64,000 nt of DNA from Syntrophales bacterium (lineage in GTDB: Bacteria; Desulfobacterota; Syntrophia; Syntrophales; UBA6807), in the NCBI GenBank assembly GCA_040767195.1, contig JAXGPA010000002.1:160001-224000 (forward strand). The letters run 5' to 3'. The notes below the pieces were generated by a model, which was given only the letters and a program-made list of their open reading frames with translations, searched no databases and had not been told where the DNA came from. Positions 1-64,000 of the stretch are shown piece by piece (the first letter of the stretch is position 1; every line of letters begins with the position of its first letter). A program made the translations under genes and the position numbers.

Positions 1-561
1 AAGACGGCTGCAGGCGAAAAAATCCCCCCGGATCAGGTCGGGATCCACGTTACCGAGCTCCTCCGCAAGGCCGGGCCCGAATTTCTCCCGGTTTTCCCGG
101 GCAAAGGAGAACTTGGCGATGAAGCCCAGGGTGGCGGCCCGGTTCGTCCGGATGCCCTCGATGATCTGGGGGTTCACGGGCATGGTCGCCCCGCCCCCGA
201 CGGGAACGATGGCGAGAAGCCTTTCACCCCACCGAAGAGCGAAGGTGAGGCTGATGGCCGCCCCGAGAGAATGGCCTACCAGAATGGGTTTTTCCAGCCC
301 CGCGGTGTCGAGGATTTTCCGCACCCACAGGGCATAGGCCTCCACGGATTCTTCCCCCGGCCCGCCGGAGTCCCCATGACCGGGGAGATCGATCCCGGCC
401 ACGTTGAATTCCTCATCCAGAAAACCATACTGGTGGTCCCAGAGGTGATGATCGCACCCTGACCCGTGGATGAAAAAAATGGTTTTCCGCCCTTTCCGCC
501 ATCCACCGTCGTTCACCCGGAGGGCGATTCGGCGGCCGTCGATCTCGAGGGTTCGTATCAC
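1..561 (-). CDS. Alpha/beta-fold hydrolase (partial, runs off the window start)
   Basis: Not in the ORF track; translated manually. GTG at 561 with GGAGG SD gives MIRTLEIDGRRIALRV...FFIHGSG...GIDLPGHGDS...ILVGHSLGAAI. Contains the HG oxyanion motif, DLPGHG and the GxSxG nucleophile elbow. Confidence 0.85.
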   Translation of the reverse strand, partial: MIRTLEIDGRRIALRVNDGGWRKGRKTIFFIHGSGCDHHLWDHQYGFLDEEFNVAGIDLPGHGDSGGPGEESVEAYALWVRKILDTAGLEKPILVGHSLGAAISLTFALRWGERLLAIVPVGGGATMPVNPQIIEGIRTNRAATLGFIAKFSFARENREKFGPGLAEELGNVDPDLIRGDFFACSRL

Positions 562-581
562 GGTACCTCCATTTCCTTTTT

Positions 582-2282
582 TCAGCTTTTCTTTCTCCGG
601 GCCATCTCCTCCGCCTTCAGCTCCTTTCGCAGGACCTTCCCCACCGTCGACTTGGGAAGCTCCGTGCGGAACTCGATTTCCGCGGGCAGCTTGTATGTCG
701 CCAGCCTGCTCTTGGCGAAGGCCATGAATTCCTCCACCGTCCCCTCCTCACCCTCTTTCAGAACGAGGAAGAGCTTGACGTTCTCGCCTCTCTTGGGATC
801 GGGAATCCCGATGGAACAGGCCTCCTGCACCTTGGGATGCTCGTAGAAGATTTCGTCGATTTCCCGGGGGTAGACGTTGAAGCCGCCGGAAATGATCATG
901 TCCTTCTTCCGGTCGACGATGTAGAAATAGCCGTCTTCGTCCATGGTGGCGATGTCGCCGGTGTAGCACCAGCCGTCCCGGAGCGTGTTCGCCGTCTCTT
1001 CCGGCCTGTTCAGGTACCCCTTCATGACCTGGGGGCCCTTGACGATGAGTTCGCCGCTTGAGCCTGCCGGCATGTCCTTCGTTCCCTCCTCCAGGTCGAC
1101 GATCCGGCAGAGGGTGTCCGAGATGGGAAGCCCGACGCTTCCCACCTTGCGGGCCCCGCCGGCGAAGGGGTTCACATGGGTCACCGGGGTCGTCTCGGTC
1201 ATCCCGAACCCTTCCACGATGACGGCGCCGGTCATCTTCTCGAAATCGTGGATCACCTCGACGGGCAGGGGCGCGCTCCCGGAAAAGGCCCCCCGGATGC
1301 AGCTCATGTCCGTTTTTTTCAGGTCCGGGTGATTGAGCATCCCGATGTACATGGTGGGCACGAGCGGCGCGAAGGTGGGACGGAACTTCCGGATGGCCTC
1401 GAGAAGGGGTTCCGGCTGCGGCCTCGGAACGAGGACCTGGCTCCACCCCATGTGGACGGAGAAATTCATGGAGACGGACATGCCGAAGACATGGAAGTAA
1501 GGGAGCGCCCCCAGCATGATCTGCATTTCATCGTGAAAACTGGGAAACCACGCCCTGGCCTGCTGGCACTGGCAGCTCAGGTTGGCGTGGGTCAGCATGA
1601 CGCCCTTGGAAACGCCCGTGGTCCCCCCGGTGTACTGGTACATGGCCACGTCCCGAAAACCCAACTTAACTTTCGGCGGGTTCGGCGGGTACTTTTCGAG
1701 GCAGGCCTTCCAGCGGTAGACATCCGGGGCCGGCTTCACGTCCGCCGCGAGTTTTTTCTTTTTCGCCACCAGGGGGAAAAGAAGGCTCTTGGGAAAGGGA
1801 AGGTAGTCACCGATGGAGGTGTAAACGATCTGTTTAATTTTTGTTTTCGGCCTCAAGTCGATCATCCGGTTCCCCAGGAGATCGAGGGTCACGAGAACCC
1901 TGGACCCCGAGTCGTTGAACTGGTGCTCCAGTTCCCGATCGGAATACAGGGGGTTGTTCATGACCGTCACCGCCCCGAGCTTCAGGACGGCGTAGTAGGC
2001 CACGACGCAGGGAATGAGGTTGGGCAGCACAATGGCCACGGCGTCCCCCTGGCGGACACCGAAGTCGGCCAGGCAGGCGGCAAAGCGGTCCACCATGTCC
2101 TTCATCTGCCGGTAACTGACCCGGTACCCCTGAAAGATCAGGGCGTCCCGGTCGGGGTAGCGCCCGGCGGTCCGGTCCAGGATGTCCGGCATGGTGATCT
2201 CTTCGTAGTCAATGTGCTCGGGCACCCCTTTTTCGTAAGATTTGAGCCAGGGTTTGCCCTGGTAAACCGATTCTTCCACCAT
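582..2282 (-). CDS. fadD: Long-chain fatty acid--CoA ligase (AMP-binding, FadD-like)
   Basis: QYTGGTTGVSKG AMP-binding motif, EGFGMTE, YTGDIA...IVDRKKDMIISGGFNVYPREI and PKSTVGKVLR. Likely start is MVEES at 2282, after a G/A-rich SD. Confidence 0.9.
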   Translation of the reverse strand: MVEESVYQGKPWLKSYEKGVPEHIDYEEITMPDILDRTAGRYPDRDALIFQGYRVSYRQMKDMVDRFAACLADFGVRQGDAVAIVLPNLIPCVVAYYAVLKLGAVTVMNNPLYSDRELEHQFNDSGSRVLVTLDLLGNRMIDLRPKTKIKQIVYTSIGDYLPFPKSLLFPLVAKKKKLAADVKPAPDVYRWKACLEKYPPNPPKVKLGFRDVAMYQYTGGTTGVSKGVMLTHANLSCQCQQARAWFPSFHDEMQIMLGALPYFHVFGMSVSMNFSVHMGWSQVLVPRPQPEPLLEAIRKFRPTFAPLVPTMYIGMLNHPDLKKTDMSCIRGAFSGSAPLPVEVIHDFEKMTGAVIVEGFGMTETTPVTHVNPFAGGARKVGSVGLPISDTLCRIVDLEEGTKDMPAGSSGELIVKGPQVMKGYLNRPEETANTLRDGWCYTGDIATMDEDGYFYIVDRKKDMIISGGFNVYPREIDEIFYEHPKVQEACSIGIPDPKRGENVKLFLVLKEGEEGTVEEFMAFAKSRLATYKLPAEIEFRTELPKSTVGKVLRKELKAEEMARRKKS

Positions 2283-2574
2283 GTTTTCACCCCTCCCTTT
2301 CATGTCCGATCATAACCCGGCGACGCTCTCCCGGGGATGTCTCCCCTTTCGCGCCGTCGAAAGCGCCCCGCGGCAAACGGGGCTGAACTCCCATCAGGTG
2401 CATCATACAGGAGAGACAGGAAAAAAAGCAACAGACGAAACGTCAAAAGCGGGAGGACCGGGACGGCGAAAAAACGGCCTCTCCGGAGGCACCCGCCGTT
2501 CCCCTGACGGTTTCCGTCATCGGGGCTGAAAGAAAGCTTTCACATCCCAGGGCATGCGCCCTGCCGGGCGCACC

Positions 2575-2609
2575 AAAAAAAAGCGCCCGGGTTTTCACAC
2601 CGGGCGCTT
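2575..2609 (-). terminator. Intrinsic terminator downstream of fadL
   Basis: AAGCGCCCGG...CCGGGCGCTT stem followed by a T-run on the minus strand. Confidence 0.7.
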
Positions 2610-2651
2610 CTCTTGCTTTCTGTCTGTGCGGATTTTCTAAGTCCCGCGACG

Positions 2652-4040
2652 TTAGAACTTGTAGTTCAGGGTGAGGCCCCAGGACCAGAGGTAACCGTCG
2701 GCGCTGAAGCTGACCTTCGGGTGGGTGCCGCCCGAGGCGTAGGCTTCGTTCAGGGTTTCACTCTCGCCGCCGATGATTCTCTTGCTGTCCACCATGAGAT
2801 ACTGGACAACGCCGTCGATGGAGAAGTTGCCGAAATTGAGTCCAAGACCGAGAGCGAAGGTGTGCTTGTCCGCGTCGGGCCACTGAAGGTCCATGGTCTC
2901 ATCGGGAATGGGGGAGGGATCATAGAAATAGGACCCCCGGAGGGTGATCATGTCGGTCGCCTGCCACTCGGCGCCGAACCGGAACGAGGTCGTGTTGTTC
3001 CAGTTCCTGGCGAAGTATTCCGATGTCTTCGCCGGGTTCATCGGCCCGAGGGCGGGCGCGTTCAGGAACGGCTGTGAGAACTCGACGGAGTAGCCGTCGA
3101 TGATGGACCAGTGGGTCCACACGATGTCGGCTTCCAGGGAAAGCTGCTCGAAGGGCAGGAAGCGGACACCGAACTGGATCTGCTCGGGGTGGTCCAGTTC
3201 CATCTTGGCGTCCACGGTGGTGTTGGAAAGGGCAACGGTAAAAGGATGCCCGGTCGACGGGTCTATCACCGTCAGACTGCTCGTCGGGTTGAGAAGCCCC
3301 GTCGTCCCTTCGAATTTCGTCTCCGTCCGTCCCCGGTAGGTGAGGCCGAAGGACAGGTTGTCATAGGGCCGGTAAAGGAGCCCCACGTTGGCGGACCAGT
3401 TCACGTCGTCCTCCAGGTCCGTTTTCACGTTCTGGTTGTTCAGGCTCGTCCCCGGGGCGAAGATGATGCGGTCCACGCCGCTCTTGGATTTCCCGATGGA
3501 CACGCCGACGCCCAGGGACAGGCAGTCGGAGAGCTTGTAGGCGATGGTGGGGGTAACCACTTCCCGCATGTACCAGGAGTGGTAGGAATCGTAGACCCCC
3601 AGGTTATCCATTCCCGGGTGATCGTTCCACTTGATGTCGAGGCCGTAGGGAACGTACACGGCGACACCGGCGGAGAACCGGTCGGAAATGGGCATGGCGA
3701 ACCCGGCGTGAGGCACGACCAGGGTCGAGGACCGGTCGTTGAAATCGATGGGCCCCAAGTCACCCATGACGGTGCCCTTCACCTCGTAACCGTAAACCCG
3801 GAGCTTCGGTTTGACGAACTGGGACCCCACGGAAAAGGTGGCGCTGTCGATCTGGGTCAACCCGGCCGGGTTGTAGTAGGCGGCGAAGGGGTCGTCGGCA
3901 TAGGCGGCGAAGGCCCCACCGAGGGCCGTGGCCTTGGCCCCGATGCCGAAGGTGTCGACGTTCCCCGCCGCGGCGGGCCCTGAAAGACCCAGGGCCAGAA
4001 CAAAGACGGCAACGGTCAATACTGCAAATCTCTTCCACAT
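2652..4040 (-). CDS. fadL: FadL/TodX/OmpP1-family outer-membrane hydrophobic-compound (long-chain fatty acid) transporter
   Basis: Signal peptide, GGAFAAYADDPFAAYYNPAGL (NPA hatch motif), beta-barrel pattern and C-terminal YKF. Confidence 0.88.
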   Translation of the reverse strand: MWKRFAVLTVAVFVLALGLSGPAAAGNVDTFGIGAKATALGGAFAAYADDPFAAYYNPAGLTQIDSATFSVGSQFVKPKLRVYGYEVKGTVMGDLGPIDFNDRSSTLVVPHAGFAMPISDRFSAGVAVYVPYGLDIKWNDHPGMDNLGVYDSYHSWYMREVVTPTIAYKLSDCLSLGVGVSIGKSKSGVDRIIFAPGTSLNNQNVKTDLEDDVNWSANVGLLYRPYDNLSFGLTYRGRTETKFEGTTGLLNPTSSLTVIDPSTGHPFTVALSNTTVDAKMELDHPEQIQFGVRFLPFEQLSLEADIVWTHWSIIDGYSVEFSQPFLNAPALGPMNPAKTSEYFARNWNNTTSFRFGAEWQATDMITLRGSYFYDPSPIPDETMDLQWPDADKHTFALGLGLNFGNFSIDGVVQYLMVDSKRIIGGESETLNEAYASGGTHPKVSFSADGYLWSWGLTLNYKF

Positions 4041-4315
4041 AAACCTCTCATCCCCCTTTCAGAATTTAGAAATATGGTTCTATTACGGCTCCCGACCGGC
4101 CGGATTCTCCTCTTTCCGCCGTCGAGGACTTCCCTAAACCTTTCTTTTTTCCCGGTGATCCCCCCTTTTGAAAATGATGGACTAGAAAACAGTGAATTGA
4201 GATTACCGTTATTTTTTGAATTTTTCAAGCTCTATTTCTTCAGAAAATCGCTCCTTCATGACGGGCGTCGAGACCCGTCGGAATCCTGCCCTTAAGACCG
4301 GAGAAAGACCGTGAT

Positions 4316-4500
4316 TCATACCAGATAGAGCTTTTCCGCTTCCTGGAAGTCGGGACGCGCGATGGCGACGATCGCCTCGATCCGGGGCTTGTTCTCGCTT
4401 AAGTCCACGACCCGTTTCCTGCCGTGACAGGCCGCCGTGGACGTGAAATCGTTGGCCGTCCCGAAGCTGAAACAGCCGGCGTTGTCTCCAGGTGGGACGG
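4316..4500 (-). pseudogene. Relic of an acetyl-CoA hydrolase/transferase-family (4-hydroxybutyrate/butyryl-CoA transferase type) gene
   Basis: GCFSFGTANDFTSTAACH resembles the N-domain motif of this family. VVDLSENKPRIEAIVAIARPDFQEAEKLYLV resembles its extreme C-terminus (IAHPDFR-type). The middle of the protein is missing. Confidence 0.55.
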
Positions 4501-4543
4501 ACGGCCCCTCCCCTACGGAACGGCCCCCATGCGCCGTAATAAC

Positions 4544-4585
4544 AAAGAAAGCCCCCGGGGTCCCAGAGAACCTTCCGGGGGCTTT
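4544..4585 (-). terminator. Intrinsic terminator of the acs-etfBA-oxidoreductase operon
   Basis: AAAGCCCCCGG...CCGGGGGCTTT stem, 31 nt past the stop at 4617, followed by TTTCTTTGTT on the minus strand. Confidence 0.7.
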
Positions 4586-4616
4586 GCTCAAATCCGAAAA
4601 GGACCCGCTTGAGAGG

Positions 4617-6770
4617 TTACGCCTCCGCCGCTTTTTCCTCTTCCTTGGTTTCGTCTTCCTTGGTTTCCTCTTCCTTGGGAGGCTCCTCCAGATCCATGGC
4701 CGTCCAGACGATTTCCGCGATGTCCAGGGACTCCATGGACTCTTCCTTGTTGTGCGCCTTGATCCCGTCGGAGATCATGGTCAGGCAGAAGGGACAGCCG
4801 ACGGCGACTTTTTCCGCACCGGCATCGATGGCCTGCTTGGCCCGCGCGTCGTTGATCCGGTCGCCGTGCTCTTCCATCCACATCCGCGCGCCGCCGGCGC
4901 CGCAGCAGAAGCTTTTCTCCATCTTCCGCTCCATCTCCACGAGACGGAGGCCGGGAACGGCCGACAGGGCCTTCCGGGGCTGGTCGTACACGTTGTTGTA
5001 CCGGCCGAGGAAACACGAATCGTGGTACGTGAAGGTTCCCGGGACGGTCTTCTTCATTCGGATCTTGCCCTGGGAGATCAACTGGGCCAGGATTTCCGTG
5101 TGGTGATAGACTTCGTAGTTACCGCCGAAGTGGGGGTAATCCTTCTTCAGGGCATTGTAACCGTGGGGGCAGGTACAGATGACTTTCTTCACCCCGTAGG
5201 TGTTCATCACCTCGATGTTCGCCTGGGCCATGGCCTGGTAGAGATACTCGTTTCCACCCCGCATGGCCGAGTCGCCGCAGCAGCTCTCCTCCGTCCCGAG
5301 GATGCCGAAGCTGACGCCCGCCGCCTGGAGGATTTTCGCGAAGGCCACGGAGACCTTCTTGCCCCGGTCGTCGAAGGACCCCGCACAGCCGACGTAGAAG
5401 AGGTATTCCACGTTCGGATCTTCCGCCAGGGTCTTGATGCCCAGTTCCTTCGCCCAGTCGCCCCGCAGGTGGGCGCCGATTCCCCAGGGGTTGGAGTTGT
5501 TTTCCATGTTCCGGAAGGTAAGCTGGAGTTCGGGGGCGAAGTCGGCTTCCATGAGGACCTTGTACTGCCGCATGCCGACGATCTTCGGCACGTGCTCGAT
5601 GGCCACCGGGCAGTTCTCCATGCAGTACATGCAGTTCGTGCAGGCCCACAGCTCGTCGAGGTCGATGACCTCTCCCACGAGGGCCTTTTCCGGCTCGGGA
5701 ATTTCCGGCTCCTGGCCGGACTTCTTCGCCGCCTGCTTGGCCGCGACGACGATGGGGGCCCGCTCAAGCCAGTGGGTCTTGATGTCCTGAACAATCTTCT
5801 TCGGAGACAAGGGTTTCCCTGTCAGGTAGGCAGGACAGCCGTCCTGGCAGCGCCCGCACCGGGTACAGGCGTCGGAGTCGAAAATCTGCTTCCAGGTGAA
5901 TTCTTCCAGTTTCGACACGCCGAAGGATTCGGCGTTCTCGAAATCCCGGATGGGCTCGAGGGTCCCCGTGGGCTTCAGGTTCGCCATGTACAGATTCGCC
6001 GGTGTCGTGATGATGTGAACAAGCCTGGAGAAAGGAATGTAAGCGATGAACCCGAGGGCGAGAAACGCGTGGCCCCACCAGAGAATTTTGTGCAGTGTCC
6101 GTGTTGTGTCATAGCCGATGCCTGTCATGGTCTTTGAGAGCAGGTAGCCGGCGAAGGACCACGTTTCCCAGGTAAACCCGTCCACGTTGTAATTCACGTG
6201 GATCCGAAGGGCTTCGACGATGAATCCGGTGACGATGATGCCGCCGATGAGAACGAGAACGATGGCGTCCTCGGGCCTGTTGTCAGGTGTCCCCTTGTAG
6301 CCGAGGCGGTCTGGCTTCTCGACGTACCGGCGGATGAGCGCCATGACGACGCCGACCAGCACGGCCAGCCCGAAGACCTCCATGGTCAGGGAGAACCAGA
6401 GGTAGAAGCTCCCGTGAAAGAAGGGAAGACCGAAGTGAAACTGGGTCGCGTCAATGGCGGCTCCCCAGATCAGGACGAAGAACCCGAAAAAGATCAGGCC
6501 GTGCATGATGCCGGGATAGGGATCTTTAGAGGTCTTGAGCTGAAGGAGACCGTTCAGGAGGAGGAGCTTGACCCGCTCCCCCACAGAGTCGTTCCTGTTT
6601 TCCGGCATGCCGATGGCTGTCCACATCTGCCAGCGTCTGTAAAGACCATAGGCGAATATGGCCAGGGCAACGGCTGTGAAGGCAAACAGGATCAGTTCAT
6701 AGGGGGCGTTCCAGAAGACTTCCCTTCCTTCATTGCCCACCGCGTATACGTGTTCAGCACCGTGCGCCAT
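4617..6770 (-). CDS. Membrane-bound FeS oxidoreductase (NarI-like membrane domain, two 4Fe-4S motifs, two CCG domains; DUF224 / ETF:quinone oxidoreductase type)
   Basis: N-terminal TM helices with His ligands, CTRCGRCQDGCP and CTNCMYCMENCP, CCG domains (ESCCG; YHDSC...FCCGAGG...GCPFC). Lies directly after etfBA. Start MAHG at 6770 with GGAGG. Confidence 0.88.
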   Translation of the reverse strand: MAHGAEHVYAVGNEGREVFWNAPYELILFAFTAVALAIFAYGLYRRWQMWTAIGMPENRNDSVGERVKLLLLNGLLQLKTSKDPYPGIMHGLIFFGFFVLIWGAAIDATQFHFGLPFFHGSFYLWFSLTMEVFGLAVLVGVVMALIRRYVEKPDRLGYKGTPDNRPEDAIVLVLIGGIIVTGFIVEALRIHVNYNVDGFTWETWSFAGYLLSKTMTGIGYDTTRTLHKILWWGHAFLALGFIAYIPFSRLVHIITTPANLYMANLKPTGTLEPIRDFENAESFGVSKLEEFTWKQIFDSDACTRCGRCQDGCPAYLTGKPLSPKKIVQDIKTHWLERAPIVVAAKQAAKKSGQEPEIPEPEKALVGEVIDLDELWACTNCMYCMENCPVAIEHVPKIVGMRQYKVLMEADFAPELQLTFRNMENNSNPWGIGAHLRGDWAKELGIKTLAEDPNVEYLFYVGCAGSFDDRGKKVSVAFAKILQAAGVSFGILGTEESCCGDSAMRGGNEYLYQAMAQANIEVMNTYGVKKVICTCPHGYNALKKDYPHFGGNYEVYHHTEILAQLISQGKIRMKKTVPGTFTYHDSCFLGRYNNVYDQPRKALSAVPGLRLVEMERKMEKSFCCGAGGARMWMEEHGDRINDARAKQAIDAGAEKVAVGCPFCLTMISDGIKAHNKEESMESLDIAEIVWTAMDLEEPPKEEETKEDETKEEEKAAEA

Positions 6771-6868
6771 AATGCCTCCAATCAATATATAAAAATGGTG
6801 TTTCTTATATTTTCATGATGAAAATTCGGGGGCGGTCAGAGCCCCACCCCCGAATTCCTTTCTGTGTG

Positions 6869-7846
6869 TCAGCTGAGAATCTTCTTCGCCTCTTTGGTCA
6901 CCTCGGGGACGACCTTGAAGAGGTCATCCACGATGCCATAATCCGCCTTCTGGAAAATGGGGGCATCGGGATCCTTGTTGATGGCCACGATGTACTTGGA
7001 TGAGCTCATCCCGGCGAGATGCTGAATGGCCCCGGAAATACCGCAGGCGATGTAGAGGTTCGGGGAGACGACCTTTCCGGTCTGTCCCACCTGGTCCGAC
7101 TGGGGCCGCCATCCGGCGTCCACGGCCGCCCTGGAGGCGCCTACCGTGGCTCCGAGAACCCCGGCCAGTTCTTCCAGGATGTTGTAATTCTCCGGACCCT
7201 TCATTCCCCGGCCGCCGGACACGATGATCTCGGCTTCCGTGAGGTCCACCTTGCCGCTCGTGTCCTTCTGGACTTCCAGGACCTTCGCCTTGACGTCGCC
7301 GTCGGAGACACCGGCGTCGAATTTCTCGACCGCCGCGCTCTTCGGGTTTTCCGCCACGGGGAACACGTTCGGCCTCAGGGCCGCCATCTGGGGATCCGTG
7401 GCGATGACCACATCACCGAAGCACTTCCCGGCGTACATGGGGCGCTTGCCCACGAGCCGGCCGTTCTCGATGCTGAGTTCCACGCAGTCGGAAGCCATGC
7501 CCGTGGCCAGTTTCCCCACCAGGCGGGTGGACAGGTCCTTCCCGAGAACCGACCAGGACAGGAGAAGGATCGCCGGATCTTTTTCCTTGACGATCTTCGC
7601 CACCGCGTTGGCATACGAATCGGTCTGGTACTGGGCGAACACCGGGGCGTCGGCCACGTACACCTTGTCGACGCCGTACTTTCCCAGTTCCGCCGCCGCA
7701 CCTTCAATACCGGAACCCAGAAGAACCGCACAGACTTCATCGCCGAGCTCGTCGGCAAGTTTTCTCGCCGCGCTGGCGCACTCGAAGCTGACCTTCCGAA
7801 GGGCTCCGTCTCTCTGTTCCGCTACAAACCATACACCTTTTGCCAT
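6869..7846 (-). CDS. etfA: Electron transfer flavoprotein alpha subunit
   Basis: VSGGRG, GASRAAVDAGW, QVGQTGKVVSP and GISGAIQHLAGM motifs. Confidence 0.95.
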   Translation of the reverse strand: MAKGVWFVAEQRDGALRKVSFECASAARKLADELGDEVCAVLLGSGIEGAAAELGKYGVDKVYVADAPVFAQYQTDSYANAVAKIVKEKDPAILLLSWSVLGKDLSTRLVGKLATGMASDCVELSIENGRLVGKRPMYAGKCFGDVVIATDPQMAALRPNVFPVAENPKSAAVEKFDAGVSDGDVKAKVLEVQKDTSGKVDLTEAEIIVSGGRGMKGPENYNILEELAGVLGATVGASRAAVDAGWRPQSDQVGQTGKVVSPNLYIACGISGAIQHLAGMSSSKYIVAINKDPDAPIFQKADYGIVDDLFKVVPEVTKEAKKILS

Positions 7847-7865
7847 GATTATCCTCCTCCCTTCG

Positions 7866-8630
7866 TTAGATTACCTTCGCTTCTTCGCGAAGGAGCTTGA
7901 CGAGCTCCGCAGCTTTCGCCGCGGGGTCATCCCCCTGGAGAATCTTTCCGGGGGGTCTCGCGGGAGGCGGCATCATCTTGGCGACTTTCGCCTTGAAATC
8001 GGCGCTGACACCGAGATCGGCCGCTTTCTTCACGTCTACGGGTTTCTTCTTCGCTTTCATGATCCCCGGAAGAGACGCGTACCGGGGCTCGTTCAGGCCC
8101 TTCTGAGCGGTGACGACGCAGGGCATGGGGGCTTCGATGACAAGCTGGGCGCCCTCGATGGGCTTCACCACCTTGATCTTTCCGTCCGCCACTTCCAGTT
8201 TCGTGACGATGGTCACCTGGGGAAGCCCGAGGAGTTCCGCCAGGATGGAGCCCACCTGGCCGGAGTCGTCGTCGATGGCCCTCTGGCCGCAGAAGATGAT
8301 GTCAAAGGGAACATCCTTGACCGCCGCCGCCAGGGCCGCCGCCGTGGCATAGGCATCAGCGTTGTCGAGATCGGTTACATGGATTCCCTTTTCGGCGCCC
8401 ATGGCGAGCCCCGTTCGAATGGTCTCCATGACCCGGGCGGGACCGACGGAAACCACCGTCACGTCGCCGCCGGCCTTTTCCTTGAGCCGAAGGGCCTCTT
8501 CCACGCCGAACTCGTCGTAGGGATTCATGACCCACTTGATTCCGCCTTCCTCGATCCCCGATCCGTCCCCTTTTACCTTGATCTGGGCTTCCGTGTCAGG
8601 TACCTGCTTCACACATGCGATTAAATTCAC
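7866..8630 (-). CDS. etfB: Electron transfer flavoprotein beta subunit
   Basis: ACVKQVPD, NPYDEFGVEEAL, GQRAIDDDSGQV and NEPRYASLPGIMKAKKK. GTG start at 8630 after GGAGG. Confidence 0.95.
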   Translation of the reverse strand: MNLIACVKQVPDTEAQIKVKGDGSGIEEGGIKWVMNPYDEFGVEEALRLKEKAGGDVTVVSVGPARVMETIRTGLAMGAEKGIHVTDLDNADAYATAAALAAAVKDVPFDIIFCGQRAIDDDSGQVGSILAELLGLPQVTIVTKLEVADGKIKVVKPIEGAQLVIEAPMPCVVTAQKGLNEPRYASLPGIMKAKKKPVDVKKAADLGVSADFKAKVAKMMPPPARPPGKILQGDDPAAKAAELVKLLREEAKVI

Positions 8631-8732
8631 AGCAACCTCCTTTCCCAGGGGAATCCCGGCGCGGCCTTCGAGGGCCGCGCCGGTCATTCCGCCACTTTGA
8701 TTTTTAATTTTCTTTCCTGATGAAAAACTTCT

Positions 8733-10700
8733 TTACACGCGGTTCTTCACGATGTCGTCGACCACCGAGGGATCGGCCAGGGTCGACGTGTCGCCGAGAT
8801 CGCCGATCTCGTTGGCCGCCACTTTCTTGAGAATCCGCCGCATGATCTTGCCGCTTCTCGTCTTGGGAAGGGCGTCGGCCCACTGGATCTTCTCGGGCGT
8901 CGCGATGGGGCCGATTTCCTTGCGCACGTGGGTGACCAGTTCCTTTTTGAGGTCGTCGGACTTCTCCACGCCCGACTTCAGGGTCACGTAGGCGTAAATG
9001 GACTGGCCCTTCAGCTCGTGGGGATAGCCGACGACGGCCGCCTCGGCCACTTTCGCATGGGCCACCAGGGCGCTTTCCACTTCCGCCGTTCCCATGCGGT
9101 GACCGGAAACGTTGATGACGTCGTCGATCCGGCCCGTGATCTGGTAATAGCCGTCCTTGTCCCTTCTCGCGCCGTCACCGGCCACATAGTAACCGGGGAA
9201 CTGCTCGAAGTAGGTCTCCTGGAACCGCTTGGGGTCGCCGTAGACACCCCTCATGATGCCGGGCCAGGGTTTCTTCATGACGAGGGCGCCGGAAGCCACC
9301 GTCTCGGGGATCTCCTTCCCTTCGTCGTTGAGCAGGGCCGGCCACACGCCCATGAAGGGCACCGTCGCCATGCCGGGCTTCACGGGAACCGCGCCGGGCA
9401 GGGGGGTGATGAGGATGCCGCCGGTCTCGGTCTGCCACCACGTGTCCACGATGGGGCACTCGCTCCGGCCGATCCGCGTGTAGTACCAGTTCCAGGCCTC
9501 GGGGTTGATGGGCTCGCCCACGGTGCCGAGAACCTTGAGGGAGGAGATGTCCGCCTTCTTCACCCAGTCGTCCCCTTCCTTCATGATGGCCCGGATGGCC
9601 GTCGGGGCGGTGTAGAAGATGTCGACCTTGTATTTTTCGACGATTTTCCAGAAGCGGCTGATGTCGGGGTAGTTGGGAACGCCTTCGAACATGACCGACG
9701 TGGCGCCGTTGCAGAGAGGACCGTAGACGATGTAGGAGTGGCCGGTGACCCAGCCGATGTCGGCGGTGCACCAGTAGACATCGCCCTCATGGTAATCGAA
9801 GATCATCTTGTGGGTATAGGCGCAGTAGGTGATATACCCGCCGGTGGTGTGCATGACGCCCTTGGGCTTTCCGGTGGAACCGGAGGTGTAGAGCGTGAAC
9901 AGGGGGTCTTCCGAATCCATGTGCTCGGGCTCGCAGGTGTCGGCGGCCTTCGCCATGAGATCGTCCCACCAGAGGTCCCGGCCTTCCTTCCAGGCGCATT
10001 TGACCTTGTCGCCCACGCGCTTCACGACGATCTGCTTTTCCACGGAGGGACACGCGGCCAGCGCGGCGTCGGCGTTGTCCTTCTGGGGAATGGCCTTGGC
10101 ACCCCGGAAGGTGCCGTCGCAGGTCACGAGGACCTTGGAGGTGCTGTCCTGGATCCGGTCCCGGAGGGCGTCGGAGCTGAACCCGCCGAAGACGATGCTG
10201 TGGATGGCGCCGATCCGCGTGCAGGCCAGCATGGAGATGGCGAGCTCGGGAATCATGGGCAGGTACAGGCAGACCCGGTCGCCCTTCTTCACGCCAATGG
10301 ATTTAAGGGCATTGGCAAACTTGCACACCGCCGTGTAAAGTTCCTTGTAAGTGTATGCCTTCTGCTCCGTGGGCTCGTTCCCTTCCCACTGGATGGCCAC
10401 CTGGTCGCCCCGCTTGTCGAGATGGCGGTCCAGGCAGTTGTAAGACACGTTCAGCTTGGCGCCCGTAAAATACTTGACGTAGATGGGGCCCTTTCTCAAA
10501 TCGAAGTTGTAATCCTCAACCTTGTCCCACTTCTTGAACCAGGTCACATACTCGTCGGCGATTTCCGACCAGAATTTCTCCGGCTCTTCCACGGACCGTT
10601 TCCAGAGCGCCTTGTACTGCTCCATACTGTTGATATAGGCTCTCTTCTTCATGAAATCCGGTACGGGATAAACCTCTTTCAGCTGAATTTGCTCTGCCAT
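8733..10700 (-). CDS. acsA: AMP-forming acetyl-CoA synthetase
   Basis: [32 protein letters not shown] and [12 protein letters not shown]. Confidence 0.95.
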
Positions 10701-10937
10701 TGTTTTCTAACACCTCCGTTTTTGCTTTATCCATACTTCTGGCAGGAAGCCGGCGGGATCGCCCCTTCCTTATAATATACAAAAAGAGAAGCCTTCCGGG
10801 ATCCCTCCTGAACGGCCGCTTTCACACCGTCGGCGGGAACCCGCGGCACATCGCGACATCACGGCAACACCGCAACGCTTTGAAACAGGACGTGACTGAA
10901 AGATCCAGGATGAAAGGATGTTTTTAAAATTCGAGGG

Positions 10938-10966
10938 AGTATAAATTGTGATCCCCGTGATGTCAA
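10938..10966 (-). promoter_or_regulatory. Sigma70-type promoter for the acs-etfBA operon
   Basis: TTGACA-17 nt-TATACT on the minus strand. Confidence 0.65.
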
Positions 10967-10999
10967 GGGAAAATTTGCCTCGTAACGGTCAAAAAAATC

Positions 11000-11028
11000 T
11001 TGACAATCCCATTCGCCGGTGTTAGCGT
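11000..11028 (+). promoter_or_regulatory. Sigma70-type promoter for the porin gene
   Basis: TTGACA-17 nt-TAGCGT, back-to-back with the acs promoter. Confidence 0.5.
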
Positions 11029-11071
11029 TTTCGCACATGCCACAGGGGGAGGTATATCCCCGAACTGTCCA

Positions 11072-11091
11072 AGAAGGGGGGTGATCCAGCC
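11072..11091 (+). promoter_or_regulatory. Extended 16S rRNA 3'-end complement in the 5' leader (STAB-SD-like)
   Basis: AGAAGGGGGGTGATCCAGCC compared with AGAAAGGAGGTGATCCAGCC, the reverse complement of a typical 16S 3' end. The two differences are A>G and allow G-U pairs. Confidence 0.55.
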
Positions 11092-11214
11092 AGGAGAGAG
11101 GATTCCCGCGATATCAGCGGGGAAAAACCTGACATTTCGAATTTGCGAGGAGCAAGCCCAATCCGAAGGATTGGCAAAAAAGGTTTAAGCTGAAAACTGA
11201 GGAGGAAGAATATC

Positions 11215-12528
11215 ATGAAAAAACTGCTTGCAGTATTGCTCGCCCTTGGGCTCATCGTGGCCTTCGCCTCGTCGGCCTCGGCGGCGGACGTCAAGCTGAG
11301 CGGCTACTATTTCATCGTGGGTGAGTATGTCAACAGCAACTCCCTGGGGCAGAACGCGGAAGGCGATGCGGGCCCCCACGATGCCCTTTACTGGCAGAAA
11401 CTGCGGTTCAACCCGGTCATGCAGATCGCCGACGGCCTGAAGGTCACCTTCCGGATCGACGCCCACACCGGTTACTGGGGTGACACGGTTGACGGCAGCG
11501 GCCGGGTCGGCAAGCTTCCCGGTTACGGCCAGGACAACCGGAACATCCGCTGGCGGAGAACTTACATCGACGCGAATCTCGGATACGGTCTGTCCATCCG
11601 TGCCGGCGTCACCCAGGGCGGGACTTTCGGAACGATCTGGTGCGACCGCGCCTATGACGAAGGCCGTATTTACCTCTTCGCCAAGGCGGGCCCCGGCTCC
11701 ATCGTCGCCCTGACGGCGAAGGCCGCTGAAAGAGACGCCTACACGACGAACGTGGACGCCGACTACGACAAGTACGCCCTGGGCTACCTGGGCAAGGTCG
11801 AAAACATCGAGTTCGGCGCCCTGTGGTACTGGCTCCGCCACGAGGCGGTCCGGGACACCTCCACCGCCGATTACCATGTCCCCATGGCCTACATGAAGGG
11901 CACCTTCGGGCCCCTTTACGTGGAGGCGGAGTGGAACTACATGTTCGGCAAGGACGTGGAATACTTCGATCCCTACACGGGAACGGACATCGACCGGGGC
12001 GGCATGAGCGCCTACGTCAAAGCGCAGTTCAACATGGGCCCCGCCTATGTGGGCGGTCAGTTCGGCTGGCTCCAGGGTAACGACCCCGACACGACGGACA
12101 AGAACGAAGCCGGGTATCCCGGGAACGTCGATTACGATCCCTGCCTCATCCTCTGGAACTCCGACTACGCGGACAGCATCAGCGGTTATGTGGCTGACGG
12201 TCAAGGTATGGGCACGTACGGCAAAACGGACGGCAACATCTCCAACGCCTGGATCGCCCAGGTCTTCGGCGGGTTCAGCCCCATGGAGAAACTGGAACTC
12301 TTCGCCAGCGCCACCTGGGCCAAGGCTGACGAGAAGCCCCTGAACTACGTGGACGACGACTACGGATACGAGTTCGACGTCACGGCCACCTACAAGATCT
12401 ATGACAACCTCGAGTACATGGTGGGCTTCGGCTACTTCGTCGCCGGAGACTATTACAAGGGAACGAACGCCAGCGCCGACGTGGAGAACAACTACCTCGT
12501 CATCAACAAGCTGACCCTGAACTTCTAA
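11215..12528 (+). CDS. Outer-membrane beta-barrel porin (probably abundant)
   Basis: Signal peptide ending ASA-ADV, Tyr/Gly/Asp-rich amphipathic strands, C-terminal NKLTLNF, strong GAGGAGG SD and strongly C/G-ending codons. Confidence 0.8.
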   Translation: MKKLLAVLLALGLIVAFASSASAADVKLSGYYFIVGEYVNSNSLGQNAEGDAGPHDALYWQKLRFNPVMQIADGLKVTFRIDAHTGYWGDTVDGSGRVGKLPGYGQDNRNIRWRRTYIDANLGYGLSIRAGVTQGGTFGTIWCDRAYDEGRIYLFAKAGPGSIVALTAKAAERDAYTTNVDADYDKYALGYLGKVENIEFGALWYWLRHEAVRDTSTADYHVPMAYMKGTFGPLYVEAEWNYMFGKDVEYFDPYTGTDIDRGGMSAYVKAQFNMGPAYVGGQFGWLQGNDPDTTDKNEAGYPGNVDYDPCLILWNSDYADSISGYVADGQGMGTYGKTDGNISNAWIAQVFGGFSPMEKLELFASATWAKADEKPLNYVDDDYGYEFDVTATYKIYDNLEYMVGFGYFVAGDYYKGTNASADVENNYLVINKLTLNF

Positions 12529-12545
12529 TCGGGCGCAAGCAAGGG

Positions 12546-12580
12546 AAAAACCCCGGGAAGATCTTCCCGGGGTTTTTTTT
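12546..12580 (+). terminator. Intrinsic terminator of the porin gene
   Basis: CCCCGGGAAG-AT-CTTCCCGGGG followed by T8. Confidence 0.85.
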
Positions 12581-12793
12581 GACTTTTTTCTCCGTCCTCT
12601 TCTTTCCCTCTTCCCTTTCTCCAAAGGCAGGCGGGTGATGCCCCCGAACCTGAGCGGTGTCACGTCAAGACAAACCGGTGACGCGGGGGAACCCCATTCG
12701 ATTAAAAGAAATTTCAATAAAGGAAGGACCCCGTCCGGAGAAATTCGGAGGGGGTCCTTCCTTAAAATTTTTGACTCATCTGTAATGAAAAAG

Positions 12794-12832
12794 AAAGCCG
12801 CCTGAAAAACGGATCTTTTTTCAGGCGGCTTT
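12794..12832 (-). terminator. Probable terminator of the 12891-13385 gene
   Basis: AAAGCCGCCTGAAAAA...TTTTTCAGGCGGCTTT stem, T-rich downstream on the minus strand. Confidence 0.6.
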
Positions 12833-12890
12833 AAAACAAGAGCTTTCGTCCGTCACCTTTCCGCTCAACCTGAGCGGGTTCTCAGCAGCC

Positions 12891-13385
12891 TCACCCGCCG
12901 CTGCTGCCGCCGGGGCCGCCTCCCGTGCCGCCGCCGGCCCCTGAAGGCGGGTATATCTCGACCTCGTTGTCTCCTTTCACCCTGACAACGGTGGCGCCCA
13001 CGTCGGAATACCAGTAGCCGATGAGGGCGCCGTCAGGCCCGACAATTTCCATGCCGTAGGGAAAATTGCTCATCTCGGTCACGTTGCTCCGGACGCCCCG
13101 GACGTATCGCTCCAGACCCTCCCCTTCCAGGTTCACTTCCCGCCACAGGTCGGACTGAACCGCGTATCCCTTCTTCACCCCGATGATCCCCCGGGGCATT
13201 TCCTCCGGTCCCGAAATGTAGTACCGGTAACCGTCGAGAACCTGGAAGGCCTCGAACATCTTCGTCACCTCCCGGTTCGGTGACAGGTTCCCGTAACTGC
13301 TCAGGAACGCCCCGAGCGGACCGGCGGCCAGGCAACAAAGGGTAAAAGCCAGAAACGCCGTAATCTTGATCGATGGGCTGCCCAT
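12891..13385 (-). CDS. Hypothetical exported protein with Gly-rich C-terminal tail
   Basis: AGGAGG SD, hydrophobic N-terminus, plausible composition. No recognised family. Confidence 0.7.
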   Translation of the reverse strand: MGSPSIKITAFLAFTLCCLAAGPLGAFLSSYGNLSPNREVTKMFEAFQVLDGYRYYISGPEEMPRGIIGVKKGYAVQSDLWREVNLEGEGLERYVRGVRSNVTEMSNFPYGMEIVGPDGALIGYWYSDVGATVVRVKGDNEVEIYPPSGAGGGTGGGPGGSSGG

Positions 13386-13624
13386 GTTTCCTCCTGTTCA
13401 CGGAAAAGCCGATTTTCACGGGGAGCGCGGGCCCGGGCCTGCTCGCATCCCGAGTCCGCCCCGCCACGCCGCTTCAGGAACAAAGACAAAGTCTTCATTC
13501 GTTTTTGTTATCTATTCATTTTCCTTCTTCCTGTCAAGACGGTCCGGTCCGCCGCCATTTTCTTGACGGTGGAGCGACTTCATGTTAGTAAGAAGAAAAG
13601 ATACGATTTTCAGGGAGGTTGTCC

Positions 13625-13828
13625 ATGCCCCTTTATGACTACGAGTGTGAGGCCTGCGGCCAGGTCTTCGAGGTGTTCCACAAGATCGACGCTCCCCCGG
13701 CGGACCTTGCCTGCCCCCAGTGTGACGGGAAAAAAGTCAAAAAAATAGTCGCCCCCTTCCGCACCCAGTTCTGGTCCAATTTTCTCGACTCCATGGAAAA
13801 AAAGATCAGCCCTCACAAGTTCAAGTAA
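13625..13828 (+). CDS. FmdB-family zinc-ribbon protein
   Basis: MPLYDYECEACG...CPQCDG with a GGAGG SD. Confidence 0.85.
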   Translation: MPLYDYECEACGQVFEVFHKIDAPPADLACPQCDGKKVKKIVAPFRTQFWSNFLDSMEKKISPHKFK

Positions 13829-13849
13829 CCCCGAGGAGGACCGGCTAAC

Positions 13850-15553
13850 ATCCACAAGCTCTACGGATACCTGACGGGCCTCAAGCCCGACGAGATCAGG
13901 AAGGTAGAAGGCCTCTACCGGAGAAAACTCCCGCCCGACAGCATCCTCACACACGAACTCGCCCGGAACCTGACCGAGCTGTCCCGGACCCTGGGCCGGC
14001 AGATCGGCATTCTCGTCAGCCGGCGGGGGGAGGTCCACTACGTTATCGTGGGGAACCAGAAGGAAATCCTGATCCCCGACCTCTCCGGCTTCCGGTCCGG
14101 GACGAGCCGCCTCAAGGGACTTCGCCTTATCCACACCCACCTGAACGGGGAACCGCTGTCCCGGGACGACCTCGTCGACCTGGCCCTGCTGCGCCTCGAT
14201 TTCATTGCCGCCGTTTCTGTGGAGAAAAACGGCCTCCCTGGAAAAGTCCACGGGGCCCACCTGATTCCGGAAAACCCCGACGGCCGTTACTGGATGGTCC
14301 TCGAACCCGTTTTCCCGTCCGAGATGGCCTTCGACTTCCTTCCCTTCATCCAGGCCCTGGAAGAGGAACTCGCCCGGAAACAGCGGGCCCGGGAAATCCG
14401 TTTCACCGACCGGGCCCTTCTTGTCCGGGTGGAAAGGGACCCGTCGGCGGACAGCGAGGGCGCCATCGCGGAACTGGGGGAACTCGCCCGATCCTGCAAC
14501 GTGGAGGTTCTCGACGCCGTGATCCAGCACCGGCCCCAGGTAGACCCCAAGTTCATCCTCGGAAAGGGAAAGCTGTCAGAAATGCTGATCCGGGCGCTCC
14601 AGAAGGGGGCGAACCTCCTCATCTTCGACCACGAGCTGAGTCCCTCCCAGGCCCGGTCCATCGGCGAGGTCACCGACCTCAAGGTCATCGACCGCACCCA
14701 GCTCATTCTGGACATCTTCGCCCAGCGGGCCCACAGCCGGGAAGGTAAAATCCAGGTGGAGCTGGCCCAGCTCAAGTACCGCCTCCCGAGGCTCGTCCAC
14801 CAGACCACCGCCCTCTCCCGGCTTGCCGGCGGCATCGGCGGCCGGGGACCAGGGGAGATGAAACTCGAAATCGACCGGCGCCGGGTCCGGGACCGGATCG
14901 TTCACCTGGAAAAGGAGTTGAAATCCATTCGGAAGGCCCGCCAGGAAAGGCGCCGGACGAGAAAGAAACGGGGGGTTCCCGTCATTTCCATCATCGGCTA
15001 CACCAACGCGGGAAAGTCCACCCTGCTGAACGGGCTGACGAAAAGCGCCGTCGCCGCGGAAAACCGGCTTTTCGCCACCCTGGACCCCAAGAGCTCCCGC
15101 CTCCGGTTCCCCCGGGAGCGGGAAGCGGTCATCACCGACACGGTGGGGTTCATCCGGGACCTTCCGGAAGACCTTTTCGCCGCCTTCCGGGCCACCCTGG
15201 AGGAACTGGAAGAAGCGGACGTGCTTCTCCACGTGGTCGACGTCTCCAACCCCCGGTTCGAACGGCAGATGGAAGCGGTGGACCGGATCGTCGAAGACCT
15301 GAACCTCCAGCGGAAAGCGGAAATCCGGGTCTTCAACAAGACAGACCTCTTCCCCGACAACATCGTTCTCGAAAACCTCTGTCACCGGTTCCAGGCCATC
15401 CCGGTCTCGGCCCTGCACCCGGCATCCTTCGGCCCCCTCCTGGAGCGGCTCGAGAAGGTCATCCAGGAAAAAACAGGGTCTTTTTTCCTGGACGGGACTC
15501 CAGGGGAAAATGAGGACCCCTTTCCGGAGGAACAGGGTACCGGATCGGCCTGA
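13850..15553 (+). CDS. hflX: GTPase HflX (long N-terminal type), probable non-canonical ATC start
   Basis: GYTNAGKST, LFATLDP, DTVGFI, AFRATLEE and NKTD. The frame is open upstream of the GTG at 14048 and gives IHKLYGYLTGLKPDEIRKVEGLYRR..., the N-terminus typical of long HflX. GAGGAGG at 13833-13839 precedes ATC at 13850. Confidence 0.9.
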   Translation: MHKLYGYLTGLKPDEIRKVEGLYRRKLPPDSILTHELARNLTELSRTLGRQIGILVSRRGEVHYVIVGNQKEILIPDLSGFRSGTSRLKGLRLIHTHLNGEPLSRDDLVDLALLRLDFIAAVSVEKNGLPGKVHGAHLIPENPDGRYWMVLEPVFPSEMAFDFLPFIQALEEELARKQRAREIRFTDRALLVRVERDPSADSEGAIAELGELARSCNVEVLDAVIQHRPQVDPKFILGKGKLSEMLIRALQKGANLLIFDHELSPSQARSIGEVTDLKVIDRTQLILDIFAQRAHSREGKIQVELAQLKYRLPRLVHQTTALSRLAGGIGGRGPGEMKLEIDRRRVRDRIVHLEKELKSIRKARQERRRTRKKRGVPVISIIGYTNAGKSTLLNGLTKSAVAAENRLFATLDPKSSRLRFPREREAVITDTVGFIRDLPEDLFAAFRATLEELEEADVLLHVVDVSNPRFERQMEAVDRIVEDLNLQRKAEIRVFNKTDLFPDNIVLENLCHRFQAIPVSALHPASFGPLLERLEKVIQEKTGSFFLDGTPGENEDPFPEEQGTGSA

Positions 15554-15559
15554 GCGGGA

Positions 15560-16351
15560 TCACATGACGCCCTTGTACCAACCGCCGTCGATCTGTATGG
15601 CGGCACCGGTGATGTAACCCGCCTGTTCCGAGGCCAGAAAGGTCACCAGGGCCGCGAAGTCCTCTGGGGTGCCGAGGCGCTTCATGGGAATGGCCTCCTC
15701 CCATTTTCCGATCACCGCCTCGGGCGTCGTGTTTTCCCGTTCCGCGATCGTTTTCGCCAGGTTCCGCACCCGGTCCGTCAGCGTGTACCCCGGGCAGACG
15801 CTGTTCACAGTGACGTTGAAGGGGGCGAGCTCATTGGAAAGGGTCTTGGCAAAGCCGATCACCCCGGACCGGATCGTGTTGGAGAGCATAAGCCCGTCGA
15901 TGGGCTGCTTCACCGATATGGAGGTCATGTTGATGATCCGGCCCCATTTCTTTTCCTTCATCACGGGAACGGCTTCCCGGGTCATGACGATGGTGCTCAG
16001 GAGATTGAGGCGGAAGCCGTATTCCCAGAGCTTGTCGTCGATGTCGAGAAACCCCACGGAAGGCGGCCCCCCCGCGTTGTTGACGAGGATGTCCACGGTC
16101 CCGAAGTGTTCCAGGGCTTTCCTCACAAACCCTTTTGCCTGCCCGGGGTCGGAAACGTCCGCCGGGACGGCGATCGCCTCGGCGCCCGTCTTCTCGCGGA
16201 CTTCCTCGGCTGCCGCGGCGAGATAGGCGTCGTCGAGGGACCCGATGGCGACCCGCGCCCCCTCACGGCCCATCTCCAGGGCCACCGCTTTCCCCAGCCC
16301 CATGCTCCCCCCCGACACGAGGACCACTTTTCCTTTGAGACCTAAATCCAT
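15560..16351 (-). CDS. Short-chain dehydrogenase/reductase (FabG-like SDR)
   Basis: SGGSMGLG, LVNNAGGP, atypical SNxxR active-site motif, VCPGYTLT and IDGG. Confidence 0.88.
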   Translation of the reverse strand: MDLGLKGKVVLVSGGSMGLGKAVALEMGREGARVAIGSLDDAYLAAAAEEVREKTGAEAIAVPADVSDPGQAKGFVRKALEHFGTVDILVNNAGGPPSVGFLDIDDKLWEYGFRLNLLSTIVMTREAVPVMKEKKWGRIINMTSISVKQPIDGLMLSNTIRSGVIGFAKTLSNELAPFNVTVNSVCPGYTLTDRVRNLAKTIAERENTTPEAVIGKWEEAIPMKRLGTPEDFAALVTFLASEQAGYITGAAIQIDGGWYKGVM

Positions 16352-16549
16352 GCGTACCTCCCAGAATATCCCTGTTTTATGGGTTCTCCCAAACCATCGA
16401 AGGGCGGTCCCGGAAAGGTCCGACCTCCGGAAACTGAAAGCCGCCCCGCCCGCGAACGCCCGGCGGGGGCGAACCCGCTGCGCGGCGAAACAGGATATCA
16501 GCTGTAACAGATCTTTGGGGACCCGTCAATGACCGGCCCGTTTTTTCAA

Positions 16550-16578
16550 TTGACAGCTCCCCCATTTTTCAGTATAGT
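16550..16578 (+). promoter_or_regulatory. Sigma70 promoter of the 2-oxoacid:ferredoxin oxidoreductase operon
   Basis: TTGACA-17 nt-TATAGT. Confidence 0.7.
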
Positions 16579-16638
16579 TTGCTCGGTTTTTGTTCCCACC
16601 CCCGCCTGATGGGGATTTTATTGAGGAATACGGATAAT

Positions 16639-16743
16639 ATGGCAGCCATGAGAGGAACCTTCACCCATCGACGTCCCGGTCTCCTGTTGTGCCTCGCTCT
16701 TATTTTGGACATACCTCCGTGGCCCGCCATAGACCCTTGTTGA
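16639..16743 (+). CDS. Leu-rich attenuator leader peptide (MAAMRGTFTHRRPGLLLCLALILDIPPWPAIDPC)
   Basis: 34 codons with GAGGA upstream. Six Leu plus one Ile in nine consecutive codons (16681-16707). The stop lies 19 nt before a terminator. Confidence 0.7.
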   Translation: MAAMRGTFTHRRPGLLLCLALILDIPPWPAIDPC

Positions 16744-16762
16744 AAAAAGGAATAGCGGTGAT

Positions 16763-16798
16763 AAAGGCCATGGCTCAAACCATGGCCTTTTTGTTTTT
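16763..16798 (+). terminator. Attenuator terminator within the operon leader
   Basis: AAAGGCCATGG-CTCAAA-CCATGGCCTTT-TTGTTTTT, located between the promoter and the first gene. Its 5' arm can alternatively pair with CCGTGGCC at 16717-16724. Confidence 0.75.
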
Positions 16799-16870
16799 CC
16801 AGGACGGAAAAAAAGGGCAGCGAAACTTCCGGGCCTTTACGGGTCCGGCAATTTGAATCGGGAGAGAAAC

Positions 16871-17473
16871 ATGAAAGAAATCCTGTGGCATGGAAGGGGC
16901 GGCCAGGGCGTTGTCCTTGCGGCGCAGATTCTCGCGGAGGCCGCCTATATCCAGGGGTACGGGGGTGTCATGTCGGCCCCGACCTTCGGCCCGGAGAGAC
17001 GGGGGGCGCCCGTCGTCGCTTCCACGCGGATCTCCCGGGAGGCCATCCGCACGGTCGCCCAGATCGAGAAGGGGGACGTCGCCGTGGTTCTCGACGCCTC
17101 TCTCCTCGGAATCGTGGACATTCTCGGGCGCCTGAAAGAGGGGGGCGCCCTCATCGTCAACACGCCCCTGCCCCCGGAGGCTCTCGGGATCGACGGGTCC
17201 TACGACGTGGCCACCGTCAACGCGACGGACATAGCCGTTTCGAACCGCCTCATCCTGGGGGGCCTGCCCGTGGTGAACACGCCCATGCTGGGGGCTTTCA
17301 GCCGGGTCACGGGCCTCGTCACCCTGGAAAACATCGAAAAGGGTCTCAAGCGGAAAATGCCCGCCGACGCCGCCCGGACCAACTTCGCCGTCGTTCAGTC
17401 CGCCTGCGAACAAACCGTCATCCAGCCAAAGGAAGAGAAAACCCATGGAACAGAAGAGCCTGAAGAAAGATAG
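16871..17473 (+). CDS. 2-oxoacid:ferredoxin oxidoreductase gamma subunit (PorC/VorC family)
   Basis: WHGRGGQGVV, FGPERRGAPV and VNTPMLGA. ATG at 16871 after GGAGAG. Confidence 0.9.
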   Translation: MKEILWHGRGGQGVVLAAQILAEAAYIQGYGGVMSAPTFGPERRGAPVVASTRISREAIRTVAQIEKGDVAVVLDASLLGIVDILGRLKEGGALIVNTPLPPEALGIDGSYDVATVNATDIAVSNRLILGGLPVVNTPMLGAFSRVTGLVTLENIEKGLKRKMPADAARTNFAVVQSACEQTVIQPKEEKTHGTEEPEER

Positions 17474-17750
17474 GAACGTTTCCGCCCTCTGCGTGCCCGC
17501 AAAGGGAGAGGCGGGGCGGACCGGCGACTGGCGGGACCTCAAGCCCGTCATCGATCACACGAAATGCATCCCCTCGGTCAAGAACAGGCCCGCCTGCTAC
17601 CTGTGCTGGCTCTACTGCCCCGAGGGCGTCGTCAAAATGACCATTCCCGTCGAAATCGACATGGATTACTGCAAGGGCTGCGGCATCTGCGCCGAGGAGT
17701 GTCCGCCCAACGCGATCCGGATGGTCAGGGAGGGGGAAAGCGATGGCTGA
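17445..17750 (+). CDS. 2-oxoacid:ferredoxin oxidoreductase delta (ferredoxin) subunit
   Basis: TGDWR...CYLCWLYCPEG...YCKGCGICAEECP. Confidence 0.9.
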   Translation: MEQKSLKKDRNVSALCVPAKGEAGRTGDWRDLKPVIDHTKCIPSVKNRPACYLCWLYCPEGVVKMTIPVEIDMDYCKGCGICAEECPPNAIRMVREGESDG

Positions 17751-18966
17751 CGTCAGGATTCTCACGGGAAACGAGGCCGCCGCCATGGGGGTCAAGCTCT
17801 GCCGCCCCGGTGTCGTGGCCGCCTATCCGATCACACCCCAGTCCCAGCTCGCCGAGATCCTCTCCCGCTACGTCGAGGGGGGGGAAATGCGGGCGGAATA
17901 TGTCCGCGTGGAAGGGGAGCATTCGGCCCTCACGGTGTGCATCTCGGCCTCCACCGTCGGCGCCCGGACCTTCACGGCCACCAGCTCCAACGGCCTCCTG
18001 TACATGCACGAACAGCTTCACTGGGCGGCCGGATCCCGGCTTCCCGTGGTCATGTGCGTCGTCAACCGGGGCGTGGGCGCCCCCTGGTCCATCTTCAACG
18101 ACCAGCAGGATTCCCTGGCCCAGCGGGACACGGGGTGGATCCAGTTTTACTGCCGTAACAACCAGGAAATCATCGACACCCTCATCCAGGCCTACCGGAT
18201 CGCCGAGTCCCTGTACATCCCCGTCATGGTGTGTTACGACGGGTTCGTTCTGTCCCACACCATGATGCCCGTGGACATCCCCGACGGGGACATGGTCCGG
18301 GGATTTCTCCCCCCTTACAAAGCCCACACGATCCTGTCGCCCGAGGCGCCCCGGACGATAAACTCGGTCCTGTTCCCCTGGCGGAGGCCCGATCCCGAGG
18401 GGGTTCTCCGGGACGGTTACATGGAAATGCGCTATAAGCTCGAGGCCGCCATGAAAAAGGCCCTGCCGGCGATCCAGGAGGCGAACGACGACTTCGCCCG
18501 GATCTTCGGGCGGGACCACGGCGGGCTCATCTGGACCTACCGGAGCGAAGGCGCGGAATTGCTCTTCTCCGGAATCGGCTCCATCGCCAACGAGGCCACG
18601 GTGGCCGCCGACCTTCTCCGGGACGAGGGAATCCCCGCCGGCGTTCTCGGTGTCCGGGTGTACCGGCCTTTCCCCCGGCAGCGCGTCATCGAGGCGACGC
18701 AGGGAGCCCGGGCCGTCATGGTTCTCCAGAAAGGTACAAGCTACGGATACGAGGGGTGCCTCACGTCGGACTTCAAGGCGTCTCTCTACGAATCAACACT
18801 CCGGGTTCCCGTGGTGGACGTGGTGGCGGGCCTGGGGGGCCGGGACGTGAAAGCCCGGGAAATCGCCGACGCGGGAAAACGGGCCTGGAAGGAACTCGAG
18901 GAGGGAAAACTGAAAAACCACTCCCTCTGGCTCAACTGTTACACGGGAGAAGACGATGCAGAATAA
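17743..18966 (+). CDS. 2-oxoacid:ferredoxin oxidoreductase alpha subunit
   Basis: GNEAAA, AYPITPQS, EGEHSA, FTATSSNGL and DGFVLSHT. Confidence 0.92.
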   Translation: MADVRILTGNEAAAMGVKLCRPGVVAAYPITPQSQLAEILSRYVEGGEMRAEYVRVEGEHSALTVCISASTVGARTFTATSSNGLLYMHEQLHWAAGSRLPVVMCVVNRGVGAPWSIFNDQQDSLAQRDTGWIQFYCRNNQEIIDTLIQAYRIAESLYIPVMVCYDGFVLSHTMMPVDIPDGDMVRGFLPPYKAHTILSPEAPRTINSVLFPWRRPDPEGVLRDGYMEMRYKLEAAMKKALPAIQEANDDFARIFGRDHGGLIWTYRSEGAELLFSGIGSIANEATVAADLLRDEGIPAGVLGVRVYRPFPRQRVIEATQGARAVMVLQKGTSYGYEGCLTSDFKASLYESTLRVPVVDVVAGLGGRDVKAREIADAGKRAWKELEEGKLKNHSLWLNCYTGEDDAE

Positions 18967-19855
18967 CATCTTCAAGATCAACGAAACGGAATACATCCTG
19001 CCGGGAAGCCGGGCCTGCCAGGGCTGCGGCCTGACCCTCGCCTACCGCTACATGCTGAAGGCCCTCCGGGAAAACACCGTCCTCACCATCCCCGCGAGCT
19101 GTCTTTGCGTCCTCCACGGGCTCTACCCCATCACGCCCGTGACGGTGCCCTGCCTGAACACGACCTTCGCCAGCACCGCCGCTTCCGCCTCGGGGATCGC
19201 CGCGGGACTCGCGGCCATGAACAAGTCCGACATCACCGTCGTGGCCATGGCCGGGGACGGCTCCACCTACGACATGGGCATCCAGGCGCTCAGCGGCGCC
19301 GCCGAGCGGAACACGGACTTTATTTACGTCTGTTACGACAACGAGGGGTACATGAACACGGGGACCCAGCGGTCCAGCGCCACGCCCATGGGGGCCCTCA
19401 CGTCGACCACGCCGATTCTCACCAAGGAGCACACGAAAAAAGACTTCGTCCGGATCATGGAAGCCCACGAGCTTCCCTACCTGGCCACGACCTCCCCGTC
19501 GTACCCCATCGACCTCTACGACAAGTTCGTCAAGGCCAAGAGAATCAAGGGAACACGGTACATGCACATCTACTCGCCCTGCCCCCCGGGGTGGCTCTTC
19601 AACACGAAGGACACCATCCGCATCGGCCAGCTCGCCGTGGAGACGGGGATCGTCGTTCTCTTCGAAATAGAGGACGGGAAGTTCCGTTTTACCGGACGAA
19701 GCAAGACCCTGGCGGAACGGGGCAAGAGGCAGCCCGTGGTCAACTACGTTTCCCGCCAGGGCCGCTTCCGCAGGATGAGCATCGAACAGCTGAACCGGCT
19801 CCAGGCCTGGGTGGATTCCCGCTGGGCCGATTATCTCGACCGGGCCGAGAGCTGA
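18956..19855 (+). CDS. 2-oxoacid:ferredoxin oxidoreductase beta (TPP-binding) subunit, VorB-like
   Basis: ACQGCG, IPASC, GDG...DNEGYMNTG TPP motif and SPCPPGW. Confidence 0.92.
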   Translation: MQNNIFKINETEYILPGSRACQGCGLTLAYRYMLKALRENTVLTIPASCLCVLHGLYPITPVTVPCLNTTFASTAASASGIAAGLAAMNKSDITVVAMAGDGSTYDMGIQALSGAAERNTDFIYVCYDNEGYMNTGTQRSSATPMGALTSTTPILTKEHTKKDFVRIMEAHELPYLATTSPSYPIDLYDKFVKAKRIKGTRYMHIYSPCPPGWLFNTKDTIRIGQLAVETGIVVLFEIEDGKFRFTGRSKTLAERGKRQPVVNYVSRQGRFRRMSIEQLNRLQAWVDSRWADYLDRAES

Positions 19856-19859
19856 TTTT

Positions 19860-21164
19860 TCAGCGCTGCTCGAGGATCCGGGCGATGCCCCGGGCGTAGC
19901 GTTCCGAGGCGCCGCGATGCCGGAGGACGGCCTCTTTCCCTTTCTGTCCGTCCGCCAGGAGCTTCCCGGGATTCTCGAGGAGATCGCGGATTTCCCTGCC
20001 CAGGGCGTTTCCGCCGGCCACCGCCCGGCCGGCGCCGGCCTCCTCGAGGATGCGCTTTTCCTCCATGAAGTCCTCCATGGACGGGCCATAAAGAACCACC
20101 TTGCCCCAGGCCGCCGCTTCGAGGATGTTCTGCCCCCCTTTCGGGACGAGGCTCCCGCCGCAGAAAACCACCGTGGCCAGGCCGTATATCTTGAAAAGCT
20201 CGCCGATCACGTCGACGACAATGACCCGTTCCCCCCGCCTTTCCCGGCCGGCCCTCATTTCGGACAGGGTCACCGTGTCGGGGAACCCCTTCTCGCGGAC
20301 TTTCCGGAGAACCGCCTCGCGGCGGTCCGTGTGCCGGGGGACGAGAACCAGGCACAGGTCGTCAAAATCCCGCCGAAGGTCGGCAAAGACATCCAGAACG
20401 ATGTCCTCCTCCCCCTCGTGGGTGCTGCCGGCCACGAACACCCGTTCGCCGGCACCGATCTGAAGGCTTGCGAGGGCCTCATCCCGGAGAGACCGGTCCA
20501 CCCGGGCGGCCAGCCCGTCGTACTTGGCGTTTCCTTCGATGGAAATCTTCTCCGGGGCTCCCCCGAAGGCCCGTATCCTCTCCCCGTCCACGGGGGAGAT
20601 CATTCCCAGCCAGTCCACCGAGGCCAGGACTTCCTTCCAGAAAAAGCGGGATAGGCGGTACCGGTGGAAGGACCGGGGGGAAATCCGGCCGTTCACCAGG
20701 ACCACGGGTATCTTAAGCCGCCGGCACCGGTCGATGAGGTTGGGCCAGAATTCCGATTCGAGAAGGACGAAGACGTCGGGTCGGACATATCCCAGGATTT
20801 TCCTCACGACCCAGGGAAGGTCCAGGGGGTAATAGAAAAGGAGATCCGCCTTTCCGGCCACCCGCCGGGCCATTTCCTGCCCCGTCTCGGTGCTCGTGGA
20901 CAGGGCGATGGCGGCACGGGGAAAGCGCCTGCGAAGGGCTTCGATGACGGGCGCCGCCGCCGTCACCTCCCCCACCGACACGGCGTGGACCCAGATCCGG
21001 GGGGTCCCTTCAAGAACATCGAAACCCGCCGGGGCGACCCGCCCCAGTTTCCCGCCGATGCTCTTCCGGTACTTTCCCGTGAGGAGAATCCTGAACCCGT
21101 AAAAAGGCCCCAGAACGACGGCCGAAAGACCGAGAAGAATGTTGTACGGTATGCGGTATTTCAA
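19860..21164 (-). CDS. waaA: 3-deoxy-D-manno-octulosonic acid (Kdo) transferase
   Basis: IWVHAVSVGE, AGSTHEGEE, LVPRH and GGSLVPKGGQNILE. Probable TTG start at 21164; the ORF track extends to 21242. Confidence 0.92.
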   Translation of the reverse strand: MKYRIPYNILLGLSAVVLGPFYGFRILLTGKYRKSIGGKLGRVAPAGFDVLEGTPRIWVHAVSVGEVTAAAPVIEALRRRFPRAAIALSTSTETGQEMARRVAGKADLLFYYPLDLPWVVRKILGYVRPDVFVLLESEFWPNLIDRCRRLKIPVVLVNGRISPRSFHRYRLSRFFWKEVLASVDWLGMISPVDGERIRAFGGAPEKISIEGNAKYDGLAARVDRSLRDEALASLQIGAGERVFVAGSTHEGEEDIVLDVFADLRRDFDDLCLVLVPRHTDRREAVLRKVREKGFPDTVTLSEMRAGRERRGERVIVVDVIGELFKIYGLATVVFCGGSLVPKGGQNILEAAAWGKVVLYGPSMEDFMEEKRILEEAGAGRAVAGGNALGREIRDLLENPGKLLADGQKGKEAVLRHRGASERYARGIARILEQR

Positions 21165-21261
21165 GCCCCTTCTCCCGACGGTGTCCTGCGGAGTGACGAC
21201 AGGGGCCGTGCCCCGCCGGGCCCTCCCCCTGTTCTTTGACAACCGGTAAGGCTATGTGCCG

Positions 21262-22506
21262 TTATTCGTAATACGCCTCAGGAATGACATTTTCAATGAG
21301 GGTGTCGTTAAACTGGGCCAGGGGGCCGTCATACTTGGGAGGCGCGAGGTCTCCCGTAAGTTTGCCCGTGTACCAGGGATACTCGGGAACCTTGGCGTAG
21401 GACTCCGAAATAGAGCCGTTCCTGTTGAGCGTGAGGACCAGAAGATCCTGGGCGATGATGACAGGACCCCTGTAAAAGTCGCGGATGTCGTCCATGGCGG
21501 GACCGACGAGATCCGGATCGTTCGGGAAGTGCGTGGCCACCGCCAGCCTGGGGTTTGTCTGGCTGAGGACATAGCCGAACGCTCTCTGCACGGTGTGGGA
21601 ATTCTCGATCACTTCCTTGTTCAATGACAGGAGGTAATCATAGGTCTCCCCTTCGGTGAGCCCCGTCTGCTTGGTTGTCCAGACCTCAGGGGGCGTGGTC
21701 ATCTCATGGATCAGAACGTCCACCCCTTTTGCGTGCTCGAGGACGAAGTTGTTGGGCTTCGTGTCCCCGGTAAAAACCATGGACAGCCCGTTCCACTCGA
21801 GCTTGTAGCTGATGGAGCCGTTACGGGCATGTATGGCCGGAAAATGGGTGATTGTCACGCCGTTGTTGTCATAGGCGAGACCGGGGTTATCCATGTATGG
21901 CAACTCATGGGCTGTGAGATCGTAACCGTCTCCGCCCTCCGTGTAGCCCGTCGGCAGAAAACTGAAGCTTTCCCTGTGCCACTTGGTCAGCTCCAGCAAT
22001 TTCTGGCAGAAAAACGCCGTCCCCTCGTTTTCCGTGTCCCCCGTCGGGCCCCACACATGAAGGGGGCTTTTGCGGTCACTCGAGGGGCCGAAACAGTAAA
22101 TGGTAACGAGATCACTCATGTGATCCCCGTGCAGATGGGTCAGGAAGATCTTGTCCATCCGGCTGTAGGTCACCCCCATGGCCACGTATCGGGACACCAC
22201 GCCGGATCCGCAGTCAAAGACGAAGGCATCGCCGTTTCCCAGTTCGACGAAGATGCTGTTGCAGGCCTGGTTGGGCCGGGGCGTATACCAGGTTCCCAAG
22301 AATGAGATACGCATTTCGTCCGGGCCGGGGGGCACATAGAGGGGGCCATGGTCCGGGCTGGTATCCGTCGATGCCGCGGCGACACTGTCATGACTGTCGC
22401 AGCCCGCGACCCCACCCAGAGCAAGGCCGCCCAACGCCGCTCCCGACGTCTTCAGGAAACCCCGCCGGGTCAGTTCCGCGAATTCTGTCTTCCTGGACTT
22501 CTTCAT
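21262..22506 (-). CDS. Tat-exported (lipo)protein, metallo-beta-lactamase fold of the RNase Z/arylsulfatase group
   Basis: TRRGFLK Tat motif, VAGC lipobox, FDCGSG, THLHGDH, FTGDT, LIHE and SHT motifs. Confidence 0.85.
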   Translation of the reverse strand: MKKSRKTEFAELTRRGFLKTSGAALGGLALGGVAGCDSHDSVAAASTDTSPDHGPLYVPPGPDEMRISFLGTWYTPRPNQACNSIFVELGNGDAFVFDCGSGVVSRYVAMGVTYSRMDKIFLTHLHGDHMSDLVTIYCFGPSSDRKSPLHVWGPTGDTENEGTAFFCQKLLELTKWHRESFSFLPTGYTEGGDGYDLTAHELPYMDNPGLAYDNNGVTITHFPAIHARNGSISYKLEWNGLSMVFTGDTKPNNFVLEHAKGVDVLIHEMTTPPEVWTTKQTGLTEGETYDYLLSLNKEVIENSHTVQRAFGYVLSQTNPRLAVATHFPNDPDLVGPAMDDIRDFYRGPVIIAQDLLVLTLNRNGSISESYAKVPEYPWYTGKLTGDLAPPKYDGPLAQFNDTLIENVIPEAYYE

Positions 22507-23034
22507 AATCTTCTCTCCTGACCTCCGTCGTTCTCTTCAGTCGATAATAAGGCATTCATATCCTGCTCATCGTCCGGGCCATTTCAATAAGGGTAAAAAC
22601 CCGACATGAAGGCACCGGGGAAGATCTGTTTCACGCCAAGGCGGACTCATCGATAACCGACAGATCCTGCCTGGTGTTTCGCTCCCGCGAGGGCCATGGT
22701 TGCCGGTTTGGTTTCTGAGTCTATAGCATATTTAGTGGTCGACTGAACAATTTTTCCTGCAAGAAGCAGAATATACACCGTGGAGAAACCTGTTCCCGGT
22801 TCTTCAACGTGACCCAGGATTATAAAAGGTAGTAACTCGAAATCCGGACGGATGCCGAAGTGGAATCGCAGGGGTACTCAATAATTCAGACGACATCTGT
22901 CCTGATATTGCCTGCCAAGTCAAATCTGAGTTTATATAAACACATGATTGTTCTCGGAAGACAAGCTGAAGAGATGTTGACAGTCCCGGCACGGGTGGTG
23001 TAGTTTTAAGAGAAAAAAAGAGAAAAATCCGATC

Positions 23035-23796
23035 ATGACGAAAACAGTGAAGCCATGGGCCGGGGTAATCCTGGCGGTTGTCGTCGTTCTTTTTTCCCTG
23101 GGGGGATGCACCCCCTACGAGCGGAAAGTGGTCCCCTTCAAGATGCCGGCGGCCTACCCCAACGCCACGGAAGCGGCCGGGGCCACCCTCGCCTCGGTGG
23201 CCTACGACGAAACGGGGAAAGCTTCGGAAGCCTTCGGTTTCGACATCCTGAGCGCCGGGGTCGTTCCCGTCCAGGTGATCTTCGACAACCGGGGAAGCCA
23301 CCCCCTGGAGATCGTGCCGAAAACGACCTTCCTGGTGGACGAGGAAAACAACCTGTGGCCGATCCTCGACGCCGGGCTGGCCTATGACCGCATATCCAGG
23401 AAGACGGAACTGGGCAAGGTGGCCCCCGAGTCGGCCAAATCGGGATTTCTCGCCGGAACGGCGGGGGCCCTCATCGGGGCGGCCATCGGCATTGTCACGG
23501 GCCACAACGTGGGTGACGCGGTCCTGAAGGGCGCCGCCGTCGGCGCGGCGGCGGGAGCCACGGTGGGCGGGGCGGCGGCCCTGGACAACAGCGACGTCCG
23601 GCGCCAGATCCGGGAGGACCTGGCGAACCGCTCCCTGGAGACGCGGGCGGTGGCCCCGGGCGAGATCGCTTACGGGTTCCTGTTCTTCCCCGGGGAATCG
23701 AAAAAAGCGAAGGAGCTCCGCCTCACTCTCAGGGAGGGGGACACAGGAACCGTCGTTCCCCTCGTTCTCGACCTGGATCGGAGGGAAAAGCCATGA
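23035..23796 (+). CDS. Hypothetical lipoprotein with glycine-zipper segment
   Basis: LGGC lipobox, GxxxG repeats (GALIGAAIG...GAAVGAAAG), and overlap with the rpe start (ATGA). Confidence 0.8.
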   Translation: MTKTVKPWAGVILAVVVVLFSLGGCTPYERKVVPFKMPAAYPNATEAAGATLASVAYDETGKASEAFGFDILSAGVVPVQVIFDNRGSHPLEIVPKTTFLVDEENNLWPILDAGLAYDRISRKTELGKVAPESAKSGFLAGTAGALIGAAIGIVTGHNVGDAVLKGAAVGAAAGATVGGAAALDNSDVRRQIREDLANRSLETRAVAPGEIAYGFLFFPGESKKAKELRLTLREGDTGTVVPLVLDLDRREKP

Positions 23797-24461
23797 CGGG
23801 ACGTATCGCCGCCTCCATTCTCTCGGCCGACTTCAGCCGTCTCGGCGATGAAATCCGCGATGTCGTGGCGGCCGGAGCCGACTGGATTCACGTGGATGTC
23901 ATGGACGGCCGGTTCGTCCCCAACATCACCATCGGCCCCCCCGTGATCCGATCCATCCGGAAAGCGACGGAACGGTTTTTCGACGTTCACCTCATGATCG
24001 ATGCCCCGGAGCGGTTTATCGGCGATTTCGCGAAGGCGGGGAGCGATCTCATCACCGTCCACGGGGAAGGGGCGATCCACCTCCACCGGACCGTCTCCCT
24101 CATCCGGGAGGCGGGGTGCCAGGCGGGGGTCTCGCTGAATCCGGCCACGCCTTTCAGCCTCGTGGAGCCCATCCTCCCGGACGTGGACCTTCTCCTCATC
24201 ATGTCCGTGAACCCCGGGTTCGGCGGGCAGAAATTCATCGACGCGAGCCTCGCCAAGATACGCCAGGCGCGGGAGTACATCGACGCCCGGAAGCTTTCCG
24301 TTCTCATCGAGGTGGACGGGGGCATCGACCTGACGAACCTGAAACGGGTCCGGGATGCCGGGGCCGATGTGGTCGTTTCCGGTTCGGCCATCTTCGGGAA
24401 CCCGCCTTACGGCGAGGTTATCGGAAAGATGCGAGGCATCCTCGACAGCCCGCCCCTATAG
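23793..24461 (+). CDS. rpe: Ribulose-phosphate 3-epimerase
   Basis: SILSADF, HVDVMDGRFVPN, MSVNPGFGGQ and EVDGG. Confidence 0.95.
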   Translation: MTGRIAASILSADFSRLGDEIRDVVAAGADWIHVDVMDGRFVPNITIGPPVIRSIRKATERFFDVHLMIDAPERFIGDFAKAGSDLITVHGEGAIHLHRTVSLIREAGCQAGVSLNPATPFSLVEPILPDVDLLLIMSVNPGFGGQKFIDASLAKIRQAREYIDARKLSVLIEVDGGIDLTNLKRVRDAGADVVVSGSAIFGNPPYGEVIGKMRGILDSPPL

Positions 24462-25487
24462 GGATTTCCCGGGGATGTTCTCCCGCCTGATCCGCTTCAG
24501 AAACCGGGCGACCAGGAGATCGACGGCGGTGCGGTAATCTTTTGCCAGGGGGTGGGACAGGGAAACCTTCCCGGCGGCGGCCATGTGATGTCCTCCCCCG
24601 GACCCGATTTTCGCCACCATTTTCTGGACGATCCAGTCCGAGTGCCCCCGGGGGTTGGCCGTCCTCAGGGAGAAATAGACCTCCCCGTTGTACTCCCCGA
24701 TGCTCAGCGCCCACCGGACCCCCTCCACGCGGACGAGAAGATCGGACATTTCCGCCAGGACGTCGGGGTTCTCGATGAATCCCAGTTCGCAGACCAGGGC
24801 GTCCTTGTAAATCACCGAGTTGTCGATGGCCTTTTCAAAGGTCTTGAAGTAGTCCCGGGGCAACTGGGGGTGTTCGATTTTCGAAAGGGTTTTGAACAGC
24901 ACCCGGGGATACAGAAAAACGAACGCTTCCCGGTCTTTCCCGCTGGCCCCCCTTCCCAGGTCCCGGGTGTCCGACTTTATCCCGTAAAAAAGGGCCGTGA
25001 TGATGCGACGGTCGATTCCCGGGATGTCCGCCTCCTTCAGGTATTCCGTCAGGATGGTGGACGTGCTCCCGTAGTCCGTCCGGATGTCGGAGAACTTGAC
25101 CCGGCGGGTCCGGGCCCGCACCGGCTCGTGGTGATCGATGACAATGGTCGGCTGGACGCCCCGGGGGAGGGAGTTGTTTCCCGCGCCGGGCTGGGTGTCC
25201 ACGAGGGCCAGGACAGGATACTGCTTGAAATTGACCTCCGACAGGGGCTTGATGTCCAGTTTCAGGTACCGGATCATGGCCTGGTTTTCCGAGCGCCCGA
25301 CAATGCCCCCGTAGGTGACGGTGGAAGGAACCCCCCATTTTTCGCGGAACAGGTACTTGAGCGCCGCCGCCGAGGCCAGCGCATCAGGGTCGGGATTGTT
25401 GTGAAGGGCGATGAGAACCTGCTTTTTCCCCTCGACGATTTTCTGCAGCTTGGCGAGGGGGGACTTGCCCTCTTCCGGTCCTTCCAT
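24456..25487 (-). CDS. DHH-family phosphoesterase
   Basis: HNNPDPDALASA, IDHH, GIKSDT and GGGH...AAG. Start MEGP at 25487 after GGAGG. Confidence 0.88.
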   Translation of the reverse strand: MEGPEEGKSPLAKLQKIVEGKKQVLIALHNNPDPDALASAAALKYLFREKWGVPSTVTYGGIVGRSENQAMIRYLKLDIKPLSEVNFKQYPVLALVDTQPGAGNNSLPRGVQPTIVIDHHEPVRARTRRVKFSDIRTDYGSTSTILTEYLKEADIPGIDRRIITALFYGIKSDTRDLGRGASGKDREAFVFLYPRVLFKTLSKIEHPQLPRDYFKTFEKAIDNSVIYKDALVCELGFIENPDVLAEMSDLLVRVEGVRWALSIGEYNGEVYFSLRTANPRGHSDWIVQKMVAKIGSGGGHHMAAAGKVSLSHPLAKDYRTAVDLLVARFLKRIRRENIPGKSL

Positions 25488-25641
25488 GGCTCTTCCTCCT
25501 TCCATCGCCGCCGCGCGGCGCGGTCCTTGCCCGCCCCGGGAGAAACGCCGGGGAAAGGTGCCGGTCATTCTCGACGCCCACTTCCCCCCGGGGATATCCT
25601 GATTTTTTACCATAATACGATTCGCCGCGTCTTTCAACCAT

Positions 25642-25693
25642 TGACGACTTTGTAAAAAGATCCATAGGCTGTGTTGCCCTTCATCCCCCGTCA
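25642..25693 (-). repeat. Partial inverted copy of the MITE-like element at 34995-35121
   Basis: Matches the reverse complement of 35071-35121 with 3 mismatches and 1 indel over about 51 nt. Confidence 0.8.
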
Positions 25694-25743
25694 TGAACAG
25701 GAAAGGGGGACAGGTTTCAAATCTGTCCCCCTTTCCTGTTCAT
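25693..25743. repeat. Perfect 21-bp inverted repeat (REP-like hairpin)
   Basis: ATGAACAGGAAAGGGGGACAG-(9 nt)-CTGTCCCCCTTTCCTGTTCAT. Confidence 0.85.
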
Positions 25744-25869
25744 TCATCGGGATTTGGGCGCCTTGCGCCGCCTGGAAGGGCCCCTGTCCGGGTCTTTTCC
25801 CCCTTTACCATTGATTTCATGATCGCAAACCTTTATGAAAAGGGAAAACGCCTTCGAGAAAAAGAGCCG

Positions 25870-26406
25870 ATGCATCTCATCATCGACGGGTACAATCTGA
25901 TCCGCCAGTCCGACGGCCTTCGGGAAAAAGAGCGCCGGAGCCTCGAGGAGGGCCGGAAGGCCCTTCTTCGCCTGCTCGCCTTCTATCGCCGGGCCAAGCG
26001 CTGCAAGGTCACCGTCGTTTTCGACGGCTGGCAGGACGGCATGGGTCCCGAGGAACGGGACCGTCACGAGGGGATCACGGTGATCTACTCCCGGAGAGGG
26101 GAAAAGGCGGACGACGTGATCATCCGCCTCGCCGAAAAGAAAGGCGAAGACATGGTGGTCGTCACGTCCGACCGGTCGGTGGCGAAGGCGGCCGAATCCC
26201 GGGGGCACACGGCGGTGTCGTCGCCCGATTTCGCCGCCCGTCTGTTCATGGCTCATGAGCAAAACGATCGTGACGGGCTTCCCCCGGAAGAGGAGGACGA
26301 ACAGGAAGGGGCCGGAGCGACTCCATGGGGAACGAAGAAGAAAGGCCCCTCCCGGCGGCTTTCGAAAAAAGAGAAACAGTACCGGGCGAGGCTGAAAAAG
26401 CTCTGA
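25870..26406 (+). CDS. YacP-like NYN domain protein (putative RNase)
   Basis: LIIDGYNLI, VVFDG, ADDVI and VVTSDR. Confidence 0.85.
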   Translation: MHLIIDGYNLIRQSDGLREKERRSLEEGRKALLRLLAFYRRAKRCKVTVVFDGWQDGMGPEERDRHEGITVIYSRRGEKADDVIIRLAEKKGEDMVVVTSDRSVAKAAESRGHTAVSSPDFAARLFMAHEQNDRDGLPPEEEDEQEGAGATPWGTKKKGPSRRLSKKEKQYRARLKKL

Positions 26407-26490
26407 ACCGGAAAACGGCCCTTCCCCGCTACCCCCAACCCGTGCCCCCTCCCATGGGAGGCGTGAAAAAACACCAGGGAGAATACCCCT

Positions 26491-27681
26491 ATGACAGTCC
26501 GATTCCCGAAGGCGGCTCATTCCGCGGCTCTCGCCCGCCGTTTCCGGGGACTGGCCTCCGTCGCCCTTGCCGTTTTCTGGCTTTCCGCTTACGGGCCGGC
26601 GTGGGGGGACCCCCCGCCGGCCGGGAACACGCTCTGCGGCCTGCCGGCCCTGGAAAACATCCTCTCCCGCTACGAGCGGATCGCCGCCGGGGGCGGCTGG
26701 CCCCGGGTCCCCGACGGCCCCACGCTCCGTGAGGGAGACCGGAACGACCGCGTTCTGTTTCTGAAACGCCGTCTCGCGGCGGCAGGCGACATGGCGGAGA
26801 CAGAGGCCCGGGGAAACCGCTTCGACGGGCCCCTGAAGGAGGCCGTGCAGAGATTTCAGTCCCGCCACGGCCTCGAGGCGGACGGCCTGGTCGGGACCAG
26901 GACCCTGAGAGAGCTCAACACGCCCGTCGATGACCGGATCCGGCAGCTCACCGGCAACATGGAACGGTGCCGGCTCCTTCCGGTCCTGGAGGATCGGCGC
27001 CACATCGTCGTGAACATCGCCGACTTCACCCTCAAGCTTTACGAGGAAGGGACCCTCCGGCTCTTCATGCCCGTCATCGTCGGCACGACGTACCGGCAGA
27101 CCCCGGTGGTGAGCGGCCGGATCGCTTCCCTGGTTCTCAATCCCGAGTGGAATGTCCCCTTGAGCATCGCCACGGAGGACATGCTCCCCAGGATCAAAAA
27201 AGACCCCGGTTACCTGGCGCGGCAGGGCCTCCGGGTCCTGCAGGACTGGAAGACCGGAGAGGAGCTCGACCCGGCCGCCATCGACTGGGCCGGTCTTTCC
27301 CCGGAAGACTTCCCCTACTGGCTCCGCCAGGACCCCGGGCCGCAAAATGCCCTCGGCCGGGTTAAGTTCCTCTTTCCCAACCCCCATTACCTGTTCCTTC
27401 ACGACACCCCGGCGCGGGAGCAGTTCGATAAAAACGAACGTCTCTTCAGCTCCGGCTGCATCCGGCTGGCGAGGCCCCTGGGGCTTGCCGTCTACCTGCT
27501 CCAGGGCACGACCCTGGGTTCCATGGAGGCCCTCGCCGCCGCCATCGAGGAAGGGGAAACGGTGACCGTGGACATCCCGTCGCCCATGGCCATTTACATC
27601 GTCTACCTGACCGCCTGGGTCGATCCCGGGGGAACCGTTCAGTTTCGGAACGACGTGTACAACCGGGACGGCGACCCCTGA
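26491..27681 (+). CDS. L,D-transpeptidase, YcbB/LdtD family, with peptidoglycan-binding domain
   Basis: FQSRHGLEADGLVG PG-binding motif, VNIADF, RQDPGPQNALGRVKF and LHDTP...SSGCIRL. Confidence 0.9.
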   Translation: MTVRFPKAAHSAALARRFRGLASVALAVFWLSAYGPAWGDPPPAGNTLCGLPALENILSRYERIAAGGGWPRVPDGPTLREGDRNDRVLFLKRRLAAAGDMAETEARGNRFDGPLKEAVQRFQSRHGLEADGLVGTRTLRELNTPVDDRIRQLTGNMERCRLLPVLEDRRHIVVNIADFTLKLYEEGTLRLFMPVIVGTTYRQTPVVSGRIASLVLNPEWNVPLSIATEDMLPRIKKDPGYLARQGLRVLQDWKTGEELDPAAIDWAGLSPEDFPYWLRQDPGPQNALGRVKFLFPNPHYLFLHDTPAREQFDKNERLFSSGCIRLARPLGLAVYLLQGTTLGSMEALAAAIEEGETVTVDIPSPMAIYIVYLTAWVDPGGTVQFRNDVYNRDGDP

Positions 27682-27733
27682 CGCCGCCCCGGGAACGGCG
27701 CTCCCGGCCCGGCATTGACGAAACATTTAGATG

Positions 27734-27762
27734 TTGACGCCACCCCGGTCTTTCCCTATACT
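27734..27762 (+). promoter_or_regulatory. Sigma70 promoter for asd
   Basis: TTGACG-17 nt-TATACT. Confidence 0.55.
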
Positions 27763-27806
27763 TTTTCGCTGACATGGGACCAAAGAAAGGAGCCGAAAAG
27801 GGAATC

Positions 27807-28910
27807 ATGAGGAAAGTGGGTATCATCGGATGGCGGGGGATGGTGGGTTCCGTTCTCATGGAACGGATGACCGGGGAAGGCGATTTCCGGCACTTCGAGC
27901 CGGTTTACTTCACCACGTCACAGGTGGGCCAGGCGGGTCCCGACGGCGCGCCGCTCCTGGACGCTATGGATGTGAAGAAGCTGGCCGGTTTCGACATTCT
28001 CCTCACCTGCCAGGGAGGGGACTACACAAGCGCCGTTTTTCCCCGGCTGAAAGAGGCCGGCTGGAAAGGCTACTGGATCGACGCCGCCTCGTCCCTCCGG
28101 ATGAATGACGACGCCCTCATCGTCCTCGACCCGGTGAACCGGGCCGTCATCGACCAGGGCCTCGCCGGGGGCGTCCGGGTCTTTGCCGGCGGCAACTGCA
28201 CCGTGAGCCTCATGCTCATGGCCCTCTCGGGCCTCTTCAGGGCGGGGGAGGTGGAGTGGATCTCCTCCATGACCTACCAGGCCGCTTCAGGCGCCGGGGC
28301 CAACCACATGAAGGAACTGGCCGCCCAGATGCAGTCCCTGGGGCTCGCCGTGGCGGGCGACCTGGAGAACCCCGCCTCGACAGCCCTGGAAATGGAGAAG
28401 ACCCTCATCGGAACGATGCGGGCCGGCGTCCTGCCGCAGAAATTTTTCGGGGCTCCGCTGGCGGCCAGCCTCATTCCCTGGATCGACCGGGCCGTGGAGG
28501 ACGGCCAGACCCGGGAAGAGTGGAAAGGCTACGCCGAAACGAACAAGATCCTCGGCACCGCCCGCCCCATTCCCGTGGACGGGATCTGCGTCCGCGTGGG
28601 GGCCATGCGCTGCCACAGCCAGGGGCTCACCGTCAAGCTGAAGCGGGACATCCCCCTGGCCGACCTGGAAACACTCATCGCCGCGGACAACGAGTGGGTG
28701 ACGGTGGTTCCCAACACCCGGGAGGCCACGGTGGCCGGCCTCACGCCGACGGCCGTTTCCGGGACCCTGGCGGTGCCCGTGGGCCGGCTCCACAAGCTCA
28801 AGATGGGGCCCGACTTTCTCGGCGCCTTCACGGTGGGGGACCAGCTCCTGTGGGGAGCGGCGGAACCCCTTCGAAGGATGCTCCGGATCCTCCTGGATTT
28901 CCTGGGCTGA
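27807..28910 (+). CDS. asd: Aspartate-semialdehyde dehydrogenase
   Basis: [32 protein letters not shown] and [11 protein letters not shown]. Confidence 0.95.
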
Positions 28911-28916
28911 TCCCCT

Positions 28917-30299
28917 TCAGCGGCAGACGTCGAGAAGAAAGCGTTCCAGCAGGATCGCCGGGTCCTTCCCCGTCGTTTTCATCTCCAGGTCCATGCCGGC
29001 GAGGCGGTCGAAAAAACCGGCGGCCTCCTCGCGGCTGAACTGCAGGGCGCTTCGAAAGGCCTGGAAAATGACGTAGGGATGCTGGCCGGGAAGACCGCCC
29101 TCCTTCCCGCCCCTTGTCGCCCCGAGGCTTTTGATCCCGGGGTAAAGGGACTGCTGGAAGGCCCGGTAATCGACGCCGCCGGTGAACCGCACCAGGCCGC
29201 GGTCCAGCAGGATCCGGGCATGGAGGATGTTTCGGATCTCCCGGGCCACCATGGCGAAGATCATGACAGGAGGCTCCCCCCTCCGGAGGAGGGCGTCCAG
29301 GGCTTTCAGCGCCTGTAGGGCGTCCCGCTGGGCCAGGGCGCCGGTAAGATCGAAAACGGAGAACGCCTTCGTATCCGCCGCCAGGGACGCCACATCTTCC
29401 ACGTTCACCTCGTCCCGTTCCCCGGCCAGGGAAAAGAGGCTCTCCAGGACCGTCACGGCCTCGGCGAGGCGATGCCCCGTCTTTTCACCCAGGACGTCCA
29501 GGGCGTCTTTGGTGATCCTTTTTCCCCGGCTCCCCGCGTAATCCAGGGCCACCCTGCGGAACTTCTCCCTTACCCGCGCCTCGCCCTTTTCCTTGTCAAA
29601 GGCCAGGACGGCCCCCTCCCGGGCCATGAGCTGGTAGAGCTTTTTTCTCCGGTCCACCGAGAGGGCGGAAAGGACGAGGACGTGGCCCGGCGGAAGGCCC
29701 CGCTCCAGGATCTCTTCCAGCCGGCCCTCCGCCGCCGGTCCCGTTGCCACCTTGCGGCCCGTGGCCTTCACCTGCTCCAGGATGGGAGGAAGCCACTTTT
29801 CCACGGACGCCGGATCTTCCACGCCGGCCGTCTTTTTCCACGTCTCGGGAGGGATGGACCGCCAGTTCCCGTCCTGGAGGTCCTCCAGGGACCATCCCGT
29901 CATCCGGAGAAAGGCGGAAAAGGGCCTGAAGACCCGGGAAAGGTCTTTTTTCCCTTCCACCTGCGTTTCCATTTCCCGGACCAGGGCGGGCAGGGTGGTC
30001 CTCGATTGAAAAAGGGTGGTGTTCCTCACGGCGACGACCTTCCGTCCCGGCAGGAGGGGAAGGGCGAGGAGGGACTGGCAGAGGGCGGCGACCCCCGTTT
30101 CGTCCCCGTCCATAAGGACGAGATTCATTTTCCGGTCTTTTTCCGGAAGGAGGGCCTCGAGAACCCGCTGAAAGGTCTCCTGGACGAGGTACTCCTCCTC
30201 CCCGTGAATGAGAATGCGGGAGGGGACGTCCCCTTTCCCGATCCGCCCCAGGAGGGATTTCAGGCTTGCCGTTTTTTTCGTCCCGTCGGGAGAGGTCAT
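28917..30299 (-). CDS. holA: DNA polymerase III subunit delta (long form)
   Basis: LIHGEEEYL N-terminus, VFDLTGAL, HPYV and C-terminal LERFLL. Contains a central insertion. Confidence 0.8.
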   Translation of the reverse strand: MTSPDGTKKTASLKSLLGRIGKGDVPSRILIHGEEEYLVQETFQRVLEALLPEKDRKMNLVLMDGDETGVAALCQSLLALPLLPGRKVVAVRNTTLFQSRTTLPALVREMETQVEGKKDLSRVFRPFSAFLRMTGWSLEDLQDGNWRSIPPETWKKTAGVEDPASVEKWLPPILEQVKATGRKVATGPAAEGRLEEILERGLPPGHVLVLSALSVDRRKKLYQLMAREGAVLAFDKEKGEARVREKFRRVALDYAGSRGKRITKDALDVLGEKTGHRLAEAVTVLESLFSLAGERDEVNVEDVASLAADTKAFSVFDLTGALAQRDALQALKALDALLRRGEPPVMIFAMVAREIRNILHARILLDRGLVRFTGGVDYRAFQQSLYPGIKSLGATRGGKEGGLPGQHPYVIFQAFRSALQFSREEAAGFFDRLAGMDLEMKTTGKDPAILLERFLLDVCR

Positions 30300-30494
30300 G
30301 AGAGTCCCCGGTTCGGCCCCTGGCGGGCTTTTTTCCCCTCGCGGAAAGCCGAACCCATTTTCCGGGCGGGTTTGCGGAAAGAGCCGGAGAAAGGGTGCCC
30401 GGGTTTCGGAGAACGCGGAACCGCCCGCGGCGGCCTGCCGTCGCGGGCGGTGTGAGATTTAACGCGGCTTGTGATGCGTCTGTTTACGGAGCCG

Positions 30495-31148
30495 TCACAG
30501 GACGACATACTTCTGGATGTGCCTGAGGGCCTTTTTCGGATCGTCGATGACCTGGACGAGGTCCATGTCTTCCGGCGAGATCTTCTTTTCCTTCAACATG
30601 GTCTTCCGCATCCAGGTCAGGAGCCCTCCCCAGTAGTCGCTTCCCATGAGAACCACGGGAAAGCTCCGGATCCGTTTCGTCTGGATCAGGGTGAGGGCCT
30701 CGAAAAGCTCGTCCATGGTGCCGAAGCCCCCGGGCAGGATGACGTAGGCCACGGCGTACTTGACGAACATGACCTTCCGGATGAAAAAATACTTGTAGTC
30801 GATGCTGACGTTGGAAAAGGGGTTGGGCTTCTGTTCAAAAGGGAGATGGATGTTCATCCCGACGGAGAGGCCGCCCCCCTCCGCCGCGCCCTTGTTGGCC
30901 GCCTCCATGATGCCCGGCCCGCCCCCCGTTATGACACTGAAACCGTTCAGGGCGAGGAGCTTCGACAGCTCTTCCGTTTTCTGGTACCACGGGTCTTCCG
31001 GGGTCACCCGGGCGGACCCGAAAACACTGACGGCGTGCCCGACCTGGGACAGTTCCTCGATGGATTCCACGAACTCGGCCATGATGCGGAAGATCCGCCA
31101 TGACTCCTCCATGGAGAGGGCATCCACGAGGTATTGCTTTTCCGCCAT
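30495..31148 (-). CDS. LOG family (TIGR00730-type) nucleotide phosphoribohydrolase
   Basis: VFGSAR, TGGGPGIMEAAN and PGGFGTMDE. Confidence 0.92.
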   Translation of the reverse strand: MAEKQYLVDALSMEESWRIFRIMAEFVESIEELSQVGHAVSVFGSARVTPEDPWYQKTEELSKLLALNGFSVITGGGPGIMEAANKGAAEGGGLSVGMNIHLPFEQKPNPFSNVSIDYKYFFIRKVMFVKYAVAYVILPGGFGTMDELFEALTLIQTKRIRSFPVVLMGSDYWGGLLTWMRKTMLKEKKISPEDMDLVQVIDDPKKALRHIQKYVVL

Positions 31149-31155
31149 GGTTTTC

Positions 31156-31347
31156 TCAGAAGCGTCTTCGTTTGCGGGCTTTCGCCATTCTGCGACGGGC
31201 TTCGAGGGCTTTTCTCTTGCGCTTTACCGACGGTTTCTCATAGGCCCTTCGGAGCTTCAGTTCCTTGAAAAGACCGTTCTTGGAAAGTTTGTTCTTCAGG
31301 ATCTTGAGCGCTTTTTCGACGTCGTTGTCGATGACCTTGACCTCCAA
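31156..31347 (-). CDS. rpsU: 30S ribosomal protein S21
   Basis: VEKALK...YEKPSVKRKRK. Confidence 0.92.
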   Translation of the reverse strand: MEVKVIDNDVEKALKILKNKLSKNGLFKELKLRRAYEKPSVKRKRKALEARRRMAKARKRRRF

Positions 31348-31472
31348 AAATATCCCTTCCTTTCCTTCTGCATTCCATAACCCTGCGGGAACCGCAGGGA
31401 TCCTCCCTATGACAGCGCACGGCGCTTGTCAACTAAAATCTTTCAGTCCCGGGCTTCGTTTTTCAATCGGGA

Positions 31473-32546
31473 TTACTCGGGGACACCGGCCGCGTGGCGG
31501 AGCGTTTCGATAAAAAGCCGGTTTTCCTCTTTTTTCCCCACGGAAACCCTGAGGCAGCGACGGAGCGCCTCGGGCGCGGAAAACGCCTTCACCAGAATGC
31601 CCCGTTCCACTAATGTTTTATATAACCTATCTTTGTCGAGATCACAACTAAAAAGGATGAAATTGGCGTCGGAAGGCCAGGGCTTGATCCCGGGGATCCG
31701 TTTCAGCTCTTCGAAAAGAAGTTTCCGCTCTGCCACGATGTCCCGGACCTGCCGGTCCAGCTCTTCCCCGTGATCCAGGAGGGCCGTCCCCACGGTCTGG
31801 GTCAGGGCGTTCAGGTTGTAGGGAAGGCGGACCTTGTTCAACTCCCGGAGAAGGTCGGGGGCGCCGACGAGAACGCCCAGCCTGAGGGCGGCGAAACCGA
31901 GCTTGGAGAAGGTCCGCAGGATCACCAGGTTTTCCCGTTCCCGGACCTCCGGGAGAAAGGTGTCGCCGGAAAAGTGGAAATAGGCTTCGTCGACCACCAC
32001 GAGACCTTTCGCGGTGTCGAGAATCTCGGCCACCCTGGCGCGGCTGAAGCAGTTCCCCGTGGGGTTGTTGGGATAGCTGAGGAAAGCGATGTCGGGGGTT
32101 TCCCCGGCGACCCACCGGGAACTGGCGTCGACGGGAAGATCGAAGGACCCGTCCAGGGGCATTTCGATGACCCGGTGCCCCAGGTTCACCGCCATGATCT
32201 TGTACATGGCGAAGGTGGGGACAGGGATCAGGACCCCGCCGCCGGGCCGCACCCGGATGGCCGTGAGAAGGATCTGGATGAGCTCGTCCGACCCGTTTCC
32301 CACCATGATCCAGTCGGCGGGAACGCCCAGTTGGCGGGAGAGCCCGGCCTTGAGCTCCCGGGCCTCCGGATCGGGGTACCGGTTCAGGGAAACCGCCCTG
32401 AGGGCGCCGTGGAGCCGGTCCCGGACCGCCGGCGGCAGGTCGTGGGGGTTTTCGTTGGCGTCGAGCTTTATGGGACAGTCGGAAAGATCGATGGCATAGG
32501 CCGTCTGGTTCAGGATTTCCGTCTTGATCAGCTCTCGAAGGTCCAT
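31473..32546 (-). CDS. hisC: Histidinol-phosphate aminotransferase
   Basis: LDANENP, GNGSDELI, PNNPTG, VDEAY and RTFSK. Start MDLRE at 32546. Confidence 0.92.
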   Translation of the reverse strand: MDLRELIKTEILNQTAYAIDLSDCPIKLDANENPHDLPPAVRDRLHGALRAVSLNRYPDPEARELKAGLSRQLGVPADWIMVGNGSDELIQILLTAIRVRPGGGVLIPVPTFAMYKIMAVNLGHRVIEMPLDGSFDLPVDASSRWVAGETPDIAFLSYPNNPTGNCFSRARVAEILDTAKGLVVVDEAYFHFSGDTFLPEVRERENLVILRTFSKLGFAALRLGVLVGAPDLLRELNKVRLPYNLNALTQTVGTALLDHGEELDRQVRDIVAERKLLFEELKRIPGIKPWPSDANFILFSCDLDKDRLYKTLVERGILVKAFSAPEALRRCLRVSVGKKEENRLFIETLRHAAGVPE

Positions 32547-33361
32547 CGGCCCCCCTTTCCTTCCAGGTTCCACGTTTCGGTGCCGTATTTCTCCTCCCCG
32601 AGTTCCCGGGCCAGGGCCGCCTCTTCCCCGGTGAGCGGCCCCGCCACGAGGGGCACGCCGAGGATTTCCTCGAATCCCGCCCGGAGGGAGGACGCCACCG
32701 ATTCCACGTCGACGTCCCCGAGACCCTCCCCGCGAAGGGAGGTGACCGGGTCTTCCGGGGCGTCCGCCGAACGCCCGGCGGCCCGCTTCAGCAGGCGGTC
32801 GGGAAGGTCCCTCTTGAAATCCAGGAGAAGGGAGCCCTGCTGGAGGAAGGCCCCCCGGGACCGGCTCTGGGCGCTCCCGCAGATCTTCCGGCCCCGGACC
32901 AGGAGCTCGTACCGCGCCGGGCGGGTGAAGCAGAAGGCGTCGCGGTTCACGTCCCCGGCAGCGCCGTCCTCACCGGGCATGGACAGGGCGAGCCCGAGCC
33001 CTTCCAGGCCCCGGGCGAGACAGCGCCCGATGAACCGGTAGGTGTCCGTGAGGCCCCGTGAAAACGGGGGCGCATCGGTTCTTCCCGTGACGGAATAACA
33101 GAGGTCGCCGTCGTGGATGACGGCCTTCCCGCCCGTGGGTCGCCGGACAACGGCGACGCCCTCGGCGCGGCAGGCGTCGAGGTTCACTTCCCGGCGGACG
33201 TCCTGAAAGTACCCCACGGACACGGTCCGCCCGGTCCACCCGAAAAAGCGGAGCGTGGGCGCCGTTTCCCGCCCCTCCTGGAGACGGTACAGGGCCTCGT
33301 CCACCGCCATCGCCTCGGCGGGGTCGCAGGCGCGAAAGGGAAGGAGCCGCCAAGGTTTCAC
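32528..33361 (-). CDS. Lipoate-protein ligase A / octanoyltransferase (LipM-like)
   Basis: MAVDEAL, VRRPTGGKAVIH, KICGSAQ and LQQGS. Adjacent to gcvH. Confidence 0.85.
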   Translation of the reverse strand: MKPWRLLPFRACDPAEAMAVDEALYRLQEGRETAPTLRFFGWTGRTVSVGYFQDVRREVNLDACRAEGVAVVRRPTGGKAVIHDGDLCYSVTGRTDAPPFSRGLTDTYRFIGRCLARGLEGLGLALSMPGEDGAAGDVNRDAFCFTRPARYELLVRGRKICGSAQSRSRGAFLQQGSLLLDFKRDLPDRLLKRAAGRSADAPEDPVTSLRGEGLGDVDVESVASSLRAGFEEILGVPLVAGPLTGEEAALARELGEEKYGTETWNLEGKGGRWTFES

Positions 33362-33367
33362 GGCCCG

Positions 33368-33766
33368 TCAGTCGGCCTCCTCGTCCGCTTCCACGAAGTC
33401 CTCGTACCCCTCGGCATCGAGAAGATTGTCCAGCTCGCTGGGGTCGTCCATTTCAACGATGATCATCCAGCCCGTGTCGTAGGGGTCGCTGTTGATGATG
33501 CCCACATCGTCGGCCAGGTCGTCGTTCACCATGACCACCTCCCCGCTCACCGGCGAGATGAGTTCCGTCGTCGTTTTCGTGGATTCGATGACCCCGAAGG
33601 ATTCATCCTGCTCCACGTAGGTGTCCACGGCGGGAAGCTCCACGGAAAGGATCTCCCCGAGCTTTTCCTGGGCGTGATCGGTAATCCCGATGGTCGCCTG
33701 GTTCCCGTCCACGCGCACCCAGGTGTGTTCCCGCGTGTAAAGCAGATCTTCAGGAAAAACCGCCAT
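33368..33766 (-). CDS. gcvH: Glycine cleavage H-protein (lipoyl carrier)
   Basis: EHTWV, GITDHAQEKLG, IESTK (lipoyl Lys), SPVSG and INSDPY..GW. Confidence 0.92.
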   Translation of the reverse strand: MAVFPEDLLYTREHTWVRVDGNQATIGITDHAQEKLGEILSVELPAVDTYVEQDESFGVIESTKTTTELISPVSGEVVMVNDDLADDVGIINSDPYDTGWMIIVEMDDPSELDNLLDAEGYEDFVEADEEAD

Positions 33767-33853
33767 TGGTCGAGCCGCTACCTCCACTTTATTTCATTTT
33801 GCCCCGTCGCCGCGGCGGGGGCCGCCCGGAACCGCTCCCGGCCCGGGTGTGTG

Positions 33854-34957
33854 TCACGAGAGAATCTTGAGTCCCTTTGGCACGGACGAGAGAATTTCGC
33901 AACCCCCTTTTTTGACCACCACGAGGTCCTCGATGCGCACCCCGAATTTTCCCGGGATGTACACGCCGGGCTCGACGGTGACGACCATGCCCTCCTCGAG
34001 AACGCCGTCGTCCCGGGTGGAAATCCGGGGGGGCTCGTGTACCTCGAGCCCCACGCCGTGGCCGGTGCCGTGGGTGAAGAAGGCGCCGAAACCGGCCCGG
34101 TCGATCCATTCCCGGGCCGCTTCGTCCACCGCCCGGCAGGGCATCCCTTCACGAACCAGCTCCAGGGCCCGGTCATGGGCCTCTTTCACCACGGCGTAAA
34201 TCTTCGCCTGCTCCGGCGACGGGGCTCCCAGGGCCACGGTGCAGGTTTCGTCGGAGGCGTAGCCTTCCACGACGGCCCCGAAATCGATGACGACGAAACC
34301 ACCCGCCGCCATGGGGACCGGGCCCGGCCGCCCGTGGGGGAGGGCCGTCTTGGGGCCGGAAACGACGATGGTCTCGAAAGAGGGGCCTTCGCTTCCCCGG
34401 GATTCCATTTCCCGCTCCAGGCGCCGGGCCACGTCGATCTCCCGCACCCCCGGCCCGAGGGTCTCCAGAACGGCCAGGAGCGCCCCGGAGGCGATTTCCG
34501 CCGCCCGACGGATTGTTTCGATCTCTTGTGCCTCCTTGATCTTCCGCAGCCCCCCCAGTTCCCGGCCCAGGGGGTTCAGGCGAACCCGCCCGCCCAGGGC
34601 GTCGAGAAGGCCGAAATAGGCGTCGCAGGCCAGGGCGGCGGACTCGAAGACCAGGTCCGCCAGGTCCCGGTCCCTGATGAAGCCGACGAGGCCTTCCTGG
34701 CGGTCCCGGCAGGTGATGACGTCGATTCCCGACGTTTCTTCCGCCGCCTGGGTGGTGTACCGGCCGTCCACCAGGAGGGCCGCCCCCTCGGCCCCGACAA
34801 AGAGGGTCCCCTCGCTCCCGGTGAATCCCGTCAGGTAGCGGATCGACGGCCTGCCGAAAAAAAGGGCGCCGGCGGCCGACCAGCCCGGGAGGCTCTTCCG
34901 GACCCGCTCGACCCGGCCCGGGAAGGGGCCCTTCGCTTTTTCATTTCTTTCAGGCAT
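33854..34957 (-). CDS. Xaa-Pro aminopeptidase/dipeptidase (M24 family)
   Basis: YLTGFTGS, DGRY, HGTGHGVGLEVHE, EPGVY and GVRIED. Confidence 0.9.
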   Translation of the reverse strand: MPERNEKAKGPFPGRVERVRKSLPGWSAAGALFFGRPSIRYLTGFTGSEGTLFVGAEGAALLVDGRYTTQAAEETSGIDVITCRDRQEGLVGFIRDRDLADLVFESAALACDAYFGLLDALGGRVRLNPLGRELGGLRKIKEAQEIETIRRAAEIASGALLAVLETLGPGVREIDVARRLEREMESRGSEGPSFETIVVSGPKTALPHGRPGPVPMAAGGFVVIDFGAVVEGYASDETCTVALGAPSPEQAKIYAVVKEAHDRALELVREGMPCRAVDEAAREWIDRAGFGAFFTHGTGHGVGLEVHEPPRISTRDDGVLEEGMVVTVEPGVYIPGKFGVRIEDLVVVKKGGCEILSSVPKGLKILS

Positions 34958-34994
34958 AATGAACTCGTAAAAACTCGAAAAATCTTCAGTTACC

Positions 34995-35121
34995 GACGGC
35001 TTTGTAAAAAGATCCAGAGGCAAGGCGCCCAAATCCCGAGGAATGAGACGTACTTATTGGTACGTCGCAATGACGAGGGATGAAGGGCAACGCAGCATAT
35101 GGACTTTTTACAAAGTCGTCA
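34995..35121. mobile_element. MITE/REP-like non-autonomous element with terminal inverted repeats
   Basis: Left end GACGGCTTTGTAAAAAGATCCA and right end TGGACTTTTTACAAAGTCGTC. Internal palindrome GACGTAC-6-GTACGTC. A second, partial copy lies at 25642. Confidence 0.7.
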
Positions 35122-35802
35122 GGCATCGAATGCCCCCTTCGGGGCTACGGCGCCCCGGCCCTTCTCGAGCCGGCCGAGCCACTGGTATAGCTCCCCGAGA
35201 ACCCGCTCCCGTCTCTTCCGCCGTTCCCGGATCGTGTCCTCGAGGTTCCGGAGGCTCTCCCGGAGGGGTCCGTTTTCGGGGTCCCCGGACAGGAGCTTCT
35301 CCAGGGTCGACCGGGCCAGTTCGTAGTGGCCCTGGCGGACGTAAAGATCCGCCATGGTCGGGGTGAGGAGTTCTTCCGGCACCTCCGCCCAGTCGTCGTC
35401 CCCTTCCGCCTCCTTCTCCCGCCGCGACGGGGGCGCCGGCGGGTGCGTCCCGCCGTTCCAGCGGACCCGTCCCGAATTGAGGAGGGAACTTTTCCGGTAG
35501 CACTCCATGGCCTCCCGGATCATGCCCTGGCGGGCGAACTCGTCTCCGCCGCAGCGGTAGAGGGTCCCCCAGCCTTCCTCGACCCGTTCCATGGCCTCGA
35601 GGAACCGGAGGGCCTCCTCCTTCCGCCCCTCCCGGGCGAGGCACAGGGCCAGGGCCAGGCAGGCGGCGCTGTCGCCGGGACAGGCTTCCTGCCTCTTGAG
35701 CGCTTTCTCCCGGACAGCCTCCCAGTCGCCCCGGAGAACCAGGAGTTCCACGGCACTCACGAACCGCTCGAGATCGGCCACGGCGAAGCGTGTCTTTTCC
35801 AT
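35119..35802 (-). CDS. Tetratricopeptide-repeat protein
   Basis: Helical repeats and a TPTMADLYVRQGH motif in the C-terminal TPR. Confidence 0.75.
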   Translation of the reverse strand: MEKTRFAVADLERFVSAVELLVLRGDWEAVREKALKRQEACPGDSAACLALALCLAREGRKEEALRFLEAMERVEEGWGTLYRCGGDEFARQGMIREAMECYRKSSLLNSGRVRWNGGTHPPAPPSRREKEAEGDDDWAEVPEELLTPTMADLYVRQGHYELARSTLEKLLSGDPENGPLRESLRNLEDTIRERRKRRERVLGELYQWLGRLEKGRGAVAPKGAFDA

Positions 35803-36048
35803 GTTAATCCTTTAAATCCTTGGATTTGCAGCCAATGAGACTGCGCCTTAACACAGGGGTCATGGGGTGTCAAGGACGAAATCCGGCGTGACGGCACCAC
35901 GACCCGCTTTCCCGAAAAGCGATTTGCCGTTGACTTCCCCCCCGGGGAAAGGTAAAAATGCCCTGGTCCGGCGGCGGAAAATCGAAGGCCTGTCTTTTCT
36001 TATACAGAAGGACCCGGGAAGAATTCAAGGAATAATCGGAAGGGCGCC

Positions 36049-36669
36049 ATGAAACTCCAGGCCGTGAAGTACCTCTTCGTCACGTTCCTCCTCCTTTCCA
36101 ATATCATGGCCTCGAAGATCGTCTCGATCTTCGGGCTTCTCCTGCCGGCGGCGGTCATCGCCTACCCGGTGACGTTCCTCTTCACCGACGTGGTGGCCGA
36201 GGTGGAGGGAAAGAAGAGCGCCCGGAGCCTCGTCATGACGGGGTTCTACCTGTCGCTGGTCATGGTGGCCCTCCTGTGGGCGGCCCGCCTGCTCCCGCCG
36301 GCCCCCTTCTGGACCCACCAGGAGGCCTGGGACCGGATCCTGGGGGCCACGCCCCGGATCGTCCTGGCGTCCATGCTCGCCTATGTCGTCTCCCAGAACC
36401 ACGACGTGTGGGCCTTCCACTGGTGGAAAGAAAAAACGGCAGGCCGTCACCTGTGGCTCCGGAACAACCTCTCCACCATGGTCTCCCAACTCATCGACTC
36501 GGCCCTTTTCATCACCGTCGCCTTCTGGGGCCTCTACCCCCCGGCGGCCATCGGGAAGATGGTCCTCGGCCAGTACGCCGTCAAGGTGGCCATCGCCCTC
36601 CTTGACACCCCTTTCTGCTACATGCTAGTGAGGTTCTATGAAAGAGATTCTCGAAACGATCCCCAATAA
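36049..36669 (+). CDS. yhhQ: Queuosine precursor transporter (YhhQ/COG1738)
   Basis: SNIMASK, YPVTFLFTD, RIVLAS and WLRNNLSTMVSQLIDS. Multiple TM segments; next to queF. Confidence 0.9.
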   Translation: MKLQAVKYLFVTFLLLSNIMASKIVSIFGLLLPAAVIAYPVTFLFTDVVAEVEGKKSARSLVMTGFYLSLVMVALLWAARLLPPAPFWTHQEAWDRILGATPRIVLASMLAYVVSQNHDVWAFHWWKEKTAGRHLWLRNNLSTMVSQLIDSALFITVAFWGLYPPAAIGKMVLGQYAVKVAIALLDTPFCYMLVRFYERDSRNDPQ

Positions 36670-36985
36670 CTACCGGGAGCGGGACTACGAGGTGGACATC
36701 CGGTTCCCCGAGTTCACCTGCCTGTGCCCGAAGACGGGCCAGCCCGACTTCGCCCAGGTCGTCATCCGGTATGTCCCCGGGGACCTTCTGGTGGAGCTCA
36801 AATCCCTCAAATTCTATCTCAACGCCTACCGGACCCGGGGGATCTTCCACGAGGAGGCGGTGAACCGGATCCTCTCCGACTTCGTCGACACGGTGAAGCC
36901 GAAAAAGGCGGAGGTGACGGGGGCCTTCAACGTCCGGGGCGGCATCCACACCACCGTCCGGGCGGCCTACCCGGCGGGGGGATAA
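36638..36985 (+). CDS. queF: NADPH-dependent 7-cyano-7-deazaguanine (preQ0) reductase, short type
   Basis: PEFTCLCPKTGQPDFA, VELKSLK, FHE and FNVRGGI. Confidence 0.93.
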   Translation: MKEILETIPNNYRERDYEVDIRFPEFTCLCPKTGQPDFAQVVIRYVPGDLLVELKSLKFYLNAYRTRGIFHEEAVNRILSDFVDTVKPKKAEVTGAFNVRGGIHTTVRAAYPAGG

Positions 36986-37105
36986 GAACCTTCTATCCGA
37001 TCGCTTTTGTCGGAATCACCTTTCCTGTCCCCGGGAAAAAGCCCGAAAAAAGTGAAAAGGCGGGAAAAACGCCCTCCTGAGAGAACAGCTAAAATGTAAA
37101 AAAGG

Positions 37106-37184
37106 AAAGGCACCCCGAAAGGGTGCCTTTTGGTTTTTCGCGATCGAATGGGGAAAGGGGGACCCGGTGACGGCTCCCCCTTTT
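37106..37184. terminator. Two terminator-like hairpins between convergent queF and the Ig-like gene
   Basis: AAAGGCACCC-CGAAA-GGGTGCCTTT plus T-run, and AAAGGGGGA...TCCCCCTTT. Confidence 0.65.
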
Positions 37185-37191
37185 GTTTCCT

Positions 37192-40032
37192 TTACTCCTC
37201 CTCGTCGCTCACGGTGATCTTCCCGTCGTCAGCGAGGGTGAAGGTCTTGATCACGGTGTCCGTGTAGCCCCGGTCGTCCCGGACGTCAAGGCGGACGGTG
37301 TAGGTGCCTGGGTCATACGTCAATTGCTCTTCTTCACCCGTTTCAATTTCAGGATCATCTCCCACACCGTAGAAGGTCCACTCCCGGCTCAAGATAACAT
37401 GGCCCGCCGCCGTGGTCGACGTATCCCGGAAGAGTAATAGTAGATCGGTTGGACCACCACTGAGATAGTAAATCTCGAAGCTCGCCTCGGGGCGTTCCAC
37501 CTGGACGAGCTTCAAGGTGATCGTGTCGGTCGTGCAGGGCGAGCCGATGAGGTCCGCCCGGATGATAGCGCTGGCCTCGATGACCTCCTCGGGGAGATAC
37601 CCCCCCGTGTACGTCGTCGTGGCCACGCCCCCCACCGTGGGGACGACGGGATCCTGGATCCCGCCGATGTCGGTGAGGAGGGTGAACGCGACGAGCTCGC
37701 CGTCCTCGACGGGCTCGTCCTTGGCCGTGTACACGTGGGCCCACAGGGTCGCCTCGCTGCAGATGTCGGCAGGAAGTTCATACCGGGAAGCGGTCAGGAT
37801 AAGGTACTTCGTCTTGTACGGCGAATGGGGCAGGAAGCAGGCCTCTTCCTTCAGGTAGGGCAGCCAGAACGTGTAGGTCGTCCGGTTTTCCGACCCGAAG
37901 ACGAGGGTGCTCGCCGTCAGGGCGTCCTCGATCCACACCGCCGAGGCCTTGGGATAGATGAGGTCGAACGCGGCGACGCCGTTCGCGTCGGTCGTCACCG
38001 TCGCCGGGACGGACCCCGCCGCGGAGAGCGGCGGCGTGAGCCGCCCGTCGGCGTTCGTGTCCTCCCCGTCGTCGAGCCACAGCGTCCGGTTCACGTCCTC
38101 GTTGGGCTGGATGCACTCCACAAAGGGCCGGCACTTGTTCTCCTCGTACTCCTCCCAATATCCCGTGGCGTAGCGGACGGGCCAGAGATTCAGGGTCACG
38201 AGGCCGTTCGGGTAGGGGTTGCCGTTCGTGTCGATGAGCTGGACGGCCATGGGCAGCCGGTACATGGTGCCGTCCTGGATGGACTCGATGGTCGTCCCCC
38301 GGGTGATGACGATGGCCCCGGCGGTCCCGCCGATGATGATGGTTTCACTGTCGTTAACGGCAGGGTTCCCCGCCACGGCGGCCACCACGGTGACCCCCCG
38401 GCTCCCGGAGCTGCGGGACCCGGAGGTGAAGGTGGCCACGGCGACGCCGGCGTCGGGATTGGGCGACCCGTCGGACGGTTTCGTCAGGGCGCCCGTGTAG
38501 GCGATGACGGGGGCGATGAACTCGCCGCCCCCGGTGGCGTTCTCGATGCTGAAGAGGATGGGGACGTTCGGGACGATCTGGCCCATGGCGCTCTCCACGG
38601 TGACGCGAAGCGTTACCGTGTTGGCCAGGTCGCCGGAACTGGGGGCGACGACGGTGGAACTCGCCTGGAGGGACATCCGGGCCGCGTCGGCGGGGGACGG
38701 GTAGACGATGACCCGCAGGGAGTCGCTCACCGAGGGATCGTCGGCGTCGAAAACCTGGATCGTCGCCGTTCCGGCCTCGACGGACCGGAAATAGGACCAG
38801 GCCCTGCCGCCGGAGACGTCGACGGTGATGCTGCTGCCCGAATCGCCCCCGCCGGTCCGCCAGAGCCTCCCCATGGTGGCGGCGAACTGGACCCGGCTCT
38901 GGGTCGGCGCGTTGACCTCGATGTAAAGATCCTGCGGCGTCGGTGACACGGTGAGGTAATCATTGCTCCTGGGCAGATAGTGGGGATCGTCGGTGGGCTC
39001 GAGAATGCCGAATTCCAGGGCGGCGTTTATCACGTGGAAGGTGACCGACGCCCCGGCCCCGAGGGACTCGGCGGTGAGCGTCACCGTTCCCGAGGCGACG
39101 GGGGAGACCTCGATTTCCAGCCTGCCCTCAGGGTCCGTGTTTCCCGAGGTCCCGGAGAGGGACACCTTGCCCGCCGGCTCGGCCGTCAGCATGACGGCGG
39201 CATTGTAGACCCCCCGGCCGCCGGAATCGGTCACGGTCACCCGGAGAGTGACGGCTTCCCCGCCCACCCGGATGTCCGGGAAGGGATCGGGAAGGAGTTC
39301 CACCGTCGTCCCCTCGATGCGGACGGGAACCGACTGGGACGGCAGGGACGCCACCCGGGCCGACACGGTGACGAATCCGTTCTGTTTTTCATCCCCCGCC
39401 CGCAGGGTGACGGACGCCTCGCCCTGGTCGTTCGTCTCGGCGGAAGAGGCGGAAAGGAGGCCCCCGGTAGTACTGAAGCTGACGGTGATGCCGGGGACCG
39501 CGCCGTTGGCGGCGTCCCGGACGGTGGCCGTGATGGTGGCCGAATCGGAGTTATCCGATTTCACCGAGGTATGGGATGACCGGATGGACAGGGAGGCGGG
39601 CATTGCCGACCCGATGAAGGTGACGGATATCTGCTGCGACACGCCGCCCGATTTCGCGGTGACTTCGGCCGTCCCGGGTTCGGAACCGGCGATGAGGGAC
39701 ACGCTGACAACGCCCGTGTCGTCGACGGTCTTACCCTGTATCTGCTGACCGCCGCTTAAGGCGAAGGACCCGAGTGTGGTGGTGAAGGTGACGTAGGTGC
39801 CGACGGGAACAGGGGTTCCCGCGGAGGCCGTCATGGTCGCCTTGATGGCGCAGGACCGGCCAGGGATGGCCTCGATGCTCTGCGGCGTGGCCTCCAGTGT
39901 TATGGCCGTGGTCACGGACGCCGTGCCGCCGTCGTCATCGCCCCCCCCGGACCCGCAGGACACGGTCATGATGGCGGTTAAAAGAAGAATGGCAAGAAAA
40001 AGAACGGATTTTGAGAATCCTGATCTGGACAT
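37192..40032 (-). CDS. Large surface lipoprotein with tandem bacterial Ig-like (invasin/intimin Big_1-type) domains and a C-terminal PKD-like domain
   Basis: VSC lipobox, repeated ITATVRDANG..VPG..VSF / TxxxGxA motifs, EDxN..LD.GED.N.DG.L motif, and C-terminal EWTF...PGTYTVRLDVRDDRG. Confidence 0.8.
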   Translation of the reverse strand: MSRSGFSKSVLFLAILLLTAIMTVSCGSGGGDDDGGTASVTTAITLEATPQSIEAIPGRSCAIKATMTASAGTPVPVGTYVTFTTTLGSFALSGGQQIQGKTVDDTGVVSVSLIAGSEPGTAEVTAKSGGVSQQISVTFIGSAMPASLSIRSSHTSVKSDNSDSATITATVRDAANGAVPGITVSFSTTGGLLSASSAETNDQGEASVTLRAGDEKQNGFVTVSARVASLPSQSVPVRIEGTTVELLPDPFPDIRVGGEAVTLRVTVTDSGGRGVYNAAVMLTAEPAGKVSLSGTSGNTDPEGRLEIEVSPVASGTVTLTAESLGAGASVTFHVINAALEFGILEPTDDPHYLPRSNDYLTVSPTPQDLYIEVNAPTQSRVQFAATMGRLWRTGGGDSGSSITVDVSGGRAWSYFRSVEAGTATIQVFDADDPSVSDSLRVIVYPSPADAARMSLQASSTVVAPSSGDLANTVTLRVTVESAMGQIVPNVPILFSIENATGGGEFIAPVIAYTGALTKPSDGSPNPDAGVAVATFTSGSRSSGSRGVTVVAAVAGNPAVNDSETIIIGGTAGAIVITRGTTIESIQDGTMYRLPMAVQLIDTNGNPYPNGLVTLNLWPVRYATGYWEEYEENKCRPFVECIQPNEDVNRTLWLDDGEDTNADGRLTPPLSAAGSVPATVTTDANGVAAFDLIYPKASAVWIEDALTASTLVFGSENRTTYTFWLPYLKEEACFLPHSPYKTKYLILTASRYELPADICSEATLWAHVYTAKDEPVEDGELVAFTLLTDIGGIQDPVVPTVGGVATTTYTGGYLPEEVIEASAIIRADLIGSPCTTDTITLKLVQVERPEASFEIYYLSGGPTDLLLLFRDTSTTAAGHVILSREWTFYGVGDDPEIETGEEEQLTYDPGTYTVRLDVRDDRGYTDTVIKTFTLADDGKITVSDEEE

Positions 40033-40099
40033 TCTAAAACCTCCCCCCTGGGTTTCTAGTGGTTAGATAAAATATTTTTCCATAATAATCAACAATAAT

Positions 40100-41389
40100 T
40101 TAGAGTTTCGCGCCCTCGACGATCCGGGGGGTCACGAAGATGAGAAGTTCCTTCCGGTCCTGAACCACCGTCCGGGCCTTGAAGAGCCACCCGAGGACGG
40201 GAATCCGGGAAAGCCAGGGGACGCCGCTTTCGGCGGTGGTCTCGGTGGTTCTGCAGATGCCCCCGAGAACGATGGTGTCCCCGTCTTCGAGGACGACGGT
40301 GGACTCCACGTTGCTGGCCACAAGCGGCGGGTTCTCCGAGTTGACGTTGACCCGCTTCCAGTCGGCGTACTTGTTCGAGGCTTCCACCTTCATGCAGATG
40401 CGCCCGTCGGCGGTGATTTTCGGGGTCACCCGGAGCTCGAGCTTGGCGTTTTTCATCTCCACGTTGTAATTCCCGTCCCTGTCCCGGACCACGTAGGGGA
40501 TTTCCTCCCCCTGGCCGATGACGGCCTTCACGCCGTCCAGGGTCGTCACCCGGGGCGAGGACAGGATCTTCCCGGCGCCCTCCGCCTCCAGGGCGGAAAG
40601 GGCGACGTCAAGAACGAAGCGGCCCGACCCCGCTATGAGCCCCAGGGTGGGGGCTGCCGCCCCGGCGACGGGGGGGAAATTGACGGCCACGTTGCTGTCG
40701 GTGACGCCGATGCCCCCGGGAAAGGTGGTCACCGTCCCCTCCGGGGCGCTCCCGGCGAGAAGGCCGATATCCCGACCGTCCCAGGTATCCCGGTACCCGT
40801 ACCCCCACCGGACCCCCAGCTTCTCCATGAAATTCCGGTTCGCCTCCACGATCCGGGCCTCGATGGACACCTGGCCCGCCCGTCCCTCCGCCTCCCGACG
40901 CCGCCGGTCCTCCTCTTCCGCCCGTTTCAGGGCCTCCAGGGGATACACGGTGATTACCGGGCCGGACACCTTCTTTCCCAGGCCGTTGATTTCCAGGGCC
41001 GTGTCGAGGGCCCGGTGCCAGGGGACGTCGGTGAGGCGCAGGGATACCTTTCCCCGGACGTCCGGGCTCAGGACGATATTGACGCCGCCCGCCTCGGAAA
41101 GGAGCCGGAAGAGGGCGGCGATTTCGGCATCCTGGACATCGATGGACACCATCGGGCCCGACGGTTCCGGCGGGGGGCTTTTTTCGGGCGGCAGGGCCGC
41201 CTTTCCGGCCCCGCCCGGCGCGATCTTCGCCGACGCCGGGAAGACCGGCACGGGCAAGGACCCCGTTTTTGCCGCCGGTCCCGCCGCGGGGGAGGGCCCG
41301 CCCTGCCCGCCGGGACCGGCGCACCCCGCCGGCAGAAGGAAAAAAAGGACGAGAACAATCGGGATGACATGGCGGGATGGCGCTTTCAC
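40100..41389 (-). CDS. pilQ: PilQ/HofQ-like secretin (short form)
   Basis: N0/STN domain (DVPWHRALD), QVSIEARIVEA, LSSPRVTT, GEEIPY and VPWLSRIPVLGWLF..ELLIFVTPRI. Confidence 0.88.
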   Translation of the reverse strand: MKAPSRHVIPIVLVLFFLLPAGCAGPGGQGGPSPAAGPAAKTGSLPVPVFPASAKIAPGGAGKAALPPEKSPPPEPSGPMVSIDVQDAEIAALFRLLSEAGGVNIVLSPDVRGKVSLRLTDVPWHRALDTALEINGLGKKVSGPVITVYPLEALKRAEEEDRRRREAEGRAGQVSIEARIVEANRNFMEKLGVRWGYGYRDTWDGRDIGLLAGSAPEGTVTTFPGGIGVTDSNVAVNFPPVAGAAAPTLGLIAGSGRFVLDVALSALEAEGAGKILSSPRVTTLDGVKAVIGQGEEIPYVVRDRDGNYNVEMKNAKLELRVTPKITADGRICMKVEASNKYADWKRVNVNSENPPLVASNVESTVVLEDGDTIVLGGICRTTETTAESGVPWLSRIPVLGWLFKARTVVQDRKELLIFVTPRIVEGAKL

Positions 41390-41868
41390 GGTGTTTCACC
41401 GGTTTCCTTTTCACCGTCGAGATCCAGGACGAACCGGTTCAGCCGCCCCTCTCCCGGGGGGCTGACGACGGTCTCCTCGATGACCACCCGACGCTCCGAC
41501 AGGGCCGTCACGCGGCCCCCGCCGGGGCCGACCCGGTCGCCCCGGGAGAGGACGTAGAATTTTCCGTCGGGGCCCCGGACCAGGGCGACCTGTCTTTCCG
41601 CCGACCGGGCGGTACCGAGAAGCCTCAGGTCGCCCGGGGGGAACGTCTCCAGGGGGTTGCGCGATCCGGGCCCGGCCCCGCTTTGCCGGACCGGCGGCCG
41701 GAGGGATGGGGGTTCGAAGGGATCCGTCGCCGGGTCGCCCGTCCCGGCACTCCCGGATGCCGGGACGGCGGAGGGCACGGCCGGTGCCAGTAAAATCCCC
41801 AGGAGGAAGAAAAAAACGGGAAGGGGAAGGCCCTTACCTTTTTTCCTTACCTTGCTTACCAGAGTCAT
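41386..41868 (-). CDS. pilP: PilP-like protein
   Basis: DPFEP, PLETF...LRLLG, ALVRGPDG...GDRVG; position in the operon. Confidence 0.8.
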   Translation of the reverse strand: MTLVSKVRKKGKGLPLPVFFFLLGILLAPAVPSAVPASGSAGTGDPATDPFEPPSLRPPVRQSGAGPGSRNPLETFPPGDLRLLGTARSAERQVALVRGPDGKFYVLSRGDRVGPGGGRVTALSERRVVIEETVVSPPGEGRLNRFVLDLDGEKETGETP

Positions 41869-42427
41869 TTCCTGTCTCCGTCAATTGGAAGGCCGTCACG
41901 AGGCAGTCCGCCGCGAGCCCGCCGCCGGGGCTCCTCGTCACGGTGAATTCGGAAATGGTCACCAGCCGGGGCATGCGGGCGACCATTTGGAAAAGTTCCC
42001 TGATCGCCCCGTAGGACCCCTTCAGGGAGACCCTGACGGGAATCTCGGCGTAACACTCCCGCAACACCGGCGGCAGGGGTTCGAACAGCAGAATTTCGAG
42101 CCCCGCCCTCTCTCCCGCCTCGGAGAAGGCCTTCATGAGGCCGGGGACGTCATCGCCCGCCGGCGTCTTCCGGGCCGCCCGGGCAAAGGCTTCCTTCATG
42201 GTTTCCCCCCTTTCCCGGCAGCGGTCCATCTCGACGGCGAGCCTCTGCCGCGCGGCGATCCTGGCCTCCAGCGCGGTGTACTCCGCTGTCAGGGTGTCAC
42301 GGCGGTCCACGAGGGGCTTCAGAAAACAGGAATGGTACCCCCAAAGGGCCAGGAGAACCGCCGAAAGGGCCAGAAAAACGGCCCGGCGGCCCGCCGGGTC
42401 CCTCTTTTCCCCGGCCTTCCCGTCCAT
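41834..42427 (-). CDS. pilO: PilO-like protein
   Basis: TM segment plus coiled coil, GLEILLFEP, YAEIPV..GSY and MPRLV. Confidence 0.82.
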   Translation of the reverse strand: MDGKAGEKRDPAGRRAVFLALSAVLLALWGYHSCFLKPLVDRRDTLTAEYTALEARIAARQRLAVEMDRCRERGETMKEAFARAARKTPAGDDVPGLMKAFSEAGERAGLEILLFEPLPPVLRECYAEIPVRVSLKGSYGAIRELFQMVARMPRLVTISEFTVTRSPGGGLAADCLVTAFQLTETGNDSGKQGKEKR

Positions 42428-42967
42428 CTAGGGGTCCTCGAAGGGGCAGGACAGGACGAATTCCACAACCTTCTCCCCCTCGAAGAGGGTCTGCTTCGCC
42501 GACACGAGTCCCACCGACCGGAAGGGTCCCGCCGCCTCGATCTCCCTCATGAAACAGGCCACGGCGGCATTGTCCAGGGCTCTCCCCTCCAACCGGACGC
42601 CCCGGCTGCTTCCGGACAGGACGGTGAGCCACATCCGGCCCGGGGGGATCTTCTCCGGGACCATCGCCAGGAGGCGCGCGGACCGGGCCCGCCCCCTCTC
42701 CATCCTTTCGACGGCGCCGATCTTCTTCCCAAGCGTTTCGGCGTCCCTTTCACACCGGTCCAGGTTTTCCGTGATTTCGGAGAGAAGGGCCAGGCGGTTT
42801 CCGGCCTCTTTCACGGCGCCCTCAAGGTGTTCGAGACGGAGACAGAAGAAGCCGTGGACGAGGAGAACCAGGGAAAAAAGAAGGGCGGCGGCCAGGAGAG
42901 GAACGGCCCGCCGTGTCCGGCCGTCCCTCTCCCGTTCCCGGCCGGGCAGGAGGTTGATCCGTGTCAT
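42428..42967 (-). CDS. pilN: PilN-like protein
   Basis: MTRINLLP N-terminal motif, TM segment, WLT and G.A.DN..VA.FMR. Confidence 0.88.
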   Translation of the reverse strand: MTRINLLPGRERERDGRTRRAVPLLAAALLFSLVLLVHGFFCLRLEHLEGAVKEAGNRLALLSEITENLDRCERDAETLGKKIGAVERMERGRARSARLLAMVPEKIPPGRMWLTVLSGSSRGVRLEGRALDNAAVACFMREIEAAGPFRSVGLVSAKQTLFEGEKVVEFVLSCPFEDP

Positions 42968-43929
42968 TGTCCGTCGATCCCCCGGAGAGCCAGTCCCACG
43001 GCGGGAACGGCCAGCGGGCGGATGTCGTCGAGATAAGGTTCGGGGAACTTTTCCTGATCCCTCCGAATCCGCCGGAAGGGATCGAAAAGACCCACCGGCG
43101 CCCGCACCCGGCCGGCCAAGGCGTCCCGGACGGCGGGCACCGTCACCGCCCCGCCGCTGAGAAGCACCTGTCGAAGGCGGGGCTCCCCGGCCGTGGAGCG
43201 GTAATAATCGAGGGAACGCCCGACCTCCCCGGCAAAGGTTTCAACCCGGGTGTCCCCGGCCACGGAAACGCCCCCCGCGGGAAAGCTGCGGGCAAGGACG
43301 GAAACGCCGCCCTTGAGGACGTTCACCGTGATGACCGAGGGACCGGCGTGGACGAGAGCGTCCGCGTCGGCCCCCCCGAAGTCGTAATTCGCTCCGTAAG
43401 CCCTTTCGAGGGCGAAGGCGTCCACGTCGAGGAGAACCACCTGCCGCCGGCCCTGTTCGATGGCGTCCACGTATCTTTCCACGACATCCTTCCGGGCCGC
43501 CGCCACGATCACGTCCATCCGGCCCGGGTCGCGAGGGCTCTCGCCGAGAACGTGAAAATCGAAATTCACGTCCGCCGCCCTTTCGACGGGGAGGTACTTT
43601 TCCCCCTCCTGGGCGAGAAGGCGCCGAAAGGCCGCCTCCGCCATCCTCGGGAAAGACGCCCTTTTAACGACGGCGGCGGTGCCCGGGAGCGCAGCGGCGA
43701 CCCGGACGGCCCGGGAGCCCGATGCCCGGAAGAGCGCTTCCACGGCCACGGCCAGCCCGACGTCGTCCCGGACCAGGCCGTTCTCAATCACCCCCGGGGG
43801 AAGAGGGACCTGCCCGTAAACTGCCAACCGCGGCCCCCGGGACGTTCGCCGCAACTCGACGAGCTTGACGAGGCGGGACCCCACATCGAGGCCGGCGATC
43901 CGATTTTTCCTGGAAAACCAACGTGTCAC
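42964..43929 (-). CDS. pilM: PilM-like ATP-binding protein (shortened)
   Basis: GLDVGS..VKLVEL, DVDAFAL, RSLDYY, LSGGA and AVGLALR. Probable GTG start at 43929. Confidence 0.85.
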   Translation of the reverse strand: MTRWFSRKNRIAGLDVGSRLVKLVELRRTSRGPRLAVYGQVPLPPGVIENGLVRDDVGLAVAVEALFRASGSRAVRVAAALPGTAAVVKRASFPRMAEAAFRRLLAQEGEKYLPVERAADVNFDFHVLGESPRDPGRMDVIVAAARKDVVERYVDAIEQGRRQVVLLDVDAFALERAYGANYDFGGADADALVHAGPSVITVNVLKGGVSVLARSFPAGGVSVAGDTRVETFAGEVGRSLDYYRSTAGEPRLRQVLLSGGAVTVPAVRDALAGRVRAPVGLFDPFRRIRRDQEKFPEPYLDDIRPLAVPAVGLALRGIDGQ

Positions 43930-43983
43930 AGAACCCCCCCGGGGGCGGTGTGCCCCCCGCCGGAAATAGTCGTCGCCACATAT

Positions 43984-43999
43984 TGCACAAACCGTTCCA
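43984..43999 (-). promoter_or_regulatory. Sigma54 (-24/-12) promoter upstream of pilM
   Basis: TGGAAC-GGTTT-GTGCA on the minus strand (GG-N10-GC), about 55 nt before the pilM start. Confidence 0.5.
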
Positions 44000-44279
44000 C
44001 GAATCTGCGCCTTATTCAGGAGAGCGAAGAGATTCTGAAAAGGGGTGACGCCGCGAACGAGGAACACCTCCGGGAAGGGGAAAGGCCCCGGGGGAGCGGT
44101 TGCCCGCTTCGGGCGGGTGAAGAGGGACCGTTGCGGAACTTCCAGGGAGCGGGGAACCTGGTGTTTCAGGGGGCGGCGGGACGGGGTTCACTGAAGGGTT
44201 CACCGAGGGAGGGACGGGAAAGGAAGACGGGCCGGCGGCGGCGGACCGCCGGGCGAACCCGGGGAAGGTTACGGGGCGC

Positions 44280-44561
44280 TCAATCGTCCCCGGGGGAGAC
44301 GAAACGGTAAACCCGGTCGTCCTGGCGGACCATGCCCAGGTCCTGCCGGGCCACCTGCTCGATGTACCGGGGATCGTCCCGGAGAAGGAGCACTTCCTCC
44401 TTCAGTTCCCGGTTTTCCTTCACCGTTATTTCGTTGAGCTTTTCCAGGGTGGAGAGCTTGCCCTGGAGGGCGCTGAAATTCTTCCACTGGCCGGAGAGAA
44501 CGTAAAGGGACAGGCCGCTGAGGAGCAGAAGAAGGAGGGCTGCCCACTTACGCCAGTTCAC
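44280..44561 (-). CDS. Septum formation initiator (FtsB/DivIC family)
   Basis: TM segment plus coiled coil and IEQVARQDLGMV. Confidence 0.85.
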   Translation of the reverse strand: MNWRKWAALLLLLLSGLSLYVLSGQWKNFSALQGKLSTLEKLNEITVKENRELKEEVLLLRDDPRYIEQVARQDLGMVRQDDRVYRFVSPGDD

Positions 44562-45748
44562 GGTCCTTCCTCACCTCCCGGCACCGAGGGAAGGGTCCAC
44601 GGGGACTCGCCGAGGAAAAACTCCCCCCGCTCGATCCATTCCTTCAACAGGACGGCGATCTCCCGGGCCTTCAGGTAGCTGGACAGGGGTGCCGCGGGAA
44701 CTTTCTTTCCGTTCACCGTGACGAGTCCGGCCCGAAGGTCCTTGAAGGTCACCTCTCCCAGGCTTTTCGGGTGACCGCTCGGGTAGTCCATGCCGTAATC
44801 GAAGACATTCATGACGATGTCCTCATCCCGGACGGCGGCGAACCGGGCCATTTCCTCGTTCAGAAGCGGTATGGGAACACCGATGCCGACGTAGAGGGAA
44901 ACGCCGTATCCGAGGATGCTCGCCCCGACGAGCCACCGGGGGGACATCTCCTTCAGGTTCCCGATGACGGCGAGGGTCCCCGCGCCTTCCCGGGGGATAC
45001 CCTTGCCCGTCCGGGGGATGTGCGGGTTGTGCTGGGTCCCCGGCCAGGCCACGTAACCCTGGGCGCCGCCCAGGAAAATACGGGTCCCGATGCCCACGGT
45101 CCGGTAATAGGGGTCGTTGAAGAGGGGGGACAGCTGGCCGGAGGTGGAATAATTGGCGTTGGCCATGCGGGGGCGCAGGACCCCCATGTAGGTGTAAATC
45201 GTCTTGTCCGACAGGTTGACGGCCACGTTGTAGTTCTGGTAGGCGTTCCGGGGGTTGAAGAGGACCGCGTCCCGGAGATCCTGGATGGTGATGTTCTTTT
45301 CGAACCGTCTCGCGGGATAGCAGTCCGTCCCGTAGCCTTCCGCCCGCAGGCGGATCATGTTGCCCGCCACGAGGTCCTCGATGACGTGCCCGCCGCCGTA
45401 GTTGAACTCGCCGGGGTAGACGCTGTTCAGCGGGTCCCCCTCGACCACCTCGGTGGCCCCCATGTAGCAGTCCACGGCGGCAATTCCGCCGTAGGCGGGG
45501 ACGTCGTTCAGCCAGACCCGGCTCGCCTTGATCCTCGGGGCGGGGTGGCCGAAATTGAGAAAGGCCCCGGAGGAGCACATGGGGCTGAAGGTCCCCGTGG
45601 TCACCACGTCCACGCGCCGGGCGGCCTCTATCTCCCCGTGCCGGTCGACGATGTCGATGATTTCCTCGGCGGTGACCACCACCGCCTTCCTGCGGCGGAT
45701 TTTTTCGTTGATTTCGCGGTAGGTCTTGGTCACTTTAAAGGATTTCAT
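44558..45748 (-). CDS. DUF39/COG1900 homocysteine-biosynthesis protein (aspartate-semialdehyde sulfurtransferase type)
   Basis: VDVVTTGTFSPMCSSG, YGGGHVI, YGTDCYP, NPRNAYQNY and IGTRIFLGG. Confidence 0.85.
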   Translation of the reverse strand: MKSFKVTKTYREINEKIRRRKAVVVTAEEIIDIVDRHGEIEAARRVDVVTTGTFSPMCSSGAFLNFGHPAPRIKASRVWLNDVPAYGGIAAVDCYMGATEVVEGDPLNSVYPGEFNYGGGHVIEDLVAGNMIRLRAEGYGTDCYPARRFEKNITIQDLRDAVLFNPRNAYQNYNVAVNLSDKTIYTYMGVLRPRMANANYSTSGQLSPLFNDPYYRTVGIGTRIFLGGAQGYVAWPGTQHNPHIPRTGKGIPREGAGTLAVIGNLKEMSPRWLVGASILGYGVSLYVGIGVPIPLLNEEMARFAAVRDEDIVMNVFDYGMDYPSGHPKSLGEVTFKDLRAGLVTVNGKKVPAAPLSSYLKAREIAVLLKEWIERGEFFLGESPWTLPSVPGGEEGP

Positions 45749-45828
45749 GGGTCAAGCCGTTCCTTCCCTGTCTTTCCCGTCTCCAATCCATCGCCGGGCG
45801 GCCCGCCAGGGCCGTTCCCGGTTTCTCG

Positions 45829-46299
45829 TCAGCCCGTCCCGGTGTGGCCGAACCCACCGGCCCCGCGGGGCGTTTCGTCGGGCCCCGTCCCCCGGTCCCA
45901 GGCGATCCGGCAGACCCTCTGGATCACCATCTGGGCCACCCGGAAGCCCCGGTGAACGACGAAAGGCTTTTTCCCGTGATTCACGAGAATCACCGCCACC
46001 TCCCCCCGGTAGTCGGCATCGACGGTGCCGGGGCTGTTCAGGAGGGAGACGCCGTGCTCCAGGGCGAGGCCGCTTCTCGGCCGGATCTGGGCCTCGAGCC
46101 CCGGGGGCAGGGCCATGACGAACCCCGCCGGTATTTTCCGCCACTCCCCGGGCGGGATGGACACCGGGTCTTCCACGGCGGCCCGGAGATCCATGCCGGA
46201 AGACCGTTCCGTCATGTAACGGGGCAGGGGCAGATCCTCGTTTCCCTCGAGGGGACTCACGGGAACGGGGATGTCCTCCCCGGCCGTCACGCGAGGCAC
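45829..46299 (-). CDS. dut: dUTP diphosphatase
   Basis: SGMDL, RPRSGLA, GTVDADYRGE and RGAGGFGHTG. Confidence 0.95.
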   Translation of the reverse strand: MPRVTAGEDIPVPVSPLEGNEDLPLPRYMTERSSGMDLRAAVEDPVSIPPGEWRKIPAGFVMALPPGLEAQIRPRSGLALEHGVSLLNSPGTVDADYRGEVAVILVNHGKKPFVVHRGFRVAQMVIQRVCRIAWDRGTGPDETPRGAGGFGHTGTG

Positions 46300-47537
46300 C
46301 CCCGGGTGAGGCCTTCGGGAACCCGCCCCAGGACGGCCGCGGAAAGCGCTTCGGGGCGGAACATCTCCCCGGCCACCCGCCGGATGTCCTCGTCGGTGAT
46401 GCCGTCGATGCGGGCGAGAACCTCCTCCACGGAAATCTGCTTCCTGAAGATCATTTCATTCCGGGCGATCCGGGACATCCGGGCGTCCGTGCTTTCCATG
46501 CTGAGGAGAAAGCTCCCCTTCATCTGGTCCTTTCCCGACCGGATCTCTCTTTCCGTCAGGCTTTCCCGGCAGAGTTTCGTGAGCTCCGCCGACACCAGCC
46601 CGGAAACCTCCCGGACCCGCTCCGCCTCGGTTCCGAAATGGACGCCGAACCAGCCCGCGTCGCTGTACGGGACGATGAAGGAGTGGATGGAATAGACGAG
46701 CCCCCGCTTCTCGCGAATCTCCTGGAAAAGCCGGGAACTCATGCTGCCGCCGAGAACGAGGTTGATCAGCATGGCCGGAAACCGGTCCGGGTCCGCGGCG
46801 CAGGGCCCCGGGGATCCCATGAGAACGTGCACCTGTTCCAGGTTTTTCTCCTGGAGAAAAAGGTCCCCGGTAACGGCGGGCGGCCCGTTCACCGCCTCGG
46901 CGACCCCGCCCGGGGAAACCCCGAGCCGCTTTTCCACCTGCTCCACGAAGGGGCCGTGCTTCAGGTTCCCCGCTGCGGCCACGACGATGTTCCCCCCGCG
47001 GTATCTCCGGGAAAAGAAATCGATCACCCTGCCGCGGTCGAACCCCTCCACGGATTCCCGGTTCCCGAGGACGGAACGGCGCAGGGGGTGGCCCTTCCAG
47101 AAATTGAGCTCGAAGAAGTCGTGGATGTAGTCGTCCGGCGTGTCCTCCACCATCTTGATCTCCTGGAGGACGACGAATTTCTCCTTCTCCAGCTCCAGGG
47201 GGTCGAAAAGGGCATTCCGGAGAAGGTCGCACAGGAGGTCCAGGGCACCCCCGGTGTAGTAGTCGGGGACCTTGGCGTAGTAAGAGGTCCATTCCTTTCC
47301 CGTGCAGGCGTTCAGCACCCCCCCTACGGAATCGATTTCCGAGGCGATGTCGAAAGCGGTCCGGTTCGTCGTCCCCTTGAAGAGGAGGTGCTCGATGAAA
47401 TGGGCGACCCCGCTCGTCGGCTCGTCCTCGTGGCGGGAGCCGCTTGACACCCAGGCACCGATGGACACGGACCGGACATGCTCGATCTCTTCCGTGATGA
47501 CGCGAACCCCGTTAGGAAGAACGGTCTTCTCGGTCAT
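46287..47537 (-). CDS. M16-family zinc peptidase
   Basis: HFIEHLLFKGT (inverted HxxEH) and SSRLFQEIREKRGLVYS. Confidence 0.92.
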   Translation of the reverse strand: MTEKTVLPNGVRVITEEIEHVRSVSIGAWVSSGSRHEDEPTSGVAHFIEHLLFKGTTNRTAFDIASEIDSVGGVLNACTGKEWTSYYAKVPDYYTGGALDLLCDLLRNALFDPLELEKEKFVVLQEIKMVEDTPDDYIHDFFELNFWKGHPLRRSVLGNRESVEGFDRGRVIDFFSRRYRGGNIVVAAAGNLKHGPFVEQVEKRLGVSPGGVAEAVNGPPAVTGDLFLQEKNLEQVHVLMGSPGPCAADPDRFPAMLINLVLGGSMSSRLFQEIREKRGLVYSIHSFIVPYSDAGWFGVHFGTEAERVREVSGLVSAELTKLCRESLTEREIRSGKDQMKGSFLLSMESTDARMSRIARNEMIFRKQISVEEVLARIDGITDEDIRRVAGEMFRPEALSAAVLGRVPEGLTRGCLA

Positions 47538-49647
47538 TCTCGCTCAGGGCTTCCTTCCGGCTCAGGCGTATCTTGCCCGCCTTGTCGATATCCAGGACCT
47601 TGACGGGGATCTTGTCCCCTTCCCGGACCACGTCGGTGACGCTCTGAACCCGCCGCTTGTCCAGCTGGGAAATGTGAACGAGGCCCTCCGTTCCCGGGAG
47701 AATTTCGACGAAGGCGCCGAAATCGACGACCTTCTTCACCGTTCCGAGATAGATCTTACCGATTTCCGCCTCCTCGGTGAGCCACTTCACCATGGCGATA
47801 GCCTTGGCCGCCGCCGCCGCGTCGTTCGACGCGATGGTCACCGTCCCGTCGTCCTCCACGTCGATGACCACGCCCGTCTCGGCGACGATCTGGCGGATGT
47901 TCTTCCCGCCGCTGCCGATGACGTCGCGGATCCGTTCCGGCTTCACCTTGAGGGTGGTGATCCGCGGCGCGTAGACGGAGAGATCCACCCTTGGCTCGGA
48001 AATGGCCGCCTGCATCCTGTCGATGATGAAGAACCGGGCCGCCCGGGCCTGGGTGAGGGCACGGCGGATGATGTCCGCAGTGATCCCGTGGATCTTGATG
48101 TCCATCTGCATGGCCGTGATGCCTTTTTTCGTCCCGCAGACCTTAAAGTCCATGTCGCCGGCGTGGTCCTCGTCCCCCAGGATGTCCGAGAGGATGACCA
48201 CCTCGTCCCCCTCCTTGAGGAGCCCCATGGCGATGCCCGCCACCGTGTCCTTCACGGGGACCCCGGCGTCCATGAGGGACAGGGACCCGCTGCAGACGGT
48301 GGCCATGGAGGAAGACCCGTTGGACGAAAGGATTTCCGAAACGATGCGGATCGTGTAAGGGAATTCCTCGGCGTCGGGCAGGATGGGCAGAAGGGCCCGC
48401 CGGGCCAGGGCGCCGTGTCCGATTTCCCGGCGGCCGGGCCCTCGGAGCATCCGGGCTTCGCCGACGGAAAAGGGCGGGAAGTTGTAGTGCAGGAGGAAAG
48501 ACCGGAATTCCTCGCCGGTGATCCAGTCGAGGCGCTGCTCGTCGGAGGAGGTCCCCAGGGTGACAACGGCGAGCGACTGGGTTTCGCCCCGGGTGAAGAG
48601 GGCGGAACCGTGTGTCCGCGGCAAGAGGCCCACCTCGCAGGTGATGGCCCGCACCTCGTCGTAGGGCCGGCCATCGATTCGGCTCTTGTCGTTTATGATC
48701 TTTTCCCGGAGCACTTTCTTGTTCATTTCCTCGAGCACTGCTTTCGCCGCCGGGAGGACCGCTCCTTCCCGGGCGCCGAAATCCGCGGTGACGTCGTCCC
48801 TGACGGCATCCAGCCGGGCTTCCCGTTCCATCTTGTCGGAGGTCGAGAAGGCCTCCCGGAGAGGTCCCCGGACCCGGCTCTCCACCTCCTCCCGAAGGGC
48901 GGCGTCGATGGCCGGGGGCTTGAATTCGATTTTCTTCTTTCCAATGGCACGGACCATTTCGTCCTGGAGATCCATGACGGGACGGAGGTTTTCAAGGCCG
49001 AACGCGATGGCCTCGATGAGCCGGTCCTCCTCGATCTCCCGGGCCCCGCCCTCGAGCATGACCAGGTTGATGTCGTAATCCTTTTCGGAAGAACCGCCGG
49101 CGATTTTTCTGCCGGTGAGGAAAATGTCCACATCGCTCTTCTCGAGGAGGGAAACGGACGGGTTGGCAACCGGGCGGCCGTCCAGCATTCCTACCCGGAT
49201 ACCCGCCACGGGACCGGTGAAGGGGATGTCCGAAACGGCCAGGGCGGCGGACGCGCCGAGCATGGCCGCCACGTCGGAGCCGCTTTCCGGGTCCAGGGAG
49301 AGGACCGTGGCCACGATCTGGGTCTCCTGGAAGAACCCTTTCGGGAACAGGGGCCGGATGGACCGGTCGATCATCCGCGAGGTCAGGATCTCCCGCTCGT
49401 TGGGGCGGCCCTCCCGCTTGAAGAAGCCGCCGGGGATTTTTCCGGCGGCGAAGGTCATCTCCTGGTAATCCACGGTCAGGGGGAAGAAGTCGATGTTCTC
49501 CCGCATGGCCTTGTGGCTCACCGCCGTAACAAGGACGACCGTCTCCCCGTACGTGACGAGAACCCCGGCGTTGGCGCGCCGGGCGACATAGTCCGTCTTG
49601 ATGGATATGGGTTTCCCCGCGAAATCCGCTGTGAACACGTCACTCAT
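47512..49647 (-). CDS. pnp: Polyribonucleotide nucleotidyltransferase
   Basis: RREIGHG, SNGSSSMA, GDMDFKV, and KH and S1 domains. Confidence 0.97.
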   Translation of the reverse strand: MSDVFTADFAGKPISIKTDYVARRANAGVLVTYGETVVLVTAVSHKAMRENIDFFPLTVDYQEMTFAAGKIPGGFFKREGRPNEREILTSRMIDRSIRPLFPKGFFQETQIVATVLSLDPESGSDVAAMLGASAALAVSDIPFTGPVAGIRVGMLDGRPVANPSVSLLEKSDVDIFLTGRKIAGGSSEKDYDINLVMLEGGAREIEEDRLIEAIAFGLENLRPVMDLQDEMVRAIGKKKIEFKPPAIDAALREEVESRVRGPLREAFSTSDKMEREARLDAVRDDVTADFGAREGAVLPAAKAVLEEMNKKVLREKIINDKSRIDGRPYDEVRAITCEVGLLPRTHGSALFTRGETQSLAVVTLGTSSDEQRLDWITGEEFRSFLLHYNFPPFSVGEARMLRGPGRREIGHGALARRALLPILPDAEEFPYTIRIVSEILSSNGSSSMATVCSGSLSLMDAGVPVKDTVAGIAMGLLKEGDEVVILSDILGDEDHAGDMDFKVCGTKKGITAMQMDIKIHGITADIIRRALTQARAARFFIIDRMQAAISEPRVDLSVYAPRITTLKVKPERIRDVIGSGGKNIRQIVAETGVVIDVEDDGTVTIASNDAAAAAKAIAMVKWLTEEAEIGKIYLGTVKKVVDFGAFVEILPGTEGLVHISQLDKRRVQSVTDVVREGDKIPVKVLDIDKAGKIRLSRKEALSENDREDRSS

Positions 49648-49683
49648 TTCGTTTTTTCACCTTTCCTGTCCTTTGGTCTTCCT

Positions 49684-49950
49684 CTACCGCCTGATCCCGA
49701 GCCGCTGAATGACCGTCCGATACCGCTCCATGTCCTTCTTTTTCAGATAATCGAGGAGTTTCCTTCTCTGGCCGACCAGCTTGAGCAGCCCCCGGCGGGA
49801 GTGATGGTCTTTTTTATGCACCTTGAAATGTTCCGTCAGGTATTCGATGCGGGCGCTCAACAGGGCGATCTGGACCTCCGGAGAGCCGGTGTCGCTATCC
49901 CCTCGCTTGAACGCATCGATGATTTCCTTTTTCCTTGCCAGTTCTAACAC
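49684..49950 (-). CDS. rpsO: 30S ribosomal protein S15
   Basis: [12 protein letters not shown] and [17 protein letters not shown] start at 49950. Confidence 0.95.
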
Positions 49951-50038
49951 CTCTTTTCTTCCTCCCTCTTCGATGAATTCTTTTTTTACCGATCCGATAT
50001 GGGGGCTTCCCGGTCTGGGAATCCCCGGACGGCCTTCC

Positions 50039-50959
50039 TCAGCGGAAGACCCGGACAATTCGTATGGCCCTATCCCCCGCCCTCTTTTCATCGGGCGGGT
50101 CCTCGATCTTTCCGATGGCGACGACCCGGCTTTCCTCGGAGAGAAACTGTATCAGATTTCCTTTTTCAAGAAAAGGAAGAACTTGCTTTTTCAGGGATTC
50201 TTCCGTCGGGGGACGGCCGTTCCGAATCCGCTTCTCCGTTTCTTCGTCCACCATGAGAGACGGCATGTGCCCGAGGGCCCTTTCCAGGGAGATCACGTTC
50301 CGCTCCAGGGAAGCCCTTTTCCCCTCCCTTCCCAGTCCCTGGAGCGACAGGGCGTCCCGTTCCCCGAAACGGCCGCTCCGGGTTCTGCGAAGGGCGACGA
50401 CGGCGGCACCGCACCCGAGTTTCCGGCCCAGGTCCGAGCACAGGGACCGGACGTAGGTCCCCTTGGCGCAGTGTATGAAAAAAGTCCCGAAGGGGGCTTC
50501 GAAGCGAAGCAGGTCGAAACGGTAGACCGTCACCGTCCGAGCGGGCGGCTCCAGGGCCACCCCCTTGCGGGCCCACCGGTGCAGGGGCCTGCCCTGTACC
50601 TTGACGGCGGAGTACCGCGGCGGTACCTGGACCAGGGTCCCCCGGAACGCCGGCAGGGCTTCCAGGAGGTCCTCCTCCCCGAAATCCACGGGGCGGATGG
50701 CCAGGACTGTCCCCTCCCCGTCGAAGGTGTCCGTTTCAACGCCGAACCGGGCGGTGACCACGTACTCCTTGTCGTCGTCTGTGAGAAACGGGACGAGTTT
50801 CGTCGCCTCGCCGACACAGACGGGGAGAACGCCCGAAGCCAGGGGGTCGAGGGTGCCCGTGTGCCCCGCCTTCCGGGTTCCCACAAGTCCCCGGACCTCC
50901 CGGACGACATCGAAGGACGTCCGGCCCGTTGGCTTGTCGATGACGATGATCCCGTTCAT
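50039..50959 (-). CDS. truB: tRNA pseudouridine(55) synthase
   Basis: [14 protein letters not shown] and KGTYVRSL. Start MNGII at 50959. Confidence 0.95.
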
Positions 50960-51918
50960 GGAAGCGCCTTTCCGATGGCCCGGAGAATTTTCCGCCGGAC
51001 CTCCCCGAGAGGCCCCGGGATGGTGCAGGCGGCGGCGTTCACGTGTCCGCCCCCCCCGAATTCCCGGGTTATCTTCTCCACGTCCACCTTGTCCTTGGAC
51101 CGGAAGCTCACCTTGCATTCCCCCGTGGAAAGCTCCCGGATCAGGGCGGCCACCTCGACCCCCTCGATCATTCGGATCATGTCCACGAAACCCTCCGTGT
51201 GTTCCGGGAGGGCGGCCAGGTCGTCGAGCATCTTTCCCGTTACGTGGGCGATGCCCGCCCGCCCCTCGAAAAAAACCTTCAGGGTTCCCAGGACCCGGCC
51301 CAGGAGCTGCATCTGGACAAGGGGTTTCGTCTCGTACACCCGCTCGGCGATCCAGCGGGGATCGGCCCCCGAGGCCACCAGTTCGGCGGCCACCCGGAAG
51401 GTGTCGCTCCCCGTGTTGGAATATCGGAAAGACCCCGTGTCGGTCATGACCGCCGTGTAGAGGTTCGTGGCCGCTTCCGGCGGGACTTTCCCGAGAAGTT
51501 CCACGATGAGCCCGTAAAGGATCTCGCCCGTGGACCCCGCGGCGGGGCGGACGAGAGACCACTCGGTGAACGAGTCGTTGGAAATGTGGTGATCGATGTT
51601 GACCACCGTCTTCATGGCGCCGATACGCCCGGCTTCCCGGCCCACCCGTTCCAGCTCGCTGCAGTCGAGGACGAAAGCGGCGTCGAACCTTTCCAGCGAG
51701 TCGAGGGTGTGGACGATGATGTCGGAACCGGGAAGGAAGCGGTAGGCTTCGGGAATCCTGTCCTCGTTGTACACCAGGGCGGTCTTCCCCAGCCGCCGCA
51801 GCGTGTGGTAGAGGGCCAGCTCGGAACCGACGGCATCCCCATCGAGGCGCACGTGGGAGGTGATCAGGAAAGCCCGGTTCTTCCGAACGATGTCAAGGAT
51901 TTTCTTCTCTATCGTCAC
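50956..51918 (-). CDS. nrnA: DHH-DHHA1 oligoribonuclease / pAp phosphatase (NrnA-like)
   Basis: DGDAVGS, IDHH, TDTGSF and GGGGH..AA; lies between rbfA and truB. Confidence 0.88.
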   Translation of the reverse strand: MTIEKKILDIVRKNRAFLITSHVRLDGDAVGSELALYHTLRRLGKTALVYNEDRIPEAYRFLPGSDIIVHTLDSLERFDAAFVLDCSELERVGREAGRIGAMKTVVNIDHHISNDSFTEWSLVRPAAGSTGEILYGLIVELLGKVPPEAATNLYTAVMTDTGSFRYSNTGSDTFRVAAELVASGADPRWIAERVYETKPLVQMQLLGRVLGTLKVFFEGRAGIAHVTGKMLDDLAALPEHTEGFVDMIRMIEGVEVAALIRELSTGECKVSFRSKDKVDVEKITREFGGGGHVNAAACTIPGPLGEVRRKILRAIGKALP

Positions 51919-52264
51919 TGCTTTCCTTCCGGATCTCCATGAAGAGTTTTTCCATGCGCTGGCCCCGGGCGAAGACCTCGTCGAAATAAAAATGAATCTC
52001 CGGGACAAAGCGGAGTCTCAGCTGTCTGCCCAGGTTCCGCCGAAAATAGGGCGTCGCCTTTTCCAGGCCTTTCCGGACATCGTCGGTCACCGAATCCTGC
52101 CCGAGGGGGACGAAGTAGATCTTGGCAATCCTGAGATCGTCGGTCACCCGGACGCCGGTAATGGTCACATTCCGGACCCTCGGGTCCCCGATGTCCCGGA
52201 CAAGAATCCGGTTGATTTCCTCCCGGATCAGGTCGGCGACCCGTTCGGCCCGTTTAAAGGTCAT
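51893..52264 (-). CDS. rbfA: Ribosome-binding factor A
   Basis: DPRV..VTIT.V....DL..AKIY and LRFVPEIHF. Confidence 0.93.
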   Translation of the reverse strand: MTFKRAERVADLIREEINRILVRDIGDPRVRNVTITGVRVTDDLRIAKIYFVPLGQDSVTDDVRKGLEKATPYFRRNLGRQLRLRFVPEIHFYFDEVFARGQRMEKLFMEIRKESSDDREENP

Positions 52265-52595
52265 CGTATTTTTCTTCCTGGTAACGCTTGCCGCCCTCGA
52301 ACGTGCCGGAAAGGTGAATCAGCTCAGTCCGGGTGTTCACCACCTGGGCCAGCCCCATTTCCTCGATGAAGGCGCAAATCTTGTCCGTCACGGAACGGAT
52401 GAAGGACGTCTCGTTTCCCACCACGGCGAAGCCGATGACGGCCCGTTTCCAGTGGTCCTGGCTGTCCACCTCGGCGACGGAGACATGGTAGGTGTTCCTG
52501 ACCCGGCTGAGGATCCGCCGGAGCACGCCCCTTTTTTCCTTCAGGGAGCGGCTCTCCACGATGTAGAGCTCGATGACCGCCGTTCCGACAACCAT
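52254..52595 (-). CDS. DUF503 (YlxP-like) protein
   Basis: SLKEKR, VSVAEV..QD; lies between infB and rbfA. Confidence 0.88.
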   Translation of the reverse strand: MVVGTAVIELYIVESRSLKEKRGVLRRILSRVRNTYHVSVAEVDSQDHWKRAVIGFAVVGNETSFIRSVTDKICAFIEEMGLAQVVNTRTELIHLSGTFEGGKRYQEEKYDDL

Positions 52596-52602
52596 GGGAC
52601 CC

Positions 52603-55239
52603 TCACAGGGGCTTACGGGCCACCTCTTCCTTCACGTATGTCTCTAAGACGTCGCCGACCTTGATGTCATTGTAGTTCTCGAGACCGATGCCGCACTCGT
52701 ACCCGGAAACGACTTCCCGGGCGTCTTCCTTGAAGCGCTTGAGGGAAAGGATTTTCCCGTCGTACACGACGACGCCTTCCCGGATCAGGCGGATGCCGGC
52801 GTTCCGGGACACCTTGCCGTCGATGACGTAGCAGCCGGCGACGGTGCCTACCCGGGGAACCCGGAAGAGCTCACGCACCTCCGCGTGGCCCTGGGTCACG
52901 TCCTGGAAAAGGGGTTCCAGAAGGCCTTCCATGGCCGCCTTCACCTCGGCGATGACGTCATAGATGATCTCGTAGAGCTTGATCTCCACCCCTTCCCTCT
53001 CGGCGATTTCAAGGACCCGGGAATCGGGGCGGACCTTGAACCCGATGATCAGGGCGTCGGAGGCCGAGGCGAGCATGACGTCCGTTTCCGTCACCGCGCC
53101 TGTGGAGCTGTGGATGACCCGGACCCGGACATCCTCCGTCCCGATTTTCTGAAGGGCTTCCGACAGGGCCTCCACGGACCCCTGGACGTCGGCCTTGAGG
53201 ATGACGTTCAGTTCCTTCGCCCCTTCCCGTATCCGCGCATAAAGCTGTTCCAGGGTGACCTTGGACGTCTGGGACAGCTCCTTTTCCCGTTCCTTCAGGA
53301 TCCAGTGCCCGGCGATGTCCCGGGCCTTCCGGTCGTCCTCGACGACATTGAATTCGAGCCCCGCCTGGGGGACGCCGGAGAATCCGATCACCTCGACGGG
53401 CATGGAGGGCCCCGCCTCCTTCAGCCGGTTTCCCTTGTCGTCGACGAGGGCCCGGACCTTGCCGTACTCGGTCCGGGAAACGAAGGCATCGCCCTCCCGG
53501 ATCGTTCCGGCCTGGATGATGACCGTCGCCACGGGACCCCGCCCGCGGTCGATCTTGGACTCGATGATGATTCCCCGGGCCGGTCGGTCCGGATCGGCCT
53601 TGAGCTCGAGAATGTCCGCCTGGAGCAGGATGAGTTCGAGAAGATCCTCGATTCCCGTGTGCTGTTTCGCCGACACGGGGGCGAAAATCGTCTCGCCGCC
53701 CCAGTCCTCGGGCACCAGCCCCAGGTCGGCGAGTTTCTGCTTGATCTGGTCCGGTTTCGCCCCGGCCTTGTCCATCTTGTTCATGGCCACGATGATGGGA
53801 ACCCCGGCGGCCTTGGAGTGGTTGATGGCCTCCACGGTCTGATCCATGACGCCGTCGTCGGCGGCGACGACGAGGACCACGATGTCCGTCACCTGGGCGC
53901 CCCGGGCCCGCATGGAGGTAAAGGCCTCGTGTCCCGGCGTGTCCAGGAAGACGATGTCGCGGTCGTGAATCCGGACATGGTGGGCCCCGATGGCCTGGGT
54001 GATGCCGCCCGCCTCCCCGTCAATGACATGGGTCTGGCGGATGGCATCGAGCAGGGAGGTCTTCCCGTGGTCCACGTGTCCCATGACCGTCACCACGGGC
54101 GCCCTCGGCCTGAGCTTCTCGGGACGGACGTCGTCGACGGGGGCGAAGCCCTCCATGTCCACGGCCACCGACTCGACCTGGTACCCGAACTCGCTGCTCA
54201 CCACGGAAGCCACGTCGGCGTCGATGTACTGGTTGATGGTCACCATCATTCCCATGGAAATGAGCTTCTGAATGACATCGCTGGCTTTCACGCCCATTTT
54301 CTTGGCCAGGTCGCCGACCCGGATGGCCTCGTCCACCTTGATTCTCCTTTTGATCGCCTTGGGCGTCGTGATTTCCGTTTTCTTCATCCGGACGACGGCG
54401 GCTTCCCGCTTTCTTTCCGCCCTCGTCGCCGGTTCCTCCACCTCTTCCCGCATGAGGACGCGCAACGGCTTCTTTTCGCCCCGGGGCGCCTTGGCCGCCG
54501 CTTTCTTCCGTGCCGGTGTTTCTCCCATGACAACTTCCACGGGCTTTTTCTTCTTGCCGGGCTTTTCCTTTTCGGGCGGGACCTTCCTGGCTTCCGCCGC
54601 CCCGGCCGCCGGGGGCTTCGCCGCCGCCGGCTCCCCTTTCGCCGCCGTGGGCGCGGCCGCCTCGGGGATTCTCTTTTCCGCCGGCGGCGCCGCCGGCGGT
54701 TTCACCTCGGGCCGCATCGCCTCCGGGACCTCGCCCGGCGGCTCGGAAACGGGCGCCGCCTTTTCGGCGGCCTCCTCCCGGACCCGCTTTTCCGCCGCCG
54801 CGCTTTCCACCGGCTTCGCTCCCGGTTCGGGAATCCCCGGTGCCGCCGGGACCTCCTCGGGTTTCGCCTCTTCTTCCGAAACGGGCTCACCCGGGGGGGC
54901 CGCTTCCGCCGCCTTTTCCGCCACCGGCGGTCCGGCGGGTTCCGCCGCGGCTTCCTCCGGCAGCTCCTCGGCGCCTTCCGCCGGCGCCGCCTCTTCGGGG
55001 GGCGCCGCTTCCGGGGGACGGACGGCCCGTCGCCGTATCACCGTCGACTTGACGCGCTCTTCAATGACCTTGCTTCGTTTTCCCAGGGAGAATTCCTCCC
55101 GGACCCGACTGACCTCGTGATCCTCCAGGGTGCTCGAGTGCGACTTGACGGCAATGCCGAGTTTCTCCAACCTGGAAATCAGCTCCTTGTTTTCCATGTT
55201 GAATTCTTTCGCCAGTTCGTACACTCTTGTCTTGGCCAT
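52603..55239 (-). CDS. infB: Translation initiation factor IF-2
   Basis: [20 protein letters not shown] and DTPGHEAF. Confidence 0.97.
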
Positions 55240-55268
55240 ACTTGGACACTCCTCGAAGGCTCTTTTTC

Positions 55269-56540
55269 TTAGGGCGACGTTTCCTTTGCCGCCGTCTCCT
55301 CGTCAATCAGCCTGACCGCTTCCTGGACCCATTTCTGGGCCAGTTCTTTACTGATTCCCGTAGCGGATGTCAACATTTCCAGGTCCGACGACGCGATCAT
55401 GGCGACGGTTTTGAATCCATCCTGCCACAGCTGTTCCGCCACCCGCTCCTCCATGCCCGGAAGCCGCATGAGATCCTTCGGTCCCGGCTCTTCCGTCTTC
55501 TCGAGCCTGGATTTGCTCTTCACGTCGATTTTCCAGCCCGTGAGCCTGGCGGCGAGGCGGACGTTCTGACCGCTCTTGCCGATGGCCAGGGAAAGCTGAT
55601 CGTCCGGAACGATCACCTCCATGGCGTGCTGGTCGTCGTACATGAGCACCCGGTCCACCTTGGCCGGGGACAGGGCGTTGCACACGTACTGGACCGGGTC
55701 GTTGACGAAGGGAACGATGTCGATCTTTTCGCCTTTCAGTTCCTGGACGACGCTCTGCACCCGGGCCCCCCGGACCCCGACGCAGGCCCCCACGGGGTCG
55801 ATGTCCTTTTCCCGGGTCCTCACGGCGATCTTGGAACGGTTGCCCGGTTCCCGGGCCACGCCCACGATCTCGATCAGGTTCTCGGAAATCTCGGGGACCT
55901 CCAGCTCGAAGAGGGACTTGAGAAAGTTCGGGTGGGTCCTGGAAAGAACAATCTGGGGGCCCTTCAGGGTCTTGCGGACATCGGACACGTAGGCCCGCAC
56001 CCGCTCCCCTCTCTTGTAGATTTCACGGGAAATCTGCTCCGAGGTGGGAAGAATGCCTTCCGTCCGGCCGAGGTTCACGATGATGTTCCCCTGCTCGAAG
56101 CGCTGGACGAAACCGCTGATGATTTCTCCCTTCCTGTCCTTGTACTCATCGTAGATCTTGTCCCGCTCGGCGTCCCGGACTTTCTGGATGATGATCTGCC
56201 GCGCCGTCTGCACGGCGATGCGGCCGAAGGAACTCGTGTCGAGCTTCATCCCCAGGCTGTCGCCGAGCTCCGCCTCCTCGTCCAGGGTCTCCCGGGCTTC
56301 CTCGAGGGAAACCTGCGTGTCATCGTGGATCACCTTGTCGACGACGGTCTTGAACTGGAAGACCTCTATCTCCCCGGCCTCGTCATTGTACTGAACCTCG
56401 AGTATCAGATCCTGCCCGAGTTTTTTTCTCGCCGCGGAAAGAACGGCGGAATTCAGAGCCTCGATGATCAGCTCCTTGTCAATCCCCTTTTCCTTTCCCA
56501 TCTGCTCGATGAGGCGTTTCAATTCCGGAAGTACCATCAT
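55269..56540 (-). CDS. nusA: Transcription termination/antitermination factor NusA
   Basis: [12 protein letters not shown]1/KH domains and [13 protein letters not shown]. Confidence 0.96.
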
Positions 56541-56663
56541 GCCCTCCCACTGATCGACGATTCACCGTATTTCACGGGCTCGTGCAAAAGCCCGGAAACT
56601 CCTTTTTTCAATGCGACGCGCCCGTCACAGGGGCTCGAAACGTATCCCTTCCGGGCCTCTTCG

Positions 56664-57197
56664 TCAGATCTCATAATCCAGCCTGGCCCTCACCACGTGT
56701 TCCCGGGGAATCCGGTGGGTCCGCCCGTCCAGTTCGATGACGATCCATCGGGACGGCCCGTCTTCCATGTAATCGATAAGCCTGCCCGCGAAATTTTTCC
56801 GACCCTCCAGGGGTTCCCGGAGCTTCAGGCGGACCGGCGACCCACGGTGCTTCAGGAAATCCTCGTCCCGGACCAGGGGGCGGTCCAGGCCCGGTGACGA
56901 CACCTCGAGCAGGTAAGGTCCCGGGGGCACGTCATGGGCGTTCAGGATGTCCCCGATCTCGTGGCTCACCGCGGCGCAGTCGTCCACGGTCACACCGCCC
57001 TCGCGGTCCATGTAGATCCGGACAAGCCAGCGGGAAGGCATGCGAAGACACTCTACCTCCACGAGTTCCAGGCCCTGGGAGTGGAGAACGGGGTCCACGA
57101 GAGCCATGATCCTCTCCCGGTGGCGTTTCCCCCCGTCTTCCGTCGTCCCGCCGCCCTTTTTCCCGATGCTCTCTCTTTTGCCTTTCGTCCCTTTCAT
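56664..57197 (-). CDS. rimP: Ribosome maturation factor RimP
   Basis: GGVTVDDC and YLLEVSSPGLDRPL. Start uncertain. Confidence 0.92.
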   Translation of the reverse strand: MKGTKGKRESIGKKGGGTTEDGGKRHRERIMALVDPVLHSQGLELVEVECLRMPSRWLVRIYMDREGGVTVDDCAAVSHEIGDILNAHDVPPGPYLLEVSSPGLDRPLVRDEDFLKHRGSPVRLKLREPLEGRKNFAGRLIDYMEDGPSRWIVIELDGRTHRIPREHVVRARLDYEI

Positions 57198-57231
57198 CGA
57201 CGGAAAACGGCCGGGCAAACGGGTTACCCGA

Positions 57232-57260
57232 TAAAATAAAAAAGTGGGCAAAGCCCACTT
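57232..57260 (-). promoter_or_regulatory. Terminator-like hairpin in the rimP leader
   Basis: AAGTGGGC-TTT-GCCCACTT followed by TTTATTTT, between tRNA-Gly and rimP. Confidence 0.55.
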
Positions 57261-57323
57261 CCCGAAAAAACAGCGCCGATCAGAATCCCTGTAACACAGA
57301 ATCAGGGAAAACACAATCAAAAA

Positions 57324-57398
57324 TGGAGCGGGCGATGGGAATCGAACCCACGACGTCCAGCTTGGGAAGCTGACATTCTACCGCTGAATTACGCCCGC
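57324..57398 (-). tRNA. tRNA-Gly (CCC)
   Basis: GCGGGCGTAATTCAGCGGTAGAATGTCAGCTTCCCAAGCTGGACGTCGTGGGTTCGATTCCCATCGCCCGCTCCA: cloverleaf, anticodon CCC, encoded CCA. Confidence 0.97.
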
Positions 57399-57453
57399 CT
57401 CGATGGATCCCTTTTTTCAGGGATTCCCTGTTTGCACGAAATTGCCCATTTTG

Positions 57454-58749
57454 TCAAGACTTTTTTCCCCTGAGACGGAGGGAAACGGCCCTTCCGTGGG
57501 CCTCGAGCCCTTCCATGCCGGCGAAACGGATCACCGTTTCCCCATGCCGCCGGAGGGCCTGCGCTGAAAAATCCAGAACGCTCATCCTTTTCACGAAATC
57601 GTAGACCCCGAGCGGCGAGGCGAAACGGGCGGTCCCCCCTGTTGGCAGGATGTGGTTCGGGCCGGCGAGGTAATCCCCCAGGGCCTCGGGTGTGTTCTCC
57701 CCGAGAAAGATGGCCCCGGCGCCGGTGACCCGGGGCAGGATTTCCCCGGGGTTCCGGACCATGAGTTCCAGGTGCTCCGGCGCGAAGCGGTTCGCCAGGA
57801 AAAGGGCCTCTTCGAGATCCCGGGTCACGATGACCCGGCCGAACCGCTCGATGGACTGCCGGGCGATCTCCCCCCGGGAGAGGTCTTTCAGCTGGCGGTC
57901 CACCTCCCCGGCGACCCGGCGGGCCAGCCCCAGGTCCGGGGTCAGGAACAGCGCCGAAGCCAGGCCGTCGTGCTCCGCCTGGGAAAGCAGGTCGGCGGCG
58001 ATCACGGCGGGATCCCCCGTTCCGTCGGACAGGACGAGGATTTCGCTCGGGCCGGCGATCATGTCGATGCCCACGTCCCCGAAAACCAGTTTTTTCGCCG
58101 TGGCCACGTAGATGTTGCCCGGCCCGACGATCTTGTCCACCGCCGGAACCGATTCGGTCCCGTAGGCCAGGGCCGCCACGGCCTGGGCACCGCCGATCCT
58201 GAAAACGCGGGTCACGCCGGCCAGGCGGGCGGCGGCGAGGAGGACCGGCTGAACGATGCCGTTTTTGGCCGGCGTGGCGAGAACGATCTCCCGGACCCCC
58301 GCCACCCGGGCGGGAATGGCCCCCATGAGGACCGTCGACGGGTAGGCCGCCAGGCCGCCGGGGGCATAGACGCCCACGCGCCCGAGGGGTATCGTTTCCT
58401 GGCCCATGACGGCCCCGTCCTCTTCCATGCGCCAGGATGGGATCACCTGGTTTTCGTGAAACCGCTCGATCCTTTCCGCGGCGACCTGGAGGATCTCCCG
58501 GACATCCCCGTCAATCTCCCGAAGAGCCCGGTCCAGCACCTCCGCCGGGATCTCGACGGAATCTTTCGAAAGGCGGGTCCCGTCGAACCGCTCCGTGTAG
58601 GCGAAAAGGGCCTCGTCCCCCCTTTCGCGGACATCCGCCAGGATAGTCCTGACCGTCTCTTCCACCGTCGCGTTGGACGGGAGTTTCCGTTCCCGGATCC
58701 GCCTGAATTCCCCCTCGAAGGAGGCCTCCGTCGTTTCGATGATCTTCAC
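57454..58749 (-). CDS. hisD: Histidinol dehydrogenase
   Basis: GGAQAVAALAYG, DMIAGPSE, QAEH, APEHLEL and GPNHILPT. Confidence 0.96.
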   Translation of the reverse strand: MKIIETTEASFEGEFRRIRERKLPSNATVEETVRTILADVRERGDEALFAYTERFDGTRLSKDSVEIPAEVLDRALREIDGDVREILQVAAERIERFHENQVIPSWRMEEDGAVMGQETIPLGRVGVYAPGGLAAYPSTVLMGAIPARVAGVREIVLATPAKNGIVQPVLLAAARLAGVTRVFRIGGAQAVAALAYGTESVPAVDKIVGPGNIYVATAKKLVFGDVGIDMIAGPSEILVLSDGTGDPAVIAADLLSQAEHDGLASALFLTPDLGLARRVAGEVDRQLKDLSRGEIARQSIERFGRVIVTRDLEEALFLANRFAPEHLELMVRNPGEILPRVTGAGAIFLGENTPEALGDYLAGPNHILPTGGTARFASPLGVYDFVKRMSVLDFSAQALRRHGETVIRFAGMEGLEAHGRAVSLRLRGKKS

Positions 58750-58750
58750 G

Positions 58751-60001
58751 TCAGGCCTTCACCCTTTCTATGTCCGCGCCGAGACGGGACAGTTTCCCGT
58801 CCAGGCAGTCATACCCCCTGTCCAGGTGGTACACTCTCGAGAGTTCCGTTTTCCCCTCGGCCACGAGGCCCGCCAGCACGAGGGACGCCGACGCCCTCAG
58901 GTCCGTGGCCATGACGGGCGCCCCGTTGAGCCGCTCGACACCGGAAACGACGGCGTTGCGGCCTTCGATGCGGATGTCCGCCCCGAGCCGCACCAGTTCC
59001 TGTACGTGCATGAAGCGGTTCTCGAAAACCGTTTCCCGGATGACGCTCGTTCCGGAGGACCCGGTCATCATAGCCATGAACTGGGCCTGGAGGTCCGTGG
59101 GAAAGCCCGGATAGGGCAGGGTCGTCACGTCGACGCTCTCGATCCGGCCGGGGCCGCGGACACGGAAGCCGTTCTCCAGGCGGTCGACCCGCGCCCCGGC
59201 CTCCCGCAGCTTCGTGGTCAGGGCCTCTAGATGACCGGGAGCGCAGTTGAGGACCGTCACGTCTCCGCCCGTCATGGCGGCGGCGATCATGTACGTGCCC
59301 GCCTCGATGCGGTCCGGAATGACCGTTCCCGTGGCGGGCCGCAGGGCCTTGACCCCCTCGATAACGATCGTTCCCGTTCCGGCGCCCTCGATCCGGGCCC
59401 CCATGCTCTTGAGGACGTCTGCCAGGTTGGCAATCTCCGGTTCCAGGGCGGCATTTTCGAGAACCGTCGTTCCCTCGGCCAGGGTTGCCGCCATCATGAT
59501 GTTTTCCGTTCCCGTCACGGTGGAGACGTCAAAATACACCCGGGCCCCCCGGAGACGGGCCGCCCGGGCCTCGATATAGCCTTCATCGATACGGATCTCC
59601 GCCCCCATCCGCTTCAGGGCCTTCAGGTGCAGGTCCACGGGCCTCGCCCCGATGGCGCACCCACCCGGCAGGGAGACCCGCGCCCGGCCGAGGCGGGCCA
59701 CCAGGGGACCGAGAACGAGAACGGAAGCCCGCATGGTCTTCACCAGGTCATAGGAGGCCTGGCAGTCCCGGATGTTACCCGTGTTGATCCGCAGCGGGTC
59801 GCCCTCCTCGATGGAGGCCCCGAGTTCCACCAGGAGTTTCTTGATGGTCCGGACGTCCGCCACGTCGGGCGCGAAGCGGTAGCTGTGCCAGCCGTCCGCC
59901 AGAAGAGAGGAGACGAGAACGGGCAGGGCGGCGTTTTTCGCCCCGCTCACATGAACCTCCCCCCGGAGCGGCTTGCCGCCCCTGATAATCATTTTATCCA
60001 T
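58751..60001 (-). CDS. murA: UDP-N-acetylglucosamine 1-carboxyvinyltransferase
   Basis: [26 protein letters not shown] and DLRA. Confidence 0.96.
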
Positions 60002-60019
60002 GATTCACCTTTGACGACT

Positions 60020-60898
60020 TCATCCCCTTTTTCTCCGGGCGGCGGCGACCCGCTCCCGCCCGCCGTAATCCCGGCTGACGGAAATGCCTTCATATCCGCC
60101 CGACCGTTCGAAAAGATCCCGGACCAGCCCCCCCTGCCCGTCGCCGATCTCCATGAGAAGCCAGCCGCCAGGCTTGAGGCAGCGCGGTCCGTCTTCGATC
60201 AGGGCCCGGTGACAGGCCGTTCCTCCCTCACCCGCGAGAAGGGCCCGGGCCGGTTCGAAGTCCCGCACATCCCGCTCGAGATCCCCGTACTCGGCGGCAT
60301 CGATGTAAGGCGGATTGGAAACGATGCCGTCAAAAGGCCCCCTCACGGGGTGAAGCATGTCCCCGAGGAAAAAAGTCACCCGGCCCGCCACGCCGTGACG
60401 CCTCGCGTTTTTTGCGGCCACCGGCAGGGCGTCCCGGGAGATGTCCGACGCCGCCACCCGGGAAGCGGGGAAGAGCTTGGCCAGGACTACCGCCAGGATC
60501 CCCGAGCCGGTCCCCACGTCGAGAAAGGAGAGGGGGGGCCGGGACACGCCGGAAAAGCGGCGGAGGGCTTCCTCGACGAGAATCTCCGTCTCCGGCCGGG
60601 GAATCAGAACGGCGGGGCTCACGAAAAAATCGAGGGACCAGAATTCCTTTTCACCGAGGATGTAGGCGACGGGTTCCCCGGTCCGTCTCCTGTCGATGAG
60701 CTTCCGGTAGTTTTCCAGGCTCCCCGAATCGATGACGCCGTCCCTTTCCCGGTGAAGAAAGGCCCTGTCCCGGCCCAGGACCCGGGCGAGGAGAATCTCC
60801 GCGTCCAGGCGGGCCGATGAAACACCCCCCGCCTCGAGGCGGGCCGCCCCCCGGCGGAGGGCGTCCCCCAGGACCGGCGGGAAGGATCGGCTCTTCAT
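60020..60898 (-). CDS. prmC: Release factor glutamine methyltransferase
   Basis: LIPRPETE, DVGTGSG and SNPPY. Confidence 0.95.
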   Translation of the reverse strand: MKSRSFPPVLGDALRRGAARLEAGGVSSARLDAEILLARVLGRDRAFLHRERDGVIDSGSLENYRKLIDRRRTGEPVAYILGEKEFWSLDFFVSPAVLIPRPETEILVEEALRRFSGVSRPPLSFLDVGTGSGILAVVLAKLFPASRVAASDISRDALPVAAKNARRHGVAGRVTFFLGDMLHPVRGPFDGIVSNPPYIDAAEYGDLERDVRDFEPARALLAGEGGTACHRALIEDGPRCLKPGGWLLMEIGDGQGGLVRDLFERSGGYEGISVSRDYGGRERVAAARRKRG

Positions 60899-60899
60899 C

Positions 60900-61970
60900 T
60901 CACGAGGCTGCCGCTTTCAGGGCTTCCGTCTGGTAGTGGGTGATGAGCCCGTCGATAAATTCGTCGATGACGCCGTCGAGCACCTTTTCCAGGCTGTACA
61001 GGGTCATCCCGATCCGGTGGTCGGTCACCCGGCCCTGGGGAAAATTGTAGGTCCGGATCCTCTCGCTCCGGTCGCCGGTGCCCACCTGTTTCTTCCGCGT
61101 TTCCGAAATGAGGGCATCCTGTTCCGCCTGCTTCCGGTCCAGGAGGCGGGCCCGGAGAACCTTCATGGCCTTCGCCTTGTTCTTGTGCTGCGATTTTTCG
61201 TCCTGGCACGTGACCACGAGGCCCGAGGGAAGATGGGTGATCCGAACGGCCGAGTCGGTCGTGTTGACGCTCTGCCCGCCGTGACCGGTGGACCGGTAGA
61301 CGTCGATCCGGAGTTCAGCTGGGTCGATGTCCACCTCCACCTCTTCCGCTTCGGGAAGGATGGCCACGGTCACCGCCGAGGTGTGAATCCTACCCTGGGC
61401 TTCCGTGAGGGGCACCCGCTGCACCCGGTGGACGCCGCTTTCGTACTTGAGCCGGCTGTAGGCGCCCCGGCCCTCGATCATCCCGATGATTTCCTTGAAC
61501 CCGCCCATGCCCCCCCCCTGGGTGGCACTCACGATCTCCATCCGCCATCCCCGGGACTCGGCGTAGCGGGCATACATGCGGAACAGGTCCGCCGCGAAGA
61601 GGGCCGCCTCGTCGCCTCCCGTTCCCGCCCGGATTTCCAGGAAGACGTTCCGTTCGTCATTGGGGTCCCTGGGGAGCAGGAGAATTTTCAGCTCTTCCTC
61701 GAAAACGGCGATCTCTTCCCTGAGCCTCGGAATTTCCTCCCTCAAAAGCTCTTTCCACTCGTCGTCCCCCTCCTTGAGAAGTTCCTGGTCCTCCCGGAGC
61801 TGGGCCTTCTTCTTCCCGTACCGCCGATAAAGGTCGACGATGGGCGCGATCTCCGAATGCTCCCGGACATACTTCTGAAACTCGGAGCGGTTGTTCAGGA
61901 CATCGGGGCTCGAGAGGAGCCTTTCCAGCTCTTCGCAGCGCTTTTCTATTTCATGGAGTTTATCGAACAT
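60900..61970 (-). CDS. prfA: Peptide chain release factor 1
   Basis: VQRVPLTE (PxT), GGQ motif and [10 protein letters not shown]. Confidence 0.96.
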
Positions 61971-62179
61971 GGCGACCGGGTAAAACGCCGTTCACCCTCG
62001 ACATGGAGAAAGAACGGCCGGTGGATGCGGAAAAAACTCACGGGCTGGGGGGCCCGGACGACCGGGGCAGCGGTTCCGCCCGCCCCGGACCGGATCCGGT
62101 TTTCGACCTCCCGGTTCGGGAAGCACGGGAGAAACGTGGGATCGGAATGACCCTACTCCGGGCGGCGGGCCTGTCCGGG

Positions 62180-62395
62180 TCAGTCTTCCTTCTTTTCCAG
62201 GCCGGCGTATTTCCTCCGGAAGCTCTCAACCCGGCCGGCGGTGTCGATGATTTTCTGCTTACCCGTCATGAAGGGGTGGCACTGGGAACAAATTTCGACC
62301 TTGATGTCTTTTCTCGTGGACTTCGTCTCGATGACGTTCCCGCAGACACAGGTGATCGTCGTATCTTCGTAGGCGGGATGAATGTCTTTCTTCAT
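62180..62395 (-). CDS. rpmE: 50S ribosomal protein L31 (zinc-binding type)
   Basis: MKKDIHP, CVCG and CSQCHPF. Confidence 0.95.
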
Positions 62396-62492
62396 TTACC
62401 TGGAATCCTCCTTCGTGAGAAGAAAATTACGTAAATTGTCCTTTTATCTTTTTATATTCGGATTTTCAAGAAGATTTTACCATTGAAGGGGG

Positions 62493-63740
62493 TCACTGGT
62501 TCATGGAGCCGAAAAACTCCTCGTTGGTCTGTGTTTTCCGGATCTTGTCCGTGATGAATTCAATGGCTTCCACGGGGTTCATCTCCTGGAGGAGACGCCT
62601 CAAAATCCAGATACGGTTCATGTGCTCCCTGGGGATGAGGAGTTCCTCTTTCCGCGTTCCCGACCGGATGAGATCGAAAGCCGGGAAGATGCGCCGATCG
62701 GCGATCCGCCGGTCCAGGTGGAGTTCCATGTTTCCCGTTCCCTTGAATTCCTCGAAAATGACCTCGTCCATGCGGCTCCCCGTGTCCACGAGGGCGGTGG
62801 CGATGATGGTGAGGCTCCCGCCCGTCTCGATGTTCCGGGCGGCCCCGAAAAACCGCTTCGGCTTGTGGAGGGCGTTCGAATCGACGCCGCCGGACAGGAC
62901 TTTCCCGCTTGGCGGAACGACGGCGTTGTAAGCCCGGGCGAGGCGGGTGATGCTGTCCAGGAGAATGACCACGTCCCGGTTGTGCTCCACCAGGCGCTTC
63001 GCCTTTTCCAGGACCATCTCGGAAACCTGGATGTGCCGCGTGGCCGTTTCGTCGAAGGTGGACGAGATCACCTCTCCGCGGACGCTCCGTTCCATGTCCG
63101 TAACCTCTTCCGGGCGTTCGTCGATGAGGAGTACCATGAGAATGACTTCGGGGTGATTTTTGGCGATGCTGTTGGCAATGTCCTTAAGGAGGACCGTCTT
63201 GCCCGCCCGGGGGGGGGACACGATGAGCCCCCTCTGGCCTTTGCCGATGGGGGTGAAGAGGTTCATGACCCGGGTGGAGAGGTTCTCGGGGTCGGACTCG
63301 AGATTGAGCCTTTCCTCCGGGTACAGGGGCGTCAGGTTGTCGAAAAGGATCTTGTCCCGCGCCGCTTCCGGGGCCTCGAAATTCACCGCGTCCACCTTGA
63401 GGAGAGCGAAGTACTTCTCCCCTTCCTTGGGCGGCCGGACGTCTCCGATGACGGTGTCTCCCGTCCGGAGGGCAAACCGCCGGATCTGAGACGGGGAAAC
63501 GTAAATGTCATCGGGACCGGGAAGATAGTTGTATCCCACGGAACGAAGAAAACCGAACCCGTCGGGAAGGGTTTCCAGGACGCCCTCCCCCACGATGGAC
63601 CCGTTTTTTTCCGACTGGGCCTGGAGAATGGAAAAGATGAGATCCTGGCGCCTCATGCCGGTGGCGTCGGGAACGTTCAGTTCCTTGGCCAGTTCGGTCA
63701 GTTCGCCGATCGTGTGCCTCTTGATTTCCGAAATGTTCAT
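62493..63740 (-). CDS. rho: Transcription termination factor Rho
   Basis: [24 protein letters not shown] and [10 protein letters not shown]. Confidence 0.97.
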
Positions 63741-64000
63741 GCCGTTTCCCTTTTGAGTGTAATTCCCCTTCTCCTGCTGGATACAGGACAGGGCTCCGCG
63801 GACATCTGCCGCGTTGGCGCCGTCGACCCGAAACTACCGCCGTGTGGCTCGGCCGTGTTTTCAGGAGACATAGAGGGTGTCTGAATCAGGCGGTTTTAAG
63901 AGCTTACTGAACTCCTTAGTGTAAAGGAAGGGTTTGAGTATCTAGAGTTAGCCGAGTATTTATATCATCCACGCGGCCATGTCAAGACAATTTTCCCCGG

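Follow-up and report, generated by a model that had tools for sequence, protein, structure and literature searches.

A predicted leucine attenuator upstream of a 2-oxoacid:ferredoxin oxidoreductase operon in Syntrophales-type Desulfobacterota suggests a biosynthetic role for the enzyme

The window analyzed here is a 64,000-nt stretch from the genome of a Syntrophales bacterium (the source genome, G000), and all five-digit positions are window coordinates. Its forward strand carries the genes for a gamma subunit (PorC-like, 16871 to 17473; TIGR02175, 169 bits, cut-off 81), a delta subunit (PorD-like ferredoxin, 17445 to 17750; TIGR02179, 90 bits, cut-off 60), an alpha subunit (17743 to 18966; found by profile search and motifs, with no equivalog cut-off reached), and a TPP-binding beta subunit (18956 to 19855; the VorB-like PRK11864, 370 bits, cut-off 405; PorB, 333 bits). 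Judged by sequence, the operon encodes a four-subunit 2-oxoacid:ferredoxin oxidoreductase (OFOR) of the pyruvate/2-ketoisovalerate subfamily, and homologues and named contigs point to the Syntrophales-type Desulfobacterota. A divergent short-chain dehydrogenase (SDR) gene (15560 to 16351, reverse strand), which is often linked to the operon, lies outside attenuator control here. The SDR is 70 to 88% identical across the order and adjoins the operon in at least 14 related genomes; in two Chloroflexota loci, a version with 46 to 49% identity follows the sister operon. Structure comparison matched it to unnamed SDR structures alone.

We know of no way to read the substrate of an OFOR from its sequence. 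The curated HMM cut-offs were not reached for the VOR equivalogs (score/cut-off: alpha, 348/646; beta, 370/405; delta, 81/166) or for the POR equivalogs (alpha, 422/550; beta, 333/405; gamma, 161/225), and the archaeal PorA model (422) outscored VorA (348) on the alpha subunit. The TPP- and carboxylate-binding motifs of solved OFORs, namely, the Thr and Arg of alpha and the Asn of beta, are conserved. At alpha position 115, Trp replaces the Ile of the solved pyruvate enzyme 9BT4, in the column of Leu121 of 1B0P, which we take to line the substrate pocket, and a beta loop carries Ala in place of the Glu of 9BT4. The Trp loop was invariant in the clade (120/120 homologues), but many OFORs that are distant and leaderless share it. 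The close orthologues grouped as one clade (49 rows; SH-aLRT, 99) in a quick tree of 77 gamma-subunit rows, from which 35 distant rows were left out. G000 has five further POR_N-family genes, VorB- and IorA-type genes above cut-off among them, so the housekeeping function need not fall to the attenuated OFOR. In the Syntrophales-type loci, the operon was found linked to no acyl-CoA ligase or CoA-transferase gene; in three actinobacterial sister-group loci, an ORF that resembles an acyl-CoA synthetase by eye lies ahead of the operon. The Syntrophobacter-type loci L099 to L101, L103, L107, and L111 contain gamma and delta genes without adjacent alpha and beta genes.

The original prediction placed a leucine-sensing attenuator in front of the first gene. 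Its sigma70-type promoter, TTGACA-17-TATAGT (16550 to 16578, forward strand), was recovered by a promoter scan as the sole promoter-like site over 1.2 kb (16000 to 17200; 11/12 matches; shuffle mean, 0.3), and a TTGAC hexamer was seen by eye at a similar upstream distance in most orthologous leaders. Transcription probably starts near 16585. The 34-codon leader ORF (uORF; 16639 to 16743, stop codon at 16741) was confirmed, and the corresponding ORF of the congener G001 likewise has 34 codons. A Shine-Dalgarno-like GAGGA (16623 to 16627) precedes the ATG at a spacing of 11 nt, which is long and weak. As predicted, codons 15 to 23 (16681 to 16707) include six Leu codons and one Ile codon. The antiterminator 5' arm (segment 2; 16717 to 16728) is followed by an intrinsic terminator (segments 3 and 4 and a T run; 16763 to 16798), which was identified by terminator scan, folding, and covariation and whose segment 3 is common to the antiterminator. 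Here too the original prediction held, with an 11-bp stem (16763 to 16790) and a T run to 16798 ahead of the first gene at 16871. MFE folding alone predicts a protector helix with its 5' arm at 16638 to 16655 and its partner at about 16712 to 16733, which would hide the antiterminator arm in untranslated RNA. A second terminator-like hairpin (16600 to 16614) had no evident counterpart in the congener and was omitted from the model.

With the genome Leu frequency of 0.102, a particular stretch of nine codons would contain at least six Leu codons with a probability of 7e-5, or about 0.002 over 26 windows. An in-frame ATG was present in all 26 full orthologous leaders, and three core codon columns encoded Leu in 24/26, 24/26, and 26/26 of them. 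The two codons between these columns were Leu in 2/26 leaders each, with freely varying amino acids. Within the core columns, TTG, CTG, CTT, CTC, and TTA were exchanged between leaders, first-position TTG/CTG changes included. The best alternative frame had at most three Leu codons per nine in 26/26 OFOR leaders. Outside the Leu run, the leader peptide showed no conservation, and one leader (L016) had just three Leu codons per nine. Two details of the predicted sensor were revised: Ile, which had been counted as part of it, was found at that codon in 3/26 orthologous leaders and is not conserved, and of the two codons described as uncommon, TTG alone is so, with 3.7% of Leu codons against 18.9% for CTT. 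ARAGORN found 39 tRNAs in G000, including Leu tRNAs with GAG, CAG, TAA, and TAG anticodons; a Leu tRNA with a CAA anticodon was not found by this program in the draft, which may be due to an assembly gap.

The terminator folded with a z score of -3.3, and 0/200 shuffles were equally stable. The predicted antiterminator pairing of 16717 to 16724 with 16766 to 16773 was the MFE structure of 16710 to 16776 (-21.5 kcal/mol; z = -2.7; 4/200 shuffles). Of its inner pairings, CCTT/AAGG was as originally described, whereas the other helix was formed by 16725 to 16728 with 16757 to 16760, in a different register. The antiterminator helix is family-wide, with a shifted register in the family of G000. 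Across leaders, the terminator was 98.9% paired and the antiterminator 88.8%, each with 13 cells showing double changes; these counts were reached by 0/500 shuffles, and slid controls were 15 to 61% paired. Both stems contain compensatory pairs, which the original prediction had proposed to look for, and in the antiterminator the covariation was modest (score matched by 24/500 shuffles, pairs with double changes by 91/500), all of these statistics coming from kin sequences that are not independent.

The switch was then modeled at successive ribosome positions. When RNA upstream of the ribosome was barred from pairing and the transcript ended ahead of segment 4, P(2:3), the probability of the segment 2:3 pairing, was 0.87 to 1.00 with the A site on codons 15 to 23 and at most 0.01 from codon 26. 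Folding with the ribosome-covered region masked, a check suggested with the original prediction, thus gave the switch when the upstream RNA was blocked; a block of the footprint only did not reproduce it, with P(2:3) of about 0 at the Leu codons and the 5' end of the uORF paired across the ribosome. On the full-length leader, the terminator dominated at every ribosome position (P = 0.999), and the switch therefore needs co-transcriptional kinetics. In family-wide folding, the drop exceeded 0.3 in 25/26 OFOR leaders and 25/29 leuA leaders, a measure that separates real from shuffled leaders weakly (0.87 versus 0.65). Metatranscriptome contigs from three digester runs of one study covered the first gene from 16811, 16851, and 16834; in one run, a 164-nt contig spanned 16600 to 16763, and such assembled contigs carry neither levels nor transcript ends. 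The contigs of these three metatranscriptomes gave no coverage of 16505 to 16586.

Orthologues (E < 1e-50) were found in 39 of the 61 related genomes searched, all of which are drafts. The leader lay ahead of 33 of the 39 orthologues, as expected from the original prediction; it was absent at four, and two were not assessable. Of 30 fetched loci, 26 had the full leader and one was without it; in another, a contig start left just the 3' half, and in two, less than 100 nt of upstream sequence was available. Of the remaining nine orthologues, six had a covariance-model match directly upstream (uORFs were read in four) and three did not. In 80 named loci, the leader was present in 11 of the 12 closest (9/10 when two duplicates of earlier loci are set aside) and in 0/68 others. 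All four leaderless orthologues were in leuA-bearing genomes, and the leader was kept in 19/19 leuA-less genomes with an assessable orthologue locus. Overall, it is kept across about 20 families.

Of 35 leuA loci above cut-off, 30 were fetched, and a homologous leader precedes leuA in 29 of these. A covariance model built from 55 leaders matched 141/151 genomes of the class, once or twice each, in a tally that includes the training genomes and counts matches irrespective of the downstream gene. In G000, a DNA similarity search found a single leader copy and no second, and the covariance model gave one strong copy, with related leaders appearing as weak terminator-end matches. In an unrooted quick tree, the leuA and OFOR leaders fell into mostly separate lineages (3 label changes versus 18.5 shuffled), and the OFOR leader is, as far as sequence comparison can tell, a paralogue of the leuA leader within the same order. 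An Rfam scan of the window at gathering score matched a tRNA alone, with no Leu_leader, T-box, or riboswitch family. At L199 (G058:C60:1851-2001), a Leu leader is followed by a 498-codon ORF that is unrelated to leuA or OFOR genes and mobile-element-like by eye, perhaps an insertion between leader and gene.

Conservation, synonymous Leu changes, two covarying stems, switch geometry, and homology to the leuA leader all support the leu-type ribosome-stalling layout that was originally proposed. We regard it as very probable that the leader is a classical ribosome-mediated Leu transcription attenuator sensing charged tRNA-Leu. The structure and geometry of the switch were obtained computationally, and the following regulation would be expected from them. 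RNA polymerase would start near 16585, and a ribosome would translate the uORF. Under Leu shortage, this ribosome would stall at codons 15 to 23 and leave segment 2 free to capture segment 3 before segment 4 is made, resulting in read-through into the operon. With ample Leu, it would instead cover segment 2 and reach the stop codon at 16741, the 3:4 hairpin would form, and transcription would end near 16795. Leucine starvation would thus switch on the oxidoreductase, as the original prediction held, because the stall geometry is modeled to free segment 2.

In the draft genome of G000 (98.8% complete, 13 contigs), neither family nor protein searches found leuA, cimA, leuB, or leuC/D; this genome retains ilvBNCD and ilvE (ilvE above cut-off). 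A leuB-like gene was 1 bit below the actinobacterial-type leuB model (392 versus 393) and far below TIGR00169; it passed the tartrate dehydrogenase cut-off (552 versus 470) and was read as tartrate dehydrogenase. A yeast-type leuA, considered as a hidden leuA, was found in 0/61 genomes. Leader and enzyme are likewise retained in the relatives G010 (100% complete), G051 (97%), and G031 (89%), none of which has leuA, leuB, or leuC. In 60 genomes (G058 was dropped for its partial matches), 18 genomes with the orthologue had leuA and 21 did not, and 19 genomes without the orthologue had leuA and 2 did not; the Fisher p value of this complementarity (0.0008) is overstated owing to kinship. The leuA-positive scores of G006 and G014 come from fragments at contig ends, and in G020 a second leader at the edge of a contig may point to a leuA that was left unassembled. 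Both leuA and the orthologue are missing from G034 (99% complete) and G007 (89%). Most leuA-less genomes retain a cimA-like gene and leuC, and in these a promiscuous CimA could make leucine. For isoleucine, no threonine deaminase was found among three PALP-family matches in G000, nor were cimA or leuBCD found as a route to its precursor 2-oxobutyrate; another of the six OFORs of G000 could carboxylate propionyl-CoA or 2-methylbutyryl-CoA.

A gene induced on Leu shortage in a cell with no route from 2-oxoisovalerate to 2-oxoisocaproate is best explained as a producer of 2-oxoisocaproate. Here, the enzyme probably carboxylates isovaleryl-CoA reductively to this product: isovaleryl-CoA, CO2, and reduced ferredoxin would yield 2-oxoisocaproate, which we infer to be transaminated to leucine by IlvE. 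The enzyme would supplement leuABCD where they are present and replace them where they have been lost, and its isovaleryl-CoA would probably come from environmental isovalerate. Given this genome content, the enzyme itself would be a leucine-biosynthetic step, so the rule that such leaders control biosynthetic genes probably holds, which suggests that the target of the leader is a biosynthetic step here and not an anomaly. Taken as one statement, a Leu attenuator on an operon that makes 2-oxoisocaproate from isovaleryl-CoA is in our judgment reasonably likely.

A complete leucine route from acetyl-CoA that bypasses leuABCD was also considered for genomes such as G000, with the HMG-CoA/methylglutaconyl-CoA/isovaleryl-CoA pathway reversed and followed by ferredoxin-driven CO2 fixation, for which the attenuated enzyme would be the last step. 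Lyase, hydratase, carboxyltransferase, and acyl-CoA dehydrogenase genes are present in G000. An isovalerate- or leucine-degradation-like cluster (G000:C1:138674-144056, reverse strand) encodes a carboxyltransferase, an enoyl-CoA hydratase, and an HMG-CoA lyase, as well as a 396-aa HMGL-like protein with no NCBIfam match at 1e-40; the genome has ten acyl-CoA dehydrogenase genes. Across genomes, an HMG-CoA lyase homologue tends to be present together with the orthologue (32/7/6/15), which also counts toward the isovaleryl-CoA carboxylation proposed above. Such a route is quite doubtful and is not required, because G010 and G031 keep the oxidoreductase with no HMG-CoA lyase match and digesters contain isovalerate, as given in part of PMC7382037. 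A passage of the same source reports uncultured Syntrophales as isovalerate degraders (PMC7382037).

Other roles for the enzyme have to be weighed against isovaleryl-CoA carboxylation. The attenuator could be real and the enzyme could feed the LeuA route, with pyruvate from acetyl-CoA or 2-oxoisovalerate from isobutyryl-CoA, or serve as a general synthase of branched-chain 2-oxoacids that is not confined to the leucine branch. OFORs commonly accept a wide range of substrates, leuA occurs in 18 of the 39 orthologue genomes, and the alpha subunit scores best on PorA_Arch and the beta subunit on a VorB-like model, all of which would fit. However, induction would be futile in G000, G010, G051, and G031, which keep the leader without leuA/B/C; separate leaders on ilvBN carry the Val and Ile runs, and the OFOR sensor is Leu, not Ile or Val; and the substrate-loop residues, invariant in the clade, are not those of the pyruvate enzyme 9BT4. 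We therefore consider a supply of LeuA precursors unlikely. Very unlikely is a catabolic enzyme that converts 2-oxoisocaproate to isovaleryl-CoA behind a leader that acts in the other sense or senses a general translation slowdown. The degradation-like cluster of G000 and the co-occurrence of orthologue and HMG-CoA lyase speak for catabolism, but the geometry gives read-through on Leu shortage, which is the wrong sign for it, and leuA is under the same leader family.

The leader might also have no selected role in Leu control, either as a relic or passenger left by duplication of a promoter-leader cassette or as a gene for a small hydrophobic peptide with its own terminator. We hold this to be very unlikely, given its retention over about 20 families, in which Leu codons change synonymously and base-pair changes are compensated, the mostly separate lineages of leuA and OFOR leaders (3 label changes versus 18.5 shuffled), and a peptide that is not conserved outside the Leu run; the leaderless 4/37 assessable orthologues, the three Leu codons in nine of L016, and the weak Shine-Dalgarno sequence are the points on its side.

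Seven other leaders in G000 have codon runs that fit the gene behind each, a pattern that bears on the proposed role of the OFOR. Trp-run leaders precede trpE and a trpB-like gene, and a Trp/Phe/Tyr leader precedes DAHP synthase (G000:C6:47477-53800 and C1:620780-622399); a Phe/Tyr/Trp version of the scaffold also lies before DAHP-synthase-like genes in G007, G011, G012, and G039. Of the tandem ilvBN units (G000:C8:9869-17900, reverse strand), the first is behind a Val-run leader and the second, with ilvC and ilvD, behind an Ile-run leader. An Ala-run leader ORF and terminator with the same scaffold (G000:C1:916492-916720, reverse strand; L247 to L249) precede a gene (C1:915190-916416) whose best model is alanine-transaminase-like, below cut-off. 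Among 31 genomes searched, this leader was present in 4/4 having the alanine-transaminase-like gene, and to our knowledge an Ala-sensing attenuator has not been described. A Phe-run leader and terminator (G000:C7:132332-139300, reverse strand) precede genes for an ABC substrate-binding protein, an ATPase, an acyl-CoA ligase-like protein, and permeases, possibly for aryl-acid salvage toward phenylalanine; some 4 kb beyond this cluster, the opposite strand carries an IOR alpha gene. A loose genome-wide uORF-plus-hairpin scan gave about 55 mostly spurious matches and failed to recover the Trp, aromatic, Val, and Ala leaders, and therefore cannot serve as a census. G000 also encodes a 770-aa cysteine synthase/cysteinyl-tRNA synthetase fusion (C1:791106-793418, reverse strand), both parts above cut-off.

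The mechanism proposed here is textbook, and its target, an OFOR operon, is new within the literature searched. As in the Escherichia coli leuL attenuator, which we take to be Rfam RF00512 (Leu_leader), and the Streptococcus leuA leaders, a short uORF with clustered Leu codons is combined with mutually exclusive antiterminator and terminator structures, and read-through is expected when Leu is short. Unlike in leuL, the Leu codons alternate with free codons, and the target is a ferredoxin oxidoreductase rather than leuABCD. The leuL mechanism and the Leu-rich Streptococcus leuA leaders are described in part of PMC5314783. The closest relative is the Syntrophales-type leuA leader, which is homologous in sequence and has the same terminator arm and Leu-run spacing, whereas the OFOR leader forms a separate paralogous lineage with a shifted antiterminator register in the family of G000, a genome that has lost leuA and retains the OFOR copy of the leader alone. 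The enzyme shares the gamma-delta-alpha-beta gene order and the Thr/Arg (alpha) and Asn (beta) motifs with the archaeal-type POR/VOR enzymes (9BT4; Thermococcales PRK08366/PRK11864) but stays below every equivalog cut-off, differs in loop residues, and has a Leu attenuator in front.

Amino-acid T-boxes before clostridial oxidoreductase genes are reportedly listed in a T-box survey. The literature searched, a scope that ends short of older subscription-journal attenuator surveys, yielded no account of an OFOR operon under a Leu attenuator. In a terminator survey (PMC2965389, Table S8), the rows covered (9/9 for "ferredoxin oxidoreductase," 12/37 for Syntrophus, and 11/94 for Syntrophobacter) include unannotated premature-terminator candidates before OFOR genes, namely, BT_0330 vorA, Moth_1924, Dde_1639, Sfum_0115, and iorA of Geobacter and Azoarcus. 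These resemble the present case in that an OFOR gene carries a terminator in its 5' region; by their table entries, they belong to other lineages and carry no amino-acid-sensor annotation.

Isovalerate carboxylation to leucine has been known for decades from labelling work in anaerobes. Conversion of isovalerate and CO2 to 2-oxoisocaproate and leucine is cited for rumen bacteria and methanogens in sections of PMC7356843 and PMC10658910. By comparison, the present candidate gene set is named by its regulation and by leuABCD loss and belongs to syntrophic Desulfobacterota. Regulation and gene loss thus name a candidate enzyme clade for isovalerate carboxylation, and the question becomes directly testable. 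In addition, a single attenuator scaffold reused via sensor-codon swaps means that leader peptides may be used as function labels for unannotated enzymes. If the proposed role is true, the leuABCD-less Syntrophales would be isovalerate dependent and not true leucine auxotrophs, which would bear on the cultivation of digester syntrophs and on cross-feeding models.
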